A stretch of 64,000 bases of DNA, from contig CALEMB010000103.1 of assembly GCA_937902805.1 (NCBI GenBank), positions 6,095 through 70,094 on the forward strand, written 5' to 3'. Made by a program: the position numbers and the translations under genes. The number at the start of each line of letters is the position of its first letter. The stretch's first letter is position 1. The stretch is from an uncultured Bacteroidales bacterium. Lineage in GTDB: Bacteria; Bacteroidota; Bacteroidia; Bacteroidales; F082. Positions 1 to 64,000 of this stretch are shown here, piece after piece. The notes under the pieces are model-generated. The model had not been told where the DNA came from and did not search any database. It worked only from the letters and a program-made list of their open reading frames with translations.

Positions 1-8887: not shown

Positions 8888-8919
8888 AATTACGAACTAT
8901 TTTATGTAGAATTACGAAC
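8888..8919. repeat. two direct copies of AATTACGAAC spaced 22 bp apart
   Basis: The copies are at 8888-8897 and 8910-8919. They share the ATTACGAA core with both arms of the 8824-8857 palindrome. The second copy overlaps the regulator's stop codon. Confidence 0.85.
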
Positions 8920-10627
8920 GTTTGTCGCCTTTTTCGCGCTGTTCTTCTTCGTGGGCCTGCATTTTTTTCCTTGCCCCGTTGCGCCATTTGTCCACCATGT
9001 GTACACTCTTGTTAAACAAAAGGGCTTCTTCGTCGCGCGACACGTTGAAATACGAAAGAATAAAATCCTTTTGTTCCATCTCGGTAAGTTCGGGATATTG
9101 GATGGCCAAATTTTTCCTCACATCAGGATACAGCGTATCAAATACTTTCATCAAGGCTTCCCAATGGTCATTATTGCCAAAAACGGCCTTGTTGAGTGCC
9201 GACAAGCAGATGGTGTCGCCTTTGTTGCCAAGATAGATTTCAAGTTTTCGCATGATCAGCGCGTCCTTGTTCAGTGCATCCGAAAGTTGTTGGGCATAGT
9301 CCATCACCACTTTTTCGCTGTCTTCATGCTTTTGTTGTAGTTCCTTGTTTTGCTGCATGAAGTGGAACAGTCGGGTTTTGGCTTCGGCTTCTTGCTTGCG
9401 GGTTCTCGCCAATCGTATTGTTGATAAAACTAAAGCCGCCAAGCCCAACATGGCCAAAATACTCATCACAATGATGATATGATGTCGACGGATGAGTTTC
9501 TGGTTCATCCTGTTTTGCATAGACTCGTAATCGTATCGTTTTTGGATGTTGTAAATCACTTGCTCTTGCCGTTGGCTGAATATCTGTGCAACTATTTTTT
9601 CATATTTTTCACGATAATACAAGGCCTTGGATGTGTCGCCCCGCTTTTCGGCAAAACGGGAAAGTACGTTGTATGCCGATGCCAGGGTTTCCTGTTTGGT
9701 GTGACTATTGGGCAGACTGTTTTCCAAACGGGTATAATAGACCGTAGCGGAATCCATCATCCCGGCAGCCATATAGGTTTTGCCCATGTTGAGGTAGAAC
9801 ATGAATAATGCCGATGTGTCGGAATCGGGCATGTTGACCATCATTCTCAAATTGTCGATGGCCAATTGATATTCACCCTTTTGTCGGTGGAGTACCGCAT
9901 AATTGTTCAAGGCTTTCTGTTTTGATTTGGTAGAGCCAACCATTTTGGCAAAAAACAAACTCTTTCTAAGACAAGTCTCGGCATCATCATATTGCCCGAT
10001 TAACATATATGCTGTGCCCATTATATTTTGTGTTAAGGTTCTATATATCGGTCTATTGCCAAATCCTTTGTCGGCAACCTCAAACATGGTAAGTGCTTCC
10101 TGTTCCATACCTTCATTAAGAAGCATTTTGCCAATCCAATACTGTGCCTGCGCCACAGCAAGGCTGTCGCCAATGATAGAGCCATATTCCTCCGCTTCCT
10201 TGAACGACCGCATTGCGGCCTCGTTTTCATTATAATGTTGCTGCACGAAACCGCTGTAAAGCGCGGCAAGGGCAGCTTTGCCATATTGTTTTTTCTTGGC
10301 ATAATAGGCGGCGGCACGCTCCAATTCGGGACTGGTGGAGAGGTTGGAATGGTCGTCGAAGAATTCGTTGTCCATGAGGGGTGATATGGCATCGGTGGTG
10401 CCAAACATCGCCTCTGCCTGCAACAACGCCATGTCCATGCGCTCGTGTTCGCGAAGATTCGCAGGCATGCGTAACACGCTATCTATCAAGGTTATTGTAC
10501 TGTCGGGCAAGATGTCGGCCAGCCGCTCGGCAGTGGCCACCATACGCCGAGCCTCATGCGTGGGCGTGTGACAAGCCGCACAGAACAAAAGCAATAGGAT
10601 TTCTATAATGATCAACCTTGTTTTCAT
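8912..10627 (-). CDS. membrane-spanning TPR protein with C-terminal LuxR/GerE-like HTH (putative one-component regulator)
   Basis: The track ORF is trimmed to the ATG at 10627 (MKTRLIIIEILLLLFCAAC, lipoprotein-type signal). The longer version would overlap the EF-G terminator and this gene's own promoter. It has about 400 aa of TPR-like repeats, then a TM helix HHIIIVMSILAMLGLAALVLSTI, a coiled coil and a C-terminus LTEMEQKDFILSYFNVSRDEEALLFNKSVHMVDKWRNGARKKM. Confidence 0.6.
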   Translation of the reverse strand: MKTRLIIIEILLLLFCAACHTPTHEARRMVATAERLADILPDSTITLIDSVLRMPANLREHERMDMALLQAEAMFGTTDAISPLMDNEFFDDHSNLSTSPELERAAAYYAKKKQYGKAALAALYSGFVQQHYNENEAAMRSFKEAEEYGSIIGDSLAVAQAQYWIGKMLLNEGMEQEALTMFEVADKGFGNRPIYRTLTQNIMGTAYMLIGQYDDAETCLRKSLFFAKMVGSTKSKQKALNNYAVLHRQKGEYQLAIDNLRMMVNMPDSDTSALFMFYLNMGKTYMAAGMMDSATVYYTRLENSLPNSHTKQETLASAYNVLSRFAEKRGDTSKALYYREKYEKIVAQIFSQRQEQVIYNIQKRYDYESMQNRMNQKLIRRHHIIIVMSILAMLGLAALVLSTIRLARTRKQEAEAKTRLFHFMQQNKELQQKHEDSEKVVMDYAQQLSDALNKDALIMRKLEIYLGNKGDTICLSALNKAVFGNNDHWEALMKVFDTLYPDVRKNLAIQYPELTEMEQKDFILSYFNVSRDEEALLFNKSVHMVDKWRNGARKKMQAHEEEQREKGDKRS

Positions 10628-10632
10628 GCTTG

Positions 10633-10640
10633 CAAAAATA
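10633..10640 (-). promoter_or_regulatory. -7 box (TATTTTTG) of the TPR regulator gene; predicts a leaderless mRNA
   Basis: Exact TAnnTTTG match, with only 5 nt between its G and the ATG at 10627. Confidence 0.5.
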
Positions 10641-10641
10641 T

Positions 10642-10676
10642 AAAAAAACCCCGCCACAAAAGAACTTGCGGCGGGG
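10642..10676 (-). terminator. intrinsic terminator after the EF-G paralogue
   Basis: On the minus strand, an 11-bp stem CCCCGCCGCAA/TTGTGGCGGGG (one mismatch) is followed by TTTTTTT. Confidence 0.7.
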
Positions 10677-10706
10677 AAAAATGCAATACTTATGAAAAAT
10701 ACTCTT

Positions 10707-12842
10707 TTATTCTTCTTCCTTCTGGCTCTCTTCGTACTCTTTGAGGAGGCGGTTCTGGACGTCGGTAGGCACTTGCTGGTATTCAGCATACTTCATGGTG
10801 AAGGTGCCACGGCCCGAAGTCAGCGAGCTCAGTGAGGTTGAATAGCGGTCCATCTCGGCCAACGGCACCTTGGCGTGGATGGTTTGGTAGTTGTGGTCGC
10901 TGTCCATACCCATGACGATGGCGCGACGGCCTTGCAGGTCGGTCATCACGGCACCCATGAGGTCGGCAGGCATGCGCACGTCGAGGTCGTAGATGGGTTC
11001 CATGATCTTCGGGCCAGCGTTCTTAAAGGCGGCGCTGAAGGCCATACGACCGGCAATCTTAAAGGCCATTTCGTTGGAGTCGACCGGGTGCATCTTACCA
11101 TCGTAGATGTAGACGATGATGTCGCGGGCGTAGGAACCCGTCAGCGGGCCTTGCTCTAAGCGTTCGTTGACACCCTTCAGGATGGCGGGCATGAAGCGGG
11201 CATCGATGGCACCACCGACGACGCAGTTGGCGAAGATGAGCTTACCGCCCCAAGGCAGTTCGTACTCTTGCTTGTCGCGCACCTGCAGTTCGCTCGGGTC
11301 GGTGTAACCCTCGAAGTAAGGAGCCAGTTGCATGTGCACCTCACCGAACTGACCGCTACCACCGGATTGTTTCTTGTGACGGTAGCTGGCACTGGCGCTC
11401 TTGGTGATGGTCTCACGATACGGAATCTTCGGCGAAGCCGTCTCGATGGCAATCTTATAGACGTTGTCGAAGTACCACTTCAGGGTGTTGAAGTGATATT
11501 CGCCCTGGCATTGCAGGATGTTCTGGCGCAGCTCGCGCGACATACCGGCGATGACGGTCGGGTCAGTCTTGTGGATGTCGTTGAGGATGCTGCCGAGCTT
11601 TTCGTCTTCTTGTGAGTTGACGGCCTTGACGGCAATCGAGAAGATCGGAGTCGGGAACGGAATCTCGGGGAAAGTGGCTTCACCAGCCTTGGCATCGACC
11701 AAGGAGTCACCGATACGGCCGTCCTTCAGCTTGATGGTGCAGATGATATCACCAGCGTTGACTTTCTCGACTTCTTCACGATTCTTGCCGCGGAAGACGA
11801 GCAGCTGTGACAGACGCTCCTTATTGCCCGTACGCGGGTTGATGAGGTCTTGGCTCTTCACCACGGTACCACCGTAGACGCGCATCCATGCCACGTCACC
11901 GAGGTTCTGCTCGGTGGTCACCTTGAAAATGAACAGGGCGGTCGGGTCGTCGTTGCTATTATGGAATTCCTGGCCGTTATTGGCTTTGATGGCCGGCATG
12001 TCGGCAGGCGACGGGCAGGCGTTGATGAGGAAATCCATCAGACGGGTGACACCTACGCCACGCTTGGCAGCGCCGCAAATCACGGGGAACATTTCACGGT
12101 TGACAATACCCAGATGGATACCGCGTTCCATGTCTTCCTCGCTGAGGGTCATCTCTTCGAAGAATTTCTCCATCAGAGCCTCTTCACCTTCGGCAGCGTG
12201 CTCGATGAGGTTGTTGTGCAACTCTTCGGCCTTGGCCATCTCGGCAGCGGGGATGTCCTGGATTTCGGGAGCACCATTGCCGTTCTTGAAGACCAACATC
12301 TTCATCATAATCAGGTCGATGACGGCGTTGAAGTCCTCACCAGCATTGACGGGATATTGGATGGGGGTCACCTTGTCGCCAAAATATTCTTTCAGGCTGC
12401 GGACAGTGTTGTCGAAGTTGGCGTTGCTGTGGTCGAGTTGGTTCATGAAGAACACAACGGGCTTGTTCGTGTTGGCAGCATGACGCCAGGCGTTCTCGGT
12501 AGTGGCTTCAACACCCGACTGGGCGTTCACCATGCACACGGCGATGTCGGCAGCGCTGAGGCAGCTGACGATGTCACCCGAGAAGTCGCTGAAACCGGGG
12601 GTGTCGAGGATGTTGATTTTCTTGTCGTTGTAGATGGTGTACATCATGGAAGCGTTCACCGAAATCTGACGTTCCATTTCGATGGGACGGTAGTCGGAGA
12701 CGGTGTTCTTCTCGTCGGTGCTACCTTTTCTGTTGATGAGCTTGCCTTCAAAAAGCATGTTTTCGGCAAGTGTGGTCTTACCCGACTTTGCTGCACCGAT
12801 GAGGGCAACATTGCGGATGTCTTTTGTCTGGAATTCCTTCAT
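10707..12842 (-). CDS. elongation factor G family GTPase, divergent paralogue
   Basis: 711 aa, collinear with EF-G. The motifs are G1 GAAKSGKTT, G2 region RQISV, G3 DTPGF and G4 NQLD. The N-terminus is not the canonical fusA one. Confidence 0.85.
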   Translation of the reverse strand: MKEFQTKDIRNVALIGAAKSGKTTLAENMLFEGKLINRKGSTDEKNTVSDYRPIEMERQISVNASMMYTIYNDKKINILDTPGFSDFSGDIVSCLSAADIAVCMVNAQSGVEATTENAWRHAANTNKPVVFFMNQLDHSNANFDNTVRSLKEYFGDKVTPIQYPVNAGEDFNAVIDLIMMKMLVFKNGNGAPEIQDIPAAEMAKAEELHNNLIEHAAEGEEALMEKFFEEMTLSEEDMERGIHLGIVNREMFPVICGAAKRGVGVTRLMDFLINACPSPADMPAIKANNGQEFHNSNDDPTALFIFKVTTEQNLGDVAWMRVYGGTVVKSQDLINPRTGNKERLSQLLVFRGKNREEVEKVNAGDIICTIKLKDGRIGDSLVDAKAGEATFPEIPFPTPIFSIAVKAVNSQEDEKLGSILNDIHKTDPTVIAGMSRELRQNILQCQGEYHFNTLKWYFDNVYKIAIETASPKIPYRETITKSASASYRHKKQSGGSGQFGEVHMQLAPYFEGYTDPSELQVRDKQEYELPWGGKLIFANCVVGGAIDARFMPAILKGVNERLEQGPLTGSYARDIIVYIYDGKMHPVDSNEMAFKIAGRMAFSAAFKNAGPKIMEPIYDLDVRMPADLMGAVMTDLQGRRAIVMGMDSDHNYQTIHAKVPLAEMDRYSTSLSSLTSGRGTFTMKYAEYQQVPTDVQNRLLKEYEESQKEEE

Positions 12843-12903
12843 TTTTTATCTAACTAGCTAATTATTAAATATTTACTTTTCGCGAAAAAGTCTATAGTGG
12901 GCG

Positions 12904-12911
12904 CAAAGATA
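12904..12911 (-). promoter_or_regulatory. -7 box (TATCTTTG) of the EF-G paralogue
   Basis: Exact match, 61 nt upstream of the ATG at 12842. Confidence 0.55.
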
Positions 12912-12985
12912 GGAAAAAAAGCAATAGCTTTAACGAAATTATGGTAAAACTTAAATAAATATTGGATTCCCAAAGGAATCTCCTA

Positions 12986-13960
12986 TCAAAGTGCGTCTAT
13001 CTCTTTATAGATTTTCTCCCACCGCAGGGCATCCATCTTGGTTCCCAAAACCTCAATGACGTTGGCGGCTACGATGCCACCCATTTGGCCACATTTTGTC
13101 AAGTTTTCGCCTTTAACCAAACCGGCCATGAATCCCGCAGCCCACATATCACCGGCACCATTGGTATCGATGACGTTGGCTTTCATGGGTGGAATGGTTG
13201 CCATTTCATTACCGCGCTTGATGTAGGCTCCTTTGGCTCCCACTTTCACCACGGCGATTTCGCAATGCGAGGCGAGGAAATCCAGTGCTTGAAGTGGTTC
13301 CATACCTGTCAAAGCAAAAGCTTCCTGTTCATTGGCGAACACATAATCCACGTAGTTTTCGATCAGTTGCATGAAATAATCGCGACTTTCTTCCACCACA
13401 TTGTAACTGGCCAAATCGATGGCGATTTTCAATCCAGCCTCTTTGGCGGTCATAAGGGCCTTATCCAACATGGTGGGGTTAGCGACGAGATAGCCTTCCA
13501 CATAGAAGATATCCCAACCTTGGAAAAGTTCCGGCTTAATATCGTCGGCACACATCTCTGCCGCTGCACCAAGACAGGTGGCAAAAGTGCGTTCGCCGTC
13601 GGCAGTAACAAGGGCTTGCACACGGCCTGAAGGCGTTTTGCTCTTCAACATCAATGGCTTGACATGGGTTTCTGTCATCTGCTTCTCAAAAAAACGCCCC
13701 ACTTCATCGTTGCCGATTTTGCTGAGGAAGCCCGTTTCAATGCCGAGTTGGGCGAGACCGCTCATGGTATTGGCTGCCGAGCCGCCTGAAGCCATCTGGT
13801 TGCCGAGATAGGCCAGCTTCTCCCCTATTTCCACAGAGGTTTTGGCATCGACGTAAGTCATGCTGCCTTTGGGAAGGTTGAGCTCTTTGAGGATTTGTTC
13901 ATTGTGAATCTGCGTCAGGATGTCAACTAAGGCGCTTCCTATTCCGAGTATTCTTTTCAT
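12986..13960 (-). CDS. PfkB-family carbohydrate/adenosine kinase
   Basis: 324 aa with PfkB signatures GGSAANTMSG and DTNGAGDMWAAGF. Confidence 0.85.
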   Translation of the reverse strand: MKRILGIGSALVDILTQIHNEQILKELNLPKGSMTYVDAKTSVEIGEKLAYLGNQMASGGSAANTMSGLAQLGIETGFLSKIGNDEVGRFFEKQMTETHVKPLMLKSKTPSGRVQALVTADGERTFATCLGAAAEMCADDIKPELFQGWDIFYVEGYLVANPTMLDKALMTAKEAGLKIAIDLASYNVVEESRDYFMQLIENYVDYVFANEQEAFALTGMEPLQALDFLASHCEIAVVKVGAKGAYIKRGNEMATIPPMKANVIDTNGAGDMWAAGFMAGLVKGENLTKCGQMGGIVAANVIEVLGTKMDALRWEKIYKEIDAL

Positions 13961-13997
13961 AAAGATTCGAAGATTTAAGATTCAAAATTTAAAATTG
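13961..13997 (-). promoter_or_regulatory. conserved A/T-rich 5' leader module (AATTTTAAATTTT..AAATCTTAAAT..GAATC-ATG), PfkB kinase copy
   Basis: The minus strand reads CAATTTTAAATTTTGAATCTTAAATCTTCGAATCTTT-ATG. Confidence 0.6.
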
Positions 13998-14007
13998 CTC
14001 TATTCTG

Positions 14008-14015
14008 CAAAGATA
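14008..14015 (-). promoter_or_regulatory. -7 box (TATCTTTG) of the PfkB kinase gene
   Basis: Exact match, 47 nt upstream of the ATG at 13960. Confidence 0.55.
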
Positions 14016-14124
14016 CGAATAATTTTAATGCAAGATACTGAAAAATTTCTTACTGACAATCAATAAGTTATAAATTAGTTGAAAAAATTCATCAGAAAAA
14101 GATTGCAGGTAATGGAAAAAGCCG

Positions 14125-14132
14125 TATTTTTG
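14125..14132 (+). promoter_or_regulatory. -7 box (TATTTTTG) of tRNA-Asn
   Basis: Exact match, 38 nt upstream of the tRNA 5' end, embedded in GTATTTTTGCAGCCGCA. Confidence 0.6.
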
Positions 14133-14170
14133 CAGCCGCAAAACAGAGATAAATTCTTTGACATTGTGCA

Positions 14171-14244
14171 GCCTCCTTAGCTCAGTTGGTCAGAGCATCT
14201 GACTGTTAATCAGGGGGTCTCAGGTTCAAGTCCTGAAGGGGGCG
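14171..14244 (+). tRNA. tRNA-Asn (GTT)
   Basis: I folded the cloverleaf by hand. The acceptor stem is GCCTCCT/AGGGGGC, the D stem GCTC/GAGC, the anticodon stem-loop TCTGA-CTGTTAA-TCAGG and the T arm TCAGG-TTCAAGT-CCTGA. Length is 74 nt. Confidence 0.95.
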
Positions 14245-14276
14245 CTTATTTATGTTTCATGTTATTAATTTTTTGG

Positions 14277-14312
14277 CCTCGTAGATTCTCCCCGATTCTA
14301 CGGGGTTTTTTT
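14277..14312 (+). terminator. intrinsic terminator after tRNA-Asn
   Basis: Stem CCTCGTAGA/TCTACGGGG followed by TTTTTTT. The T tract overlaps the stop codon of the convergent gene. Confidence 0.7.
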
Positions 14313-15114
14313 ATTTCTCTCCCCGTTGCATGGCCTCCATGTTGAGAATAGCCTTGACGCTTCGCAAAGGGATGATGTTTCTAAAAGGGTATAACATTCT
14401 GACGGCAAGTTTCATCCAACCATTGTAATGCACTTCCAATTGGCAATATGCCTTGCGGAAACCGAAATTGTCCATAAGGAAATCCTGAATGTTGGAATGC
14501 TCCGTTATGGTGCGGGCACTGTCGCTCACATAGTTGAACTGCAGTCCTTCGAGATAATGCTGGTTGAGGTGGTGATACAGGCCATAATAAGGATAATAGC
14601 CGCCTTTTTTGTATTCTGATTCAATGCCCGTCACCTCATATTCGCAGCAATTGTCCCACACGCGTACCGTGCAAAACCCGACCATCTGCCGTGATGCTTT
14701 TTCAAAGATGCCCCAATAGTCGAAGTTTCGTTCCTTGCAATGCTGGAGATATAGTTCAAAGACGGCAGGTGTCATCTTTTTGTCGCGGACGGCATAGTCA
14801 GCAAAGGTGGCTTCAATTATGGGGTAGGCCTTTTCTTGAATGGTCTCAAACGAGACTAGTTGATAGTCAAAATATTGTTCCGCGTGACGGACTTTGTTTC
14901 GCACTCTTGAAGGCAATGCTTCAAATCCTTCAAATTTGTCCTTGATGACATACCAAAACGAGGTTTCTTCTTGACAATCGAAACCATACGTATTCCTCAC
15001 CAACAAGCCGCCTTGCTTGAGCAACTCTTTCCATTCCTGCTCTTGAAGATGTGGCTCCTGGTGCGGTGCGCCATTGAAACGCCAGGCCTGACGATATAGG
15101 AAATAATCAGTCAT
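14311..15114 (-). CDS. GNAT/FemAB-like acyltransferase-fold protein (tentative), last gene of the polysaccharide cluster
   Basis: The track ORF is trimmed to the ATG at 15114 (MTDYFLYRQAW...), which overlaps the upstream stop as TGATG. The fold assignment is only a general sequence impression. Confidence 0.4.
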   Translation of the reverse strand: MTDYFLYRQAWRFNGAPHQEPHLQEQEWKELLKQGGLLVRNTYGFDCQEETSFWYVIKDKFEGFEALPSRVRNKVRHAEQYFDYQLVSFETIQEKAYPIIEATFADYAVRDKKMTPAVFELYLQHCKERNFDYWGIFEKASRQMVGFCTVRVWDNCCEYEVTGIESEYKKGGYYPYYGLYHHLNQHYLEGLQFNYVSDSARTITEHSNIQDFLMDNFGFRKAYCQLEVHYNGWMKLAVRMLYPFRNIIPLRSVKAILNMEAMQRGEK

Positions 15115-15878
15115 CAGAGACGTTTTTTGATGGCGTTGAAAGCATAGCTGCTGAAACATTGCAGCGCTTTGAAAAACGGTAGGTATTCGTGATGACGATA
15201 CACCGTCCATAAATCATACGAGGCTTTGAACTTGTTGGAACTTGCCGATTTTCTTCTGATTCTATAGGAAACCAAAGGCTCGTCAATGGCTTGGGCCATA
15301 TGACCGTTTTTTAGGATAGCAAGCCAAGTGGCAGTGTCTTCGCTGGTGCGAAAATTTGGGACGACGACTTCTCCAACCAAGGTTTTGTCAATCATGACTG
15401 TCGAGCAACCAATGATAGTATTGTGTAGATAGGCGTCATAGTCCAAATTGCCGGCTGTCTTGACGATTTTGTTTAAGGGTTGTCCGTTTTCATCAATACA
15501 ATCGTAGGATGAATAGGAAAAACCTACTTTATTTTCAGCCATGAACAGCAACTGGATTTCTAGTTTTTTCGGGTTCCAGATGTCATCGGCATCGAGAAAA
15601 GCCAAATATTGGCCTTGTGCCATCTTTATGCATTGGTTTCGTGAGTTGGCTATGCCGGAATGTTTTGTTTTGACCGTATAACGGATTCTGTGATCTTGTT
15701 GGCCATATTTTTCAATAATGGCGACGGTTCCATCTGTTGACGCATCGTCAACAATTAACAGTTCCCAATAAGGATATATCTGCTGTTGCACCGATTCTAT
15801 GGAATCTGCGATGTATTTTTCCATGTTGTAACATGGCATGATTACAGAAACAAGCGGTTGGCTTTCCACAGGTAACAA
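15114..15878 (-). CDS. family 2 glycosyltransferase
   Basis: Motifs VSVIMPCYNMEKYI, LLIVDDASTDGT and FLDADD. The start is non-ATG: either the TTG at 15878 or the GTG at 15869. The only ATGs lie inside the conserved motif. Confidence 0.85.
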   Translation of the reverse strand: MLPVESQPLVSVIMPCYNMEKYIADSIESVQQQIYPYWELLIVDDASTDGTVAIIEKYGQQDHRIRYTVKTKHSGIANSRNQCIKMAQGQYLAFLDADDIWNPKKLEIQLLFMAENKVGFSYSSYDCIDENGQPLNKIVKTAGNLDYDAYLHNTIIGCSTVMIDKTLVGEVVVPNFRTSEDTATWLAILKNGHMAQAIDEPLVSYRIRRKSASSNKFKASYDLWTVYRHHEYLPFFKALQCFSSYAFNAIKKRL

Positions 15879-15880
15879 GT

Positions 15881-16954
15881 TTATTTTAATCCTTCAATCC
15901 AGATTTTGATTTGTTGTTCGTCGTGGAGTTTGCAAACCAACAAGGAATGATCACGATAAGCCACAAGGTAGTCTTCCAAGCCTTCGACCACCGCTTCAGT
16001 ACCGTCCTCAATGTTGATGATGGTGTTTTTGGTGTCCACTGCGACAACCTTGCCACGTTTGGCATTGCCAGCCTCGTCTTTCTTGGCATGGGTGAACAAC
16101 GATCCCCAGGTGCCAATATCGCTCCAGCCGAAATCAGCGGGAATAGTGTAGGTATTTGGCGACTTCTCCATCACGCCGTAGTCTATGCTGATGTTGGGGC
16201 AGTCTACGAAGTGGTCGTCGATAAAGTCCTGTTCCTTGGGTGTGCCAAAGCTGTAGATGCCTTTGTCGAAGACCTCAACCAGGTCTGGCAAATATTGTTT
16301 AAAAGCATTCATGATGCCGTCCAAGGTCCAGAGGAAAATGCCGCTGTTCCAGAAGTAATTGGCTTCTGCAATGAATTTCACGGCAGTGTCGTAGTCTGGT
16401 TTTTCCTTGAACATCTCCACCTTTTCGATTCCGCATTCCGCATTCTGTATTCCGCATTCCACATTTTCTTTAGGTACTTGGATGTAGCCATATCCTGTCT
16501 CGGGTCTGCTGGGCTTGATGCCTATAGTCATCAAAGCTTGCGGGTTCTTGGCCAAGAAATCGAAACCCAAGCAAATGATGCGTTGGAATTCAACTTCGTT
16601 GGTAACTAAATGGTCGGCTGGGGTGACAACGATATTGGCATCTGCGCAGCGGCTTTGGATGTGATAGGCCGCATAGGCAATGCAAGGTGCCGTGTTGCGC
16701 CGTGCAGGTTCACAAAGCACTTGGTCGGGACGTAGCATAGTCAAGTGTTCCAATACGAGCTGTTTGTAGGCCTTGTTGGTCACTACGAGGAAGTTCTCAT
16801 CAGGAATGACGGGGCTGAAGCGCTCGTATGTGCTACGAATGAAGCTCTTACCCGTGCCAAGGATATCGAGGAATTGTTTGGGGTAGTTATCTTTACTGAG
16901 TGGCCAAAAACGGCTTCCAATGCCGCCAGCCATGATGATGCAATAATTGTTCAT
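15881..16954 (-). CDS. manC: mannose-1-phosphate guanylyltransferase-like nucleotidyltransferase
   Basis: N-terminal motif IMAGGIGSRFWPLSKDNYPKQFL, 357 aa. It contains the in-frame short repeat ECGIQNAECGIE. Confidence 0.8.
   Translation of the reverse strand: MNNYCIIMAGGIGSRFWPLSKDNYPKQFLDILGTGKSFIRSTYERFSPVIPDENFLVVTNKAYKQLVLEHLTMLRPDQVLCEPARRNTAPCIAYAAYHIQSRCADANIVVTPADHLVTNEVEFQRIICLGFDFLAKNPQALMTIGIKPSRPETGYGYIQVPKENVECGIQNAECGIEKVEMFKEKPDYDTAVKFIAEANYFWNSGIFLWTLDGIMNAFKQYLPDLVEVFDKGIYSFGTPKEQDFIDDHFVDCPNISIDYGVMEKSPNTYTIPADFGWSDIGTWGSLFTHAKKDEAGNAKRGKVVAVDTKNTIINIEDGTEAVVEGLEDYLVAYRDHSLLVCKLHDEQQIKIWIEGLK
16428..16466. repeat. short in-frame tandem repeat (GAATGCGGAAT-like units) inside manC
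   Basis: The plus strand reads GATTCCGCATTCCGCATTCTGTATTCCGCATTCCACATT, which encodes ECGIQNAECGIE. Confidence 0.8.
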
Positions 16955-16999
16955 GTAAGAAATAGAGTTGTAGTGACGTGATTTATTGCGTCTCCATAT

Positions 17000-18913
17000 T
17001 CAATGGTCTAATGCAGCAAACACGCTGTTATTGCTCTTGAATTCGGGCACGATGACCTTCATTTGGGCCACAATCTTCATCGGGTCGCTAGTCTCAAGTT
17101 CGTCATGGAGTTTTTCGATCATGCTGTCCACTTCGGCAGTTTCGTATTTCCGCACGATGGCGTGCATGATTTTCTCGTTATCCGTCTTGATAGTGTTTTC
17201 TTCGTTGGCCAGCACTTCTTCATAGAGTTTTTCTCCTGGGCGTAGTCCTGTCTCGATGATTTCCACATCAGGACGGTGAGCCAACGTACGCATCTTTTCG
17301 GCCAAATCCCAAATCTTGACTTTCTCACCCATGTCGAAGACAAAGATATCGCCTCCGTCACCAATGGAACCAGCCTCAAGGACAAGGCTGCAAGCCTCTG
17401 GGATGGTCATAAAGTAACGGGTGATACGTTTATCAGTGACCGTGATGGGGCCGCCTTTCTCTATTTGTTTTCTGAACAACGGAACGACAGAACCGTTTGA
17501 GCCTAACACATTACCGAAGCGTGTGGTGATGAACTTGGTTTTGCCCGTACGGCTTTGCGTGTAAATCTCTGCTATGCGCTTGGTGGCACCCATGACATTG
17601 GTCGGGTTGACAGCTTTGTCGGTGGAAATCATCACGAATTTCTCCACACCATATTCCGCTGCAAGGTCGGCAACGAGTTTGGTGCCAAATACGTTGACAA
17701 ACACAGCCTCGTAGGCGTTTTCTTCCATGAAAGGTACATGCTTGTAGGCAGCGGCATGGAATACCACCTGAGGATGATACATTTCGAACACGCCTCTCAT
17801 GCGTATCGGGTCTTTCACGTTGGTGATGACGAAAGCCATGCGGTCTTTCATCTCCTTAAAGTCCTCTGTGTTGTTCATCTCGAATTGGAAGTCGTACATC
17901 GGCGACTCGGCTTGGTCAAGCATGATGAGCTTGGCAGGGTTGTAATGCATCACCTGACGGCAGATTTCACTACCAATGGAACCCGCTGCACCCGTGACCA
18001 ACACAACCTTGTTATTGATTTCACGAATGACATTGCTCTTTCCCAAAATGATGGGGTTACGTCCCAAGAGGTCTTCAATTCTGATGTCTTGGATTTGGCT
18101 TGTCGACAATTTTCCGTCCACCCATTTGTCGAATGCGGGTATGGATTTCACGGTAAGGTTGAGTGCGAGGCCCTTCTCAATGATTTCCTTGTTTCTTTCT
18201 TCGCTAAGGCTGGGAATGGCGATAATCATCACCTCAATTTTATTATCTTTGATGAATTCGGGAGTCAGCGCTATTTCAGGTGTATACACCTTGATGGTAT
18301 TGATTTGTGATTTGGCGCGTTTAGGGTCGTCGTCGACGAAAGCACAGATTTTGAATTTTGAGGTAGGGTCTTGGTTTAAGGCGCGCATCAGCACAGTTCC
18401 TCCGTCGCCAGCACCATAGATGATAGCGTTCATCTTTTCACTAGCATCTTTATAAATTTCATTGTACAAACGTCTGATGGTAAAGCGCATAATGACCATT
18501 ATCATCATAGTAATGAGATAGTGATAACCCATCACGGTAGTGCTGGGATAATAACTATCGGCAATGAAAGGACTGACATGAGAGAAGAATACTTTGGAAA
18601 TAACGAGCGCTCCAAATGTGATGGTACAAGAGGCGAATATCTTCCGAATGTCGTTGAATCCCGAATAGCGAAGCATACCGTCGTATGTTTTGCTAATAAG
18701 AAAAGCAACGAGATAAAACAATGGCAACAGCCATGTCATCTGCCAATTGATTTTTAAATCTGGCAGAGAGTTATAAAACATCATCAAATTGGCTAAGATA
18801 TAGGCAATGATGACGATAGCCATATCTACAGCCAAAATCCACACACGGGGAAGTGTGTTGCTTTTATGCTTTCCGAAGATAAAATCACAAAAACGTTTGA
18901 TCAGTTTTCTCAT
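17000..18913 (-). CDS. CapD/WbpM-type polysaccharide biosynthesis protein (membrane-anchored NDP-sugar 4,6-dehydratase/epimerase)
   Basis: 637 aa with a multi-TM N-terminus, Rossmann motifs IYGAGDGG and VTGAAGSIGSE, and the catalytic motif AAYKHVP. Confidence 0.9.
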   Translation of the reverse strand: MRKLIKRFCDFIFGKHKSNTLPRVWILAVDMAIVIIAYILANLMMFYNSLPDLKINWQMTWLLPLFYLVAFLISKTYDGMLRYSGFNDIRKIFASCTITFGALVISKVFFSHVSPFIADSYYPSTTVMGYHYLITMMIMVIMRFTIRRLYNEIYKDASEKMNAIIYGAGDGGTVLMRALNQDPTSKFKICAFVDDDPKRAKSQINTIKVYTPEIALTPEFIKDNKIEVMIIAIPSLSEERNKEIIEKGLALNLTVKSIPAFDKWVDGKLSTSQIQDIRIEDLLGRNPIILGKSNVIREINNKVVLVTGAAGSIGSEICRQVMHYNPAKLIMLDQAESPMYDFQFEMNNTEDFKEMKDRMAFVITNVKDPIRMRGVFEMYHPQVVFHAAAYKHVPFMEENAYEAVFVNVFGTKLVADLAAEYGVEKFVMISTDKAVNPTNVMGATKRIAEIYTQSRTGKTKFITTRFGNVLGSNGSVVPLFRKQIEKGGPITVTDKRITRYFMTIPEACSLVLEAGSIGDGGDIFVFDMGEKVKIWDLAEKMRTLAHRPDVEIIETGLRPGEKLYEEVLANEENTIKTDNEKIMHAIVRKYETAEVDSMIEKLHDELETSDPMKIVAQMKVIVPEFKSNNSVFAALDH

Positions 18914-18961
18914 AACTTGGAGAATTTAAAACCTGCAATAATACGATATTTTTTTATATCT

Positions 18962-19285
18962 TTAAAATATTTTTTTCATAAGGTGCCATTTTCCTGTCGA
19001 CGGTAGATTGGGGTCGGCTCCTTGACATTGGGCGACATGGGCTTCCCATTCGGCTTGACGAGGCAGTGTAGCAAGACGCGCCATGTCCTTTTCCCAGTCG
19101 AAATTGTCAACCGTGTCGCAAATCATAAATACATGGTTTTCATAACGATAAATCTGCATATCAAGAATACCGACGGCACGCTGTCCTTCGATCACTTCGG
19201 GCCACACATGGGCGTGGAGTTCGCAATATCTTTCGATAAGTTTGGGGTCGTTGACGAGTTCGAGGGTTTGGCAATATCTTTTCAT
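18962..19285 (-). CDS. L-rhamnose mutarotase (RhaM) family sugar mutarotase
   Basis: Trimmed to the ATG at 19285 (MKRYCQTLELVNDP...HAHVWPEV...), which overlaps the fucP stop as ATGA. The size and the Y..H..VWPE pattern resemble RhaM. Confidence 0.7.
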   Translation of the reverse strand: MKRYCQTLELVNDPKLIERYCELHAHVWPEVIEGQRAVGILDMQIYRYENHVFMICDTVDNFDWEKDMARLATLPRQAEWEAHVAQCQGADPNLPSTGKWHLMKKIF

Positions 19286-20577
19286 GATTTTTGGGTTTTG
19301 GTGATGAAACAACCGTAAAACACGATGACAAAGAAGCAGATTAATGGTAAAACAAAGCTCAAATTCACCGAGGCAATGCTTCCTATACCACTGCCATCTA
19401 TGATACGGGCTTGCAAAGGAGGTAATACCGAGCCGCCCAGGATAGCCATGATGAGCCCTGCAGCACCCAGTTTGGCATCTTCACCCGTGTCGGTCAAGGC
19501 GATGCCATAAATGGTCGGGAACATGAGACTCATGCATGCCGAGACCGCCACTAAGCAATACATTCCTGCCCTGCCGTCAAGGAAGATGACACCTAGCAAT
19601 AAAACAGCGCCAGCAGTTCCCAAATAAGTAAGCAATTTGGACGGGGAAACATATTTAAGCAGGAAAGTGCAGATAAAGCGGCTGGCGCAAAATATGGCCA
19701 TGGCAACGATGTTATAGCGTTGTGAAAGTACCTCGGCAGCTTGTTCCGTCATGCCTTCGTTCATGAAGACGCGTGTGCCGTATTGGATGATGAAAGTCCA
19801 GCACATGATTTGCACACCAACATAGAAAAACTGCGCTATCACGCCATAACGGTAAGGTTTGTTTTGCCAAAGACGTTTCACTGTCGGACCAAACTTCTGA
19901 TCCGTGGTTTCTTCTGTTTTGGCTTGTGTCTTCACCAATAACAAGATGACCACAAAAAAGACCACCAAAACAGCGCCAATGATGACGTATGGACGACTCA
20001 ACACAGCAAGATCCGCGTTCTTAATGGCTTCAAATTGTTCGTCGTTGAGCAAAGCACGTTCTTCTGTACTCAACGGGTTGAGTTTCGCTTGGATGAACTT
20101 CATGGCTATAAACATACCCGCCAACGAGCCAATAGGATTAAATGCTTGGGCGAGGTTGAGACGACGCGTGGCCGTGTCTTTGTCACCCAAAGAGAGAATG
20201 TAAGGATTGGCTGTGGTTTCAAGGAAAGAGAGGCCACAAGTGAGTACAAAATAAGCGATCAGGAAAGGATAATAGTTGCCTGTTGCCTTGGCGGGGATGA
20301 ACATCAACGCACCAAGTGCATAGAGTCCAAGTCCCATTAATAGACCAGCTTTGTAAGAGTACTTGCGCACAAACAAGGCGGCGGGTAAAGCCATGCAAAA
20401 ATATCCGCCATAAAAAGCTAGCTGCACCAAAGCGCCGTCTGTGACGCTCATGCGGAAAATCTTGGAAAAGGCTTTCACCATGGGGTTGGTGATGTCGTTG
20501 GCGAAGCCCCACAGAGCAAAGCAACAAGTCACCAAGCTAAAGGCCAAAAGGTATTTCTTTTCTACTATTTTGTTCAT
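19282..20577 (-). CDS. fucP: L-fucose:H+ symporter-type MFS permease
   Basis: 431 aa with 12 predicted TM segments. The N-terminal sequence FALWGFANDITNPMVKAF...ETTANPYILSLG is typical of FucP. Confidence 0.8.
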   Translation of the reverse strand: MNKIVEKKYLLAFSLVTCCFALWGFANDITNPMVKAFSKIFRMSVTDGALVQLAFYGGYFCMALPAALFVRKYSYKAGLLMGLGLYALGALMFIPAKATGNYYPFLIAYFVLTCGLSFLETTANPYILSLGDKDTATRRLNLAQAFNPIGSLAGMFIAMKFIQAKLNPLSTEERALLNDEQFEAIKNADLAVLSRPYVIIGAVLVVFFVVILLLVKTQAKTEETTDQKFGPTVKRLWQNKPYRYGVIAQFFYVGVQIMCWTFIIQYGTRVFMNEGMTEQAAEVLSQRYNIVAMAIFCASRFICTFLLKYVSPSKLLTYLGTAGAVLLLGVIFLDGRAGMYCLVAVSACMSLMFPTIYGIALTDTGEDAKLGAAGLIMAILGGSVLPPLQARIIDGSGIGSIASVNLSFVLPLICFFVIVFYGCFITKTQKS

Positions 20578-21743
20578 TTTCTTCTGATTTTAAGTGCAAC
20601 AGCTTCTTGATGCTTTTGACAGAATGAAGTAGCCTCTTTGACCACGCAAGCCAAATAACCGCCACCACCGGCACCAGGCATTTTCCAGGCCATCACATCA
20701 TCCATGGTGGAGTATTTGTCAATGTAGCTTTGCACCGACCCTTGAATCATGGCAGGGAACATGGCCGTTTGAGCGTTAAAAGAGGCTTTATAGGCTGCTG
20801 CAAACGCGGTCAAATCTTTGTTCATAATGGCAGTCCAACAATCATCGGCAGCTTGAGCTAAAGCCTTAACTTTCGGCTCGGTGATATCCTTGCCTTCCAC
20901 TACCGAACAGCCTGGACGACGCGGCTCCATAGGAATCATAACCAAACTGTTTTCAAGCCAACTTAAAATGGCTTCGTCTTGACAGGTCTCGATTTTGATT
21001 GGCCAGTAGAGTTTGTCGTAGTAATGTCTTACCAACCCTGGCATACAGATGCCGATGCTGTCTTGTGCTCCACTGATGATGCCGTCGCTGCGCTCAGGGT
21101 CGTTTTCAAAGCAAAAGACGAGTTTGGCAAGCGTCTCGGGGTCCATTTCGGGAAGTTGCATGGGCCAGATTTTCTTGATGGTATTGCGTGTTGAGGTAGA
21201 GAGGCCGCAACGTTCGCGTATTTCAAATGTCGGCTCCAACGAAATGGTAATCGCCCAACCAGGAGCAAAACACGAAACATACGGCTGGTCGATCCAAGTG
21301 CCGGCCAAGTCCAATCGTGTAGGTATCTGACAAAGGTCGCGTTTCAATGACGTTGATGAACGCGCTTCCAAGCCTTCCGAAGGTGTGCGTTGTAGCACCA
21401 CGTATTCTATGCCACGCTCCTCACAAAAACGGCGTTTCTCTTGCGAGGAACCATCTTCGTTGACTACAAAAATGTCGGGTTTCAAGCGATCTACTGTGCC
21501 TATGAAATCCATTACACCATCACCATCGTTGATAAAGGCATCTTTCACATAACGGATGGCCTTCACCATAAAAAGGCGTTCCTTTTCGGGATAGAGCGTC
21601 TTGTGGTTCTTGTAGTGCAGTATAGTCATATCTGAGCCTATGCCAACGTAGAGGTCGCCATATTGCGCCGCCTGCCTGAAAAACTCGACATGGCCACTGT
21701 GCAGCAAGTCGTAACAGCCTGAGACAAATACTTTTTTTGTCAT
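20574..21743 (-). CDS. fusion of a cytidylyltransferase-fold nucleotidyltransferase and a GHMP-family sugar kinase
   Basis: Trimmed to the ATG at 21743 (MTKKVFVSGCYDLLHSGHVEF, HxGH motif). The C-terminal half carries GHMP-like RLDLAGTW, CGLSTSTRN, SGAQDS and MPGAGGGGYL. The stop overlaps the fucP start. Confidence 0.7.
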   Translation of the reverse strand: MTKKVFVSGCYDLLHSGHVEFFRQAAQYGDLYVGIGSDMTILHYKNHKTLYPEKERLFMVKAIRYVKDAFINDGDGVMDFIGTVDRLKPDIFVVNEDGSSQEKRRFCEERGIEYVVLQRTPSEGLEARSSTSLKRDLCQIPTRLDLAGTWIDQPYVSCFAPGWAITISLEPTFEIRERCGLSTSTRNTIKKIWPMQLPEMDPETLAKLVFCFENDPERSDGIISGAQDSIGICMPGLVRHYYDKLYWPIKIETCQDEAILSWLENSLVMIPMEPRRPGCSVVEGKDITEPKVKALAQAADDCWTAIMNKDLTAFAAAYKASFNAQTAMFPAMIQGSVQSYIDKYSTMDDVMAWKMPGAGGGGYLACVVKEATSFCQKHQEAVALKIRRK

Positions 21744-21760
21744 AGCGTCTAATTTTGCCG

Positions 21761-21768
21761 CAAAGATA
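21761..21768 (-). promoter_or_regulatory. -7 box (TATCTTTG) of the sugar salvage operon
   Basis: Exact match in the 47-nt spacer after the SprT-like gene, 17 nt upstream of the ATG at 21743. Confidence 0.55.
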
Positions 21769-21790
21769 AGGAATTGTTCACCAAAAACAA

Positions 21791-22408
21791 TCAAAGTTGC
21801 GTGACTTCCGCTAAGGCAGCCACAAAATACCAACGACCATTGCTCTCGCAGTAGCATTTGTAACGGGTGCGTTGTTTCTCCCCTTTTTGGAAAACGAGAC
21901 CGTTTTTCAACATAAATCTAGCGCCATCTGACAGGCTTTCCACTGTGGTCGCAGTGGTGGTGTTTTTGTCATATTGTCGCAGCACCCGTTGCAGGTTCTG
22001 GTCAGCAGTGCTGCTGGCTTTGATATGCTGTAAGTGCTTTTGCAAGGCATCAAGAATTTCTTGTGGAAAGATGCTTACGATCATAAAAGGCTGTAACAAA
22101 GATGCAAACTGGTTTTGCCATTCCGTTCCATGGGGCTGCACCCTTCGTGATCCATATTGCTGATACACATCATAATGCGCCACCTCATGCAGATAGGTGA
22201 TGAGCATTTGGTAGGGGTTCAAGTCATAATTAAGGGTAATGGTGCAGATGCCGTTTTTCGTCCTTGGTGGACGAAAATCACCTAACTTGGAATTGCGTGG
22301 CCGCTTGAAATGCAACATGAAACGTCGCTGTGAATACACCTCGCCCACCATCGTCACCGATGTCTCAGGGAAGTAGCGTTTCAACAGTTCCAGTTCCTCA
22401 GCCTTCAT
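21791..22408 (-). CDS. SprT-like zinc metalloprotease domain protein
   Basis: 205 aa with the HExxH motif in YLHEVAHYDVYQQYG. Confidence 0.65.
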   Translation of the reverse strand: MKAEELELLKRYFPETSVTMVGEVYSQRRFMLHFKRPRNSKLGDFRPPRTKNGICTITLNYDLNPYQMLITYLHEVAHYDVYQQYGSRRVQPHGTEWQNQFASLLQPFMIVSIFPQEILDALQKHLQHIKASSTADQNLQRVLRQYDKNTTTATTVESLSDGARFMLKNGLVFQKGEKQRTRYKCYCESNGRWYFVAALAEVTQL

Positions 22409-22577
22409 CGTTGTGCAGCAGTTCGTATTCTAAGGTTTCCTGTGGAGTATAACTCCACTTGGTGCAGGAGTTGCAATGCCGAGGAGCACGACGGCGACCT
22501 GGTACTTCCTTGGTTTTGCAGGAAGAGGCTACGAGGGTTAAGCCTAACAGTAACAATATCAATAGTTTCTTTCTCAT
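22398..22577 (-). CDS. 59-aa lipoprotein with CxxC motif
   Basis: Trimmed to the ATG at 22577 (MRKKLLILLLLGLTLVASSC), with motif HCNSC. There is an ATGA overlap with the upstream M23 gene and an 11-nt overlap with the SprT-like gene. Confidence 0.45.
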   Translation of the reverse strand: MRKKLLILLLLGLTLVASSCKTKEVPGRRRAPRHCNSCTKWSYTPQETLEYELLHNDEG

Positions 22578-23851
22578 TGCGATAACCAATTTGCCGGGTC
22601 TTGTCGGCTTTGTTCTTTGAGGAGTTCGAAATGCAGTTCGGTCTTGTTTTCGGTCTTGTTGGTATGGACCGTGCCGAGGTTTTGCTTGGTCTTCACCTTG
22701 TCGCCGCGTTTCACCATGACGTCTTCAAGGTTGGAATACACCGTGAAATATTCTCCATGGCGCAAAATCACCACGGTGTTGGCGCCTGTCAGCTTGGTGA
22801 CACTGGCCACTTCACCAGCGAATACGGCACGTGCCTTGGCACCATCAATAGTGGCGATGTCGATACCGTTGTTGGTCACAATGACCTTGTCAGACACCAC
22901 GGAAGTATGTTTACCATAAGAAGATGAAACCACACCACGTTCCACAGGCCAAGGCAGCTTGCCCTTGTTGCTGACAAAGCTGGTCGATAGTGTCTTCTCA
23001 TCAGGTGTCAGTGCCATACCTTTTTCTTTCGGTGCAGGTGCAGTGGTCTTGCCCTGGCTTTTGTTTTTTGCCGCCTCTTCCTTGCGCTTTCTCTCCGCCT
23101 CTTCGTTGGCCTTTCGGATTTCCTCTGCGATAATGTCGTCGATGGCTTTCTGAAGCTTTTGTGCCTGCTGTTGCTTGTTATTGATGTCTTGCTGTATGCT
23201 ACCTTCTTTTTTCTTCAGGTTGGCCACTTGGCTGTTGAGTTCTTCCTTTTCTTTCGTAAGTTCTTCCTGCTGTGCTTTCTCGTCTTTCAGCATGGCGGCT
23301 TGTTCCTCGCGTGCCTGTTGGCTGGCTTTCACAGCATTGCTGATTTCCCGTTCGGTGTTGGCGATTTGGTCCATCTTTATCTTTCTGGCATCGGTGAACT
23401 CACGGATATAACGCAGCCTGCGGAAGGCTTGGTTGAAGTCTTTTGAGGCGAACACAAAGCCCAAAAGATTGTAATTGTTACGGTTTTTGTTGGCGAAAAC
23501 AATCATCTTCGCATATTCCTTCTGTAGCTTGCTGAGGGTGGAATTCAACGTTTTGATGTTGCTTTGTCCGGCATTGATTTCTTCATCGAGGACGACAATC
23601 TGCTCATTATAAGCCTTGATGAGTTTTTCCCTTTGCTTGATTTTCTTGTTGAGAATCGACACCTCGTTAAGGGTCATCTCCTTGTCTTTGGTGGTCTTTT
23701 TCAGCAGTTGATTGGCGGTTGAAATCTCGTTTTGTAACGAGGTGATTTCACTCTGCAACTGCTGTTTCGACTTGCCTTTCGTTTTTTGTCCAAACGATGG
23801 GTAGGCCAAAGCCAACGACAACAAAACCAATATGATAGGCAATCTCTTCAT
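22574..23851 (-). CDS. EnvC-like coiled-coil protein with degenerate LytM/M23 domain (murein hydrolase activator type)
   Basis: 425 aa with a signal peptide and a long coiled coil. The C-terminal LytM domain reads NNGIDIA instead of HxGxD, and ELHFE instead of HLHFE. Confidence 0.8.
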   Translation of the reverse strand: MKRLPIILVLLSLALAYPSFGQKTKGKSKQQLQSEITSLQNEISTANQLLKKTTKDKEMTLNEVSILNKKIKQREKLIKAYNEQIVVLDEEINAGQSNIKTLNSTLSKLQKEYAKMIVFANKNRNNYNLLGFVFASKDFNQAFRRLRYIREFTDARKIKMDQIANTEREISNAVKASQQAREEQAAMLKDEKAQQEELTKEKEELNSQVANLKKKEGSIQQDINNKQQQAQKLQKAIDDIIAEEIRKANEEAERKRKEEAAKNKSQGKTTAPAPKEKGMALTPDEKTLSTSFVSNKGKLPWPVERGVVSSSYGKHTSVVSDKVIVTNNGIDIATIDGAKARAVFAGEVASVTKLTGANTVVILRHGEYFTVYSNLEDVMVKRGDKVKTKQNLGTVHTNKTENKTELHFELLKEQSRQDPANWLSQ

Positions 23852-24405
23852 TTCATTTTCGGCAACAGAATACGCTCCATTTTATCGGTGATTTTCAAAG
23901 GAAAGGACGTTTCTTCATCCAATTGTACTTTGTTGTATTTCACTTTGGCGGAATAGTTGCCAAAGGCGAAGTTCTTCAGCAGAACTATTTGGTTTTCAAC
24001 GGGAGGAACGCCTTCATTATTGTCCAAAAGCAGAGTTTCAATCCAAGGCAAACCAATAGGCATTCCAAAATGTTGAGCAACATCAGCCAAAGGTTCAGCC
24101 ATATAGGTCTTTTCCAATCGGTTAATGACCCAAACGGAATCAGTGCTAACTTTGACGCGTGCCACTTCCACGCCCATTGGGGCCGTCAAGCTGAGCCAAA
24201 CAAGACTGTCTTTACGCATCCTCAACTGACCAGACAAATCATCGAACGACAATCCACTGCCTTCAACTTGTATATCAAACTTGGCGGTTAGCCATTCAAA
24301 TGACTGCTGTGGCGTAGGCTGTACCATTTTTTTGCGCGCGGAACAGGAAGAGGCCAGCACCGTGATGCTAACTAACAGGATTGCTATTTTTGTTTGGCGT
24401 GACAT
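23848..24405 (-). CDS. DUF4292-like (LolB-like) lipoprotein
   Basis: ATG at 24405; the track start at 24408 is TTG. The lipobox is VLASSC. The gene has the usual Bacteroidota placement next to the M23/TPR/dut genes. Confidence 0.65.
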   Translation of the reverse strand: MSRQTKIAILLVSITVLASSCSARKKMVQPTPQQSFEWLTAKFDIQVEGSGLSFDDLSGQLRMRKDSLVWLSLTAPMGVEVARVKVSTDSVWVINRLEKTYMAEPLADVAQHFGMPIGLPWIETLLLDNNEGVPPVENQIVLLKNFAFGNYSAKVKYNKVQLDEETSFPLKITDKMERILLPKMK

Positions 24406-24415
24406 CAAATGGAAA

Positions 24416-25597
24416 TTAAATCTTTATACCAACGGTAATCTCCATCATGGACGCGTGGGCGAATTGGTGGGCCTTGCAATCGATGGCGAGGAAAAGTCCT
24501 TCCAGTTTCGGGAAGTTGTATTTCATGCCAACTCGCTGATAACAACGTCCTTCTTGGTCATGCAAGCCTGCGTGTTTATGTAGGTAGATTCCGAAATTGC
24601 CAAACACGGTGAAATTGCCGTAGTAGAATTGCTGCAAAAAACTGAGACCACAACTGAAGGCGTCGTAATGTCCATATTCGTCTATTGTTTCGTCGCCATA
24701 GAGAATGCGCTCAAATTGTTCCACGCGCTGAAGATATTCACGGTCGGTGTGATACAAATCGAGGTTGACACCCGAGGAGACGTGTGGAAGGTAACGGAAA
24801 TTAATGTTGCCCCCTGCGGTCAGGATGGGCCAGGGCGTACTAGTGCCAAAGACTTCCCATTCGGTTATGCTTCTGTGAAGGCCGCCACCGACATAGAATT
24901 CTCCATAGACAAAGCGCTCCTTCGGCCACAACTCAGGCTCATATTTGCGGGGCGGAGGAGGCATATTGTAATAGCGTAGCGAGAGGCTCGCTCCAGTTCC
25001 ATTCAGACCACGGTTGGGACACGAAAGGTAGCCTGTCGAACCATGCTCAACATGTATGTCAGCACCTATTTCCCATCGCTCGGTGAACCGAAACTTCGCC
25101 TTGAGGCCAGCCCGTGCAAAAATAAGCAAGGGTGACGATACAGCGGTGTTCAACGGATTGTTGTTGGAATCATGGATGACATTGCTGAGCCCGAAGCCGA
25201 TTTGCCCGTCGAAACCTATCGAGATCCTTTTGGTCCTAAAAAAGTCGCCTTCCATAAAGCCAGTCATGTTGACGACGCTTCCCAAGCGTGATTCTTCGTT
25301 ATACTTCATGGTAGACAATCCCAACCAACCAAAGGAAAAGCCGACGTTGGGGTATCCATATAGTCTGGCGTATGGATGGTCGTTCTCGTTTGTTTGGTAA
25401 CCGATACGCACATCAGCGACGGGATAGCGATAACTCGCCAACATTTCATCGTAACCGTCAAAAGTATTGACAACAGTTCCCACGCCTCCTTGCACAGCAA
25501 CATTCCAATGGCGTTGGGCATGAAGCAAGTTTCCTGTCATTGCCAACCCAAACAACATCATTCCTGCAACGGTTCTATATAGTCTTCTGCTTCTCAT
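24416..25597 (-). CDS. outer-membrane beta-barrel protein, acyloxyacyl hydrolase/PagL-like (tentative)
   Basis: ATG at 25597; the track start at 25609 is TTG. It has a signal peptide ending LLHAQ, alternating beta-strand pattern and a terminal aromatic-rich strand. The family call is from memory. Confidence 0.45.
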   Translation of the reverse strand: MRSRRLYRTVAGMMLFGLAMTGNLLHAQRHWNVAVQGGVGTVVNTFDGYDEMLASYRYPVADVRIGYQTNENDHPYARLYGYPNVGFSFGWLGLSTMKYNEESRLGSVVNMTGFMEGDFFRTKRISIGFDGQIGFGLSNVIHDSNNNPLNTAVSSPLLIFARAGLKAKFRFTERWEIGADIHVEHGSTGYLSCPNRGLNGTGASLSLRYYNMPPPPRKYEPELWPKERFVYGEFYVGGGLHRSITEWEVFGTSTPWPILTAGGNINFRYLPHVSSGVNLDLYHTDREYLQRVEQFERILYGDETIDEYGHYDAFSCGLSFLQQFYYGNFTVFGNFGIYLHKHAGLHDQEGRCYQRVGMKYNFPKLEGLFLAIDCKAHQFAHASMMEITVGIKI

Positions 25598-25610
25598 GTT
25601 CGATATCAAA

Positions 25611-27242
25611 TCACTTCTTCAATTTATTGATAATTGCATCATAATGCTTGGTATAAGTCTCGTCAGGCTCTTTCAGCAGTTTCAAGGCTTTTTTCATGTA
25701 TTTCTCCGCTTCCCTATAGTCGCCCTTCATGTAAAGTACCCAGGCGTAGGTATCTAAATAAGTCGGGTTGTCGGGTTCCATAGTGATGGCTTTCGTCGAC
25801 ATCTCAAAGGCTTTGTCCAAGTCTTGGTTTTTCAAGGCGAGATAATAGGCGTAGTTGTTAAGCACCAGCACATTGTCTGGGTCGTTGCGCAGCGTGCGTT
25901 CATAAGCATCGAAGGCTTTCTCCTCGTCGCCCACTTCGTGATAAATGTCACCCAAAAAAGCGTCAAAATTGGCCATCTGAACCTTGTCTGAAGTATATCT
26001 CCTACCCTTTTCCAAATACATAATGGCATCGTCATTGTTCTTCAGAACAGCGCTGGCGACACCGGCATACCAATAGAACACCGGTTGCATGGGATAGTAT
26101 TTCAGAGCTGCGATGGCGAGGTCGCGCACAGCTTCGTTTCCATTAAGCCTTGATTCGCAGATGATGAGGTTTTGCCAAGAATAAAAATCGGTGCTATCGA
26201 TGCCCAACGACTTCTGATATAATGCTTTGGCTTTCACGGCATCCTCTTTCATGATATAGTAGGAGCCAAGAATCAAATAGCCGAGTTTGTTGTCGGGATA
26301 GGTCTCAACGAAAGCCTCGCCACATAGCTTTGCCTGTTCGTTGATTTGTTTGGAGTTCTGGTTTTTCTCAATCCAATAGTCGTAGATATTGGTCTTGGTG
26401 TTGAGGTCAAGGTTTTTGTTGCGGATGGCGGCCAACAACTCCTCAAAAGCCTTTTCCTTGTCGCCGTTGTTCTCGTAAAACTCCAACAAGGAAATGTTAA
26501 TATACGGGTCGTTGGGATTTAGCTCCTTGATTTTCTCGTAGGTCTTCAAGGCTTCCTTGTTCTTGCCCGTCTCGGCATACATCTGCGCCAACATGCTGTA
26601 ATAGCGCGGGTTTTCTGGGTTCTCCTCTACCAGTTTTTCTAGCTCTGCAACCAGTTTTTTGTTGTTGCCTTGTCTTTTGTAAATGCCCAGCTTTTGTTCG
26701 GTGATAATCTCGTTTTTTCCGACTTGCTGTTCCAATAAATCCATCTTTTTCAAGGCCTTGTCGTAGTCTTCGGTGATGAGATATACATCGATGAGGTCGC
26801 TAAGCATCTCGGGGTCGTCGGGATACTTGGCGGTCAAGTTTTCATAGAGTTTGGTGAAGTCGTCGTATTGCTCTAGATTGCGGTAGAACATTCCAAGACG
26901 TATTTGGTACCATTTATTGTCTGGGTCGATTTCAGTGGCCCGTTGGATCATGTTGAAGGCATCTTCAATGCGCCCCACATTGTAGTATTGTTCGCTTAGT
27001 TCAAACATCGAAGCGGCATCATCGGGCAAGTAACGAAGGGCTTGCTCAAAGTTGCGAATGGCGCCTTCGGTGTCTTCACGGTACTTGCTTTGAAGACCGT
27101 CCGAAAAATAAGTGGCATTTTTGCGTTTGTCGGGCAGCTCTCGAAACATGGAGCCTGTATCTTGGGCTGCGACACCTAAGCAAATGAAAAACAAGAGCAA
27201 AAAGAGTACTATAGGCCTTTTACCGTCATGGCGGAGGCACAT
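25611..27242 (-). CDS. secreted tetratricopeptide-repeat protein
   Basis: TPR repeats run throughout. The long track ORF overlaps dut. Candidate starts are the ATG at 27242 (MCLRHDGKRPIVLFLLLFFICLGVAAQD, signal-like) and the ATG at 27338. I prefer 27242 because 27243-27351 contains intergenic-type hairpins. Confidence 0.7.
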   Translation of the reverse strand: MCLRHDGKRPIVLFLLLFFICLGVAAQDTGSMFRELPDKRKNATYFSDGLQSKYREDTEGAIRNFEQALRYLPDDAASMFELSEQYYNVGRIEDAFNMIQRATEIDPDNKWYQIRLGMFYRNLEQYDDFTKLYENLTAKYPDDPEMLSDLIDVYLITEDYDKALKKMDLLEQQVGKNEIITEQKLGIYKRQGNNKKLVAELEKLVEENPENPRYYSMLAQMYAETGKNKEALKTYEKIKELNPNDPYINISLLEFYENNGDKEKAFEELLAAIRNKNLDLNTKTNIYDYWIEKNQNSKQINEQAKLCGEAFVETYPDNKLGYLILGSYYIMKEDAVKAKALYQKSLGIDSTDFYSWQNLIICESRLNGNEAVRDLAIAALKYYPMQPVFYWYAGVASAVLKNNDDAIMYLEKGRRYTSDKVQMANFDAFLGDIYHEVGDEEKAFDAYERTLRNDPDNVLVLNNYAYYLALKNQDLDKAFEMSTKAITMEPDNPTYLDTYAWVLYMKGDYREAEKYMKKALKLLKEPDETYTKHYDAIINKLKK

Positions 27243-27307
27243 CCGCCATCTCCCAAGCACAAGGGAAAGCCTTTCTTGCTTAGGAGATTGCGGGTCAAGC
27301 CCGCAAT
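27228..27307 (-). repeat. two hairpins between dut and the TPR gene
   Basis: The first is ATGGCGGA-GGCACA-TCCGCCAT at 27228-27249. The second is ATTGCGGG-TCAAG-CCCGCAAT at 27287-27307. The second is followed by GACG, giving CGCAATGACG as in the palindromic elements at 52.9 and 62.7 kb. Confidence 0.7.
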
Positions 27308-27351
27308 GACGGGTAAGGGTATAAAAAGATTTATTCATGATACTAGTGTTT

Positions 27352-27789
27352 TCAGTTTTTTCCAGTATGACCAAAACCGCCTGCACCTCGTTCCGTCTCC
27401 GACAGCGTTTCCACTTGAACGGTCTCGGCTTGTTCGCACTTGGCAAAGACCATCTGCGCAATACGGTCGCCGCTGTTGATGACAAACGCCTTGTCCGACA
27501 AATTAATGAGGATAACACAGACCTGTCCACGATAGTCGGCATCCACAGTGCCGGGCGAGTTCAAGACACTGATACCGCTCTTGATGGCCAAGCCGCTGCG
27601 GGGTCTTACCTGTCCTTCGTAGCCTTCGGGGATTTCCATGTAAAGTCCTGTGGGCACCAAGATGCGTTGCATGGGTTCAAGGGTGATGGGGCCTTCAGGC
27701 AGATAGGCACGAAGGTCCATGCCAGCGGAGTTTTTGGTCTCGTAAGCGGGCAAGGGGTTATTTGAGGTGTTTACGATTTTGAGTTGCAT
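27352..27789 (-). CDS. dut: dUTP diphosphatase
   Basis: 145 aa with dUTPase motifs [23 protein letters not shown] and GGFGHTG. Confidence 0.95.
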
Positions 27790-27791
27790 AA

Positions 27792-29306
27792 TTATTTCTT
27801 TTTCAATATTTTACTATTTACGACATTCATCACCCCTTTCACCAAGTCCTTCTCCATCCAACAAATGAAAGCGACGAAGACTAACAGAAGGGCTGTGTTC
27901 ACGACCAAGGTCAAAGCCGTGTTTTCGATATGGATGTATTTCTGGGCATAATACAAAGCGATGGCAATGGCAAAGTAAATGAAGGCGGTTTTCAAATTGT
28001 ACGGTATTGGTGCCTTCTTCTGTCCGACCAAATACGATAGGACCATGCAAGTACCGTAGCCAGCAAAACCGCCCCAGGCGCAGGCCCAGTAGCCGTATTT
28101 GGGCACAAAGATAAAGTTGATGGCTAATAACACAGCACAGCCGATGCCAGAGAATATGGCACCCCACCAAGTCTCGTCAATGAGTTTGTACCAGAACGAC
28201 AGATTGAAATAAATACCCATGAAGATTTCGGCCATCATTACGATGGGCACCACCCCCAGACCCTCACGATATGCAGGTCCGATGATATATTGCAAGAGGG
28301 GCATGTACATCACCACGGCGAGGAAGGCCAACAGCGTGAAAATGATGAAGTATTTCATCACCTTCGCTTGAAGTTCCTTGTCGTTTTTGTCGCGTTGTCC
28401 GCCAAATACGAAAGGCTCGTAGGCATAGCGGAAAGCTTGGGTAATCATCGCCATAATCATCGCGATTTTCACGCAGGCACCATAGATGCCCAGCTGTCTG
28501 TCGCCTTCCTCACCGGGAACGATGAAACGGTAACAGATCTTGTCAGCCACTTGGTTCAAGATGCCCGCCAAGCCCAACAGCAGCAGCGGCCAAGTGTATT
28601 TCAACATCTGTTTCAACACGTCGTGGTCGATGCCGAAACGCAACTTCTTGATTTCGGGGAGGAAACCGAAAGTGATTAAGCTGGTACAGATAAGGTTGAT
28701 GATGAAGATATAGCCGACTTGGTAGCTGTTTTCGTACCAGCCCATTAGGGCGGGATGGCTTTCTTTCAATCCGGGTGCGAGGAAGAAAATGAACAAGTTC
28801 ATGCCGATGCTCATAAAGATGAACAACAGTTTCAATGCGGCAAACTTGATGGGTCGGTTTTCATAACGCAGGCGAGCAAACAAGATAGCCTGAAAGGCAT
28901 CCAAAGCCACGATGATGGCCATAATCTCGACGAACTCAGGGTGGTTGGCGTAATCCAGGACATTGGCGATAGGCTTCAGGAAAACGCTCACCAGAATCAC
29001 GAAAAGCAATGCCACAAACCCCACCGCCAAACCCGAGGTGGAAAATGCTTTGTTAGGGTTGATGCCCTCTTTGTTGGCGAAGCGGAAAAAGGTGGTTTCC
29101 ATGCCGAAGGTCAGGAGGACCAAAAGCAAAGCAGTGTAGGCATATAAATTGGTGACGATACCGTAGGCGGCCGGACCACCAGCTTCAGCGCAAATCTTGA
29201 AGGTATAGACAGGCACCAGCATGTAGTTCAAGAACCTACCGATGATGCTGCTTAAACCGTAGATGGCGGTCTGCTTCGCTAGTGAACCTAATCTGTTTTC
29301 TGACAT
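27792..29306 (-). CDS. MOP/Wzx-type oligosaccharide flippase family protein
   Basis: 504 aa, polytopic with about 12-14 TM segments, and a typical polysaccharide-biosynthesis-protein N-terminus. Confidence 0.75.
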
Positions 29307-29363
29307 TGGGTTTTGTTTATTTTGGGTAACGCAAAAATAGGTTTTATTGTTGTATTATTGGAT

Positions 29364-32351
29364 TCAAGTTTTTGGGAGGGTGATAACAAACTCCGCCCCC
29401 TCCCCTTCTTGGCTTTCGAAGGAAATCGTTCCTCCAGCCGCTTGGACGATGTTGTAGGTCAGAGAGAGACCTACCCCAGAGCCACCCGTCTTGGTGGTGA
29501 AGTTGGGCAGGAAAATCCTGTTCTTGTCCTCTTCTTTGATGCCCTTGCCGTTGTCCTTAACGGAGATCACAAAAGCCGTTTCCGTTGACTCCAACCTGAC
29601 TTCAATCTTTCCATCGGCCTTTGAGCCTATGGCCTGTGTGGCGTTTTTGACGAGGTTGCCGACAGCGCTATTTAAGTTAGTTTTGTCGCCGTTGTAGGTG
29701 TGGTCTTTCGTTTGGTCGTATATGTAGCTGAAAACGATGTTTTCCTTGTTATCGTAGAGGTTCACCACATTGCCGACCAACTCGGCCAAATCTAATGGCT
29801 GCGGGTGGTTTTCAGGCAACTTCGCATAGCGGGAGAACGACGAAGCAATATCGGAAAGGGCGTCGATTTGCTCTATTAAAGTGTTGGCGGTGCGTTCTGT
29901 CTGTTCGGGCGTGGCTTTGCCGTTTTCGATGTTGCGTTGTAGTAGCTGCACACTAAGGCGCATAGGTGTGAGTGAGTTTTTGATTTCGTGCGCCACTTGT
30001 CTTGCCACATCACGCCAAGCCGACTCTGCCGTGGTGCGTTTCAGTTCTGCAGCACTCTTCTCCAGTTCTACGATGAGCTGGTTATATTGTTTCACCAAAG
30101 CCCCGATTTCATCGTTGCGTTTCCATTCGATAGGTTCGTTCTTTTGGTCGATTTTGATGTCGCCCAGCTTGTTTTGTATCAGTGACAAGGGCTGTGTCAG
30201 CCTCTTGGTAATACCTATGACGAATATCAATGCCGCACCAAGCAACACCAAGATAATGTTGACGTATGTGAGCATATAGGACTTGATTTCCTTTTGTAAG
30301 TCGGTCTCACTCGAGAAATATGGTGTATTGAGAAACGCCAAAGTGTTGCCTTGCGCATCCGTGAAGGGCAGGTATGCCGATTCGTAGATGCCTTTGCCCA
30401 GTTGTTCTTTGTGAGTGTAATACAGGGCTTTGTTTCGGAACATATTTTGGTAGCCCTCGGCATTCATGATGGGGGCCTGTAGCGTGAGTTCGTAGATTTC
30501 AGGTCTTGTGGTGGCAATGAGTTTTCCGTCGAGACTGTATAGGTTCAGGTCGGTGAAGAAAGTGTTCGCATAATGCTGCATGATTTCCGACCAGGTTTCT
30601 CTTGAAGCGTTTCCAACCAATTGCTTGAAATTAATGTTGTTCTGCATCTCTAAAGCCAAGGTTCGCGTCGTTTCAAACTGTGCAGACATGGTCTTTTGGT
30701 TGTATAAGCTTCGCATGTAAACCACCGAAACAGGTCCAATGGCGAGGAAGGCCACTCCCAATGTGACGAAAATGACGGTTTGCAATCTTTGCCTGAAGCT
30801 ACGGTCTTTCCACGGCTTTTGTTTTTTGGGCCTTATAAGCCAATAGATGAAGAGATATGGAATCAATAGACCCAAGAAAAATATCGCAAACGGTCCGGTG
30901 ATTTCCGACCAACCTTTTCTAAGCGTGCTGATGACAAGAACACCACTTTCGCTGTTGTTAATCGAGTAGTGTTTGTAGCCGTTACTGTAAGTGAAATCAC
31001 GATCTTTGGTGCTGATGTCTTTTAGGAAATTCGGGTAGATGTATTTTCCGTATTTGTACACGAGGATGTTGTCGCGGTAGCTGGCCACCGAGTAGTCGTA
31101 AGGCTTCTCGCTGTTTTTTTCCTGTAATAACCGTGGAAAACCGAAACCTTCTGGAGCAATGGGCTTGTAGAACTCAAAATAAAGTGTCCGTTGTTGCAGT
31201 GAATCGGCCGACAGTATTTTGATTTTGGATAAATAGTTGGGATCTAAAGTGTTATAGTCCATGAAATAGAGGCCGTCCCCTACCCTTTTTTGGCTGTTTT
31301 TGGCCAACTTGTCAAGGAAGAAATCATCGCAATTGGCGACCGTATCCTCGGGTTGGATGTCAATGAAATCTTCTGGTGAGCAAATAGTTAAGGTAGCTTG
31401 GTAATCTTTCATGGTCTCATTGAAGAGCAGCTCTTTGGAGTAACCAAGTACCACATCTGCTAATACATTGCTTTCGGCAAACAGAATCTCTTGGAAGGAA
31501 GTATCTTTTTTGATGTCGTTGGCGAATTGTTGGAAAGCGTTTTCAAAAGCGATATCACGCTTTGCAAATAGATGTTCTGCCATTGCAGCCATCTCCTCGT
31601 TTTCCTTTTTACTGTTATGCTTATAATAGATATAGGTGGCGGCGATGGCTATGAGTAAAATCGCCGCGATGCCGTATTCTACTCTATATTTTTGGAAATG
31701 GTTTGATGTTGTTTTGCGTGGTATTAGCAGCACTACGGCAGCAATTAACAATAGCAACACAAAACCTCCGATAATGATTTTGGTGTATAGTCCCAACGCC
31801 ATCTTCTCGATTTGGCAATTGGCGAGATGTTTTCCGCTGGTTGATAGGATTTTGTATCCTTCATCCTCTGTAAAGGACACTTTGCCGTCGATAAATCCAT
31901 CAATTGGGACAAACCTGTTTTGGAAGAAGGTGTTTTCAAGTCGATAGGTCGTGTTGATAAGCTTGAACACATAGTAGTTGAGGTTGCCCTTGCTGAAGGT
32001 GCGCACGTAATAGTCGCCAGTGAGCAGGTTACAAATCGTGTCATTATCGACGTGTACCTTCCTTCGGATGAGCTTCGGGCCTACCAGATTGTTGTTCCAA
32101 TATAGCAGTGAGTCATCGTGGAAAATATAAAGTCCAACTTCTGCCAAGTCATACTGATGGTAATTAGCATTATTGTTGATCAGGTTTTGAATGTCCTTTT
32201 CAACCCCCTTTACGGCATGTTGCACCATCTTGGCGCTGACCTCAGGTCGTTTCATACCCATAGAAGTAATTCCCGCCGCAATTAGTATTACTGACGCTAA
32301 GAGGAGCATCACCCATCCCCTAATCCTTCTATTTTTCGTCTTTTTGTCCAC
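29364..32351 (-). CDS. sensor histidine kinase with large N-terminal membrane/periplasmic region (NtrY-like core)
   Basis: H-box HEIKNSLTPM, plus ATPase boxes NLVKNATQA, DNGKGI and GGSGVGLS. There is no adjacent response regulator. The start at 32351 is GTG; an alternative ATG lies at 32309. Confidence 0.85.
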   Translation of the reverse strand: MDKKTKNRRIRGWVMLLLASVILIAAGITSMGMKRPEVSAKMVQHAVKGVEKDIQNLINNNANYHQYDLAEVGLYIFHDDSLLYWNNNLVGPKLIRRKVHVDNDTICNLLTGDYYVRTFSKGNLNYYVFKLINTTYRLENTFFQNRFVPIDGFIDGKVSFTEDEGYKILSTSGKHLANCQIEKMALGLYTKIIIGGFVLLLLIAAVVLLIPRKTTSNHFQKYRVEYGIAAILLIAIAATYIYYKHNSKKENEEMAAMAEHLFAKRDIAFENAFQQFANDIKKDTSFQEILFAESNVLADVVLGYSKELLFNETMKDYQATLTICSPEDFIDIQPEDTVANCDDFFLDKLAKNSQKRVGDGLYFMDYNTLDPNYLSKIKILSADSLQQRTLYFEFYKPIAPEGFGFPRLLQEKNSEKPYDYSVASYRDNILVYKYGKYIYPNFLKDISTKDRDFTYSNGYKHYSINNSESGVLVISTLRKGWSEITGPFAIFFLGLLIPYLFIYWLIRPKKQKPWKDRSFRQRLQTVIFVTLGVAFLAIGPVSVVYMRSLYNQKTMSAQFETTRTLALEMQNNINFKQLVGNASRETWSEIMQHYANTFFTDLNLYSLDGKLIATTRPEIYELTLQAPIMNAEGYQNMFRNKALYYTHKEQLGKGIYESAYLPFTDAQGNTLAFLNTPYFSSETDLQKEIKSYMLTYVNIILVLLGAALIFVIGITKRLTQPLSLIQNKLGDIKIDQKNEPIEWKRNDEIGALVKQYNQLIVELEKSAAELKRTTAESAWRDVARQVAHEIKNSLTPMRLSVQLLQRNIENGKATPEQTERTANTLIEQIDALSDIASSFSRYAKLPENHPQPLDLAELVGNVVNLYDNKENIVFSYIYDQTKDHTYNGDKTNLNSAVGNLVKNATQAIGSKADGKIEVRLESTETAFVISVKDNGKGIKEEDKNRIFLPNFTTKTGGSGVGLSLTYNIVQAAGGTISFESQEGEGAEFVITLPKT

Positions 32352-32486
32352 TATGTATCTATTATATTGTGAACCAGTTGTTTACAAAATCTTTGTTTTA
32401 ATCCACTTTTTTGTCTCTTATGATATCGTCAATCTTTTTGCTCCGAAAATGTCTTAAAAGCCCTAAAACGCTCCAATTTTTCAATT

Positions 32487-33371
32487 CTACACTTTTTGCT
32501 TCTCAAACACATATACCCTACTCGACCACTCTTTTGACCTCCTTGCTTTACAATTGGATAGCCAACCTCTGTATATTCCTCTGATTAACGGGAAGTTGTG
32601 GCATCTGTATTGTTCGCTCATGTATGAGATGTAATAAGCATCCCATCTGAGTTTATCCGTTTTTACCAAGTTTAAACCATTGGTTTTAAACATCTTTGCT
32701 AATGTTTCTTTGCTGAAATGGTTCAAATGTCTGGGCACATCGTATGCCGCCCATTTCTCATGGTAATATTCTGCATCGTACGATTTGTAGTTTGGTACCG
32801 CGATGACAATCCTTCCGTCTTTTTTAATAAGCCGTTGAAGTTGAGCGACTTGCCATTTCAAATTGTCCACATGTTCCAAAACATGCCACATGGTAATCAC
32901 ATCGAATGTCTCATCTGGGATTTGTTCCAAATCCTCGCTGGAATGAATTTCCGCTTTGATGCGTTTCCTCGCGATTTCTTTGGCGTCTTCCGAGGGTTCT
33001 ACGCCCGTGCAATTCCATCCATGTTGTTCAGCGGTGTGAATGAAATCCCCTACCCCACAACCTATATCCAACATCTTTCCGACGCTTTTGCCTTTGGTGG
33101 CCAAGTTGTATTTGTGCTTGAGGTTGATGGATTTCACGCATTCATATATCTTAGGGATAAACCCTTTTTTATTTTCCTGGTGGCTGTAATACTCGTCTGA
33201 TTTGTAGTACTCGCCTATTTTTTCCTTTGACGGTCGTGGCTCAGTAAACAGCAATCCACAATGGCGACATTCGTAGATTTGAAACTCTTCGCTTGTCAAA
33301 AACTCATCCCTTAGCCAAAGGTGAATTTGGGTTTTTTCTGAGTCGCACCAAGGGCATTTATATGTGTTCAT
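32487..33371 (-). CDS. class I SAM-dependent methyltransferase with N-terminal zinc ribbon
   Basis: CPWC...CRHC zinc ribbon and SAM motif I LDIGCGVGDF. Confidence 0.8.
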   Translation of the reverse strand: MNTYKCPWCDSEKTQIHLWLRDEFLTSEEFQIYECRHCGLLFTEPRPSKEKIGEYYKSDEYYSHQENKKGFIPKIYECVKSINLKHKYNLATKGKSVGKMLDIGCGVGDFIHTAEQHGWNCTGVEPSEDAKEIARKRIKAEIHSSEDLEQIPDETFDVITMWHVLEHVDNLKWQVAQLQRLIKKDGRIVIAVPNYKSYDAEYYHEKWAAYDVPRHLNHFSKETLAKMFKTNGLNLVKTDKLRWDAYYISYMSEQYRCHNFPLIRGIYRGWLSNCKARRSKEWSSRVYVFEKQKV

Positions 33372-33401
33372 ATCTTTAGTATTTCATGTGAAACAAACGA
33401 G

Positions 33402-35276
33402 CTATCTTCCTAAGAATATGGCTAATACATTAATATCAGCTGGTGAAATTCCGCTGATTCTTGAGGCTTGCCCCAAGGTCTCGGGTTGGTATCTGTTCAA
33501 CTTTTCTCTTGATTCGTATGACAAGGATTGTATATTGTGGAAGTCAAAATCTTTGGGAAGTTTTACGTTCTCCAAGCGGTTCAACTTTTCAGCCAGTTCG
33601 TTCTCCTTTTGTATATAACTGTCGTATTTAATGAGTATCTCAGCCTCTTCGAGACACTCTCTTTCAAATCTATCTTGAGTGTTGTATCGTTCTTTAAGAA
33701 TGGGAATACGATCTGTCATATCAAAAAGTCCGATTTGTGGTCTAAGTAAAAGAAAAGCCATCTTCATTTTTTGTTCTATGGGTGCACTTTCCTTTTCTTC
33801 TAGAAGTCCATTGATTTCTTCGGGATAGACAGATGTTTCCTTCAGAAATTCCATGATTTCCTGCACTTTGGCTTTCTTTTCTAGATATTTTTGGTAACGG
33901 TCTTCCTTGGCTAAGCCTAGTTTGTAGGACATTTCCGTCAAACGGGTATCTGCATTGTCCTGTCGCAATAGGATTCGGTACTCTGCCCTGCTGGTGAACA
34001 TCCTATAAGGTTCGTCCACACCTTTGGTAATGAGATCGTCAATCAGTACGCCAATATAGGCTTCAGAACGCGACAACACTAGAGGTTGCTCGTCTTTCAA
34101 TGCCAAACTTGCGTTAATACCTGCCATCAGACCTTGACAAGCGGCTTCTTCGTAACCCGTCGTTCCATTGATTTGTCCGGCAAAATACAAACCATGTATG
34201 CGTCTAGTTTCAAGGGAATGGTGCAACTGTTCTGGCGGGAAGTAGTCATATTCGATGGCATATCCTGGTCGGAAGATCTTGGCGTTTTCGAAGCCTTCGA
34301 TCTGTCTCAAGGCTTTATATTGGATGTAGTCCGGCAAAGATGAGCTAAAGCCGTTGAGATAATACTCTTCTGTTGTCCAGCCTTCGGGTTCTACAAAAAG
34401 TTGGTGACTATCCTTCCCTGCAAAACGCTCGATCTTATCCTCGATGCTTGGGCAATATCTTGGCCCCACGCCTTGGATGCGTCCATTGAACATAGGTGAG
34501 TATTTGAAGCCCTTACGTAGGGTTTCGTGTACTTTCAACGAGGTATGTGCAATCCAGCAGCTTCTCTGTTGGGTGATTTTGAAGGGTTCAGTATAAGAGA
34601 AACCGACCACTTCATCATCGCCCTTTTGCTCAATAAGCTTGCTAAAGTCTATGGTTCTGCCGTCAATTCTTACGGGTGTACCTGTCTTCAAGCGTTTGGC
34701 CTCAAAGCCGATTTCTTTCAGCTGTTCCGTGATACCATGACTGGCTACCTCTCCCATTCTGCCGCTTGGGAAATGCTGTTCCCCGATATGGATTAACCCG
34801 TTAAGGAAGGTGCCGTTAGTAAGAATGACCGCCTTACTTTCAATCTCGCCGCCCATCAGGGTCTTTACGCCTTTGATTTGGTCGCCCTCCACTAACAATC
34901 CCACTACTGTATCCTGCCAAAAGTCGAGGTTGGGTGTCTTTTCCAGGAGGCTACGCCATTCGGCAGAGAACATCATCTTGTCGCTTTGGCATCTTGGACT
35001 CCACATGGCGGGACCCTTCGATTTGTTCAGCATCCTGAATTGGATCATGGTGCGGTCGCTGACGATGCCCGAATAGCCTCCCATGGCATCGATTTCGCGG
35101 ACGATCTGTCCCTTCGCGATGCCGCCCATGGCGGGGTTACACGACATGGAAGCCATCAAGCGCAAGTCCATAGTGATGAGCAAGGTCTTGCTGCCCAAAT
35201 TGGCCGCCGCTGCCGCCGCTTCGCAACCAGCGTGACCGGCTCCCACAACGATTATATCATAGCGTTCAAAAATCAT
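33402..35276 (-). CDS. mnmG: tRNA uridine 5-carboxymethylaminomethyl modification enzyme MnmG (GidA)
   Basis: 624 aa with FAD motif DIIVVGAGHAGCEAA. The sequence is collinear with GidA over its full length. Confidence 0.95.
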   Translation of the reverse strand: MIFERYDIIVVGAGHAGCEAAAAAANLGSKTLLITMDLRLMASMSCNPAMGGIAKGQIVREIDAMGGYSGIVSDRTMIQFRMLNKSKGPAMWSPRCQSDKMMFSAEWRSLLEKTPNLDFWQDTVVGLLVEGDQIKGVKTLMGGEIESKAVILTNGTFLNGLIHIGEQHFPSGRMGEVASHGITEQLKEIGFEAKRLKTGTPVRIDGRTIDFSKLIEQKGDDEVVGFSYTEPFKITQQRSCWIAHTSLKVHETLRKGFKYSPMFNGRIQGVGPRYCPSIEDKIERFAGKDSHQLFVEPEGWTTEEYYLNGFSSSLPDYIQYKALRQIEGFENAKIFRPGYAIEYDYFPPEQLHHSLETRRIHGLYFAGQINGTTGYEEAACQGLMAGINASLALKDEQPLVLSRSEAYIGVLIDDLITKGVDEPYRMFTSRAEYRILLRQDNADTRLTEMSYKLGLAKEDRYQKYLEKKAKVQEIMEFLKETSVYPEEINGLLEEKESAPIEQKMKMAFLLLRPQIGLFDMTDRIPILKERYNTQDRFERECLEEAEILIKYDSYIQKENELAEKLNRLENVKLPKDFDFHNIQSLSYESREKLNRYQPETLGQASRISGISPADINVLAIFLGR

Positions 35277-35351
35277 CTTTTGGTCAATGTTTCACGGGAA
35301 ACAATCTATTTAATATTTTGAGTATCAATTATATAAATCATGGTACTATGA

Positions 35352-35825
35352 CTATTGACCATGACTATGACCCGTTTGACCACGGTTTTGTTCATAGTCA
35401 GAGGTCATGGTCATATAAAATTCCAAACATTTCTCTTCCTGGTTACGCATCTCTTTTTCATCCTCGTCAGTATGGTCGTCAAAGCCGATGAGATGCAACA
35501 CGCCGTGGATGATGACACGGTGCAGTTCGCTCTCGTATGTCCTGCCAAAGGTCACAGCATTCTCCTTGATGCGGTCCACGCTGATGCAGAACTCGCTTGA
35601 CAGCACGGTCTCACAATCCGTCAGCGGAAAAGTGACAATGTCGGTATAGAAATCGTGTCCAAGGCGTTCCTTGTTGATTTCCAGTAGTTTGTCGTCGCTA
35701 CAGAAATAGTAGTACAACTCCCCTATCGTCTTGCCATAACCTTGGGCCACCGCCTCAATCCAAGCCTTGTCGCGCTGTGGGTCAATGGGTGGCATCTCCA
35801 CGTCCAATGTGCTGAATCTGATCAT
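35352..35825 (-). CDS. ybeY: rRNA maturation endoribonuclease YbeY
   Basis: 157 aa with zinc motif HGVLHLIGFDDH. Confidence 0.9.
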   Translation of the reverse strand: MIRFSTLDVEMPPIDPQRDKAWIEAVAQGYGKTIGELYYYFCSDDKLLEINKERLGHDFYTDIVTFPLTDCETVLSSEFCISVDRIKENAVTFGRTYESELHRVIIHGVLHLIGFDDHTDEDEKEMRNQEEKCLEFYMTMTSDYEQNRGQTGHSHGQ

Positions 35826-35826
35826 T

Positions 35827-38800
35827 TTAATGCGTGTTTTTCTTCAGGTAATAGTCGTTGATCTTGTCCTTATAGTAAGGTGCGTATTCAATCGGGTTGG
35901 TGCGCAGGAACTCCTGGTTTTTCTTGAGCGACTGCTCGTAAAGATATTCGTCAATCTTGCGGTCGAAATGCGAACCCTTGTACTCGTTCGACTTGCGTTT
36001 TTCTTCTTGCTCACGCTTCTCCTGTGCTTTCTGCGACTCCAGCATCCTGGATTCTATGCGTCGGCTGCGCTCAATCATCTGTTGGTTGATTTTCTTGTTC
36101 ACCAGCTCCTCCTCCAATTGCTCCATATCCTTGATGATTTCGTTCAGTCCGTCATCGCCAAGTTGTCCGTTTTCCTTCATTTCTTTAAGCATCTGCTGCA
36201 TACCTTGTCGTATCGTCTCTTGTTCTGCCGCCATGCGCGCAAATTCTTCGCTCATGTTGGGCATAGGTTGTCCCGATTTTTCCATCTGCTGCATCTGTTG
36301 CTGCATTTGTTTGAGTTGTTCTCCCAACTGCTTTTGCAACTGTTGCATGTTCTTCGAGCTCTTGCCGCTTTGTCCGGGTTTCGGCTTGGGACAAGACTGT
36401 CCCATTCCCATCGACTCCATGCTGTCTTCCATTTCCTCCAACGACTCGGCAATCATCAAAGCCAAGTTGTTCATCGACATCATGGCGGTCTGTTGGTGGC
36501 GAGTTGCTTGCGAGAGCTTCAAGCCGTTGAGGTATTTCATGGCGTTTTCCGTCTGATTTTCAATGGTATGCAGCTCGTCAAAGATAAAGTTCTGAACCAT
36601 CGGTTGGCGCATTGCCAAATTGCGCAACGAGTCGCGAACCATATTAAAGTTATCAGCGATTTCCTTTTGCTGTACGATTTTCTGCACCAAAGAGGGGTCA
36701 TCGGTGCGCAAACTGGCGATGTCGGTCATCAGGGCTTCTTGTTCATGTGAGGCGTGGACTACATTTTCCAGCAGAATGCGCATCAAATGGGCATCCTCCG
36801 CCATCTGTTCCATACCGCCCATCTGCATCATCGACATCATGTTTTGCGCCATCTTTTGCATCTTTTTGCCCGCCTGCTGTTTCTGGCTCTGCGACTGCTG
36901 CTGATTGCCGTTTTGCTCGTTTTGCATGGCATCATCGAGGTTCTGGTTGATGTCTTGTTCCATTTCCTCGTCCTTTTCCATGTTGAAAGGTTGTTGCAGG
37001 TCCTTGTTTTTCTCCAAAAGCTGGTCGAGTTCGTTCATCATCTTGTCAAACTTCTCCTTGGCCTCCTCTGCGGATTTCTGGTCACCGTTTTGGTCGCCGT
37101 TCTCTCCTTCTGCTTGATTCTGGTTATCAGCGTTTTCATTTTGCAAATCCTCACCTAGTTTGTCCAATTTGTTGGCCAGGTCGGTGAGGTCTTTTTCCAT
37201 CTTCAGCTGCTCCAAAAGGGCCAGGTTGCGGTCGAGCAGGTCTTGCAAAGACTGGTTGTTTTGCTTGATGTTTTGCATCATCTGTTGCATCTGCTCGCGT
37301 GGCATCTCCTCAAGGAGTTTGTCGATTTGTTCCATGAGTTTCTGCAACTCCTCGGGAATCACTTCGTTGAAGAGTTTGTTGATTTGCTCCTGCTTCTTAA
37401 TGAGGTCTTCGTTGCCCAAGTTGTGTTCCTTCATGAAATCGGACAGCTTGTCTTGCTCTTCCTGTAGCTTGTTCCATTCTTCCTGAATCTGTTGCTGTCG
37501 CTCCATGAGGTCTTTCATTTTTTCCTTGTCGGACCAGTCCAAATCCTTCTTTTGGACGAGGTCTTGCAGCATTTTTTCTATCTCGTCTTGCAGTTTATTG
37601 GCCTCTTGCGACTTCTCGGAAAGGCGGTCCATAATGTCTTCCGACGATTGGTCGGCAATGCTATCCAAAGCGGCCTCAGAGGGCTTGTAATAAGTGAAGG
37701 TCTCGGAACGCTTCGACTTGGGCCCGTGGTAGCCATCGTTGTCCCAAATCTCAAAATACACCTCCATATCTTGCCCGGGCATGATGCCGAGACTGTCCAT
37801 GTTGAACTGGTAGAAGAACGAGGAGCGGGTCTGCTTGAGGTCCAAAGGCACAGTCTTGACAATGTTTTTCTCGATGGGTTCCTTGACTTTACAGTTGAAG
37901 GTCAGGCGGGTGAAACCATAATCGTCGGTGACGAGACCCGAGAAATAGACATCGGTGGAAAGCTCTTCGTCAAACGACTCCACGCGAATGTCAGGATAGG
38001 CATCAGGCAGCACATCGACGGAGAAGGGTAGGGGATCCAAGGTGTTGTTCCAGGTGTTCTCCACCTGTATCTCGAACTTGGTGGATTGTCCCGCCACAAA
38101 TTGATATTCGAAAACATCATCTTTGGCGGTCAAGTCGGTGACAAGCGAGTCACGAGTCAAGATGACCTTTTCAGTGTCGCGGGTGATGAAGTTGAAGGTG
38201 AGGTTGGTGCCTTGTGGGACGATGAGCCTCGTTTTAGCCTCTAAGGTCTCGTTGCTGCGGTGGATATACGCCGGATAGCGCACGCCGCAGCGGTAGGAGA
38301 GTAGGGTAGGGTTGGGGTGCACTGTAATATGGATGGGACGGCTGGTATATTCGCCGCCAACCACATTAAAGGTCAAATCGTTGTAAAGGTTTTTGAAAGT
38401 GTAACTGAAATCGTTGACAGAGCCTTTGGTCATCAGTTGTTGCCCTAACTCGCTCTTCACATAGAAAGCATCGGGGATGCGACCGCCTGTAACGTGGATG
38501 TTGAACTTCACCTCCTGACCTTGGGTGGTCTCGATTTCGTCCTGATCAATTTCAACCTGATAGGGGAGGGGCTTCTCAAAACTCTGCTCGTAGTTGACGA
38601 TGCGCTGGGTGGGCTGCACGGCAAACGAGGGCAAAAACACCATCAGCAATATTAATAAAAGGAGTAGCCCGAAAAAGACGCCCAGCCATTTCAAATTACC
38701 GCGCAAGTCAACGGCATCAGAAAAGTGGATAGGGGAGAGGCGTGCACTGCGTTGCTCGATAGTCGCGGCCAATAGGGCGTTATCTGCGGAGGTCCCTAAG

Positions 38801-39213
38801 CCTTGAGATCCCTGAGCTTGTCGAAGGGCCGAAGGGCCGACCCCTTTGCTAGAGTTTTCCATCTGATGGCTCAGCTGTATGGTATTCAGCAGCTTGTCCT
38901 TGATTTCGGGGAAAAACCTACCGATAAGTACCGAGGCCTGTTCCACCGACATCTTCTTACGGAAACGGATGAGGTTGACCAGAGGAATGAGGAAATGATA
39001 CACCAATACAAAGCCGCTGCCCACCAGCAAAAATAGGAACAACACAAAGCGACCCTTGGACGGGAACCATGAGAAATATTCCAATCCATTGATGAGCAAA
39101 TAGAAGACAATCCACAACACGGCACCCACCAACACGCCTTGTATCAGGCGGTTAAGGTAGTACTTCCGCGTGAAGCCCTCGATTTTCTCTATCAATTTAT
39201 TAGGTGCAGACAT
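35827..39213 (-). CDS. large membrane-anchored protein with long Q/E/M-rich coiled-coil region (DUF4175-like, tentative)
   Basis: Trimmed to the ATG at 39213 (MSAPNKLIEK...); the track ORF would run through tRNA-Thr. It has two N-terminal TM helices, a central beta-rich region and about 500 aa of low-complexity Q/E/M/K-rich sequence. Confidence 0.65.
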   Translation of the reverse strand: MSAPNKLIEKIEGFTRKYYLNRLIQGVLVGAVLWIVFYLLINGLEYFSWFPSKGRFVLFLFLLVGSGFVLVYHFLIPLVNLIRFRKKMSVEQASVLIGRFFPEIKDKLLNTIQLSHQMENSSKGVGPSALRQAQGSQGLGTSADNALLAATIEQRSARLSPIHFSDAVDLRGNLKWLGVFFGLLLLLILLMVFLPSFAVQPTQRIVNYEQSFEKPLPYQVEIDQDEIETTQGQEVKFNIHVTGGRIPDAFYVKSELGQQLMTKGSVNDFSYTFKNLYNDLTFNVVGGEYTSRPIHITVHPNPTLLSYRCGVRYPAYIHRSNETLEAKTRLIVPQGTNLTFNFITRDTEKVILTRDSLVTDLTAKDDVFEYQFVAGQSTKFEIQVENTWNNTLDPLPFSVDVLPDAYPDIRVESFDEELSTDVYFSGLVTDDYGFTRLTFNCKVKEPIEKNIVKTVPLDLKQTRSSFFYQFNMDSLGIMPGQDMEVYFEIWDNDGYHGPKSKRSETFTYYKPSEAALDSIADQSSEDIMDRLSEKSQEANKLQDEIEKMLQDLVQKKDLDWSDKEKMKDLMERQQQIQEEWNKLQEEQDKLSDFMKEHNLGNEDLIKKQEQINKLFNEVIPEELQKLMEQIDKLLEEMPREQMQQMMQNIKQNNQSLQDLLDRNLALLEQLKMEKDLTDLANKLDKLGEDLQNENADNQNQAEGENGDQNGDQKSAEEAKEKFDKMMNELDQLLEKNKDLQQPFNMEKDEEMEQDINQNLDDAMQNEQNGNQQQSQSQKQQAGKKMQKMAQNMMSMMQMGGMEQMAEDAHLMRILLENVVHASHEQEALMTDIASLRTDDPSLVQKIVQQKEIADNFNMVRDSLRNLAMRQPMVQNFIFDELHTIENQTENAMKYLNGLKLSQATRHQQTAMMSMNNLALMIAESLEEMEDSMESMGMGQSCPKPKPGQSGKSSKNMQQLQKQLGEQLKQMQQQMQQMEKSGQPMPNMSEEFARMAAEQETIRQGMQQMLKEMKENGQLGDDGLNEIIKDMEQLEEELVNKKINQQMIERSRRIESRMLESQKAQEKREQEEKRKSNEYKGSHFDRKIDEYLYEQSLKKNQEFLRTNPIEYAPYYKDKINDYYLKKNTH

Positions 39214-39221
39214 ATCAGGTG

Positions 39222-39229
39222 CAAAGATA
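39222..39229 (-). promoter_or_regulatory. -7 box (TATCTTTG) of the DUF4175-like/ybeY/mnmG operon
   Basis: Exact match, 8 nt upstream of the ATG at 39213 and directly after the tRNA-Thr terminator. Confidence 0.55.
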
Positions 39230-39230
39230 C

Positions 39231-39256
39231 AAAAAAATGAGAACCCGCAGGTTCTC
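39231..39256 (-). terminator. intrinsic terminator after tRNA-Thr
   Basis: On the minus strand, hairpin GAGAACC-TGCG-GGTTCTC is followed by ATTTTTTT. Confidence 0.7.
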
Positions 39257-39270
39257 ATTTTTTTGTCTAG

Positions 39271-39343
<73 letters not shown>

Positions 39344-39358
39344 TTCTCAATGCGGCTG

Positions 39359-39366
39359 CAAAAATA
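39359..39366 (-). promoter_or_regulatory. -7 box (TATTTTTG) of tRNA-Thr
   Basis: Exact match, 15 nt upstream of the tRNA 5' end, in the same 17-nt context GTATTTTTGCAGCCGCA as the tRNA-Asn promoter. Confidence 0.6.
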
Positions 39367-39508
39367 CAACTTTTTGGGAAATGTTATACAAAAAATGAAT
39401 AAAATTTCTTTGCTTACTCATGCCATATTGATTCATTATTTGATGCTTCTGTATAACAATGTCATAACTTAGAGGTATCAATGCCATACCCTATACAAGG
39501 TCTTGATA

Positions 39509-39585
39509 AAGTCATAGTAAAGTCATAGTAAAGTCTCGGTTAAGTTTCGGTTGAGTCTCGGTTAAGTTTCGGTTGGGTCTCGGTC
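39509..39585. repeat. seven tandem 11-bp units
   Basis: The units read AAGTCATAGTA AAGTCATAGTA AAGTCTCGGTT AAGTTTCGGTT GAGTCTCGGTT AAGTTTCGGTT GGGTCTCGGTC. Confidence 0.95.
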
Positions 39586-39714
39586 TGCTTCTTCCATTTT
39601 ACCCCATACATTCCAACTCTCAACCCCTCCCCTACCCTATTGTAATCGGTATAGCATCAAGAAAAAAGTTTTATAAACTCATCGACATGCTTTTTTCTCT
39701 TTTCTCGCTCGCTG

Positions 39715-39722
39715 CAAAGATA
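39715..39722 (-). promoter_or_regulatory. orphan -7 box (TATCTTTG) pointing leftwards into the non-coding spacer
   Basis: Exact match in the context TGTATCTTTGCAGCG. There is no ORF longer than about 23 codons downstream before tRNA-Thr, which has its own promoter. Confidence 0.35.
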
Positions 39723-39857
39723 CAAATTTTCGCCCAATTTACCATGTTTTTTCGTTTTTTGTTTATATATATGTTGAAAAATCAACGATTTAAAAATTTT
39801 CTACCGAAAAATACAACAAAAAAACTAAAAAATTAGTTGTATATGTAAAATATTCTC

Positions 39858-39865
39858 TATATTTG
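39858..39865 (+). promoter_or_regulatory. -7 box (TATATTTG) of the blaI/blaR-like operon
   Basis: Exact match, 30 nt upstream of the ATG at 39896. Confidence 0.55.
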
Positions 39866-39895
39866 CAGCGTTATATCATCAAAAAGACCACAGCC

Positions 39896-40270
39896 ATGAA
39901 AGAATTGACTAAAGGAGAGGAACAAGTGATGCAAGTCATCTGGAGCATCGATCAGGGCTTTGCCAACGAGATTATGGCGGCCTTCCCCGAGCCCAAGCCG
40001 GCCTACAACACCGTGCTGACCGTCATCAAGATATTGGAAAACAAAGGCTTCGTGAAACACGAGACCTTCTGCCGCGCCAACCGCTATTCTGCTGCCATTA
40101 GTAAAGAGGAGTATTCAAAGCATTTCCTCGGCAGCGTGGTGGAACGCTATTTCAACAATTCCTATTTAGACCTCGTTTCGGCCTTCGCCAAAAAGGAGAA
40201 CTTCAGCGTTGAGGAACTGGAGGAAATGAGAAAAACCATCGACGAGGCCATCGCCTCAGAAAGGAGTTAA
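39896..40270 (+). CDS. BlaI/MecI/CopY-family transcriptional repressor
   Basis: Trimmed to the ATG at 39896 (MKELTKGEEQVMQVIW...), about 125 aa with a winged helix. It is followed 3 nt later by the M56 sensor gene. Confidence 0.85.
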   Translation: MKELTKGEEQVMQVIWSIDQGFANEIMAAFPEPKPAYNTVLTVIKILENKGFVKHETFCRANRYSAAISKEEYSKHFLGSVVERYFNNSYLDLVSAFAKKENFSVEELEEMRKTIDEAIASERS

Positions 40271-40273
40271 GCC

Positions 40274-42277
40274 ATGAACGCACAAGAATTAATCATCGGT
40301 CACGTGCTGCCCATCGCAGCCACCGTCGCGGTGCTTTGGTTGGTGTATCGCCTATTGTTCCGCAATAGCAACCGCCTGAAATTCAACCGTTTCTTCCTGC
40401 TGACGAGCATGCTGTTGGCTTTGGCCATGCCCTTGCTTGGCCTGCTTTCAGGGATGGAAGTGCCGCAGATGGCGACCTTGAAACAAAACATGTTCAACGG
40501 CATGATGTTGAGCGAAGTCGTCGTGACGCCCGACGGTCAGCCCGTCTTGCCCGAAGTGACGGTGACCACCAATACTACGCCTTCACGTTTCAGCCTATGG
40601 CAAGTCTTTGTCGGTATTTATTTAATAGGTGTCGGCGTGATGACGCTGCTGTTTCTCATCAAGTTGGGAAGACTCGTGGTGCTCATCATCCGTTCGCCCA
40701 AACGTAAGATGAGTAGCTGCACGGCAGTGTTTACTGGTCGTGAACAAGGCTCGTTTTCCTTTTTCCGTTATGCCTTTTTCCCCAACGAAAATGTGGACCC
40801 CGACATTATGAGGCACGAGATGAGCCACATCACCCACCACCATTCGTGGGATATCCTCTTCGCCGAGGTGATGATGATACTGCAGTGGTTTAACCCTTTC
40901 ATCTATCTGTATAAGAAGGAGTTGCAGAGCCTTCATGAATATCAGGCCGACCGCGACGTGGTGGCCACCGGCGTTGACAAAAAGAACTACATGATGCTGA
41001 TTCTGCAGCAGTGCACGGCTGTCGATTTCAGCGGAATGAGCAATAACTTCAGTTTAATCCTTACCAAAAAACGAATCAAGATGATTACAAGAAACGAAAA
41101 GGCCAAGGGCCTCTGGTGGAGGCTCTTGGCAACATTGCCGGTGTTGGCCGTCCTGATGATTGCCAACACGAAAGTGACGGCACAAGAACAACAACCCGAG
41201 AAAAAACAGATTAATGTCGAAATCGGGCAATTCGAAATTTTTGACGACAATGGCTTCCCGATGGATTTGACGGATACCATCATCTATAACGAAGACGGTT
41301 CATACGTCCATTTTAAGACTACCGAAGCCCCCGACCCGATGACAGGCGAGATGCGCAGCAAAATCACAGCCACTTCCTGTAATGCCGATGGAACGCCCAA
41401 CGAAAACATCAAATTCACTATCAACGCGATAGAGAAACACGGTGATACGACGATGTACACCGTCGAGCCGTTCACTCTCGATGCTGACAATTTCAGACTC
41501 AGCATCCAAACCACGGAAGACAATCCTGTTCAGATTATAAGGAATAACAACGACAGCATCTATCAAATCGTTGAAGAGATGCCTCAATTCCCAGGTGGAG
41601 AAAAGGCCATGATGGAATACGTCGCCAAAAATGTCAAATATCCTCAGGAGGCAAAAGACAAGGAAATCCAAGGTAGGGTGTTTGTGGGTTTTGTCGTTGA
41701 AAAAGACGGCAGCGTTTCCACTGTGAAAGTCTTGCGGGGCATCGGCGGTGGCTGCGATGAAGAGGCTGTTCGTGTTGTCAGTTCTATGCCGAAATGGAAG
41801 CCTGGTATTAAAGATGGCAAGCCTGTCCGTGTTAGCTACATGATGCCGCTTAATTTTAAGTTAACGGAGGGCCAACCTGCAAAGCCTTCAAAAAAAGCTG
41901 ACGCAAACAAACCGGATATGAAACCTGATAAAGACGGTGTCTATCAAATCGCAGAGGAAATGCCACGATTCCCCGGCGACGACAAAGCCTTGATGGTATA
42001 TCTCCAGAAGAATCTGATCATGCCTGAGAAATACAAAGGCAACACTGATGAAAACCCAAGTTTGGCCGAATACCGTACGTTTGTCAAGTTTGTGGTCAAC
42101 GAAGACGGCTCGATTTCTGACATTCAGTTGCTCAGGAAGTCAGCCGAGTTCAAGGACCTGGACGAAGAGGCTATCCAAGTGGTGAAGTCCATGCCGAACT
42201 GGGAACCTGGCAAGATAGAAGGCAAACCCGTGAAGGTTTATTTTAACCTTCCCATTGTATTCAAATTCAGGAAATAA
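40274..42277 (+). CDS. BlaR1-type M56 peptidase sensor fused to two TonB C-terminal domains
   Basis: It has N-terminal TM helices and the motif HEMSHITHHH. Two TonB_C-like repeats follow: EEMPQFPGGEKAMMEYVAKNVKYPQEA...PVRVSYMMPLNFKL and EEMPRFPGDDKALMVYLQKNLIMPEKY...PVKVYFNLPIVFKF. Confidence 0.85.
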   Translation: MNAQELIIGHVLPIAATVAVLWLVYRLLFRNSNRLKFNRFFLLTSMLLALAMPLLGLLSGMEVPQMATLKQNMFNGMMLSEVVVTPDGQPVLPEVTVTTNTTPSRFSLWQVFVGIYLIGVGVMTLLFLIKLGRLVVLIIRSPKRKMSSCTAVFTGREQGSFSFFRYAFFPNENVDPDIMRHEMSHITHHHSWDILFAEVMMILQWFNPFIYLYKKELQSLHEYQADRDVVATGVDKKNYMMLILQQCTAVDFSGMSNNFSLILTKKRIKMITRNEKAKGLWWRLLATLPVLAVLMIANTKVTAQEQQPEKKQINVEIGQFEIFDDNGFPMDLTDTIIYNEDGSYVHFKTTEAPDPMTGEMRSKITATSCNADGTPNENIKFTINAIEKHGDTTMYTVEPFTLDADNFRLSIQTTEDNPVQIIRNNNDSIYQIVEEMPQFPGGEKAMMEYVAKNVKYPQEAKDKEIQGRVFVGFVVEKDGSVSTVKVLRGIGGGCDEEAVRVVSSMPKWKPGIKDGKPVRVSYMMPLNFKLTEGQPAKPSKKADANKPDMKPDKDGVYQIAEEMPRFPGDDKALMVYLQKNLIMPEKYKGNTDENPSLAEYRTFVKFVVNEDGSISDIQLLRKSAEFKDLDEEAIQVVKSMPNWEPGKIEGKPVKVYFNLPIVFKFRK

Positions 42278-42295
42278 TCCGATTCATAGGGCTAT

Positions 42296-42320
42296 AGGGC
42301 TGCCGTATCACGGCAGCCCT
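42296..42320 (+). terminator. hairpin terminator after the BlaR1-TonB gene
   Basis: Perfect 10-bp stem AGGGCTGCCG/CGGCAGCCCT with loop TATCA. There is no U tract. Confidence 0.55.
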
Positions 42321-42498
42321 AATCTATTAATAGCGAACAAACTGACTTGTGGTTGAGTCAAGTTGGTTCTAGTTTTGGTGTAGCTTCATTATCAATGCAT
42401 TACAGTCTATTGGTTTTACTCCCCTTTTGCTCCCCTATTGTCCCCCTTTTGGGCAACTCCAAGGTAACTACGACACACCTCATAGATAACAAGAAGGA

Positions 42499-43140
42499 TC
42501 AATTAAGGATCAACTGTTCCCACCGAATCTTTGGGACGAACTGCACGCCGTCGTTGTCGCGATAATACGCTAGTTTGTCGCCAGCATCGACGGCCTGCAG
42601 TTTAATGGTCTCATTGCCTTTGCCGATGGCCAAAATCAACAGCGGCTCGTAGGGCAACTGAAACGCTTCTGTAATCTTTGCCTTGTTGAAAGCTCCAATC
42701 ATAATCCCGTTGAGACCCATCTCGGTGGCTTTCAGCAACATGCTTTGCGCAGCAATGCCCAGGTCGATGTCGACAAACTTGTTTTCAGGAATCGTGCTGC
42801 AAATGATAATAAAGGCTTCGGGCTCGGTACCAGGGTAGGGGAGGTGCAGTTCAGGTAACAACCCACCGAGTTTCATGTTTTGCACGATGATATCAGCACC
42901 CGTTTCCTTGGTCACTAACTTGAAGCGAAGCACCTGTTGGTTTTTTGCAGAGGCGATTTTGGTGTTCACCGCCACAATGCGCTCCAACATCTCGCGCTTT
43001 ACCACATAGTCCTTCTGGTAGCCTCGATAACTACGGTTTTTCTCAAACAGCATGTCAATTGAGGTGTGCTTTACCACGGTCTTCTTGGCACCTTTGCCAA
43101 AGACTTCCTCATAGCGTTTTTCCAAATATCCGTCGGCCAT
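42499..43140 (-). CDS. nitroreductase family protein
   Basis: 213 aa with overall nitroreductase-fold sequence features (RSYRGY...; IIICS...; GIAAQSMLL). Confidence 0.7.
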   Translation of the reverse strand: MADGYLEKRYEEVFGKGAKKTVVKHTSIDMLFEKNRSYRGYQKDYVVKREMLERIVAVNTKIASAKNQQVLRFKLVTKETGADIIVQNMKLGGLLPELHLPYPGTEPEAFIIICSTIPENKFVDIDLGIAAQSMLLKATEMGLNGIMIGAFNKAKITEAFQLPYEPLLILAIGKGNETIKLQAVDAGDKLAYYRDNDGVQFVPKIRWEQLILN

Positions 43141-43151
43141 TTGTTGTTGAA

Positions 43152-43787
43152 TTAGCGTTCGTCGATGATTTTGGCATTTGGGAAATCGGCGGGATTAAAG
43201 GTGACCTGCTTGTCCGTCACGCCAATCTTGAAGTTCTCCATCGAGATGCCGATGCCATGTGCCTTGGTCTTCAGGTAGATGCAGGAATAGTCGGCTTTTG
43301 AAACAGCTATATTCATCCGCTTTGGGTCGTCCTTGTCTTTGTTCGACTTGTTTTTCTTGCACAAGATGTACCACACCTTATCGTCGGTCTTTTTCTCAAA
43401 AGAGAGGTCGTAACCTTTTGTGGCACCTTTGGCGAGATCCACATTGCCTGAGTTTTCCTTGCTTTCTTTTGGCTTGGCGTTGGTAATTTTCACCTCGTTG
43501 GTTTCGGGGTCATAATCCCAATCGGTCACGCCGTCGCTCCAACTGATGTTTTTCTTGCCATCGTTGTACAGTTCTATCTTCAGTTTGTCGCCCAGGGCAT
43601 AATTGGTGGATCGGAACTCGCCGATGATGGGAATGGGCATGATGAAATCGAAGGACATACCGAGGGAATCGCCTTTGCTGAGCTTTGCGCTCATGCGTTC
43701 GACGACTTCTTCAGGGGTTTGTGCTAAGAGGTTTGCAGGGGCTATCATCGCCACGACAAAGCAGATAATCAATGCTATACGTTTCAT
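43152..43787 (-). CDS. LolA-like/outer-membrane lipoprotein-sorting-like secreted protein (tentative)
   Basis: Trimmed to the ATG at 43787 (MKRIALIICFVVAMIAPANLLAQ). The sequence is beta-rich and lysine-rich. Confidence 0.45.
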   Translation of the reverse strand: MKRIALIICFVVAMIAPANLLAQTPEEVVERMSAKLSKGDSLGMSFDFIMPIPIIGEFRSTNYALGDKLKIELYNDGKKNISWSDGVTDWDYDPETNEVKITNAKPKESKENSGNVDLAKGATKGYDLSFEKKTDDKVWYILCKKNKSNKDKDDPKRMNIAVSKADYSCIYLKTKAHGIGISMENFKIGVTDKQVTFNPADFPNAKIIDER

Positions 43788-43905
43788 TTGTTGTTGGGTC
43801 GCACGGGTTTGGTTGGCGGTGCGACGTGGCAAAAATAGAAAAAATCGAAGATTTCAACATTTTAAGTGAAAAGAATTTCAAAATATTGAGCTATGGCTTT
43901 TTTTG

Positions 43906-43913
43906 TATCTTTG
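43906..43913 (+). promoter_or_regulatory. -7 box (TATCTTTG) of the DAACS symporter gene
   Basis: Exact match, 18 nt upstream of the ATG at 43932. Confidence 0.55.
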
Positions 43914-43931
43914 CAGCACAACGAAGCACCG

Positions 43932-45179
43932 ATGAAATTAAATGCAATGAAAAATCTAAAGCTGAAAAAGCCATCCTTGACTGTTCAAATTGGCATCGCA
44001 TTGGTATTGGCAGTGCTGGCTGGTATATTGCTGAGAAACCAAGCCGACTTTGTCAACCAATATATCAAGCCCTTCGGCATCATTTTCTTGAACCTGCTGA
44101 AGTTCATCGTGGTGCCGCTGGTACTTTTTTCCATCATGGCGGGTATCTTGTCGATGAATGATGTCTCAAAGGTCGGCAAATTGGGACTTCGTGTCCTGCT
44201 TTATTTCATAGTGACGACCCTCTTCGCAGTGACGTTGGGACTGGTTGTGCCTTCCTTGTTGAGAGGTATCTTGCCAGTCATTCATATCAACACGGAAATG
44301 ACGGCAGAAACCATCGAAACGCATCATTTCTCAGTGATGGATCAGATAGTGAACATGTTTCCGAGCAACATCCTTGAGCCGGTGGGCTCAATGGAGATGA
44401 TGCAAGTCATCGTGATAGCCTTGTTTTTCGGCATCGCTATGGTGCATGTGGGGGAGAAGGGAGAGATGGCTCGAAAAGTGACGTTGAGCTTCAGCGATGT
44501 AGTGTGCAAAATCCTGGAATACATCATGGCGCTGGCACCCATCGGCGTGTTCTGCATGCTGGTTCCCGTGGTGGTCGACAACGGACCTGTGGTGTTGGGT
44601 TCGTATGCCGCCCTGTTGGCCTTAGCTTACTTTTGTTTCTTTGTCCACGCAGGGGTGGTCTATTCCTCGGCAGTGGGTCTGCTGGGAGGCCTCTCGCCGC
44701 TGAAGTTTTTCAAGGGAATGCAGCCAGCCATGCTGTTTGCTTTCTCCAGCGATTCGTCGGTGGCCACGTTACCATATACGATGCAATGTACAGAGAAATT
44801 AGGCGTTAATAAAGACATAGGCAGCTTTGTGCTGTCGTTGGGTGCGACCATCAACATGGACGGTGTAGCCATCTATTTGGGCGTAGCTTCGGTGTTTATG
44901 GCCAATTGCTGTGGCATCGATCTTTCCATGAGTCAATATTTGGCCATTGCCTTTGCCTCGACGGTGGCTTCCATCGGTACCCCTGGCATCCCTGGGGGCA
45001 GTTTGGCCCTGATGGCGATGGTGTTCGCTTCGGCAGGCATCCCCGTCGAGTGTGTTGCCGTGGCTGCGGGCATAGACCGCATCATAGATATGGGTCGCAC
45101 CGTCATGTCGGTCACTGGTGACGCTTCCTGTGCTGTTGTGATGCAAAAACATATCTCTTTGTCTGAAACGGTAAATTAA
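43932..45179 (+). CDS. dicarboxylate/amino acid:cation symporter (DAACS/GltP family)
   Basis: Trimmed to the ATG at 43932, which follows the -7 box at 43906. It shows DAACS hallmarks: FSSDSSVATLP and GATINMDG. Confidence 0.85.
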   Translation: MKLNAMKNLKLKKPSLTVQIGIALVLAVLAGILLRNQADFVNQYIKPFGIIFLNLLKFIVVPLVLFSIMAGILSMNDVSKVGKLGLRVLLYFIVTTLFAVTLGLVVPSLLRGILPVIHINTEMTAETIETHHFSVMDQIVNMFPSNILEPVGSMEMMQVIVIALFFGIAMVHVGEKGEMARKVTLSFSDVVCKILEYIMALAPIGVFCMLVPVVVDNGPVVLGSYAALLALAYFCFFVHAGVVYSSAVGLLGGLSPLKFFKGMQPAMLFAFSSDSSVATLPYTMQCTEKLGVNKDIGSFVLSLGATINMDGVAIYLGVASVFMANCCGIDLSMSQYLAIAFASTVASIGTPGIPGGSLALMAMVFASAGIPVECVAVAAGIDRIIDMGRTVMSVTGDASCAVVMQKHISLSETVN

Positions 45180-45193
45180 AACTACATACTACT

Positions 45194-45739
45194 ATGGAAA
45201 CAATTTATGATTACAAAGCCCAGAACAACAAGGGCGCAGAAGTGGACATGGCCCAGTATCGCGGTCAAGTCCTGATGATTGTCAACACCGCTTCGAAGTG
45301 CGGTTTCACTCCCCAATACGATGGCTTGGAAGCCCTCTACCAGAAGTACAAGGACCAAGGTCTGGTCATTATTGGCTTCCCTTGCGACCAATTCGCCCAC
45401 CAAGAGCCCGGCAGTGACGAGGAAATCGCCGAATTCTGCCGTCTCAACCACGGCGTGACCTTCCCGTTGATGAAGAAAATCGACGTGAACGGCAAAGACG
45501 CGCACCCCATCTACGAATACCTGAAGTCACAAGCCCCGACCGAGGAATACAAAGGCTTGAAAGCCAAGGCTTCACATACACTGTTCAAATCCATCAGCAA
45601 GAGCGTGGAGAAGGAGGGAGACATCATGTGGAACTTCACCAAATTCCTCATCTCGCGCGACGGTGCCACGGTGAAGCGTTTCCCGCCCACCACAACACCT
45701 GAAGAGATGGAGGCCGACATTGAACAGATGCTGAAATAA
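45194..45739 (+). CDS. glutathione peroxidase
   Basis: Motifs NTASKCGFT, FPCDQFAHQEPG and WNFTKFLI. Confidence 0.9.
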   Translation: METIYDYKAQNNKGAEVDMAQYRGQVLMIVNTASKCGFTPQYDGLEALYQKYKDQGLVIIGFPCDQFAHQEPGSDEEIAEFCRLNHGVTFPLMKKIDVNGKDAHPIYEYLKSQAPTEEYKGLKAKASHTLFKSISKSVEKEGDIMWNFTKFLISRDGATVKRFPPTTTPEEMEADIEQMLK

Positions 45740-45755
45740 GAAAAACGGATGCAAA

Positions 45756-46940
45756 ATGGACACATTTAATGATTTCATTTATGATATTCCCGTAAGAATC
45801 TATTTCGGGCGCGACCAACTGAAACACCTTGGCGCAGAACTCAAAAAATACGGCACACGCGTACTGATGACTTATGGCGGCGGCTCCATCAAGAAGATGG
45901 GGCTTTACGACCGTGTGGTGAAAGAAATCAAGGACGCTGGACTTGAGCTGCACGAACTTTCGGGCATCGAGCCGAATCCGCGCATCGGCTCTGTCAGGAG
46001 AGGTGTGCAAATGTGCAAGGAGCACCATATTGACGTGCTGCTGGCTGTGGGTGGTGGCTCTACCATCGATGCCACTAAGATCATGGCTGCCGGTGCTTTT
46101 GTTGAGCATGACCCATGGGACTTCCTCGACCTCAGCAAACGTACCCCCATCGAACGTGCCTTGCCCATCGTCAGCATCCTGACGCTCTCGGCTACGGGCT
46201 CCGAGATGGACACGGCTGCCGTCATCAGCAATCCCGAAACCAACGACAAAATCGGCCGTCTGGATCGAGCCTTGCTGCCCAAGGCCTCCTTCCTCGACCC
46301 GACCAACACTTTCACTGTCAGTCCTTATCAGACCGCCTGCGGATCGGCCGACATCCTGTCGCACCTCTTCGAGGTCTATTTCAACATGGACCAAGACCTT
46401 TACATGCTTGATTGCTTCATGGAAGGCCTGATGAAGACCGTCATCCGCTACGCTCCCGTCGCCATGCGCCAACCTGATAACTATGAGGCGCGCGCCAACC
46501 TGATGTGGGCTTCCTCGTGGGCCATCAACGGCTTCGTGAACGGCGGCAAACGCAAAGCCTGGAGTTGTCACCCGATGGAGCACGAGCTTTCTGCTTTCTA
46601 CGACATCACCCATGGCCTCGGTCTCGCCATCCTCACCCCGCGCTGGATGGAATACTGCTTGGACGAGACCACCGTGTCGAAATACGTGCAGTTTGGCACC
46701 AATGTCTTCGGCATCGACCCGAGCCTACCCCCAATGGACATCGCCCACCAGGCCATCGAGAAGTTGAGCGACTTCCTCTTCAACACATTGCAGTTGAAGC
46801 GTACCTTCCCCGAGGTAGGCATCGACCGCACCCACTTCGCCGTGATGGCCAAAAAAGCCGTCGGTGGCGACACCCTGCCGGGATTCAAGCCCTTACAGCA
46901 GGCTGATGTGGAGGCGATCTTTGAGATGTGTATGAAGTGA
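45756..46940 (+). CDS. iron-containing (group III) alcohol dehydrogenase
   Basis: 394 aa with the GGGSTIDATK motif and metal-binding histidines in the HPMEHELSAFYDITHG region. Confidence 0.85.
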   Translation: MDTFNDFIYDIPVRIYFGRDQLKHLGAELKKYGTRVLMTYGGGSIKKMGLYDRVVKEIKDAGLELHELSGIEPNPRIGSVRRGVQMCKEHHIDVLLAVGGGSTIDATKIMAAGAFVEHDPWDFLDLSKRTPIERALPIVSILTLSATGSEMDTAAVISNPETNDKIGRLDRALLPKASFLDPTNTFTVSPYQTACGSADILSHLFEVYFNMDQDLYMLDCFMEGLMKTVIRYAPVAMRQPDNYEARANLMWASSWAINGFVNGGKRKAWSCHPMEHELSAFYDITHGLGLAILTPRWMEYCLDETTVSKYVQFGTNVFGIDPSLPPMDIAHQAIEKLSDFLFNTLQLKRTFPEVGIDRTHFAVMAKKAVGGDTLPGFKPLQQADVEAIFEMCMK

Positions 46941-46999
46941 CCCTACAAGGAGAATATGCTTGTCTCATCGGAGATATACAACCAAACGCAACTGAAAAA

Positions 47000-47695
47000 A
47001 TGATGACACTCAAAGAAGCCATTCGCGCCCGACACAGCGTGCGCCAATACACAGAGAAGCCCATTGAGGCAGAGAAGATACAACAACTGCAAGACCTCAT
47101 CGACAAATGTAACCGAGAGGGCAAGCTGCACATCCAGCTGGTGATCGAGGAACCGGCCGCGTTTGCTGGAGGAATCGCCAAGTACAGCAAATTCGTTGGC
47201 GTGCGCAACTATATCGTCATGGTATGCAAGAAAGGCGACGACGTAACTCTTGGCTACTACGGCGAGAAAGTGGTGCTGCTGGCGCAAATGCTCGGGCTGA
47301 ACACCTGCTGGGTGGGCGCTTCCTACCGCAAACAACCCGACCAATACAAGGTGGAGAGCGACGAGACGTTGGTCTGCGTAGTGTCGCTCGGCTATGGTGC
47401 TAACCAAGGGAAGCAACACCCGCAGAAAAGGACCGTTGCCGATGTGACCGACGACCAACGCACCACCGGCCACGGCCAACCTTTCCCCGAATGGTTTGTA
47501 AACGGTGTGGAATCCGCCCTGCTGGCTCCCACCGCCGTCAACCAGCAGAAGTTTGCTTTTATCCTGCATGATAACAACAAGGTGGAGGCGCAGAAACGCT
47601 TCGCTATCTTTGCCAGTTATGCTCCCATAGACCTTGGCATTGCCAAATGCCATTTCGAGATTGGCGCAGGGAAGGAAAACTTTGAGTGGCTGTAG
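47000..47695 (+). CDS. nitroreductase family protein
   Basis: Trimmed to the ATG at 47000 (MMTLKEAIRARHSVRQYTEKPIE, the typical nitroreductase N-terminus). The track start at 46928 is GTG and overlaps the ADH gene. Confidence 0.8.
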   Translation: MMTLKEAIRARHSVRQYTEKPIEAEKIQQLQDLIDKCNREGKLHIQLVIEEPAAFAGGIAKYSKFVGVRNYIVMVCKKGDDVTLGYYGEKVVLLAQMLGLNTCWVGASYRKQPDQYKVESDETLVCVVSLGYGANQGKQHPQKRTVADVTDDQRTTGHGQPFPEWFVNGVESALLAPTAVNQQKFAFILHDNNKVEAQKRFAIFASYAPIDLGIAKCHFEIGAGKENFEWL

Positions 47696-47808
47696 GGTGA
47701 GGACGGAGCTTGGCTCCGAGGCACAAGCCATCGCCGAATCCGATGCCTCAACCCCGACTGCATTTTCGTCAAATAAAAATAAAAGGTGCTCCGAAACGGA
47801 TAATACAC

Positions 47809-47816
47809 TATCTTTG
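47809..47816 (+). promoter_or_regulatory. -7 box (TATCTTTG) of the MMPL transporter gene
   Basis: Exact match, 27 nt upstream of the ATG at 47844. Confidence 0.55.
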
Positions 47817-47843
47817 CGGTCCGAAATTGGGATAGTATTATCC

Positions 47844-50800
47844 ATGCAGAAGCAGCATATATGGGATATTATTGTTAGGAAGCGCCTGGTGTTTCTTATA
47901 GCGGTGATCGTCGTGGCGCTTGCCAGTGCGCTGATGATTCCGCATACCATTATCAACACCGACATGACACGCTATCTGCCGGACGATTCGCCGATGAAGC
48001 ATGGCATAGACCAGATGACGGAGGAGTTTGGCGAAGAAGCAGTAGGGACGGGCATCGTCAGGGTGATGTTTTGGTCGCTTCCCGACAGTTTGAAGACTTC
48101 AACCAAGGACGACCTTTCCGAAATAGACGGGATTTCCAATATTTTGTATCAGGACGGCAGCGCAGAATACAACCAAGGCGAAAAAGTGTTGTACGAATTG
48201 TTGTGCGGCAGCCAACGCAGCCAGCTGGAGATTGCCGACGATATTTCGGACAAATATGGCAGTCGGGTTATCGTGGAAACAAGCGAAAAGGGTAACACAG
48301 CCCCAGTAAGCGTAATCCTTACCGCCTTTATCTTGCTGCTTATCGTGCTGTTCATCATGTGCGAGTCATGGCTCGAACCGCCCATATTCCTTGCCGCCAT
48401 CGGTGTGGCCGTGGCCATCAACATGGGCACAAATGCCTTGCTCAAGAGCGTTTCGGCCACCACAAACTCGATAGCCGCCATCCTTCAGCTTGTCCTCTCC
48501 ATCGACTATTCCATTATCCTCATGAACTGTTACAGGCAGGAGAAGTCGTCGGGAAGCGACAATATTACAGCGATGGTCAACGCGCTCAAAAAAGCCTCGT
48601 TGTCCATTGTCAGCAGTGCCTTTACCACCATCGTCGGACTGATGGCTTTGGTGTTCATGAAGTTTAAAATCGGTGCGGACATGGGCATCGTTTTGGCGAA
48701 GGGCGTCCTTTGCAGCTTGGTGGCGATTTTCACGGTGTTGCCCGCGTTGATATTGGCTTTGGACGGCGCCATCGAGAAATCGAAGAAAAAAGTCTTTAAA
48801 CTCAAAACAGACCGCTTGGCTGGTTTCAGCATGAGGTTCCGCATCCCGTTAGCCATATTTTTCGTGGTCGTATTTGTGAGTTCTTATTACTTCCACAACA
48901 AGACGGAGATTTCATTTTTTCCCGAACAAGAATCCGAAATCGCTAAGTATTTCCCTCAGAAAAACATCATTGTACTGCTATACGAAAACTCCGATTCCGA
49001 AAAAGTAATAGACCTGTCAGACAGCCTGTCCGCAGACCCGAATGTGAAGTCCTTCGTTTCGTATCCGTCGCTGATGCAAAAGCAGCATACGGCAGCATAC
49101 TTTAAAGACGTGGTCGGCAACTTCTCGTCAATGGCGGAAGAAGAAGGCTACAATCTTGCTGACATGGACATCAATCTCATTGTGGATGCCATTTATTATA
49201 TAGCCACAAAGAATCCTAGCGATGAGAGGATGAGCTTCCATGATTTTGCCTCGCTTGCGGCAGGATTGAGCGCTGACACTATGCTAGTGGCGCAGTTGGG
49301 AGGTTCTTCGAACGTCAGCGAAGAAGAACTGCAATACCTCGACCTTCTCGTTGCGCTTACCGACACCAGCCTAATTGACAAAAAGATGACAGCGCAGGAA
49401 ATTTCGGATATGATGGGCATTGACGAGGAAATGATTTCACTGATTTGTCCTCCAGGGGAAAAGACTACCCTTCGCGAAATCATCAAATTGTCCAAAGAAC
49501 TGCTCAACAGCAGTATGATTCCTACGCAGAAAAACGATAAAGTGCCAGAACCCCAACTTGTTGAGCAACAGGAGGAAATCGTTGTTGAAAAAGATACCAT
49601 CGTTATTGTGGAAGAGATTGTCCAGGCGGAAGAAGCAGACATTGCAGACGATGAGGACATGATTTACAAAGATTCGACATTGTTCTTGAAACAATATACC
49701 GCTTCCGAAATCGCCCAAATCATAGGCATGGGCGAAAAAAGCGCTTCAATCATAATCAACCTTTATGGACGAAGCTCGGGACAAAAGACAAAAACCATGT
49801 CGCTGTACGATTTCATCCATTTCGTCCACGACGACCTTGCCAACAGGAGACTTTTTGCTTCGCGGATTGACGCAGAAAGCCGCAGGTTGTTGAAGCACAA
49901 AGAGGATCTTATGGATGCGACACTTCAATCAGGTAAAGTCGAAGTTCCAGAAGAATCGGTAGCTGAGGCCCCAGAAAAACCAGTAGCCGAAGTCATAGTT
50001 GAGCCTGTCGATTTGCGCGAAGAACCCGTGTCAGCCTATGTCATGCCAAAGGTCGACAAGGAAACCATTGAAAAACTCAACCAGGCCGAGGCGATAATGA
50101 ACATCGCCACCGAAGGAAACAGCTTCGATGCTGCCGAGATGTATTCGTTGCTCAACTCGTTTGGTGCCGAAATGAAATTGCGCGATATCGAGTTGGCTTA
50201 CCTTTACAACGGTATCACCCATTTTGATAACGATAGTGTGGAATTGTCGGCAGAAGAGATTCTCGGGACGTTGAACGATTCAATCATTAACAATCCACGC
50301 TTTGCCTCGATGGTGAACGACGACATGAGGTCTGGATTGGATGAAATCAACGTCATGGTCGTTGAAAACCTTGGCCGGTTGCACGGCCCCAATTATTCGC
50401 AAGCCATCGTTTTAACTGAACTTCCCAAGGAATCCGACGAGACCTGCCGCTTTGTGGAAGCCCTTGGTGCACGGTGCGACACCGAACTTGCCGGCAACCA
50501 TTACTTAATTGGCGAGTCAGTGATGATGGACGAGATGCACCACCGATTCGGTGACGAAATGTTTCTTGTCACGCTCATCACCATCTTGTCCATTTTCCTT
50601 ATCGTGGCCCTCACTTTCCGCTCACTTGTCGTGCCCGCCATCCTTGTCATGACAGTGATGTCGGCCGTGTTTATTAATGTGGCGGCGAGCGGTATAAATG
50701 GTTCCCTGCTTTATTTGGCTTACCTTATTATGCAAAGCATATTGATGGGTGCCACCATCGACTATGGCATCCTCTTCACGAACAACTATCGTGAAGCCCG

Positions 50801-51077
50801 AGTGACGGAGTGCAAGATAGAATCCATTCGCAAGGCATACATGTCGTCGACGCACACCATTCTCACATCAGGAATGATTATGACACTTGCTCCGTTCGCC
50901 ATGTCGCTCATGGTAGACGATAAGATGATAGAAATGATACTGCGCTGCATTGCCGCAGGTGCATTGGCAGCCGTATTGTTGATTATCTTCGTGTTGCCAG
51001 GCCTTCTTGCCGCATTCGACAGGTTTGTCGTAAGCAGGCGGTCTAAGGCAAAACAACAACCTTCCGAAGAGGCTTAA
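47844..51077 (+). CDS. MMPL/RND-superfamily transporter with an unusually large second extracytoplasmic domain
   Basis: Trimmed to the ATG at 47844, which follows the -7 box at 47809. Two TM bundles (about aa 155-330 and 890-1060) flank a soluble region of about 550 aa that contains acidic stretches and internal repeats. Confidence 0.75.
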   Translation: MQKQHIWDIIVRKRLVFLIAVIVVALASALMIPHTIINTDMTRYLPDDSPMKHGIDQMTEEFGEEAVGTGIVRVMFWSLPDSLKTSTKDDLSEIDGISNILYQDGSAEYNQGEKVLYELLCGSQRSQLEIADDISDKYGSRVIVETSEKGNTAPVSVILTAFILLLIVLFIMCESWLEPPIFLAAIGVAVAINMGTNALLKSVSATTNSIAAILQLVLSIDYSIILMNCYRQEKSSGSDNITAMVNALKKASLSIVSSAFTTIVGLMALVFMKFKIGADMGIVLAKGVLCSLVAIFTVLPALILALDGAIEKSKKKVFKLKTDRLAGFSMRFRIPLAIFFVVVFVSSYYFHNKTEISFFPEQESEIAKYFPQKNIIVLLYENSDSEKVIDLSDSLSADPNVKSFVSYPSLMQKQHTAAYFKDVVGNFSSMAEEEGYNLADMDINLIVDAIYYIATKNPSDERMSFHDFASLAAGLSADTMLVAQLGGSSNVSEEELQYLDLLVALTDTSLIDKKMTAQEISDMMGIDEEMISLICPPGEKTTLREIIKLSKELLNSSMIPTQKNDKVPEPQLVEQQEEIVVEKDTIVIVEEIVQAEEADIADDEDMIYKDSTLFLKQYTASEIAQIIGMGEKSASIIINLYGRSSGQKTKTMSLYDFIHFVHDDLANRRLFASRIDAESRRLLKHKEDLMDATLQSGKVEVPEESVAEAPEKPVAEVIVEPVDLREEPVSAYVMPKVDKETIEKLNQAEAIMNIATEGNSFDAAEMYSLLNSFGAEMKLRDIELAYLYNGITHFDNDSVELSAEEILGTLNDSIINNPRFASMVNDDMRSGLDEINVMVVENLGRLHGPNYSQAIVLTELPKESDETCRFVEALGARCDTELAGNHYLIGESVMMDEMHHRFGDEMFLVTLITILSIFLIVALTFRSLVVPAILVMTVMSAVFINVAASGINGSLLYLAYLIMQSILMGATIDYGILFTNNYREARVTECKIESIRKAYMSSTHTILTSGMIMTLAPFAMSLMVDDKMIEMILRCIAAGALAAVLLIIFVLPGLLAAFDRFVVSRRSKAKQQPSEEA

Positions 51078-51084
51078 TTCAAGA

Positions 51085-51735
51085 TTATTTCACGAGAAAA
51101 GGATACTTTTTCTTGATGTTGTCGGCGAGGAACTGCGCCACAAGCTCGGTGGGGAACTGTGTCACGTTGAACACGAAATCGTAGTTGCGGGCATCGTAAC
51201 GCGACACGCCGGCGACCGTCTTCGTGTAGTTGTCGCGGGCATCGTCGATTTTGTCAATACGCATACTGGCGGCGTCTTGGTCTAAGGCATACTTCTCCAT
51301 GACGCGTTTCACGCGGGCTTTCCTGTCGGCGATGAAAAAGATCTTCATGGCGTAAGGGTTGTTCCTAAAGACATGGAAACCGGAGCGTCCAATGATGACG
51401 CACGACTCTTGTTCAGCCAGTTCGCGAAGGATTTGTGCCTCAGCAAGATAGATTTGTTGCGAGGTCACCTCGCGGTCTTCTTGTTCTGTATAGCCACCTC
51501 GGCTAGCGGCACCGAATTGTTGGTAGAAATGGCAGAATTCGCTCCACCAGTTGGGCTTGGAAGCTTTAATGCGCCGCAATTCATCAAGGGAGAGGTTGAA
51601 TTTCGAGGTCATGGTATCGAGGATGGCCTTGTCGTAGACATTGAAGCCAAGCAACTCGCCGAGTTTGTAGGCGATTTCCCTGCCACCCGAACCGAACTCA
51701 CGGTTGATGGCGATAATGATTTTCGGATTTTCCAT
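51085..51735 (-). CDS. cytidylate kinase-like family protein
   Basis: Trimmed to the ATG at 51735 (MENPKIIIAINREFGSGGREIAYKLG). Confidence 0.7.
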   Translation of the reverse strand: MENPKIIIAINREFGSGGREIAYKLGELLGFNVYDKAILDTMTSKFNLSLDELRRIKASKPNWWSEFCHFYQQFGAASRGGYTEQEDREVTSQQIYLAEAQILRELAEQESCVIIGRSGFHVFRNNPYAMKIFFIADRKARVKRVMEKYALDQDAASMRIDKIDDARDNYTKTVAGVSRYDARNYDFVFNVTQFPTELVAQFLADNIKKKYPFLVK

Positions 51736-51755
51736 TGTTATTGGTATTGATGGGA

Positions 51756-51763
51756 CAAAAATA
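51756..51763 (-). promoter_or_regulatory. -7 box (TATTTTTG) of the cytidylate kinase-like gene
   Basis: Exact match, 20 nt upstream of the ATG at 51735. Confidence 0.5.
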
Positions 51764-51828
51764 CAAAAATTCTGCAAAGCGGACAAACTTTGAATTTTGG
51801 GTTTTTGCATTTTTACATTATCTTTTTC

Positions 51829-51836
51829 TATCTTTG
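51829..51836 (+). promoter_or_regulatory. -7 box (TATCTTTG) of the GNAT gene; predicts a leaderless mRNA
   Basis: Exact match, 5 nt before the ATG at 51842. Confidence 0.5.
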
Positions 51837-51841
51837 CCCCC

Positions 51842-52327
51842 ATGAATAACACATTTAACATCCGTCCAGCCCAGCCCGAGGAGGCGGGCCTTGTCCTTGA
51901 GTTCATCAAGAAACTCGCTGTCTATGAGAAATGCGCCGATGAGGTGGTCACCGACGAAACTACCTTGCACCATTCCCTGTTTGTGGAACATTCTGCCGAA
52001 GTGGTCTTCGCTGAGGAAAACGGTGTGGTCATAGGCTTTGCCCTGTTTTTCCATAACTTCTCGACCTTTGTGGGACGCAAGGGGCTTTATCTCGAAGACT
52101 TGTTCATCCTTCCCGAAAAGCGCGGTTTGGGCTACGGAAAAGCCTTGTTGAAATACCTTGCTCGCCTCGCCGTGGAGCGCCATTGTGGCCGCATGGAGTG
52201 GATCTGTCTTGACTGGAACAAGCCCGCGCTGAAGGTATATCGTAGCATCGGTGCCATTCCCATGGACGAATGGACCGTACAACGCCTTGACGAAGGCGCC
52301 TTGAAACGCTTTGCAGAGGCAGAGTAA
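51842..52327 (+). CDS. GNAT-family N-acetyltransferase
   Basis: Trimmed to the ATG at 51842 (MNNTFNIRPAQPEEAG...). The acetyl-CoA motif is RGLGYGKALL. Confidence 0.8.
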   Translation: MNNTFNIRPAQPEEAGLVLEFIKKLAVYEKCADEVVTDETTLHHSLFVEHSAEVVFAEENGVVIGFALFFHNFSTFVGRKGLYLEDLFILPEKRGLGYGKALLKYLARLAVERHCGRMEWICLDWNKPALKVYRSIGAIPMDEWTVQRLDEGALKRFAEAE

Positions 52328-52406
52328 AACTATTATCATCATTATTTGTGAGCGAAGCTTCTGTTTTTCATCACAATTAATGAGATATAGGTTGTAAAAA
52401 TATTCC

Positions 52407-52414
52407 TATTTTTG
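52407..52414 (+). promoter_or_regulatory. -7 box (TATTTTTG) of the His/Cys-rich protein gene; predicts a leaderless mRNA
   Basis: Exact match, 4 nt before the ATG at 52419. Confidence 0.5.
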
Positions 52415-52418
52415 CGAC

Positions 52419-52880
52419 ATGAAAAAACGAATCCTGCAAATCAGTTCCTTGGTGATGGCCCTTGTGGTGCTTTTCGTCTCGATGGGTTGGGACGTGAAGT
52501 TCCATTATTGCACCGAAGACCACCATTTGTCAGGAAGCTTTGTTGATGCGGCGGAATCGTGCCATCATTGCATTGGGCATGAGCATGGGCACGAAGCCCA
52601 CTTCACGCATCAGGATGTGGTACAATTCAACGCCAAATGCTGCTGCGAGGATTTCGACAGCGTCATCCAGTTCACTGACAATTTCGTTTTTTCTCCAGAA
52701 AAACACCTTAATATTCAGTTGCAGCCGATGGTCTTAGCGTATCACGATATTCAAGAGCTGTTGCCGAAGACACAACAGGTGCTACATTATTTTACCGCAC
52801 GAAAAATACCCCATTTCTTTTCCGCCAGGGAGTTGCTGGTGTTTTTCTCAGCTTTACGGTTGAATCCGTTGGTTTTTTGA
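52419..52880 (+). CDS. membrane-anchored His/Cys-rich protein (HYC_CC_PP-like, tentative)
   Basis: 153 aa with an N-terminal TM helix and motifs FHYCTEDHH, CHHCIGHEHGHEAH and KCCCEDF. The family name is recalled from memory, and I do not see its PP motif. Confidence 0.55.
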   Translation: MKKRILQISSLVMALVVLFVSMGWDVKFHYCTEDHHLSGSFVDAAESCHHCIGHEHGHEAHFTHQDVVQFNAKCCCEDFDSVIQFTDNFVFSPEKHLNIQLQPMVLAYHDIQELLPKTQQVLHYFTARKIPHFFSARELLVFFSALRLNPLVF

Positions 52881-52887
52881 ATCCTTT

Positions 52888-52985
52888 ATGACGCGTCAGC
52901 GTCATTGCGAGGAGGTACGACGAAGCAATCTAGGATAAAGGCTATTCATGCTGGATCGCTTCGTGCCTCGCGATGACGCAAAGCG
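52888..52985. repeat. ~95-bp imperfect palindromic intergenic element (REP/MITE-like), copy 1
   Basis: The arms CGTCATTGCGAGG-AGGTACGACGAAGCAATC and GATCGCTTCGTG-CCTCGCGATGACG pair with each other. The element is flanked by TGACGCGTCA on the left and CAAAGCG on the right. Confidence 0.85.
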
Positions 52986-53038
52986 GCAGAACGGACAATA
53001 CAATTTAGTGGCTGCCACGATGTGACAGCTCTACAAAC

Positions 53039-53074
53039 GAATTTTAAATTTTTAAATCTTAAATTTTGAATCCA
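53039..53074 (+). promoter_or_regulatory. conserved 5' leader module, TonB-dependent receptor copy
   Basis: It reads GAATTTTAAATTTTTAAATCTTAAATTTTGAATCCA-ATG. Confidence 0.6.
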
Positions 53075-55312
53075 ATGAAAACCAACAAAATAACACTAAT
53101 ATTCCTATTACTGCTGGCCTTCGCTTCGGGCGCGTTTGCGCAAGGCTTTATCGAAGGCACGGTATATGAAGAAACCGAAAACGGCGAACGCACCCCGCTG
53201 CCAGGCGTGAACGTCTACTGGAAAATCGTCAACGAGGGCGTGGTGACTGATGCCAATGGACATTATAAAATCCCGCTGCACGAACGCATCGGTTGCCTCG
53301 TATTCAGCTGCATCAGCTATGAGAACGACACCGTTCACCATATGGTGGAGCCTGCGCATTACGACCACATCTTCCATTCCGTCCACATGCTCAACGAGGT
53401 GGAAATCCATGCGCGCGAAAAGGCCTCTTTCATCAATCCCATCAAGGCGATGGCTGTGCAAGAAATTACCTCCGAAAATTTGAAACGAGCTGCCTGCTGT
53501 ACCCTCGCTGGGAGTTTTGAGAACAACGCTTCTGTCGACGTGGCTTACAGTGATGCCGTCACGGGAGCCAAACAAATCCAGCTGCTCGGTTTGAGCGGCA
53601 TCTATACCCAGATGATGACCGAAATCATCCCCAATTTCCGTGGCTTGGCCTCTACTTTCGGCCTCAATTATGTGCCTGGCACTTGGATGAACGGTATTCA
53701 AGTCTCCAAGGGAACGTCCTCGGTGAGGAACGGCTTCGAGTCCATTACGGGACAAATCAACGTGGACTATAAGGAACCAATGCCCGACAAGAGCGAAAAG
53801 GTGTTCTTGAATTTGTACGCCAACTCCATGTTAATGACGGATTTCAATTTTAACGGACGTGTCAAGGTGGGAAAGAACGATGGCATCATGCTCTTCGGCC
53901 ATGTGAGCCACAACCACATGAAAATGGATGGCAACAAAGACACTTTCTTAGACGACCCTATCACCACGCAATACAATGTCTTCTTGCGTTATAGTCATCC
54001 GCATGTCGGGAAGTTTGGCTGCAAATTGGGCCTTAAGGCATTGAAGGAAACCCGTCTCGGCGGACAGATGGATTTTGACCCCAAGCACCGTCTTGATGAG
54101 GGTTACACCCTCTATGGCATTGGCATCAACACCGAGCGTTATGAGGCTTTTGCCAAGGGTGGCTATCATTTCGATCGTAAGGACACCAGTTTAGGAACGC
54201 AGCATCAAGTGACCTACCACAAAGTGAACTCCTATTATGGCCTCACCGACTACAATGCCAACCAAATCTCTTATTATGGCAATTTGTTGTTTGACTCCTA
54301 TATCGTCAACGACCATCACACCTATTCCGTGGGTGCCAGTTATACCTATGATAAATACAATGAACAGTTGAACGACAGCGCTTTCCAACGTGTTGAGCAT
54401 GTGCCAGGTGCCTTTGTGGAATATAACTTCAGCGACGACCACCATTGGAATGTGATAGCTGGCTTCCGTGCCGACTACAACAGCTATTACCAGAAGATGT
54501 TGTACACCCCTCGTCTGCATGTGCGCTTCAAGACCCATGACGAATTCGCCGTTAGAGTTTCAGCAGGAAAAGGTTACCGCTCACCCAACGTGTTGGCAGA
54601 AAACTCCACCATGATGGCTTCGGCACGCGAGATTGTCTTTGTGGATACGCCCAAGATGGAAGAGGCTTGGAACTATGGTATTAACATTACAAAGGGTTTC
54701 GACATCGGTTGGCGCGAACTAACGATTCAAGCCGACTTCTATCGCACCGACTTCGTCAACCAAATCGTCCTCGACCGCGACGCCGACGCACACCAGATTC
54801 GCATCTACAACCTTGATGGCAGGTCGTATTCCAATAGTGCCCAAATCGAAGCCAACTGTGAAATTTTCAAAGACTTCGACCTCACCTTGGCCTTCCGCTA
54901 CAACGACGTGAAAATGACTATCAACGACACCGTGCGCGAGAAGCCTTTCGTCAACCGCTACAAAGGTTTAATCACGATGTCGTATGCCCCTGGCACTTGG
55001 CAGTTCGACCTCACGACGCAATTCAACGGCGACAGCCGCGTGCCCGACTTAAGCGGCAACGCTACCGCCGTGGCCAACGGCCAAAACATTGAACGCTCGC
55101 CGTTCTATGTCATCATGAACGCGCAGGTTATGAAGAAATTCGGTAAATGCTGGGAGGTCTATATCGGAGGTGAGAACCTCACCAACTTCAAGCAGAAATA
55201 CCCCATCATCTCAGCCGACAATCCGACCAGCGAAGACTTCGACGCTTCGATGGTTTGGGGACCGTTGAGTGGTATCCGTGCCTATCTGGGCGTGCGGTTC
55301 CAGATCAAATAA
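53075..55312 (+). CDS. TonB-dependent receptor with CarboxypepD_reg-like N-terminal domain
   Basis: ATG at 53075; the track start is TTG. It has signal peptide ...SGAFAQ, an N-terminal GTVYEE...PLPGVNVYW domain, a plug and barrel, and a terminal ...YLGVRFQIK strand. Confidence 0.85.
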   Translation: MKTNKITLIFLLLLAFASGAFAQGFIEGTVYEETENGERTPLPGVNVYWKIVNEGVVTDANGHYKIPLHERIGCLVFSCISYENDTVHHMVEPAHYDHIFHSVHMLNEVEIHAREKASFINPIKAMAVQEITSENLKRAACCTLAGSFENNASVDVAYSDAVTGAKQIQLLGLSGIYTQMMTEIIPNFRGLASTFGLNYVPGTWMNGIQVSKGTSSVRNGFESITGQINVDYKEPMPDKSEKVFLNLYANSMLMTDFNFNGRVKVGKNDGIMLFGHVSHNHMKMDGNKDTFLDDPITTQYNVFLRYSHPHVGKFGCKLGLKALKETRLGGQMDFDPKHRLDEGYTLYGIGINTERYEAFAKGGYHFDRKDTSLGTQHQVTYHKVNSYYGLTDYNANQISYYGNLLFDSYIVNDHHTYSVGASYTYDKYNEQLNDSAFQRVEHVPGAFVEYNFSDDHHWNVIAGFRADYNSYYQKMLYTPRLHVRFKTHDEFAVRVSAGKGYRSPNVLAENSTMMASAREIVFVDTPKMEEAWNYGINITKGFDIGWRELTIQADFYRTDFVNQIVLDRDADAHQIRIYNLDGRSYSNSAQIEANCEIFKDFDLTLAFRYNDVKMTINDTVREKPFVNRYKGLITMSYAPGTWQFDLTTQFNGDSRVPDLSGNATAVANGQNIERSPFYVIMNAQVMKKFGKCWEVYIGGENLTNFKQKYPIISADNPTSEDFDASMVWGPLSGIRAYLGVRFQIK

Positions 55313-55316
55313 AGGC

Positions 55317-56267
55317 TTATTTTGCTTTTGTCAATGCTGCTGCACCGAGGATGGCCGCATCGTTATCGGGCAACTCGGAGACACGAACGTCAACACTGCC
55401 GTCGTACACGAAGCACAGGTGCTTCTTGAATGACTCGCGAGCGGGTTTCAGCAACACTTCGCCGGCCTTCACGGGACCGCCCATCAGGAAAATGGCTTCG
55501 GGACCGCTGAAGGCCACGGCATTGGCCATGGCGATGCCCAGCCAATAGCCCGTCTTTTCAAAGACCTTGATAGCCAAGGGGTCACCGTATTTGGCGGCAT
55601 CCCCCACCATCTTGCTCGTCAGCTCCTCGGGCGGCACTTGTGAGAGGGCACCAACATAATCAGGAGCGCCTTGTATCATTTCGAGAGCGGTGCGACGGAT
55701 ACCTGTGGCGGAGGTGTAGGTCTCCAGGCAGCCTTTGCGACCGCAGCCGCAGGGACGGCCTTCGGGGATGAGGATGGCATGGCCGAGTTCGCCAGCACCG
55801 CCTGTCTTGCCGTGTACCAGTTTGCCGTCGACGACAATGCCGCTACCCACGCCCGTGCCAAGGGTGAACATCACGAAATGCTTCATGCCTTTGGCACCGC
55901 CGTAGACGAGTTCACCATAGGCTGCGGCGTTGGCATCGTTGGAGACGACGACGGGCACGTCGATATGCGAGCGGAATTCCGATCCAAGGTTGACAATACC
56001 CTTGAAGTTGAGGTTGGTGGCGTTCTCGATGCAGCCCGTGTAATAGTTGCCAGCCGGTGCTGCAATGCCGATGCCGTCGATGGTGTCAACATGGTTTTCG
56101 GCCATCAAGTATTTGATTTGTTCGCAGATGTCCGCCACATAAATGGAGGCATCGAAATATTTGTTGGTAGGAAGGTTTTTCTTGGCCAGACAGCGGCCGT
56201 CGTCGCGTACCAAACCTATGTCAGTGTTGGTGCCGCCAATGTCGATTCCAATGGAATAAGTGTTCAT
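55317..56267 (-). CDS. ROK-family glucokinase
   Basis: Motif GIDIGGTNT and the ROK zinc motif CGCGRKGCLE. Confidence 0.85.
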   Translation of the reverse strand: MNTYSIGIDIGGTNTDIGLVRDDGRCLAKKNLPTNKYFDASIYVADICEQIKYLMAENHVDTIDGIGIAAPAGNYYTGCIENATNLNFKGIVNLGSEFRSHIDVPVVVSNDANAAAYGELVYGGAKGMKHFVMFTLGTGVGSGIVVDGKLVHGKTGGAGELGHAILIPEGRPCGCGRKGCLETYTSATGIRRTALEMIQGAPDYVGALSQVPPEELTSKMVGDAAKYGDPLAIKVFEKTGYWLGIAMANAVAFSGPEAIFLMGGPVKAGEVLLKPARESFKKHLCFVYDGSVDVRVSELPDNDAAILGAAALTKAK

Positions 56268-56326
56268 AATAAAGTTGTTTTGATGGTGCTAAAATACGGT
56301 TTTTTGGTGAAAACGGGAGAAAAAAC

Positions 56327-56334
56327 TATTTTTG
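56327..56334 (+). promoter_or_regulatory. -7 box (TATTTTTG) of thpR
   Basis: Exact match, 19 nt upstream of the ATG at 56354. Confidence 0.55.
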
Positions 56335-56353
56335 CAAGACAAAAGCAGAGAAA

Positions 56354-56923
56354 ATGTACACCAAACGCACCTTTTTAGCCATCCATATCCCGACGGGAAC
56401 AGAGTATCCCGTCATGGTGGAGCGACTGAAGAAAAACCTCCAACATGAAAAATACATCAACTATTGCAGGCCGGAAAACATCCACCTGACGCTAAAATTT
56501 CTTGGCAGCACGCCCGTCGACGACATCCCTAACATTATCGAGGCGTGCCAAAAGGTGGCCAAGCGGCACCAACCCTTCACCATGGACTTCGACCGCACGG
56601 GTTTCTTTGGCAGCAACAATGTGCCTCGGGTGCTGTGGCTCGGCATGAACGACCAGCCTAAGGCCTTATTTGACCTCGAAGCCGACCTCTTAGATGCCTT
56701 CGACGACCTGGGTTATCTCCGTGATCGCCAGAATTTTGTGCCGCATCTCACCGTCTGCCGCATCAAGTCACTGGTCGACAAGCAGTTTTTCCTGAAGATT
56801 TGCAACGGCATCGAGCAGAAGACCTACCTCCATGCCGATGTGAAGGAATTGGTGTATTACCAAAGCATTTTGCAACCCACCGGACCGATTTATAAGCCCT
56901 TGAAGATAATCCCCTTGGGCTGA
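56354..56923 (+). CDS. thpR: RNA 2',3'-cyclic phosphodiesterase (2H phosphoesterase, ThpR/LigT type)
   Basis: It has the two HxT/S motifs, HLTLKFLG and HLTVCR. Confidence 0.8.
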   Translation: MYTKRTFLAIHIPTGTEYPVMVERLKKNLQHEKYINYCRPENIHLTLKFLGSTPVDDIPNIIEACQKVAKRHQPFTMDFDRTGFFGSNNVPRVLWLGMNDQPKALFDLEADLLDAFDDLGYLRDRQNFVPHLTVCRIKSLVDKQFFLKICNGIEQKTYLHADVKELVYYQSILQPTGPIYKPLKIIPLG

Positions 56924-56972
56924 TTTGGCACTATATTTGTCGCAAAACGCCTGGTGGCATTAAAAAAAGCAC

Positions 56973-56980
56973 TATTTTTG
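56973..56980 (+). promoter_or_regulatory. -7 box (TATTTTTG) of the four-gene LRR operon
   Basis: Exact match, 87 nt upstream of the ATG at 57068. The leader contains the conserved motif at 57021-57067. Confidence 0.55.
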
Positions 56981-57020
56981 CAATTTGTTTGTCTTCTATG
57001 AGTTATTCATTAGATGAACT

Positions 57021-57067
57021 TTGAAATACGAAGCATCAACGCAGTTAAATCTTGAAATCTTGAAAAT
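57021..57067 (+). promoter_or_regulatory. conserved 5' leader module with CGAAGCAT..CAACG insert, LRR operon copy
   Basis: It reads TTGAAATACGAAGCATCAACGCAGTTAAATCTTGAAATCTTGAAAAT-ATG. Confidence 0.6.
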
Positions 57068-57703
57068 ATGAAATCGAAAATCACAACCGTAATGATGATC
57101 CTCTTGGCCGCATTCATCACGCTGGGAGGTACCACCAGTTGCAAGAGCAAGAAAAAGCTTGCCAAGGAAGCCGCTGAGGCTGAGTATAAATCAAAAGTGG
57201 AAGAGGCAACAAGAGACTTGAACGCCATCCTTGACGACGAAACCCTTTGGACGCTTGAAGAAAAAGAGGCCCGTGTGCAGACCATTAAGGATTGGAACTT
57301 GCAAAACGCCGAAGTCGACGATCTGATTTTCCAAGCGGAGAAGAAGCTCGCTCGTGAACGTGCCCAAAAAGAAGAGGAAGCCCGTCGTGCCGCAGAAAAA
57401 CAAGAACAAGCCGCTGCCGCTGATGTTGTACTAGGACGCAACTTCAACAGCATCGCCAATGCTGGTAGCGTCAGCCAAGCCAACCGCGTCATCAACGAGA
57501 CCTTGGATATGTTTGAGTCGCCCAACGTTCCCGTGCTTATCATCATCAAGCAGAACGCTGGCTTCAACGACTACGACCGCCCGACGACCATTGAAAATTA
57601 CCTCAACTACATAAAGGACCAAAAGAAGGCCACCGAGAAGATTAGCGACATCAAGTATAACAACAACGGAAAGATTAACGAACTTGAATTGATAAAGAAA
57701 TGA
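57068..57703 (+). CDS. lipoprotein of unknown function (charged coiled coil + small C-terminal domain)
   Basis: 211 aa with lipobox LGGTTSC followed by KSKKK. It has an E/A/K-rich helix, and the C-terminal domain contains SQANRVINETLDMF. Confidence 0.6.
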   Translation: MKSKITTVMMILLAAFITLGGTTSCKSKKKLAKEAAEAEYKSKVEEATRDLNAILDDETLWTLEEKEARVQTIKDWNLQNAEVDDLIFQAEKKLARERAQKEEEARRAAEKQEQAAAADVVLGRNFNSIANAGSVSQANRVINETLDMFESPNVPVLIIIKQNAGFNDYDRPTTIENYLNYIKDQKKATEKISDIKYNNNGKINELELIKK

Positions 57704-58275
57704 AAAAGATCATAGCCACATTAGTGATAGCCTTGTACGTTGTGGGTAGTGCCATGGCACAGGACGAACTGAGTTTCGAACGCAAACAAGCCATCGACAG
57801 TCTCGCCTTGGAGAAGGTGAGAGACTTGAGCAAGTACGTTAAGATCGTCGGTTCCAAGGAGACCTCGTTCAGCGAAGCCAACCGCGTCATCGACCGTGCT
57901 GAAGAGCTCTTCATGAGTGATGCTGAAATCGGTGTGTCATCGCTGGCTGCCAACCAAATCACGTACTATCGTGTCCGCAAGTATTTCGAGCACCTAATGC
58001 GCCTCAACTATGACCGCGTCGAGATTGAATGGTACAACATCGAATACGTCAGCGACTTGCAACGTCAACCCGACGGCACCTACGTGGGCGTCATCACTAT
58101 TTTCCAAACCTTCCGCGGCTACGATGCCGAAGGCAACCTGGTGTATAAAGACACGACCAAGAAAGACATCACCGTCTACGTGAAACGCAAAGAGACTCAA
58201 ATCGGCGGTCGCACCATCGGCTTCTGGGATGTGTTGCTCGGCGACATGCGTGTCAAAGAAACCTCCAATAGATGA
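57700..58275 (+). CDS. secreted protein of unknown function
   Basis: 191 aa with signal peptide ...VGSAMAQ and the motif SEANRVIDRAEELF, similar to the upstream protein. There is an ATGA overlap with the previous gene. Confidence 0.6.
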   Translation: MKKIIATLVIALYVVGSAMAQDELSFERKQAIDSLALEKVRDLSKYVKIVGSKETSFSEANRVIDRAEELFMSDAEIGVSSLAANQITYYRVRKYFEHLMRLNYDRVEIEWYNIEYVSDLQRQPDGTYVGVITIFQTFRGYDAEGNLVYKDTTKKDITVYVKRKETQIGGRTIGFWDVLLGDMRVKETSNR

Positions 58276-59105
58276 GAATAGCTAGAAATATTATCATTCT
58301 GGCACTTACCTTTGCCTTCGTCTGGCCTGTTGCAGGTCAGACGATTGGGGATTTTAAGATGGATGAGACCGAGTTGTATGCCATGACCAAACAGATGGGC
58401 CAGTTTATGCGCAGGTTCAACTACGAGGAAGATCAATTCGGCAACAAGCTCAACCCCAAGGATCCCAAGTATCGCAGCAACGAGATGCGCCGCCAGTCGT
58501 TGCCCATCCTTTTCGATCAGGAAAAGTACGGCACACAGACAGACCTGCAACGCTATTTCATCGAGGATGTTACCAAAGGCGATTCCACCTACATGACTTT
58601 CCTCGGCGGTCGTTGGTATTCTGAGGTCTCCACCACCTTCAAATACAAAGGGAAAAACGTCCCTGTAATCTTGTTCTTGGCCGTCGAGAAAGAAGGTTTA
58701 GGCTCCAAGTGGGTGCTCACCAACGTGTATTTCTCGGAGTTCAACAAGCTCTTCCCCTCAGGAGAACTTGCCGAGAAGGAAAGACATTTCCTGCATCCCA
58801 TGAGCCACGAGTTGGACTTCATGAATATTTACAAGGCTTTCCAAGACCCCGATATCATCGAGTATTACGCTTTTAAAGATTTTACCCCCGATTACTTGAC
58901 CCTGTTTTTCTATGAAATCAAACAGGGTAACTTGGTGTTCCAACATGTCGACGGAGTGAAGTTCCACGTTCTGCAAATCAAGGACTGGTATTTCGAAGTG
59001 TCGTGGTTCAACCGTTCGGGCCTTAATTCTGGCTGGCTGATGTCGAACGTCGTCTACATGCCGGAAAAGGAAAAAACCAACCTTATCAAATTTTACCAAC
59101 CATGA
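58272..59105 (+). CDS. secreted protein of unknown function
   Basis: 277 aa with signal peptide ...VWPVAGQ and ATGA overlaps on both sides. Confidence 0.6.
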   Translation: MRIARNIIILALTFAFVWPVAGQTIGDFKMDETELYAMTKQMGQFMRRFNYEEDQFGNKLNPKDPKYRSNEMRRQSLPILFDQEKYGTQTDLQRYFIEDVTKGDSTYMTFLGGRWYSEVSTTFKYKGKNVPVILFLAVEKEGLGSKWVLTNVYFSEFNKLFPSGELAEKERHFLHPMSHELDFMNIYKAFQDPDIIEYYAFKDFTPDYLTLFFYEIKQGNLVFQHVDGVKFHVLQIKDWYFEVSWFNRSGLNSGWLMSNVVYMPEKEKTNLIKFYQP

Positions 59106-61654
59106 AAAAATTAGCCATTCTTTCCATATTGTTGTTTGGCATGGCAATGGGCAGTCAGGCCCAAAAACTTTCAAAAGACGAGGCTGCCAAGTATGATACA
59201 GAAATCAGGCAGATGCTCGTTTATTTGGAGGAGACGATGAACTTCATTGGCGATAGCGCGACGATTGCCGCGGAGAAGGAAATTGTGTTCACTGAAAGCT
59301 GGAGCAAAATTTTCATCGACGACAAAGTGCAGGTGGAGGACGACCTCGACAACAACCGCACTTCACCCATTAACAAGGATGTCCAAGCTTACCTGAAAGA
59401 CATTGACTTTTTCTTCAAATGGGCTATTTTCAAGTTTGATCTGCAAAACATCACAGATGGTGTCAATGACGATGGTAGCGTCTTTTTTAGGGTCACTTTG
59501 ACGCGGCACCTCACCGCCCAGACCATCGCGAATGAGAAGGTGGACAATGTCAGGAACCGCTTCATCGAAATCAACCTCGACCGACAGAACAATAGCATTA
59601 AGATTGCGAGTATCTACACCACCAAAATCAACGAAAAAGAAACTCGCCGCAATTGGTGGAACAGCCTGTCGATGAATTGGAAAACTCGCCTTGGCAGCGG
59701 CATCAAGCTTTACGATAGCATTCCCATGGAAAGCGTCGGGATGATTAGTGCTGTGGACTTCATGGCATCGTATCCCGTCGTCGACCCTGCCACGGGTCAA
59801 ACGGAACTCAGGGACAAGGTCTTCAAGTACGACATGGCCGAACTCGATGCCAAGCTGAAGCAGGTGACTCAAAAACAACGTCTTGACATGTCGGGCATCA
59901 GCGCAATCATTACCTTGGAACCGTTGAGCGAAATGTCGGACCTCACTTGGCTTGACATTTCCGGCACTTCCATAGAAGACCTTTCAGCCGTTCGTAACCT
60001 CAACAAGCTGAAGGTGTTGCGTGCCAACTCCACCATGATAGATGATATTTCGGCACTGAAATACAACATCACCCTTGAAGAACTTGAGGTGGCTAACACC
60101 AATGTTGAGGACCTCAGCGTGCTGACCTCATTACATGGGTTGCAGAAGCTCAATCTTGCTGAGACACAGGTCGACAGGGTTTCCCATCTGAAGCACTGTC
60201 CCAATTTGATTTCCCTTAATCTAAGCGGCACCCGTATCGCCAACATCGGCTTTTTGCAGGATTTGCTTCAACTGAAAGCCTTGGACATCAGTAACACCAC
60301 TATCCGCGATCTCAGCCCCGTCAGTAACCTGAAAGACCTGCAAAGCTTGAACATCTCAGGTTCAGCAGTCAGCAATCTGCAGCCTTTGAGTGAGCTGCAG
60401 AACCTGCGTGAGTTGTACTGCAGCAACACTACCGTCCGCGACCTCTCACCTTTGAAGAGCAACCGCCGCTTGAGTAAGATATATTGCGACCATTCCAACA
60501 TCGGCGACGAAGAAGCCAGCGCCTTCACCAAGGACAACCGCTTTACCTTGGTCATCTACGACACCGAAGCCTTGAGAACCTGGTGGAATAGCCTTCCTAT
60601 TTATTGGAAAGCCGTGTTTTCCAAGCAGATACAAGTTGACTCAGAGCCAACCACAGAGCAGCTTCACCAGATTATCAACCTTCAGGAACTCGACCTTTCG
60701 GGTAACACCTTTATGCAGAACCTGGTGCCCGTCAGCCGTTTGACCAACCTCCGTTCGCTCAATATTTCCAACACTGAGATAGGTTTTCTGCAACCCATCC
60801 AAGGTCTGGGCAACTTGGAATCGCTCAATATCTCGCATACCTACATCAGCGATCTCAAGCCCTTGCAGGACATGAGTAGCTTACGCTATCTCAACATCGA
60901 GAACACCCCCGTCAACGACCTTATGGTTTTGGCGAATGACAACAGCATCCAAGTGATTGATGCCGACAGCACCACCATCGGCAAGAGCCAAGTGCTGGCA
61001 CTGAAAGAAAAACAAAGACAAGTAACAGTGGTCTACCAAACCGAGGCCTTGATGGTTTGGTGGAACGGTCTCGACCCCATTTGGCAAGCCATCTTCCGAA
61101 ACGCCATCAGCACGCAGTCGGAGAGGCCTAATCCCTTAGAACTACACCAAATCTTGGATTTAAGAGAGCTTGAAATCACTCCCGAGTTCCCTGTCGTCTC
61201 CATCGCGCCGATAACCAACCTGATGTGGTTGGAACGCCTTACCATCAATAACCAAAGTGTGAGCGATTTGATGCCTTTGGAGGGCAAAGAGTTTTTGATC
61301 GAACTCAACGCCCAAAACAACCCCGTCAGCAGTTTAAAACCCATCGAAAGTAGCACTATGCTGGAGTTGTTGAACATCGAAAACACGCAAGTCAACGACT
61401 TGGGACCACTATCGAAGATGAATAACCTCATCACATTGAACGCCAGCGGCACCTCGGTGAAGTCGCTGAAACCTCTGTCGGGACTGATGAAACTGGAGAA
61501 CCTTTTTGTCAACAACACCAACGTGCGTAGCATCTCGCCTGTGGAAAACATCCCCACACTGAAACAGCTGAGGGTTTATAACACCAAGGTGAAGAAACGC
61601 GATGTCGAAAAACTGCAACAAAAGCGACTGGATTTGAATATCATCTATTATTGA
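59102..61654 (+). CDS. secreted leucine-rich-repeat protein (internalin-like 22-residue LRRs in three modules)
   Basis: 850 aa with signal peptide ...GMAMGSQAQ and a unique N-terminal domain of about 170 aa. Three LRR blocks follow, each introduced by a WWNSL..W spacer. Confidence 0.8.
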   Translation: MKKLAILSILLFGMAMGSQAQKLSKDEAAKYDTEIRQMLVYLEETMNFIGDSATIAAEKEIVFTESWSKIFIDDKVQVEDDLDNNRTSPINKDVQAYLKDIDFFFKWAIFKFDLQNITDGVNDDGSVFFRVTLTRHLTAQTIANEKVDNVRNRFIEINLDRQNNSIKIASIYTTKINEKETRRNWWNSLSMNWKTRLGSGIKLYDSIPMESVGMISAVDFMASYPVVDPATGQTELRDKVFKYDMAELDAKLKQVTQKQRLDMSGISAIITLEPLSEMSDLTWLDISGTSIEDLSAVRNLNKLKVLRANSTMIDDISALKYNITLEELEVANTNVEDLSVLTSLHGLQKLNLAETQVDRVSHLKHCPNLISLNLSGTRIANIGFLQDLLQLKALDISNTTIRDLSPVSNLKDLQSLNISGSAVSNLQPLSELQNLRELYCSNTTVRDLSPLKSNRRLSKIYCDHSNIGDEEASAFTKDNRFTLVIYDTEALRTWWNSLPIYWKAVFSKQIQVDSEPTTEQLHQIINLQELDLSGNTFMQNLVPVSRLTNLRSLNISNTEIGFLQPIQGLGNLESLNISHTYISDLKPLQDMSSLRYLNIENTPVNDLMVLANDNSIQVIDADSTTIGKSQVLALKEKQRQVTVVYQTEALMVWWNGLDPIWQAIFRNAISTQSERPNPLELHQILDLRELEITPEFPVVSIAPITNLMWLERLTINNQSVSDLMPLEGKEFLIELNAQNNPVSSLKPIESSTMLELLNIENTQVNDLGPLSKMNNLITLNASGTSVKSLKPLSGLMKLENLFVNNTNVRSISPVENIPTLKQLRVYNTKVKKRDVEKLQQKRLDLNIIYY

Positions 61655-61681
61655 GCCTCAAATTCGGTCTAAATCTTTTAT

Positions 61682-61716
61682 AAAGCGTTTTCTTTTGGAG
61701 GAAACGCTTTTATTTT
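61682..61716 (+). terminator. intrinsic terminator after the LRR gene
   Basis: Perfect 9-bp stem AAAGCGTTT/AAACGCTTT followed by TATTTTG. Confidence 0.6.
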
Positions 61717-61717
61717 G

Positions 61718-61725
61718 TACTTTTG
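61718..61725 (+). promoter_or_regulatory. -7 box (TACTTTTG) of ptb-buk
   Basis: Exact match, 77 nt upstream of the ATG at 61803. The leader contains the conserved motif at 61746-61802. Confidence 0.55.
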
Positions 61726-61745
61726 CAAAATCTAGTTCAAATATT

Positions 61746-61802
61746 GAATTTTAAATTTCAAATGCGAAGCATTCAACGAAGTTAAATCTTAAATACAGAA
61801 TC
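61746..61802 (+). promoter_or_regulatory. conserved 5' leader module with CGAAGCAT..CAACG insert, ptb copy
   Basis: It reads GAATTTTAAATTTCAAATGCGAAGCATTCAACGAAGTTAAATCTTAAATACAGAATC-ATG. Confidence 0.6.

Positions 61803-64000: not shown

Follow-up and report, generated by a model that had tools for sequence, protein, structure and literature searches.

Four co-directional genes (P1 to P4) of an uncultured Bacteroidales bacterium encode a lipoprotein and three proteins with signal peptides, and raise the question of what these products do together. Searches of Pfam, NCBIfam and PADLOC assign P1 to P3 and the N-terminal domain of P4 to no family, and the PDB offers no sequence match. We analysed the genes within the 64,000-nt stretch of DNA that carries them (henceforth the window) and compared them with related loci.

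Layout and expression of the operon

The elements of the unit are listed in Table 1. The four reading frames and their three ATGA stop/start overlaps (57700, 58272 and 59102) are present as the first-pass annotation had described them. So is a candidate promoter box at 56973, where we read TAnnTTTG, the motif that acts as the -7 element in Bacteroides promoters; a second box lies further 5′, and orthologous loci keep a box of this type 40-60 nt 5′ of the P1 start. The terminator also held up, with a hairpin of -14 kcal/mol (z = -4.59) that was equalled by 0 of 200 shuffles. The leader had been called structured and is not: its minimum free energy is -8.9 kcal/mol versus -12.3 for shuffles (z = +1.26), an Rfam search gave no match, and orthologous leaders are ~40 nt shorter. 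A 25-nt motif inside the leader (57029-57053) is repeated 5′ of ptb (61765-61790), giving two copies with none expected; it is strain-specific and was found in none of the related loci.

Table 1. Features of the four-gene operon in the window
Feature	Positions	Strand	Description
Promoter region	56932-56980	+	Two Bacteroidota-type TAnnTTTG boxes, read from sequence
TAnnTTTG box TATATTTG	56932-56939	+	Sequence read
TAnnTTTG box TATTTTTG	56973-56980	+	Sequence read
5′ leader	56981-57067	+	Without significant structure; contains the 25-nt motif
P1 gene	57068-57703	+	ORF, 211 aa, lipoprotein
P2 gene	57700-58275	+	ORF, 191 aa, SPI signal, periplasmic (predicted)
P3 gene	58272-59105	+	ORF, 277 aa, SPI signal, periplasmic (predicted)
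P4 gene	59102-61654	+	ORF, 850 aa, SPI signal, periplasmic (predicted)
P4 module 1, WWNxL cap and 22-residue LRRs	~59654-60511	+	WWN at residue 185
P4 module 2, WWNxL cap and 22-residue LRRs	~60581-61021	+	WWN at residue 494
P4 module 3, WWNxL cap and 22-residue LRRs	~61058-61651	+	WWN at residue 653
Intrinsic terminator	61682-61716	+	Hairpin 61682-61710, 13 bp, then T-run

The overlaps had been taken as strict translational coupling. Although the window has all three, only that between P3 and P4 is widely kept among 72 orthologous loci (60/72, versus 22/72 for P1-P2 and 19/72 for P2-P3), so the coupling argument for stoichiometric assembly is weak at the other junctions. The operon is covered by metatranscriptome contigs from the rumen, one of which crosses the P2/P3 junction. 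The four-gene unit, which is flanked by LigT on the 5′ side and ptb-buk on the 3′ side, is a real, expressed operon of a rumen Bacteroidales bacterium.

Domains, paralogy and location of the products

The lipobox of P1, LGGTTSC, ends at Cys25 (57140-57142) and is followed by KSKKK, as annotated; TTSC is found in 43 of 75 orthologues, followed by KSKKR, KSKKK or SSKKK. Residues 26-112 form a charged stretch of ~90 residues that is probably a helical or coiled-coil tether. The remainder of P1 (residues 113-211, 57404-57700) is a half-length NTF2-like domain that profile comparison identifies as a paralogue of the N-terminal half of P2 (hhalign 94%, E 1.2e-7, 80 columns), and the P1 HMM cross-matches P2 proteins (E 2e-6 to 4e-4). 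Full-length P1 has no family in Pfam or NCBIfam. The motif reported for the first two proteins was recovered as the peptide SQANRVIN/SEANRVID (BLASTP E 0.01), and the DNA beneath it is a 26-nt repeat with 92% identity.

P2, with an SPI cleavage site between AMA and Q21, has a single domain, predicted to be an NTF2-like alpha+beta cone. In its AlphaFold2 model (pLDDT 88.8) three helices pack on a long, curved antiparallel sheet. Foldseek matched the model to the scytalone-dehydratase-like structure 3ef8 in the PDB (E 5e-5), then to LinA and the CaMKII hub, with a probability of 1.00. On this model P2 is NTF2-like, and only the fold is held in common with the superfamily (SnoaL/scytalone dehydratase, LinA, CaMKII hub): TM-scores on the query are 0.38-0.46, identities are 10-16%, and the P2 sequence has no match in Pfam, NTF2-clan families included, or in the PDB. 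The operon's domain also differs in being exported, in having three paralogous forms, one of them truncated, and in acting as the N-terminal handle of repeat proteins. The NTF2-like fold also serves enzymes and binders of small molecules, and Tyr, Asp and Lys residues are conserved in P2; this observation runs counter to the sensor role considered below.

P2 is the operon's most conserved product. It is 65% identical between Bacteroidia and Cytophagia, and its median identity in the far group is 79%, versus 38-61% for the other products. For a periplasmic protein of this small size such cross-class identity is uncommonly high, which points to numerous contact surfaces. Y128, Q136, Y149, D151 and K155, on the long beta-strands, are invariant or nearly so.

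P3 is an alpha/beta protein with SPI cleavage between VAG and Q23. The check by AlphaFold and Foldseek that the first-pass annotation had proposed was run on P2 and P3, and P3 gave a confident model (pLDDT 92.2, pTM 0.82) without a fold match. Foldseek retrieved nothing from the PDB at E ≤ 0.001, with query-normalised TM-scores ≤ 0.20, and likewise no convincing match from BFVD; sequence and profile searches of the PDB were also negative. The modelled fold has no solved or viral-predicted match. By sequence P3 matches 795 clusters at 50% identity (E ≤ 0.001), and it has conserved RFN (48-50) and HPMSHELDF (175-183) motifs.

P4 is cleaved by SPI between SQA and Q21 and begins with an NTF2-like domain (residues 21-190, 59162-59671) that aligns to P2 (hhalign 95.5%, E 1.4e-8, 140 columns). 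A similar unit of ~110 residues had been suspected in all four proteins. Profile comparison shows paralogous units in three of them, namely the C-terminal part of P1, the whole of P2 and the N-domain of P4; P3 is unrelated to these (hhalign E 0.045-0.2, no match). The rest of P4 bears out its description as a large LRR protein, with LRR_4 matches in 10 stretches (E 3.7e-47). The repeats are internalin-type, sharing a 22-residue length and the LxxLxLxxNxL core with class 1 internalins (InlA, InlH) and other bacterial LRR proteins. Unlike internalins, P4 lacks the internalin cap, an Ig-like inter-repeat region and a cell-wall anchor, and its partial matches to internalin models score 130-150 bits, far below the cut-offs of at least 1050. 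It also comes from a diderm, is without an outer-membrane export signal, and has three LRR blocks, each with its own WWNxL cap, behind the NTF2-like domain. The concave face of the repeats is not markedly conserved or markedly variable (0.57 versus 0.54 in the remainder), so no ligand signature is visible, a further point against the sensor role considered below.

The three annotated signal peptides were all found, and the family alignments of P2, P3 and P4 show little or no variation in the Gln at +1. The annotation had seen no T9SS C-terminal domain, and Pfam models detected neither this domain nor a beta-barrel in any of the four proteins. Because of these absences, and because the residues after the lipidated Cys of P1 are basic, not acidic, a complex of these proteins is most likely periplasmic. 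Of the earlier suggestion of an envelope or surface complex with an LRR platform, the surface half finds no support in the same features; an uncharacterised envelope complex that presents such a platform is the most economical reading.

Synteny and gene neighbourhoods of the cassette

Synteny had been named as a check, and the order P1-P2-P3-P4 was found in 77 of 80 species-level loci, the other three being cut by contig ends, while the flanking genes vary. Limibacter armeniacum, a member of a different class (Cytophagia), also has this cassette, as does one further lineage. Among the distant loci searched, 54 have an ORF with a P2 domain and 59 a P3 ORF; where both are present, the P2 gene is immediately 5′ of P3 in nearly all. 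Distant P3 proteins are only ~25-35% identical. In at least 30 distant loci P3 is followed by a protein with a P4 N-domain and a variable C-terminus (TPR, WG_beta_rep or FGE-sulfatase, the last of which corresponds to COG1262), and free-living marine and soil lineages have TPR in place of LRR. The LRR part of P4 is thus an exchangeable module.

Ser/Thr kinase and/or PP2C genes lie beside the cassette in several distant loci (L082, L094, L100, L114, L120, L137/138 and L148). Most of these products are bitopic with periplasmic tails, and in L082 the genes form one tightly packed co-directional array, P2-P3-P4-PP2C-STK. A gene for an FHA protein is operonic with the cassette among the distant relatives, T6SS-iii genes adjoin it in three loci (L129, L133 and L098), secreted caspase-like proteins occur nearby in two (L141 and L146), and L148 has a multi-AAA+ giant protein beside it. 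Some distant loci (L087, L088, L093, L118 and L128) are without kinase or T6SS neighbours. Neither the window nor any of the 81 LRR-type loci (~7 kb on each side) has a kinase, PP2C, caspase or T6SS gene, so the link to signalling is borrowed from the distant relatives.

The TssN/O/P/Q/R membrane complex of T6SS-iii resembles the cassette in consisting of Bacteroidota-specific envelope proteins (PMC10781749), and in some loci both stand beside T6SS-iii core genes. TssN has five transmembrane segments, TssQ, TssO and TssP have one each, and TssR is a vWA lipoprotein (PMC10781749). The architectures of P1 to P4 are unlike these, Tss Pfam models match none of them, and most cassettes lie outside T6SS loci.

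Candidate roles of the putative complex

A functional parallel is the threonine-phosphorylation pathway of the Pseudomonas aeruginosa H1-T6SS, TagQRST-PpkA-PppA-Fha1, in which the outer-membrane lipoprotein TagQ holds the periplasmic COG1262 member TagR upstream of PpkA; this tethered pair acts above a bitopic Ser/Thr kinase, a PP2C and an FHA protein, and controls the T6SS (PMC13584744). Distant cassettes are operonic with the same types of kinase, PP2C and FHA protein or stand beside T6SS-iii genes, and one relative's P4 N-domain bears an FGE-sulfatase, the domain type of TagR. However, no part of P1 to P4 is homologous to TagQ or TagR in sequence or fold, that pathway has no equivalent of P3 or of the NTF2-like domains proposed as docking units, and a TagS/T-like ABC transporter was not seen with the cassette. 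In the window, the cassette carries LRRs, and genes for a kinase, a phosphatase, an FHA protein or a T6SS are absent in cis.

By this analogy we tentatively propose, at somewhat less than an even chance, that the operon encodes a lipoprotein-tethered periplasmic complex, an envelope sensor, co-receptor or adaptor that presents a variable ligand-binding solenoid. P1 would supply the lipid anchor and a helical spacer of ~90 residues, the NTF2-like domains of P1, P2 and P4 would be docking units that assemble with P3, and the three LRR domains of P4 would be the working surface. The phylum keeps the P2-P3 pair together with the P4 N-domain and swaps the module fused to that domain, so the complex would be a scaffold with a variable periplasmic solenoid. 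A sensor or co-receptor feeding a transmembrane signalling or secretion machine seems the most likely role, because distant cassettes are operonic with Ser/Thr kinases, PP2C and FHA proteins and three adjoin T6SS-iii genes. The analysis demonstrates the genes and their transcription, the export signals, the paralogy and folds, the synteny and the neighbourhoods; mutual binding of the four proteins, their periplasmic residence and any signalling by the window's LRR-type cassette, given that no kinase or T6SS gene accompanies it in cis, are inferred.

It is less probable, yet to be weighed seriously, that the complex is a structural scaffold that braces or organises the periplasm (outer membrane-peptidoglycan spacing, docking of envelope machines) without signalling; the kinase and T6SS genes beside distant cassettes would then reflect different uses of a generic adaptor. 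The LRR-type cassette does stand alone in 81 loci, it has its own conserved promoter, P1 has a long helical spacer, and the extreme conservation of P2 is expected of a structural hub. However, none of the four proteins has a peptidoglycan-binding domain (OmpA, LysM or SPOR), a variable solenoid favours recognition over bracing, and chance hardly explains kinase and PP2C genes that recur within the same operons.

We consider it improbable that P2 and its paralogues act on an envelope metabolite as NTF2-like binders or enzymes (SnoaL-, scytalone-dehydratase- or LinA-like, or MlaC-like lipid carriers), P4 being accessory to them. NTF2-like enzymes are the best Foldseek matches of P2 and its five strand residues are near-invariant, but the similarity is confined to the fold, and docking better suits both the half domain of P1 and the P4 domain that is the N-terminal handle of exchangeable repeat proteins. 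LRR adhesins are known from oral and gut Bacteroidota, and the internalin-type repeats of P4 would suit a cell-surface complex showing LRRs to host or neighbour cells, a very doubtful reading given that KSKKK replaces an acidic lipoprotein export signal, the T9SS domain and barrel are absent, and free-living lineages carry TPR instead. A role in anti-phage defence or inter-bacterial conflict, as a system whose components are secreted, is the least probable: caspase-like, multi-AAA+ and T6SS genes neighbour distant relatives, but PADLOC models match none of the four proteins, every part of the window's cassette is exported and none has an effector-like domain, and its LigT and ptb-buk context is unlike a defence island.

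The operon encodes an undescribed, Bacteroidota-wide set of proteins predicted to be periplasmic, and these products may form a membrane-tethered periplasmic complex specific to this phylum.

Operon architecture, expression and conservation

The window carries four consecutive genes, P1 to P4 in gene order, in which P1 is a lipoprotein and P4 an LRR protein. Overlaps of the form ATGA were confirmed, with stop and start shared at all three junctions. The first-pass annotation read strict translational coupling into this arrangement; among 72 loci, the overlap is widely retained at P3-P4 only (60 of 72, against 22 for P1-P2 and 19 for P2-P3). The proposed promoter coincides with a TAnnTTTG box, and in many species the orthologous locus has a similar box 40-60 nt 5' of where P1 starts. 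The terminator was also borne out, its hairpin being much more stable than shuffled sequences. The claim of a structured leader fails because shuffled versions fold more stably than the leader itself (z = +1.26) and an Rfam search matched it to no family, and the idea of a riboswitch or structured leader was dropped. About 40 nt of the leader are an insertion peculiar to the strain, as judged by comparison with related loci.

Features of the operon and its surroundings (window coordinates)
Feature	Position	Strand	Detail
Second TAnnTTTG box	56932-56939		upstream of P1
Promoter box TAnnTTTG, Bacteroidota-type	56973-56980		upstream of P1
25-26-nt motif, operon leader copy	57029-57053
P1 ORF	57068-57703	+	211 aa
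26-nt direct repeat, gene 1 copy	57471-57496
P2 ORF	57700-58275	+	191 aa
26-nt direct repeat, gene 2 copy	57869-57894
P3 ORF	58272-59105	+	277 aa
P4 ORF	59102-61654	+	850 aa
Terminator	61682-61716		13-bp hairpin and T-run; z = -4.6 against shuffles
25-26-nt motif, ptb leader copy	61765-61790
Phosphate butyryltransferase and butyrate kinase genes (ptb-buk)	61803-63916		downstream of the operon

Contigs from rumen metatranscriptomes cover the operon, and one of them crosses the P2/P3 junction. Depth peaks over P2, in part because the conserved P2 also attracts transcripts of related species. As a separate observation, a 25-26-nt motif, CGAAGCAT(T)CAACG(C/A)AGTTAAATCTT, is found in both the operon leader and the ptb leader, each time 3' of a TAnnTTTG box, where the number of copies expected by chance is 0. 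The motif is strain-specific, since none of the related loci has it. Metatranscriptome assemblies fuse its two sites (61785 to 57041), and in most rumen metatranscriptome runs the contig depth of ptb-buk exceeds the depth over most of the operon by a factor in the tens to hundreds.

Relatives of P3 form 795 clusters at 50% identity (E ≤ 0.001), and a motif scan in which one genome stood for each species confirmed at least 585 stretches encoding one. The four-gene order extends well beyond the window: among the best 80 of these loci, 77 have P1-P2-P3-P4 and the remaining three are truncated by contig ends. The flanking genes, LigT upstream and ptb-buk downstream, are kept in the closest relatives only. 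The cassette belongs to uncultured Bacteroidales of the rumen and gut, among them Candidatus Limimorpha and MAGs with the label Lentimicrobiaceae. The same four genes occur in the cultured Limibacter armeniacum (class Cytophagia; L084, 7439-12472) and one further lineage, with 65% P2 identity across the two classes. Median identities in the far group are 79% for P2, 61% for P3, 49% for the P4 N-terminal domain (P4N, residues 21-190), 48% for P1 and 38% for the LRR part. The sole adjacency break among the best 80 loci is a 4.5-kb insertion between P2 and P3 in one species (L068, ~2474-7001).

Export signals, folds and a shared domain

The signal peptide of P1 ends in LGGTTSC, with Cys25 followed by KSKKK, as first annotated. 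Orthologues retain the lipobox, Cys25 and the basic residues after it, which read KSKKR, KSKKK or SSKKK. The three other products have the signal peptides ascribed to them, of signal-peptidase-I type (AMA↓Q in P2, VAG↓Q in P3, SQA↓Q in P4), and in family alignments the Gln at +1 is invariant or nearly so. Bacteroidota favour Gln at this position after signal-peptidase-I cleavage. Surface lipoproteins of the phylum carry an acidic export-signal consensus; this hallmark is absent after Cys25 of P1, which has KSKKK instead. A Pfam search of P1-P4 found no T9SS sorting domain (Por_Secre_tail or CHU_C) and no beta-barrel, and P4 ends in ...KRLDLNIIYY. Because the T9SS domain, the beta-barrel and the acidic signal are all missing, we infer that the four proteins are probably periplasmic, with P1 lipid-anchored.

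No model in Pfam, NCBIfam or PADLOC matched P1, P2, P3 or residues 1-190 of P4, and sequence and profile searches of the PDB with P1-P3 and the P4 N-domain were empty. The AlphaFold2 model of P2 (pLDDT 88.8, secondary-structure order H-H-E-E-H-E-E-E-E) predicts an NTF2-like alpha+beta cone, in which 5-6 strands make a curved antiparallel sheet and the N-terminal helices pack against it. Foldseek matches it to many NTF2-like structures, the best being scytalone-dehydratase-like proteins, LinA and the CaMKII hub (probability 1.00, best E 5e-5). P4N and the P1 C-terminus (P1C, residues 113-211) are tied to the NTF2-like P2 through hhalign homology. With profiles that include distant relatives, the alignment of P2 with P4N spans 140 columns (E 1.4e-8, probability 95.5%) and that with P1C 80 columns (E 1.2e-7, 94%). 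Sequences from distant loci had to enter the profiles before this paralogy became clear, and shallow profiles gave merely a weak P1-P2 signal (E 0.0036). The family HMMs of P1, P2 and P4N also detect one another's members. A similar unit of ~110 aa had been suspected in all four proteins; the hhalign links uphold it for P1C, P2 and P4N and leave P3 unrelated (E 0.045-0.2), so that three of the four products hold one common domain, of which P1 retains only the N-terminal half.

Among curated NTF2-clan families (SnoaL, DUF4440, MlaC and others), none scored above threshold in Pfam or NCBIfam. The only signal, to GFO_1090, was weak (4 of 14 members, E 6e-4 at best) and never rose beyond this level; we found no paper mentioning that family. 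The motif noted in the first two proteins proved real: SxANRVI is the sole pairwise BLASTP similarity among P1-P4. At the nucleotide level, genes 1 and 2 share a 26-nt direct repeat (92% identical) that encodes SQANRVIN/SEANRVID, helix 2 of the NTF2-like domain, and so high an identity between paralogues that have otherwise diverged may be a trace of local gene conversion.

The AlphaFold2 model of P3, built with 82 diverse homologues, reached a pLDDT of 92 and a pTM of 0.82. Foldseek searches of the PDB and BFVD with this model returned no match at E ≤ 0.001, and the weak ones had query-normalised TM-scores ≤ 0.20. The predicted fold has no counterpart among solved or viral-predicted structures, and P3 has no internal duplication (E 0.049).

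Residues 190-850 of P4 form three blocks of internalin-type 22-residue LRRs, and a WWNxL cap motif stands in front of every block (residues 185, 494 and 653). P4 aligns with internalins through the LRR part only, without a match over the whole protein (cap, LRR, inter-repeat, anchor). Its score is 150.8 bits for InlA, where the cut-off is 1600, and 148 bits for InlH, where it is 1050; both are class 1 internalins, and with ~150 bits against cut-offs above 1000 it is therefore no internalin. The concave LRR face shows neither special conservation nor special variability.

Distant loci: a constant core, exchangeable modules and their neighbours

Beyond the family of the window, P3 has another large subfamily, at ~30% identity, as well as several that are smaller; these we sampled from metagenomes and by look-ups. 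Among the loci searched, 54 have an ORF with the P2 domain and 59 a P3 ORF, and in nearly all loci holding both the P2 gene is immediately 5' of P3. The P2 domain is frequently the C-terminus of a longer protein. At least 30 loci encode, after P3, a secreted protein led by P4N; the module that P4N carries is most commonly TPR (in proteins of ~950 aa), with WG repeats and FGE-sulfatase as others. This survey identifies P2, P3 and P4N as the constant core and the solenoid or ligand-binding module as exchangeable. One locus (L087) has two paralogous P4N-TPR proteins (8507-11350, 947 aa; 12369-15215, 948 aa) after a single P2-P3 pair, an arrangement which implies that one core may serve more than one solenoid subunit. 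Another, from a human gut metagenome (L148, 2686-16609), has the reversed order of a Sel1 protein, a P3-like and a P2-like protein, and further 3' come a double-zinc-ribbon protein, a kinase of 977 aa whose C-terminal part has several TM helices, and a multi-AAA+ giant of >1600 aa.

Genes for Ser/Thr kinases, PP2C phosphatases or both lie ≤ 9 kb away in distant loci L082, L094, L100, L114, L120, L137/138 and L148. In L082 the genes P2-P3-P4(TPR)-PP2C-kinase are tightly packed and co-directional, with an FHA gene lying opposite. In most of the neighbouring kinases and phosphatases a single TM helix lies C-terminal to the catalytic domain, and the tail beyond it is periplasmic. Genes of T6SS-iii (TssN, TssK, TssO, ClpV, TssB, TssC, Hcp and VgrG) adjoin the cassette in three loci: it heads a co-directional T6SS-iii cluster in L129 and L133, and TssK lies a few kilobases upstream of it in L098. 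The tally is about seven kinase/phosphatase and three T6SS cases in ~17 non-redundant loci with long flanks, which we estimate to be far above chance, taking as baseline the presumed rarity of such genes in Bacteroidota genomes rather than a computed control. Two loci, L141 and L146, encode secreted caspase-like proteins ahead of the cassette; no caspase-like gene is near the LRR-type cassette in the window or in 81 LRR-type loci.

Several further observations concern these neighbourhoods. L094 has one more P2-like gene (217 aa), flanked by two bitopic Ser/Thr kinase genes (3935-7413, minus strand) and divergent from its main P2-P3-P4(TPR) cassette. By eye, the caspase-like C-terminus resembled P1C, a candidate relationship that we rejected on profile comparison (E 0.056 against P2, 0.36 against P1C). 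The 90%-identity cluster of a 196-aa P2-like Muribaculaceae protein also contains dissimilar 408-aa 'caspase family' proteins, apparently an artefact of clustering or of the look-up. PorP/SprF-family outer-membrane proteins directly adjoin the cassette in L118 (11695-12690) and L120 (4002-8185), and the one in L120 forms a pair with a CHU_C T9SS cargo protein. Such adjacency may be coincidental.

Proposed function and comparison with known systems

In the best-supported reading, the P1 lipoprotein would tether a periplasmic complex, the paralogous NTF2-like domains and P3 would build its conserved core, and P4 would display a variable binding solenoid. TagQ/TagR, from the threonine-phosphorylation pathway of the Pseudomonas T6SS, would come closest as a functional analogue; in that pathway the outer-membrane lipoprotein TagQ holds periplasmic TagR (COG1262), which activates the bitopic kinase PpkA (PMC13584744). 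P1, with its conserved lipobox and Cys25, is a candidate for a TagQ-like anchor. An FGE-sulfatase domain, the family that we take COG1262 of TagR to represent, was not found by Pfam in P1-P4 and is present in the P4 slot of distant L131 only. Unlike the PpkA/PppA/Fha arrangement, no bitopic kinase, PP2C or FHA gene is adjacent in the window or in 81 LRR-type loci; the kinase/PP2C part of the Tag module is found in distant L082, L094, L100, L114, L120, L137 and L148. The Tag module is part of a T6SS cluster, whereas the window encodes no T6SS protein and only L098, L129 and L133 have the cassette among such genes. The likeness lies in working logic, not in membership, and there is no homology to TagQ/TagR. 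The T6SS-iii membrane complex of Bacteroidota is TssNOPQR (PMC10781749). P1-P4 have no Tss Pfam match, no homology to these subunits and none of their architectures; the TssN and TssO models do find the genuine neighbours in L129.

A broader reading, which we regard as rather unlikely, is that P2, P3 and P4N are a phylum-wide, undescribed family of periplasmic co-receptors, whose NTF2-like/P3 core would dock exchangeable solenoids (LRR, TPR, WG, FGE-sulfatase) and relay envelope or cell-contact cues to bitopic Ser/Thr kinases and PP2C phosphatases. In some lineages such co-receptors would gate T6SS-iii firing or secreted caspase-like proteases, as a Bacteroidota counterpart of the TagQRST-PpkA pathway made of unrelated parts. 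The window operon would then be a stand-alone sensor with its kinase encoded elsewhere. Within the best-supported reading, too, the LRR-type operon may signal via such a distant kinase gene, or it may be purely structural; no kinase, PP2C or T6SS gene lies beside the LRR-type cassette in the 64-kb window or in 81 LRR-type loci. One rival is accordingly a structural scaffold. A second rival has the NTF2-like proteins handling a small molecule or lipid; NTF2-like enzymes (scytalone dehydratase, KSI, LinA) have catalytic Tyr/Asp/His in the cone pocket, and the positions conserved in P2 alignments include Y, D, K and Q, at most candidates for such a role. A cell-surface adhesin complex has to be weighed with the predicted periplasmic location of all four proteins, and a conflict system with the PADLOC defence models, of which 0 families were detected in them.

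We found no curated family, solved structure or paper describing P1-P4 or such a module. We rate the cassette as new as a system, assembled from familiar blocks (a lipoprotein anchor, the NTF2-like fold, LRR) and with a putative function. It is present in hundreds of species, and its protein families are missing from curated libraries. Almost nothing is known of how the Bacteroidota T6SS-iii is controlled post-translationally or senses its targets, and the roles of eukaryote-like Ser/Thr kinases in the phylum are largely unexplored; this small gene set offers a concrete and testable way in. If the signalling idea fails, the cassette would still encode a new conserved periplasmic complex in a dominant phylum of the gut and rumen.
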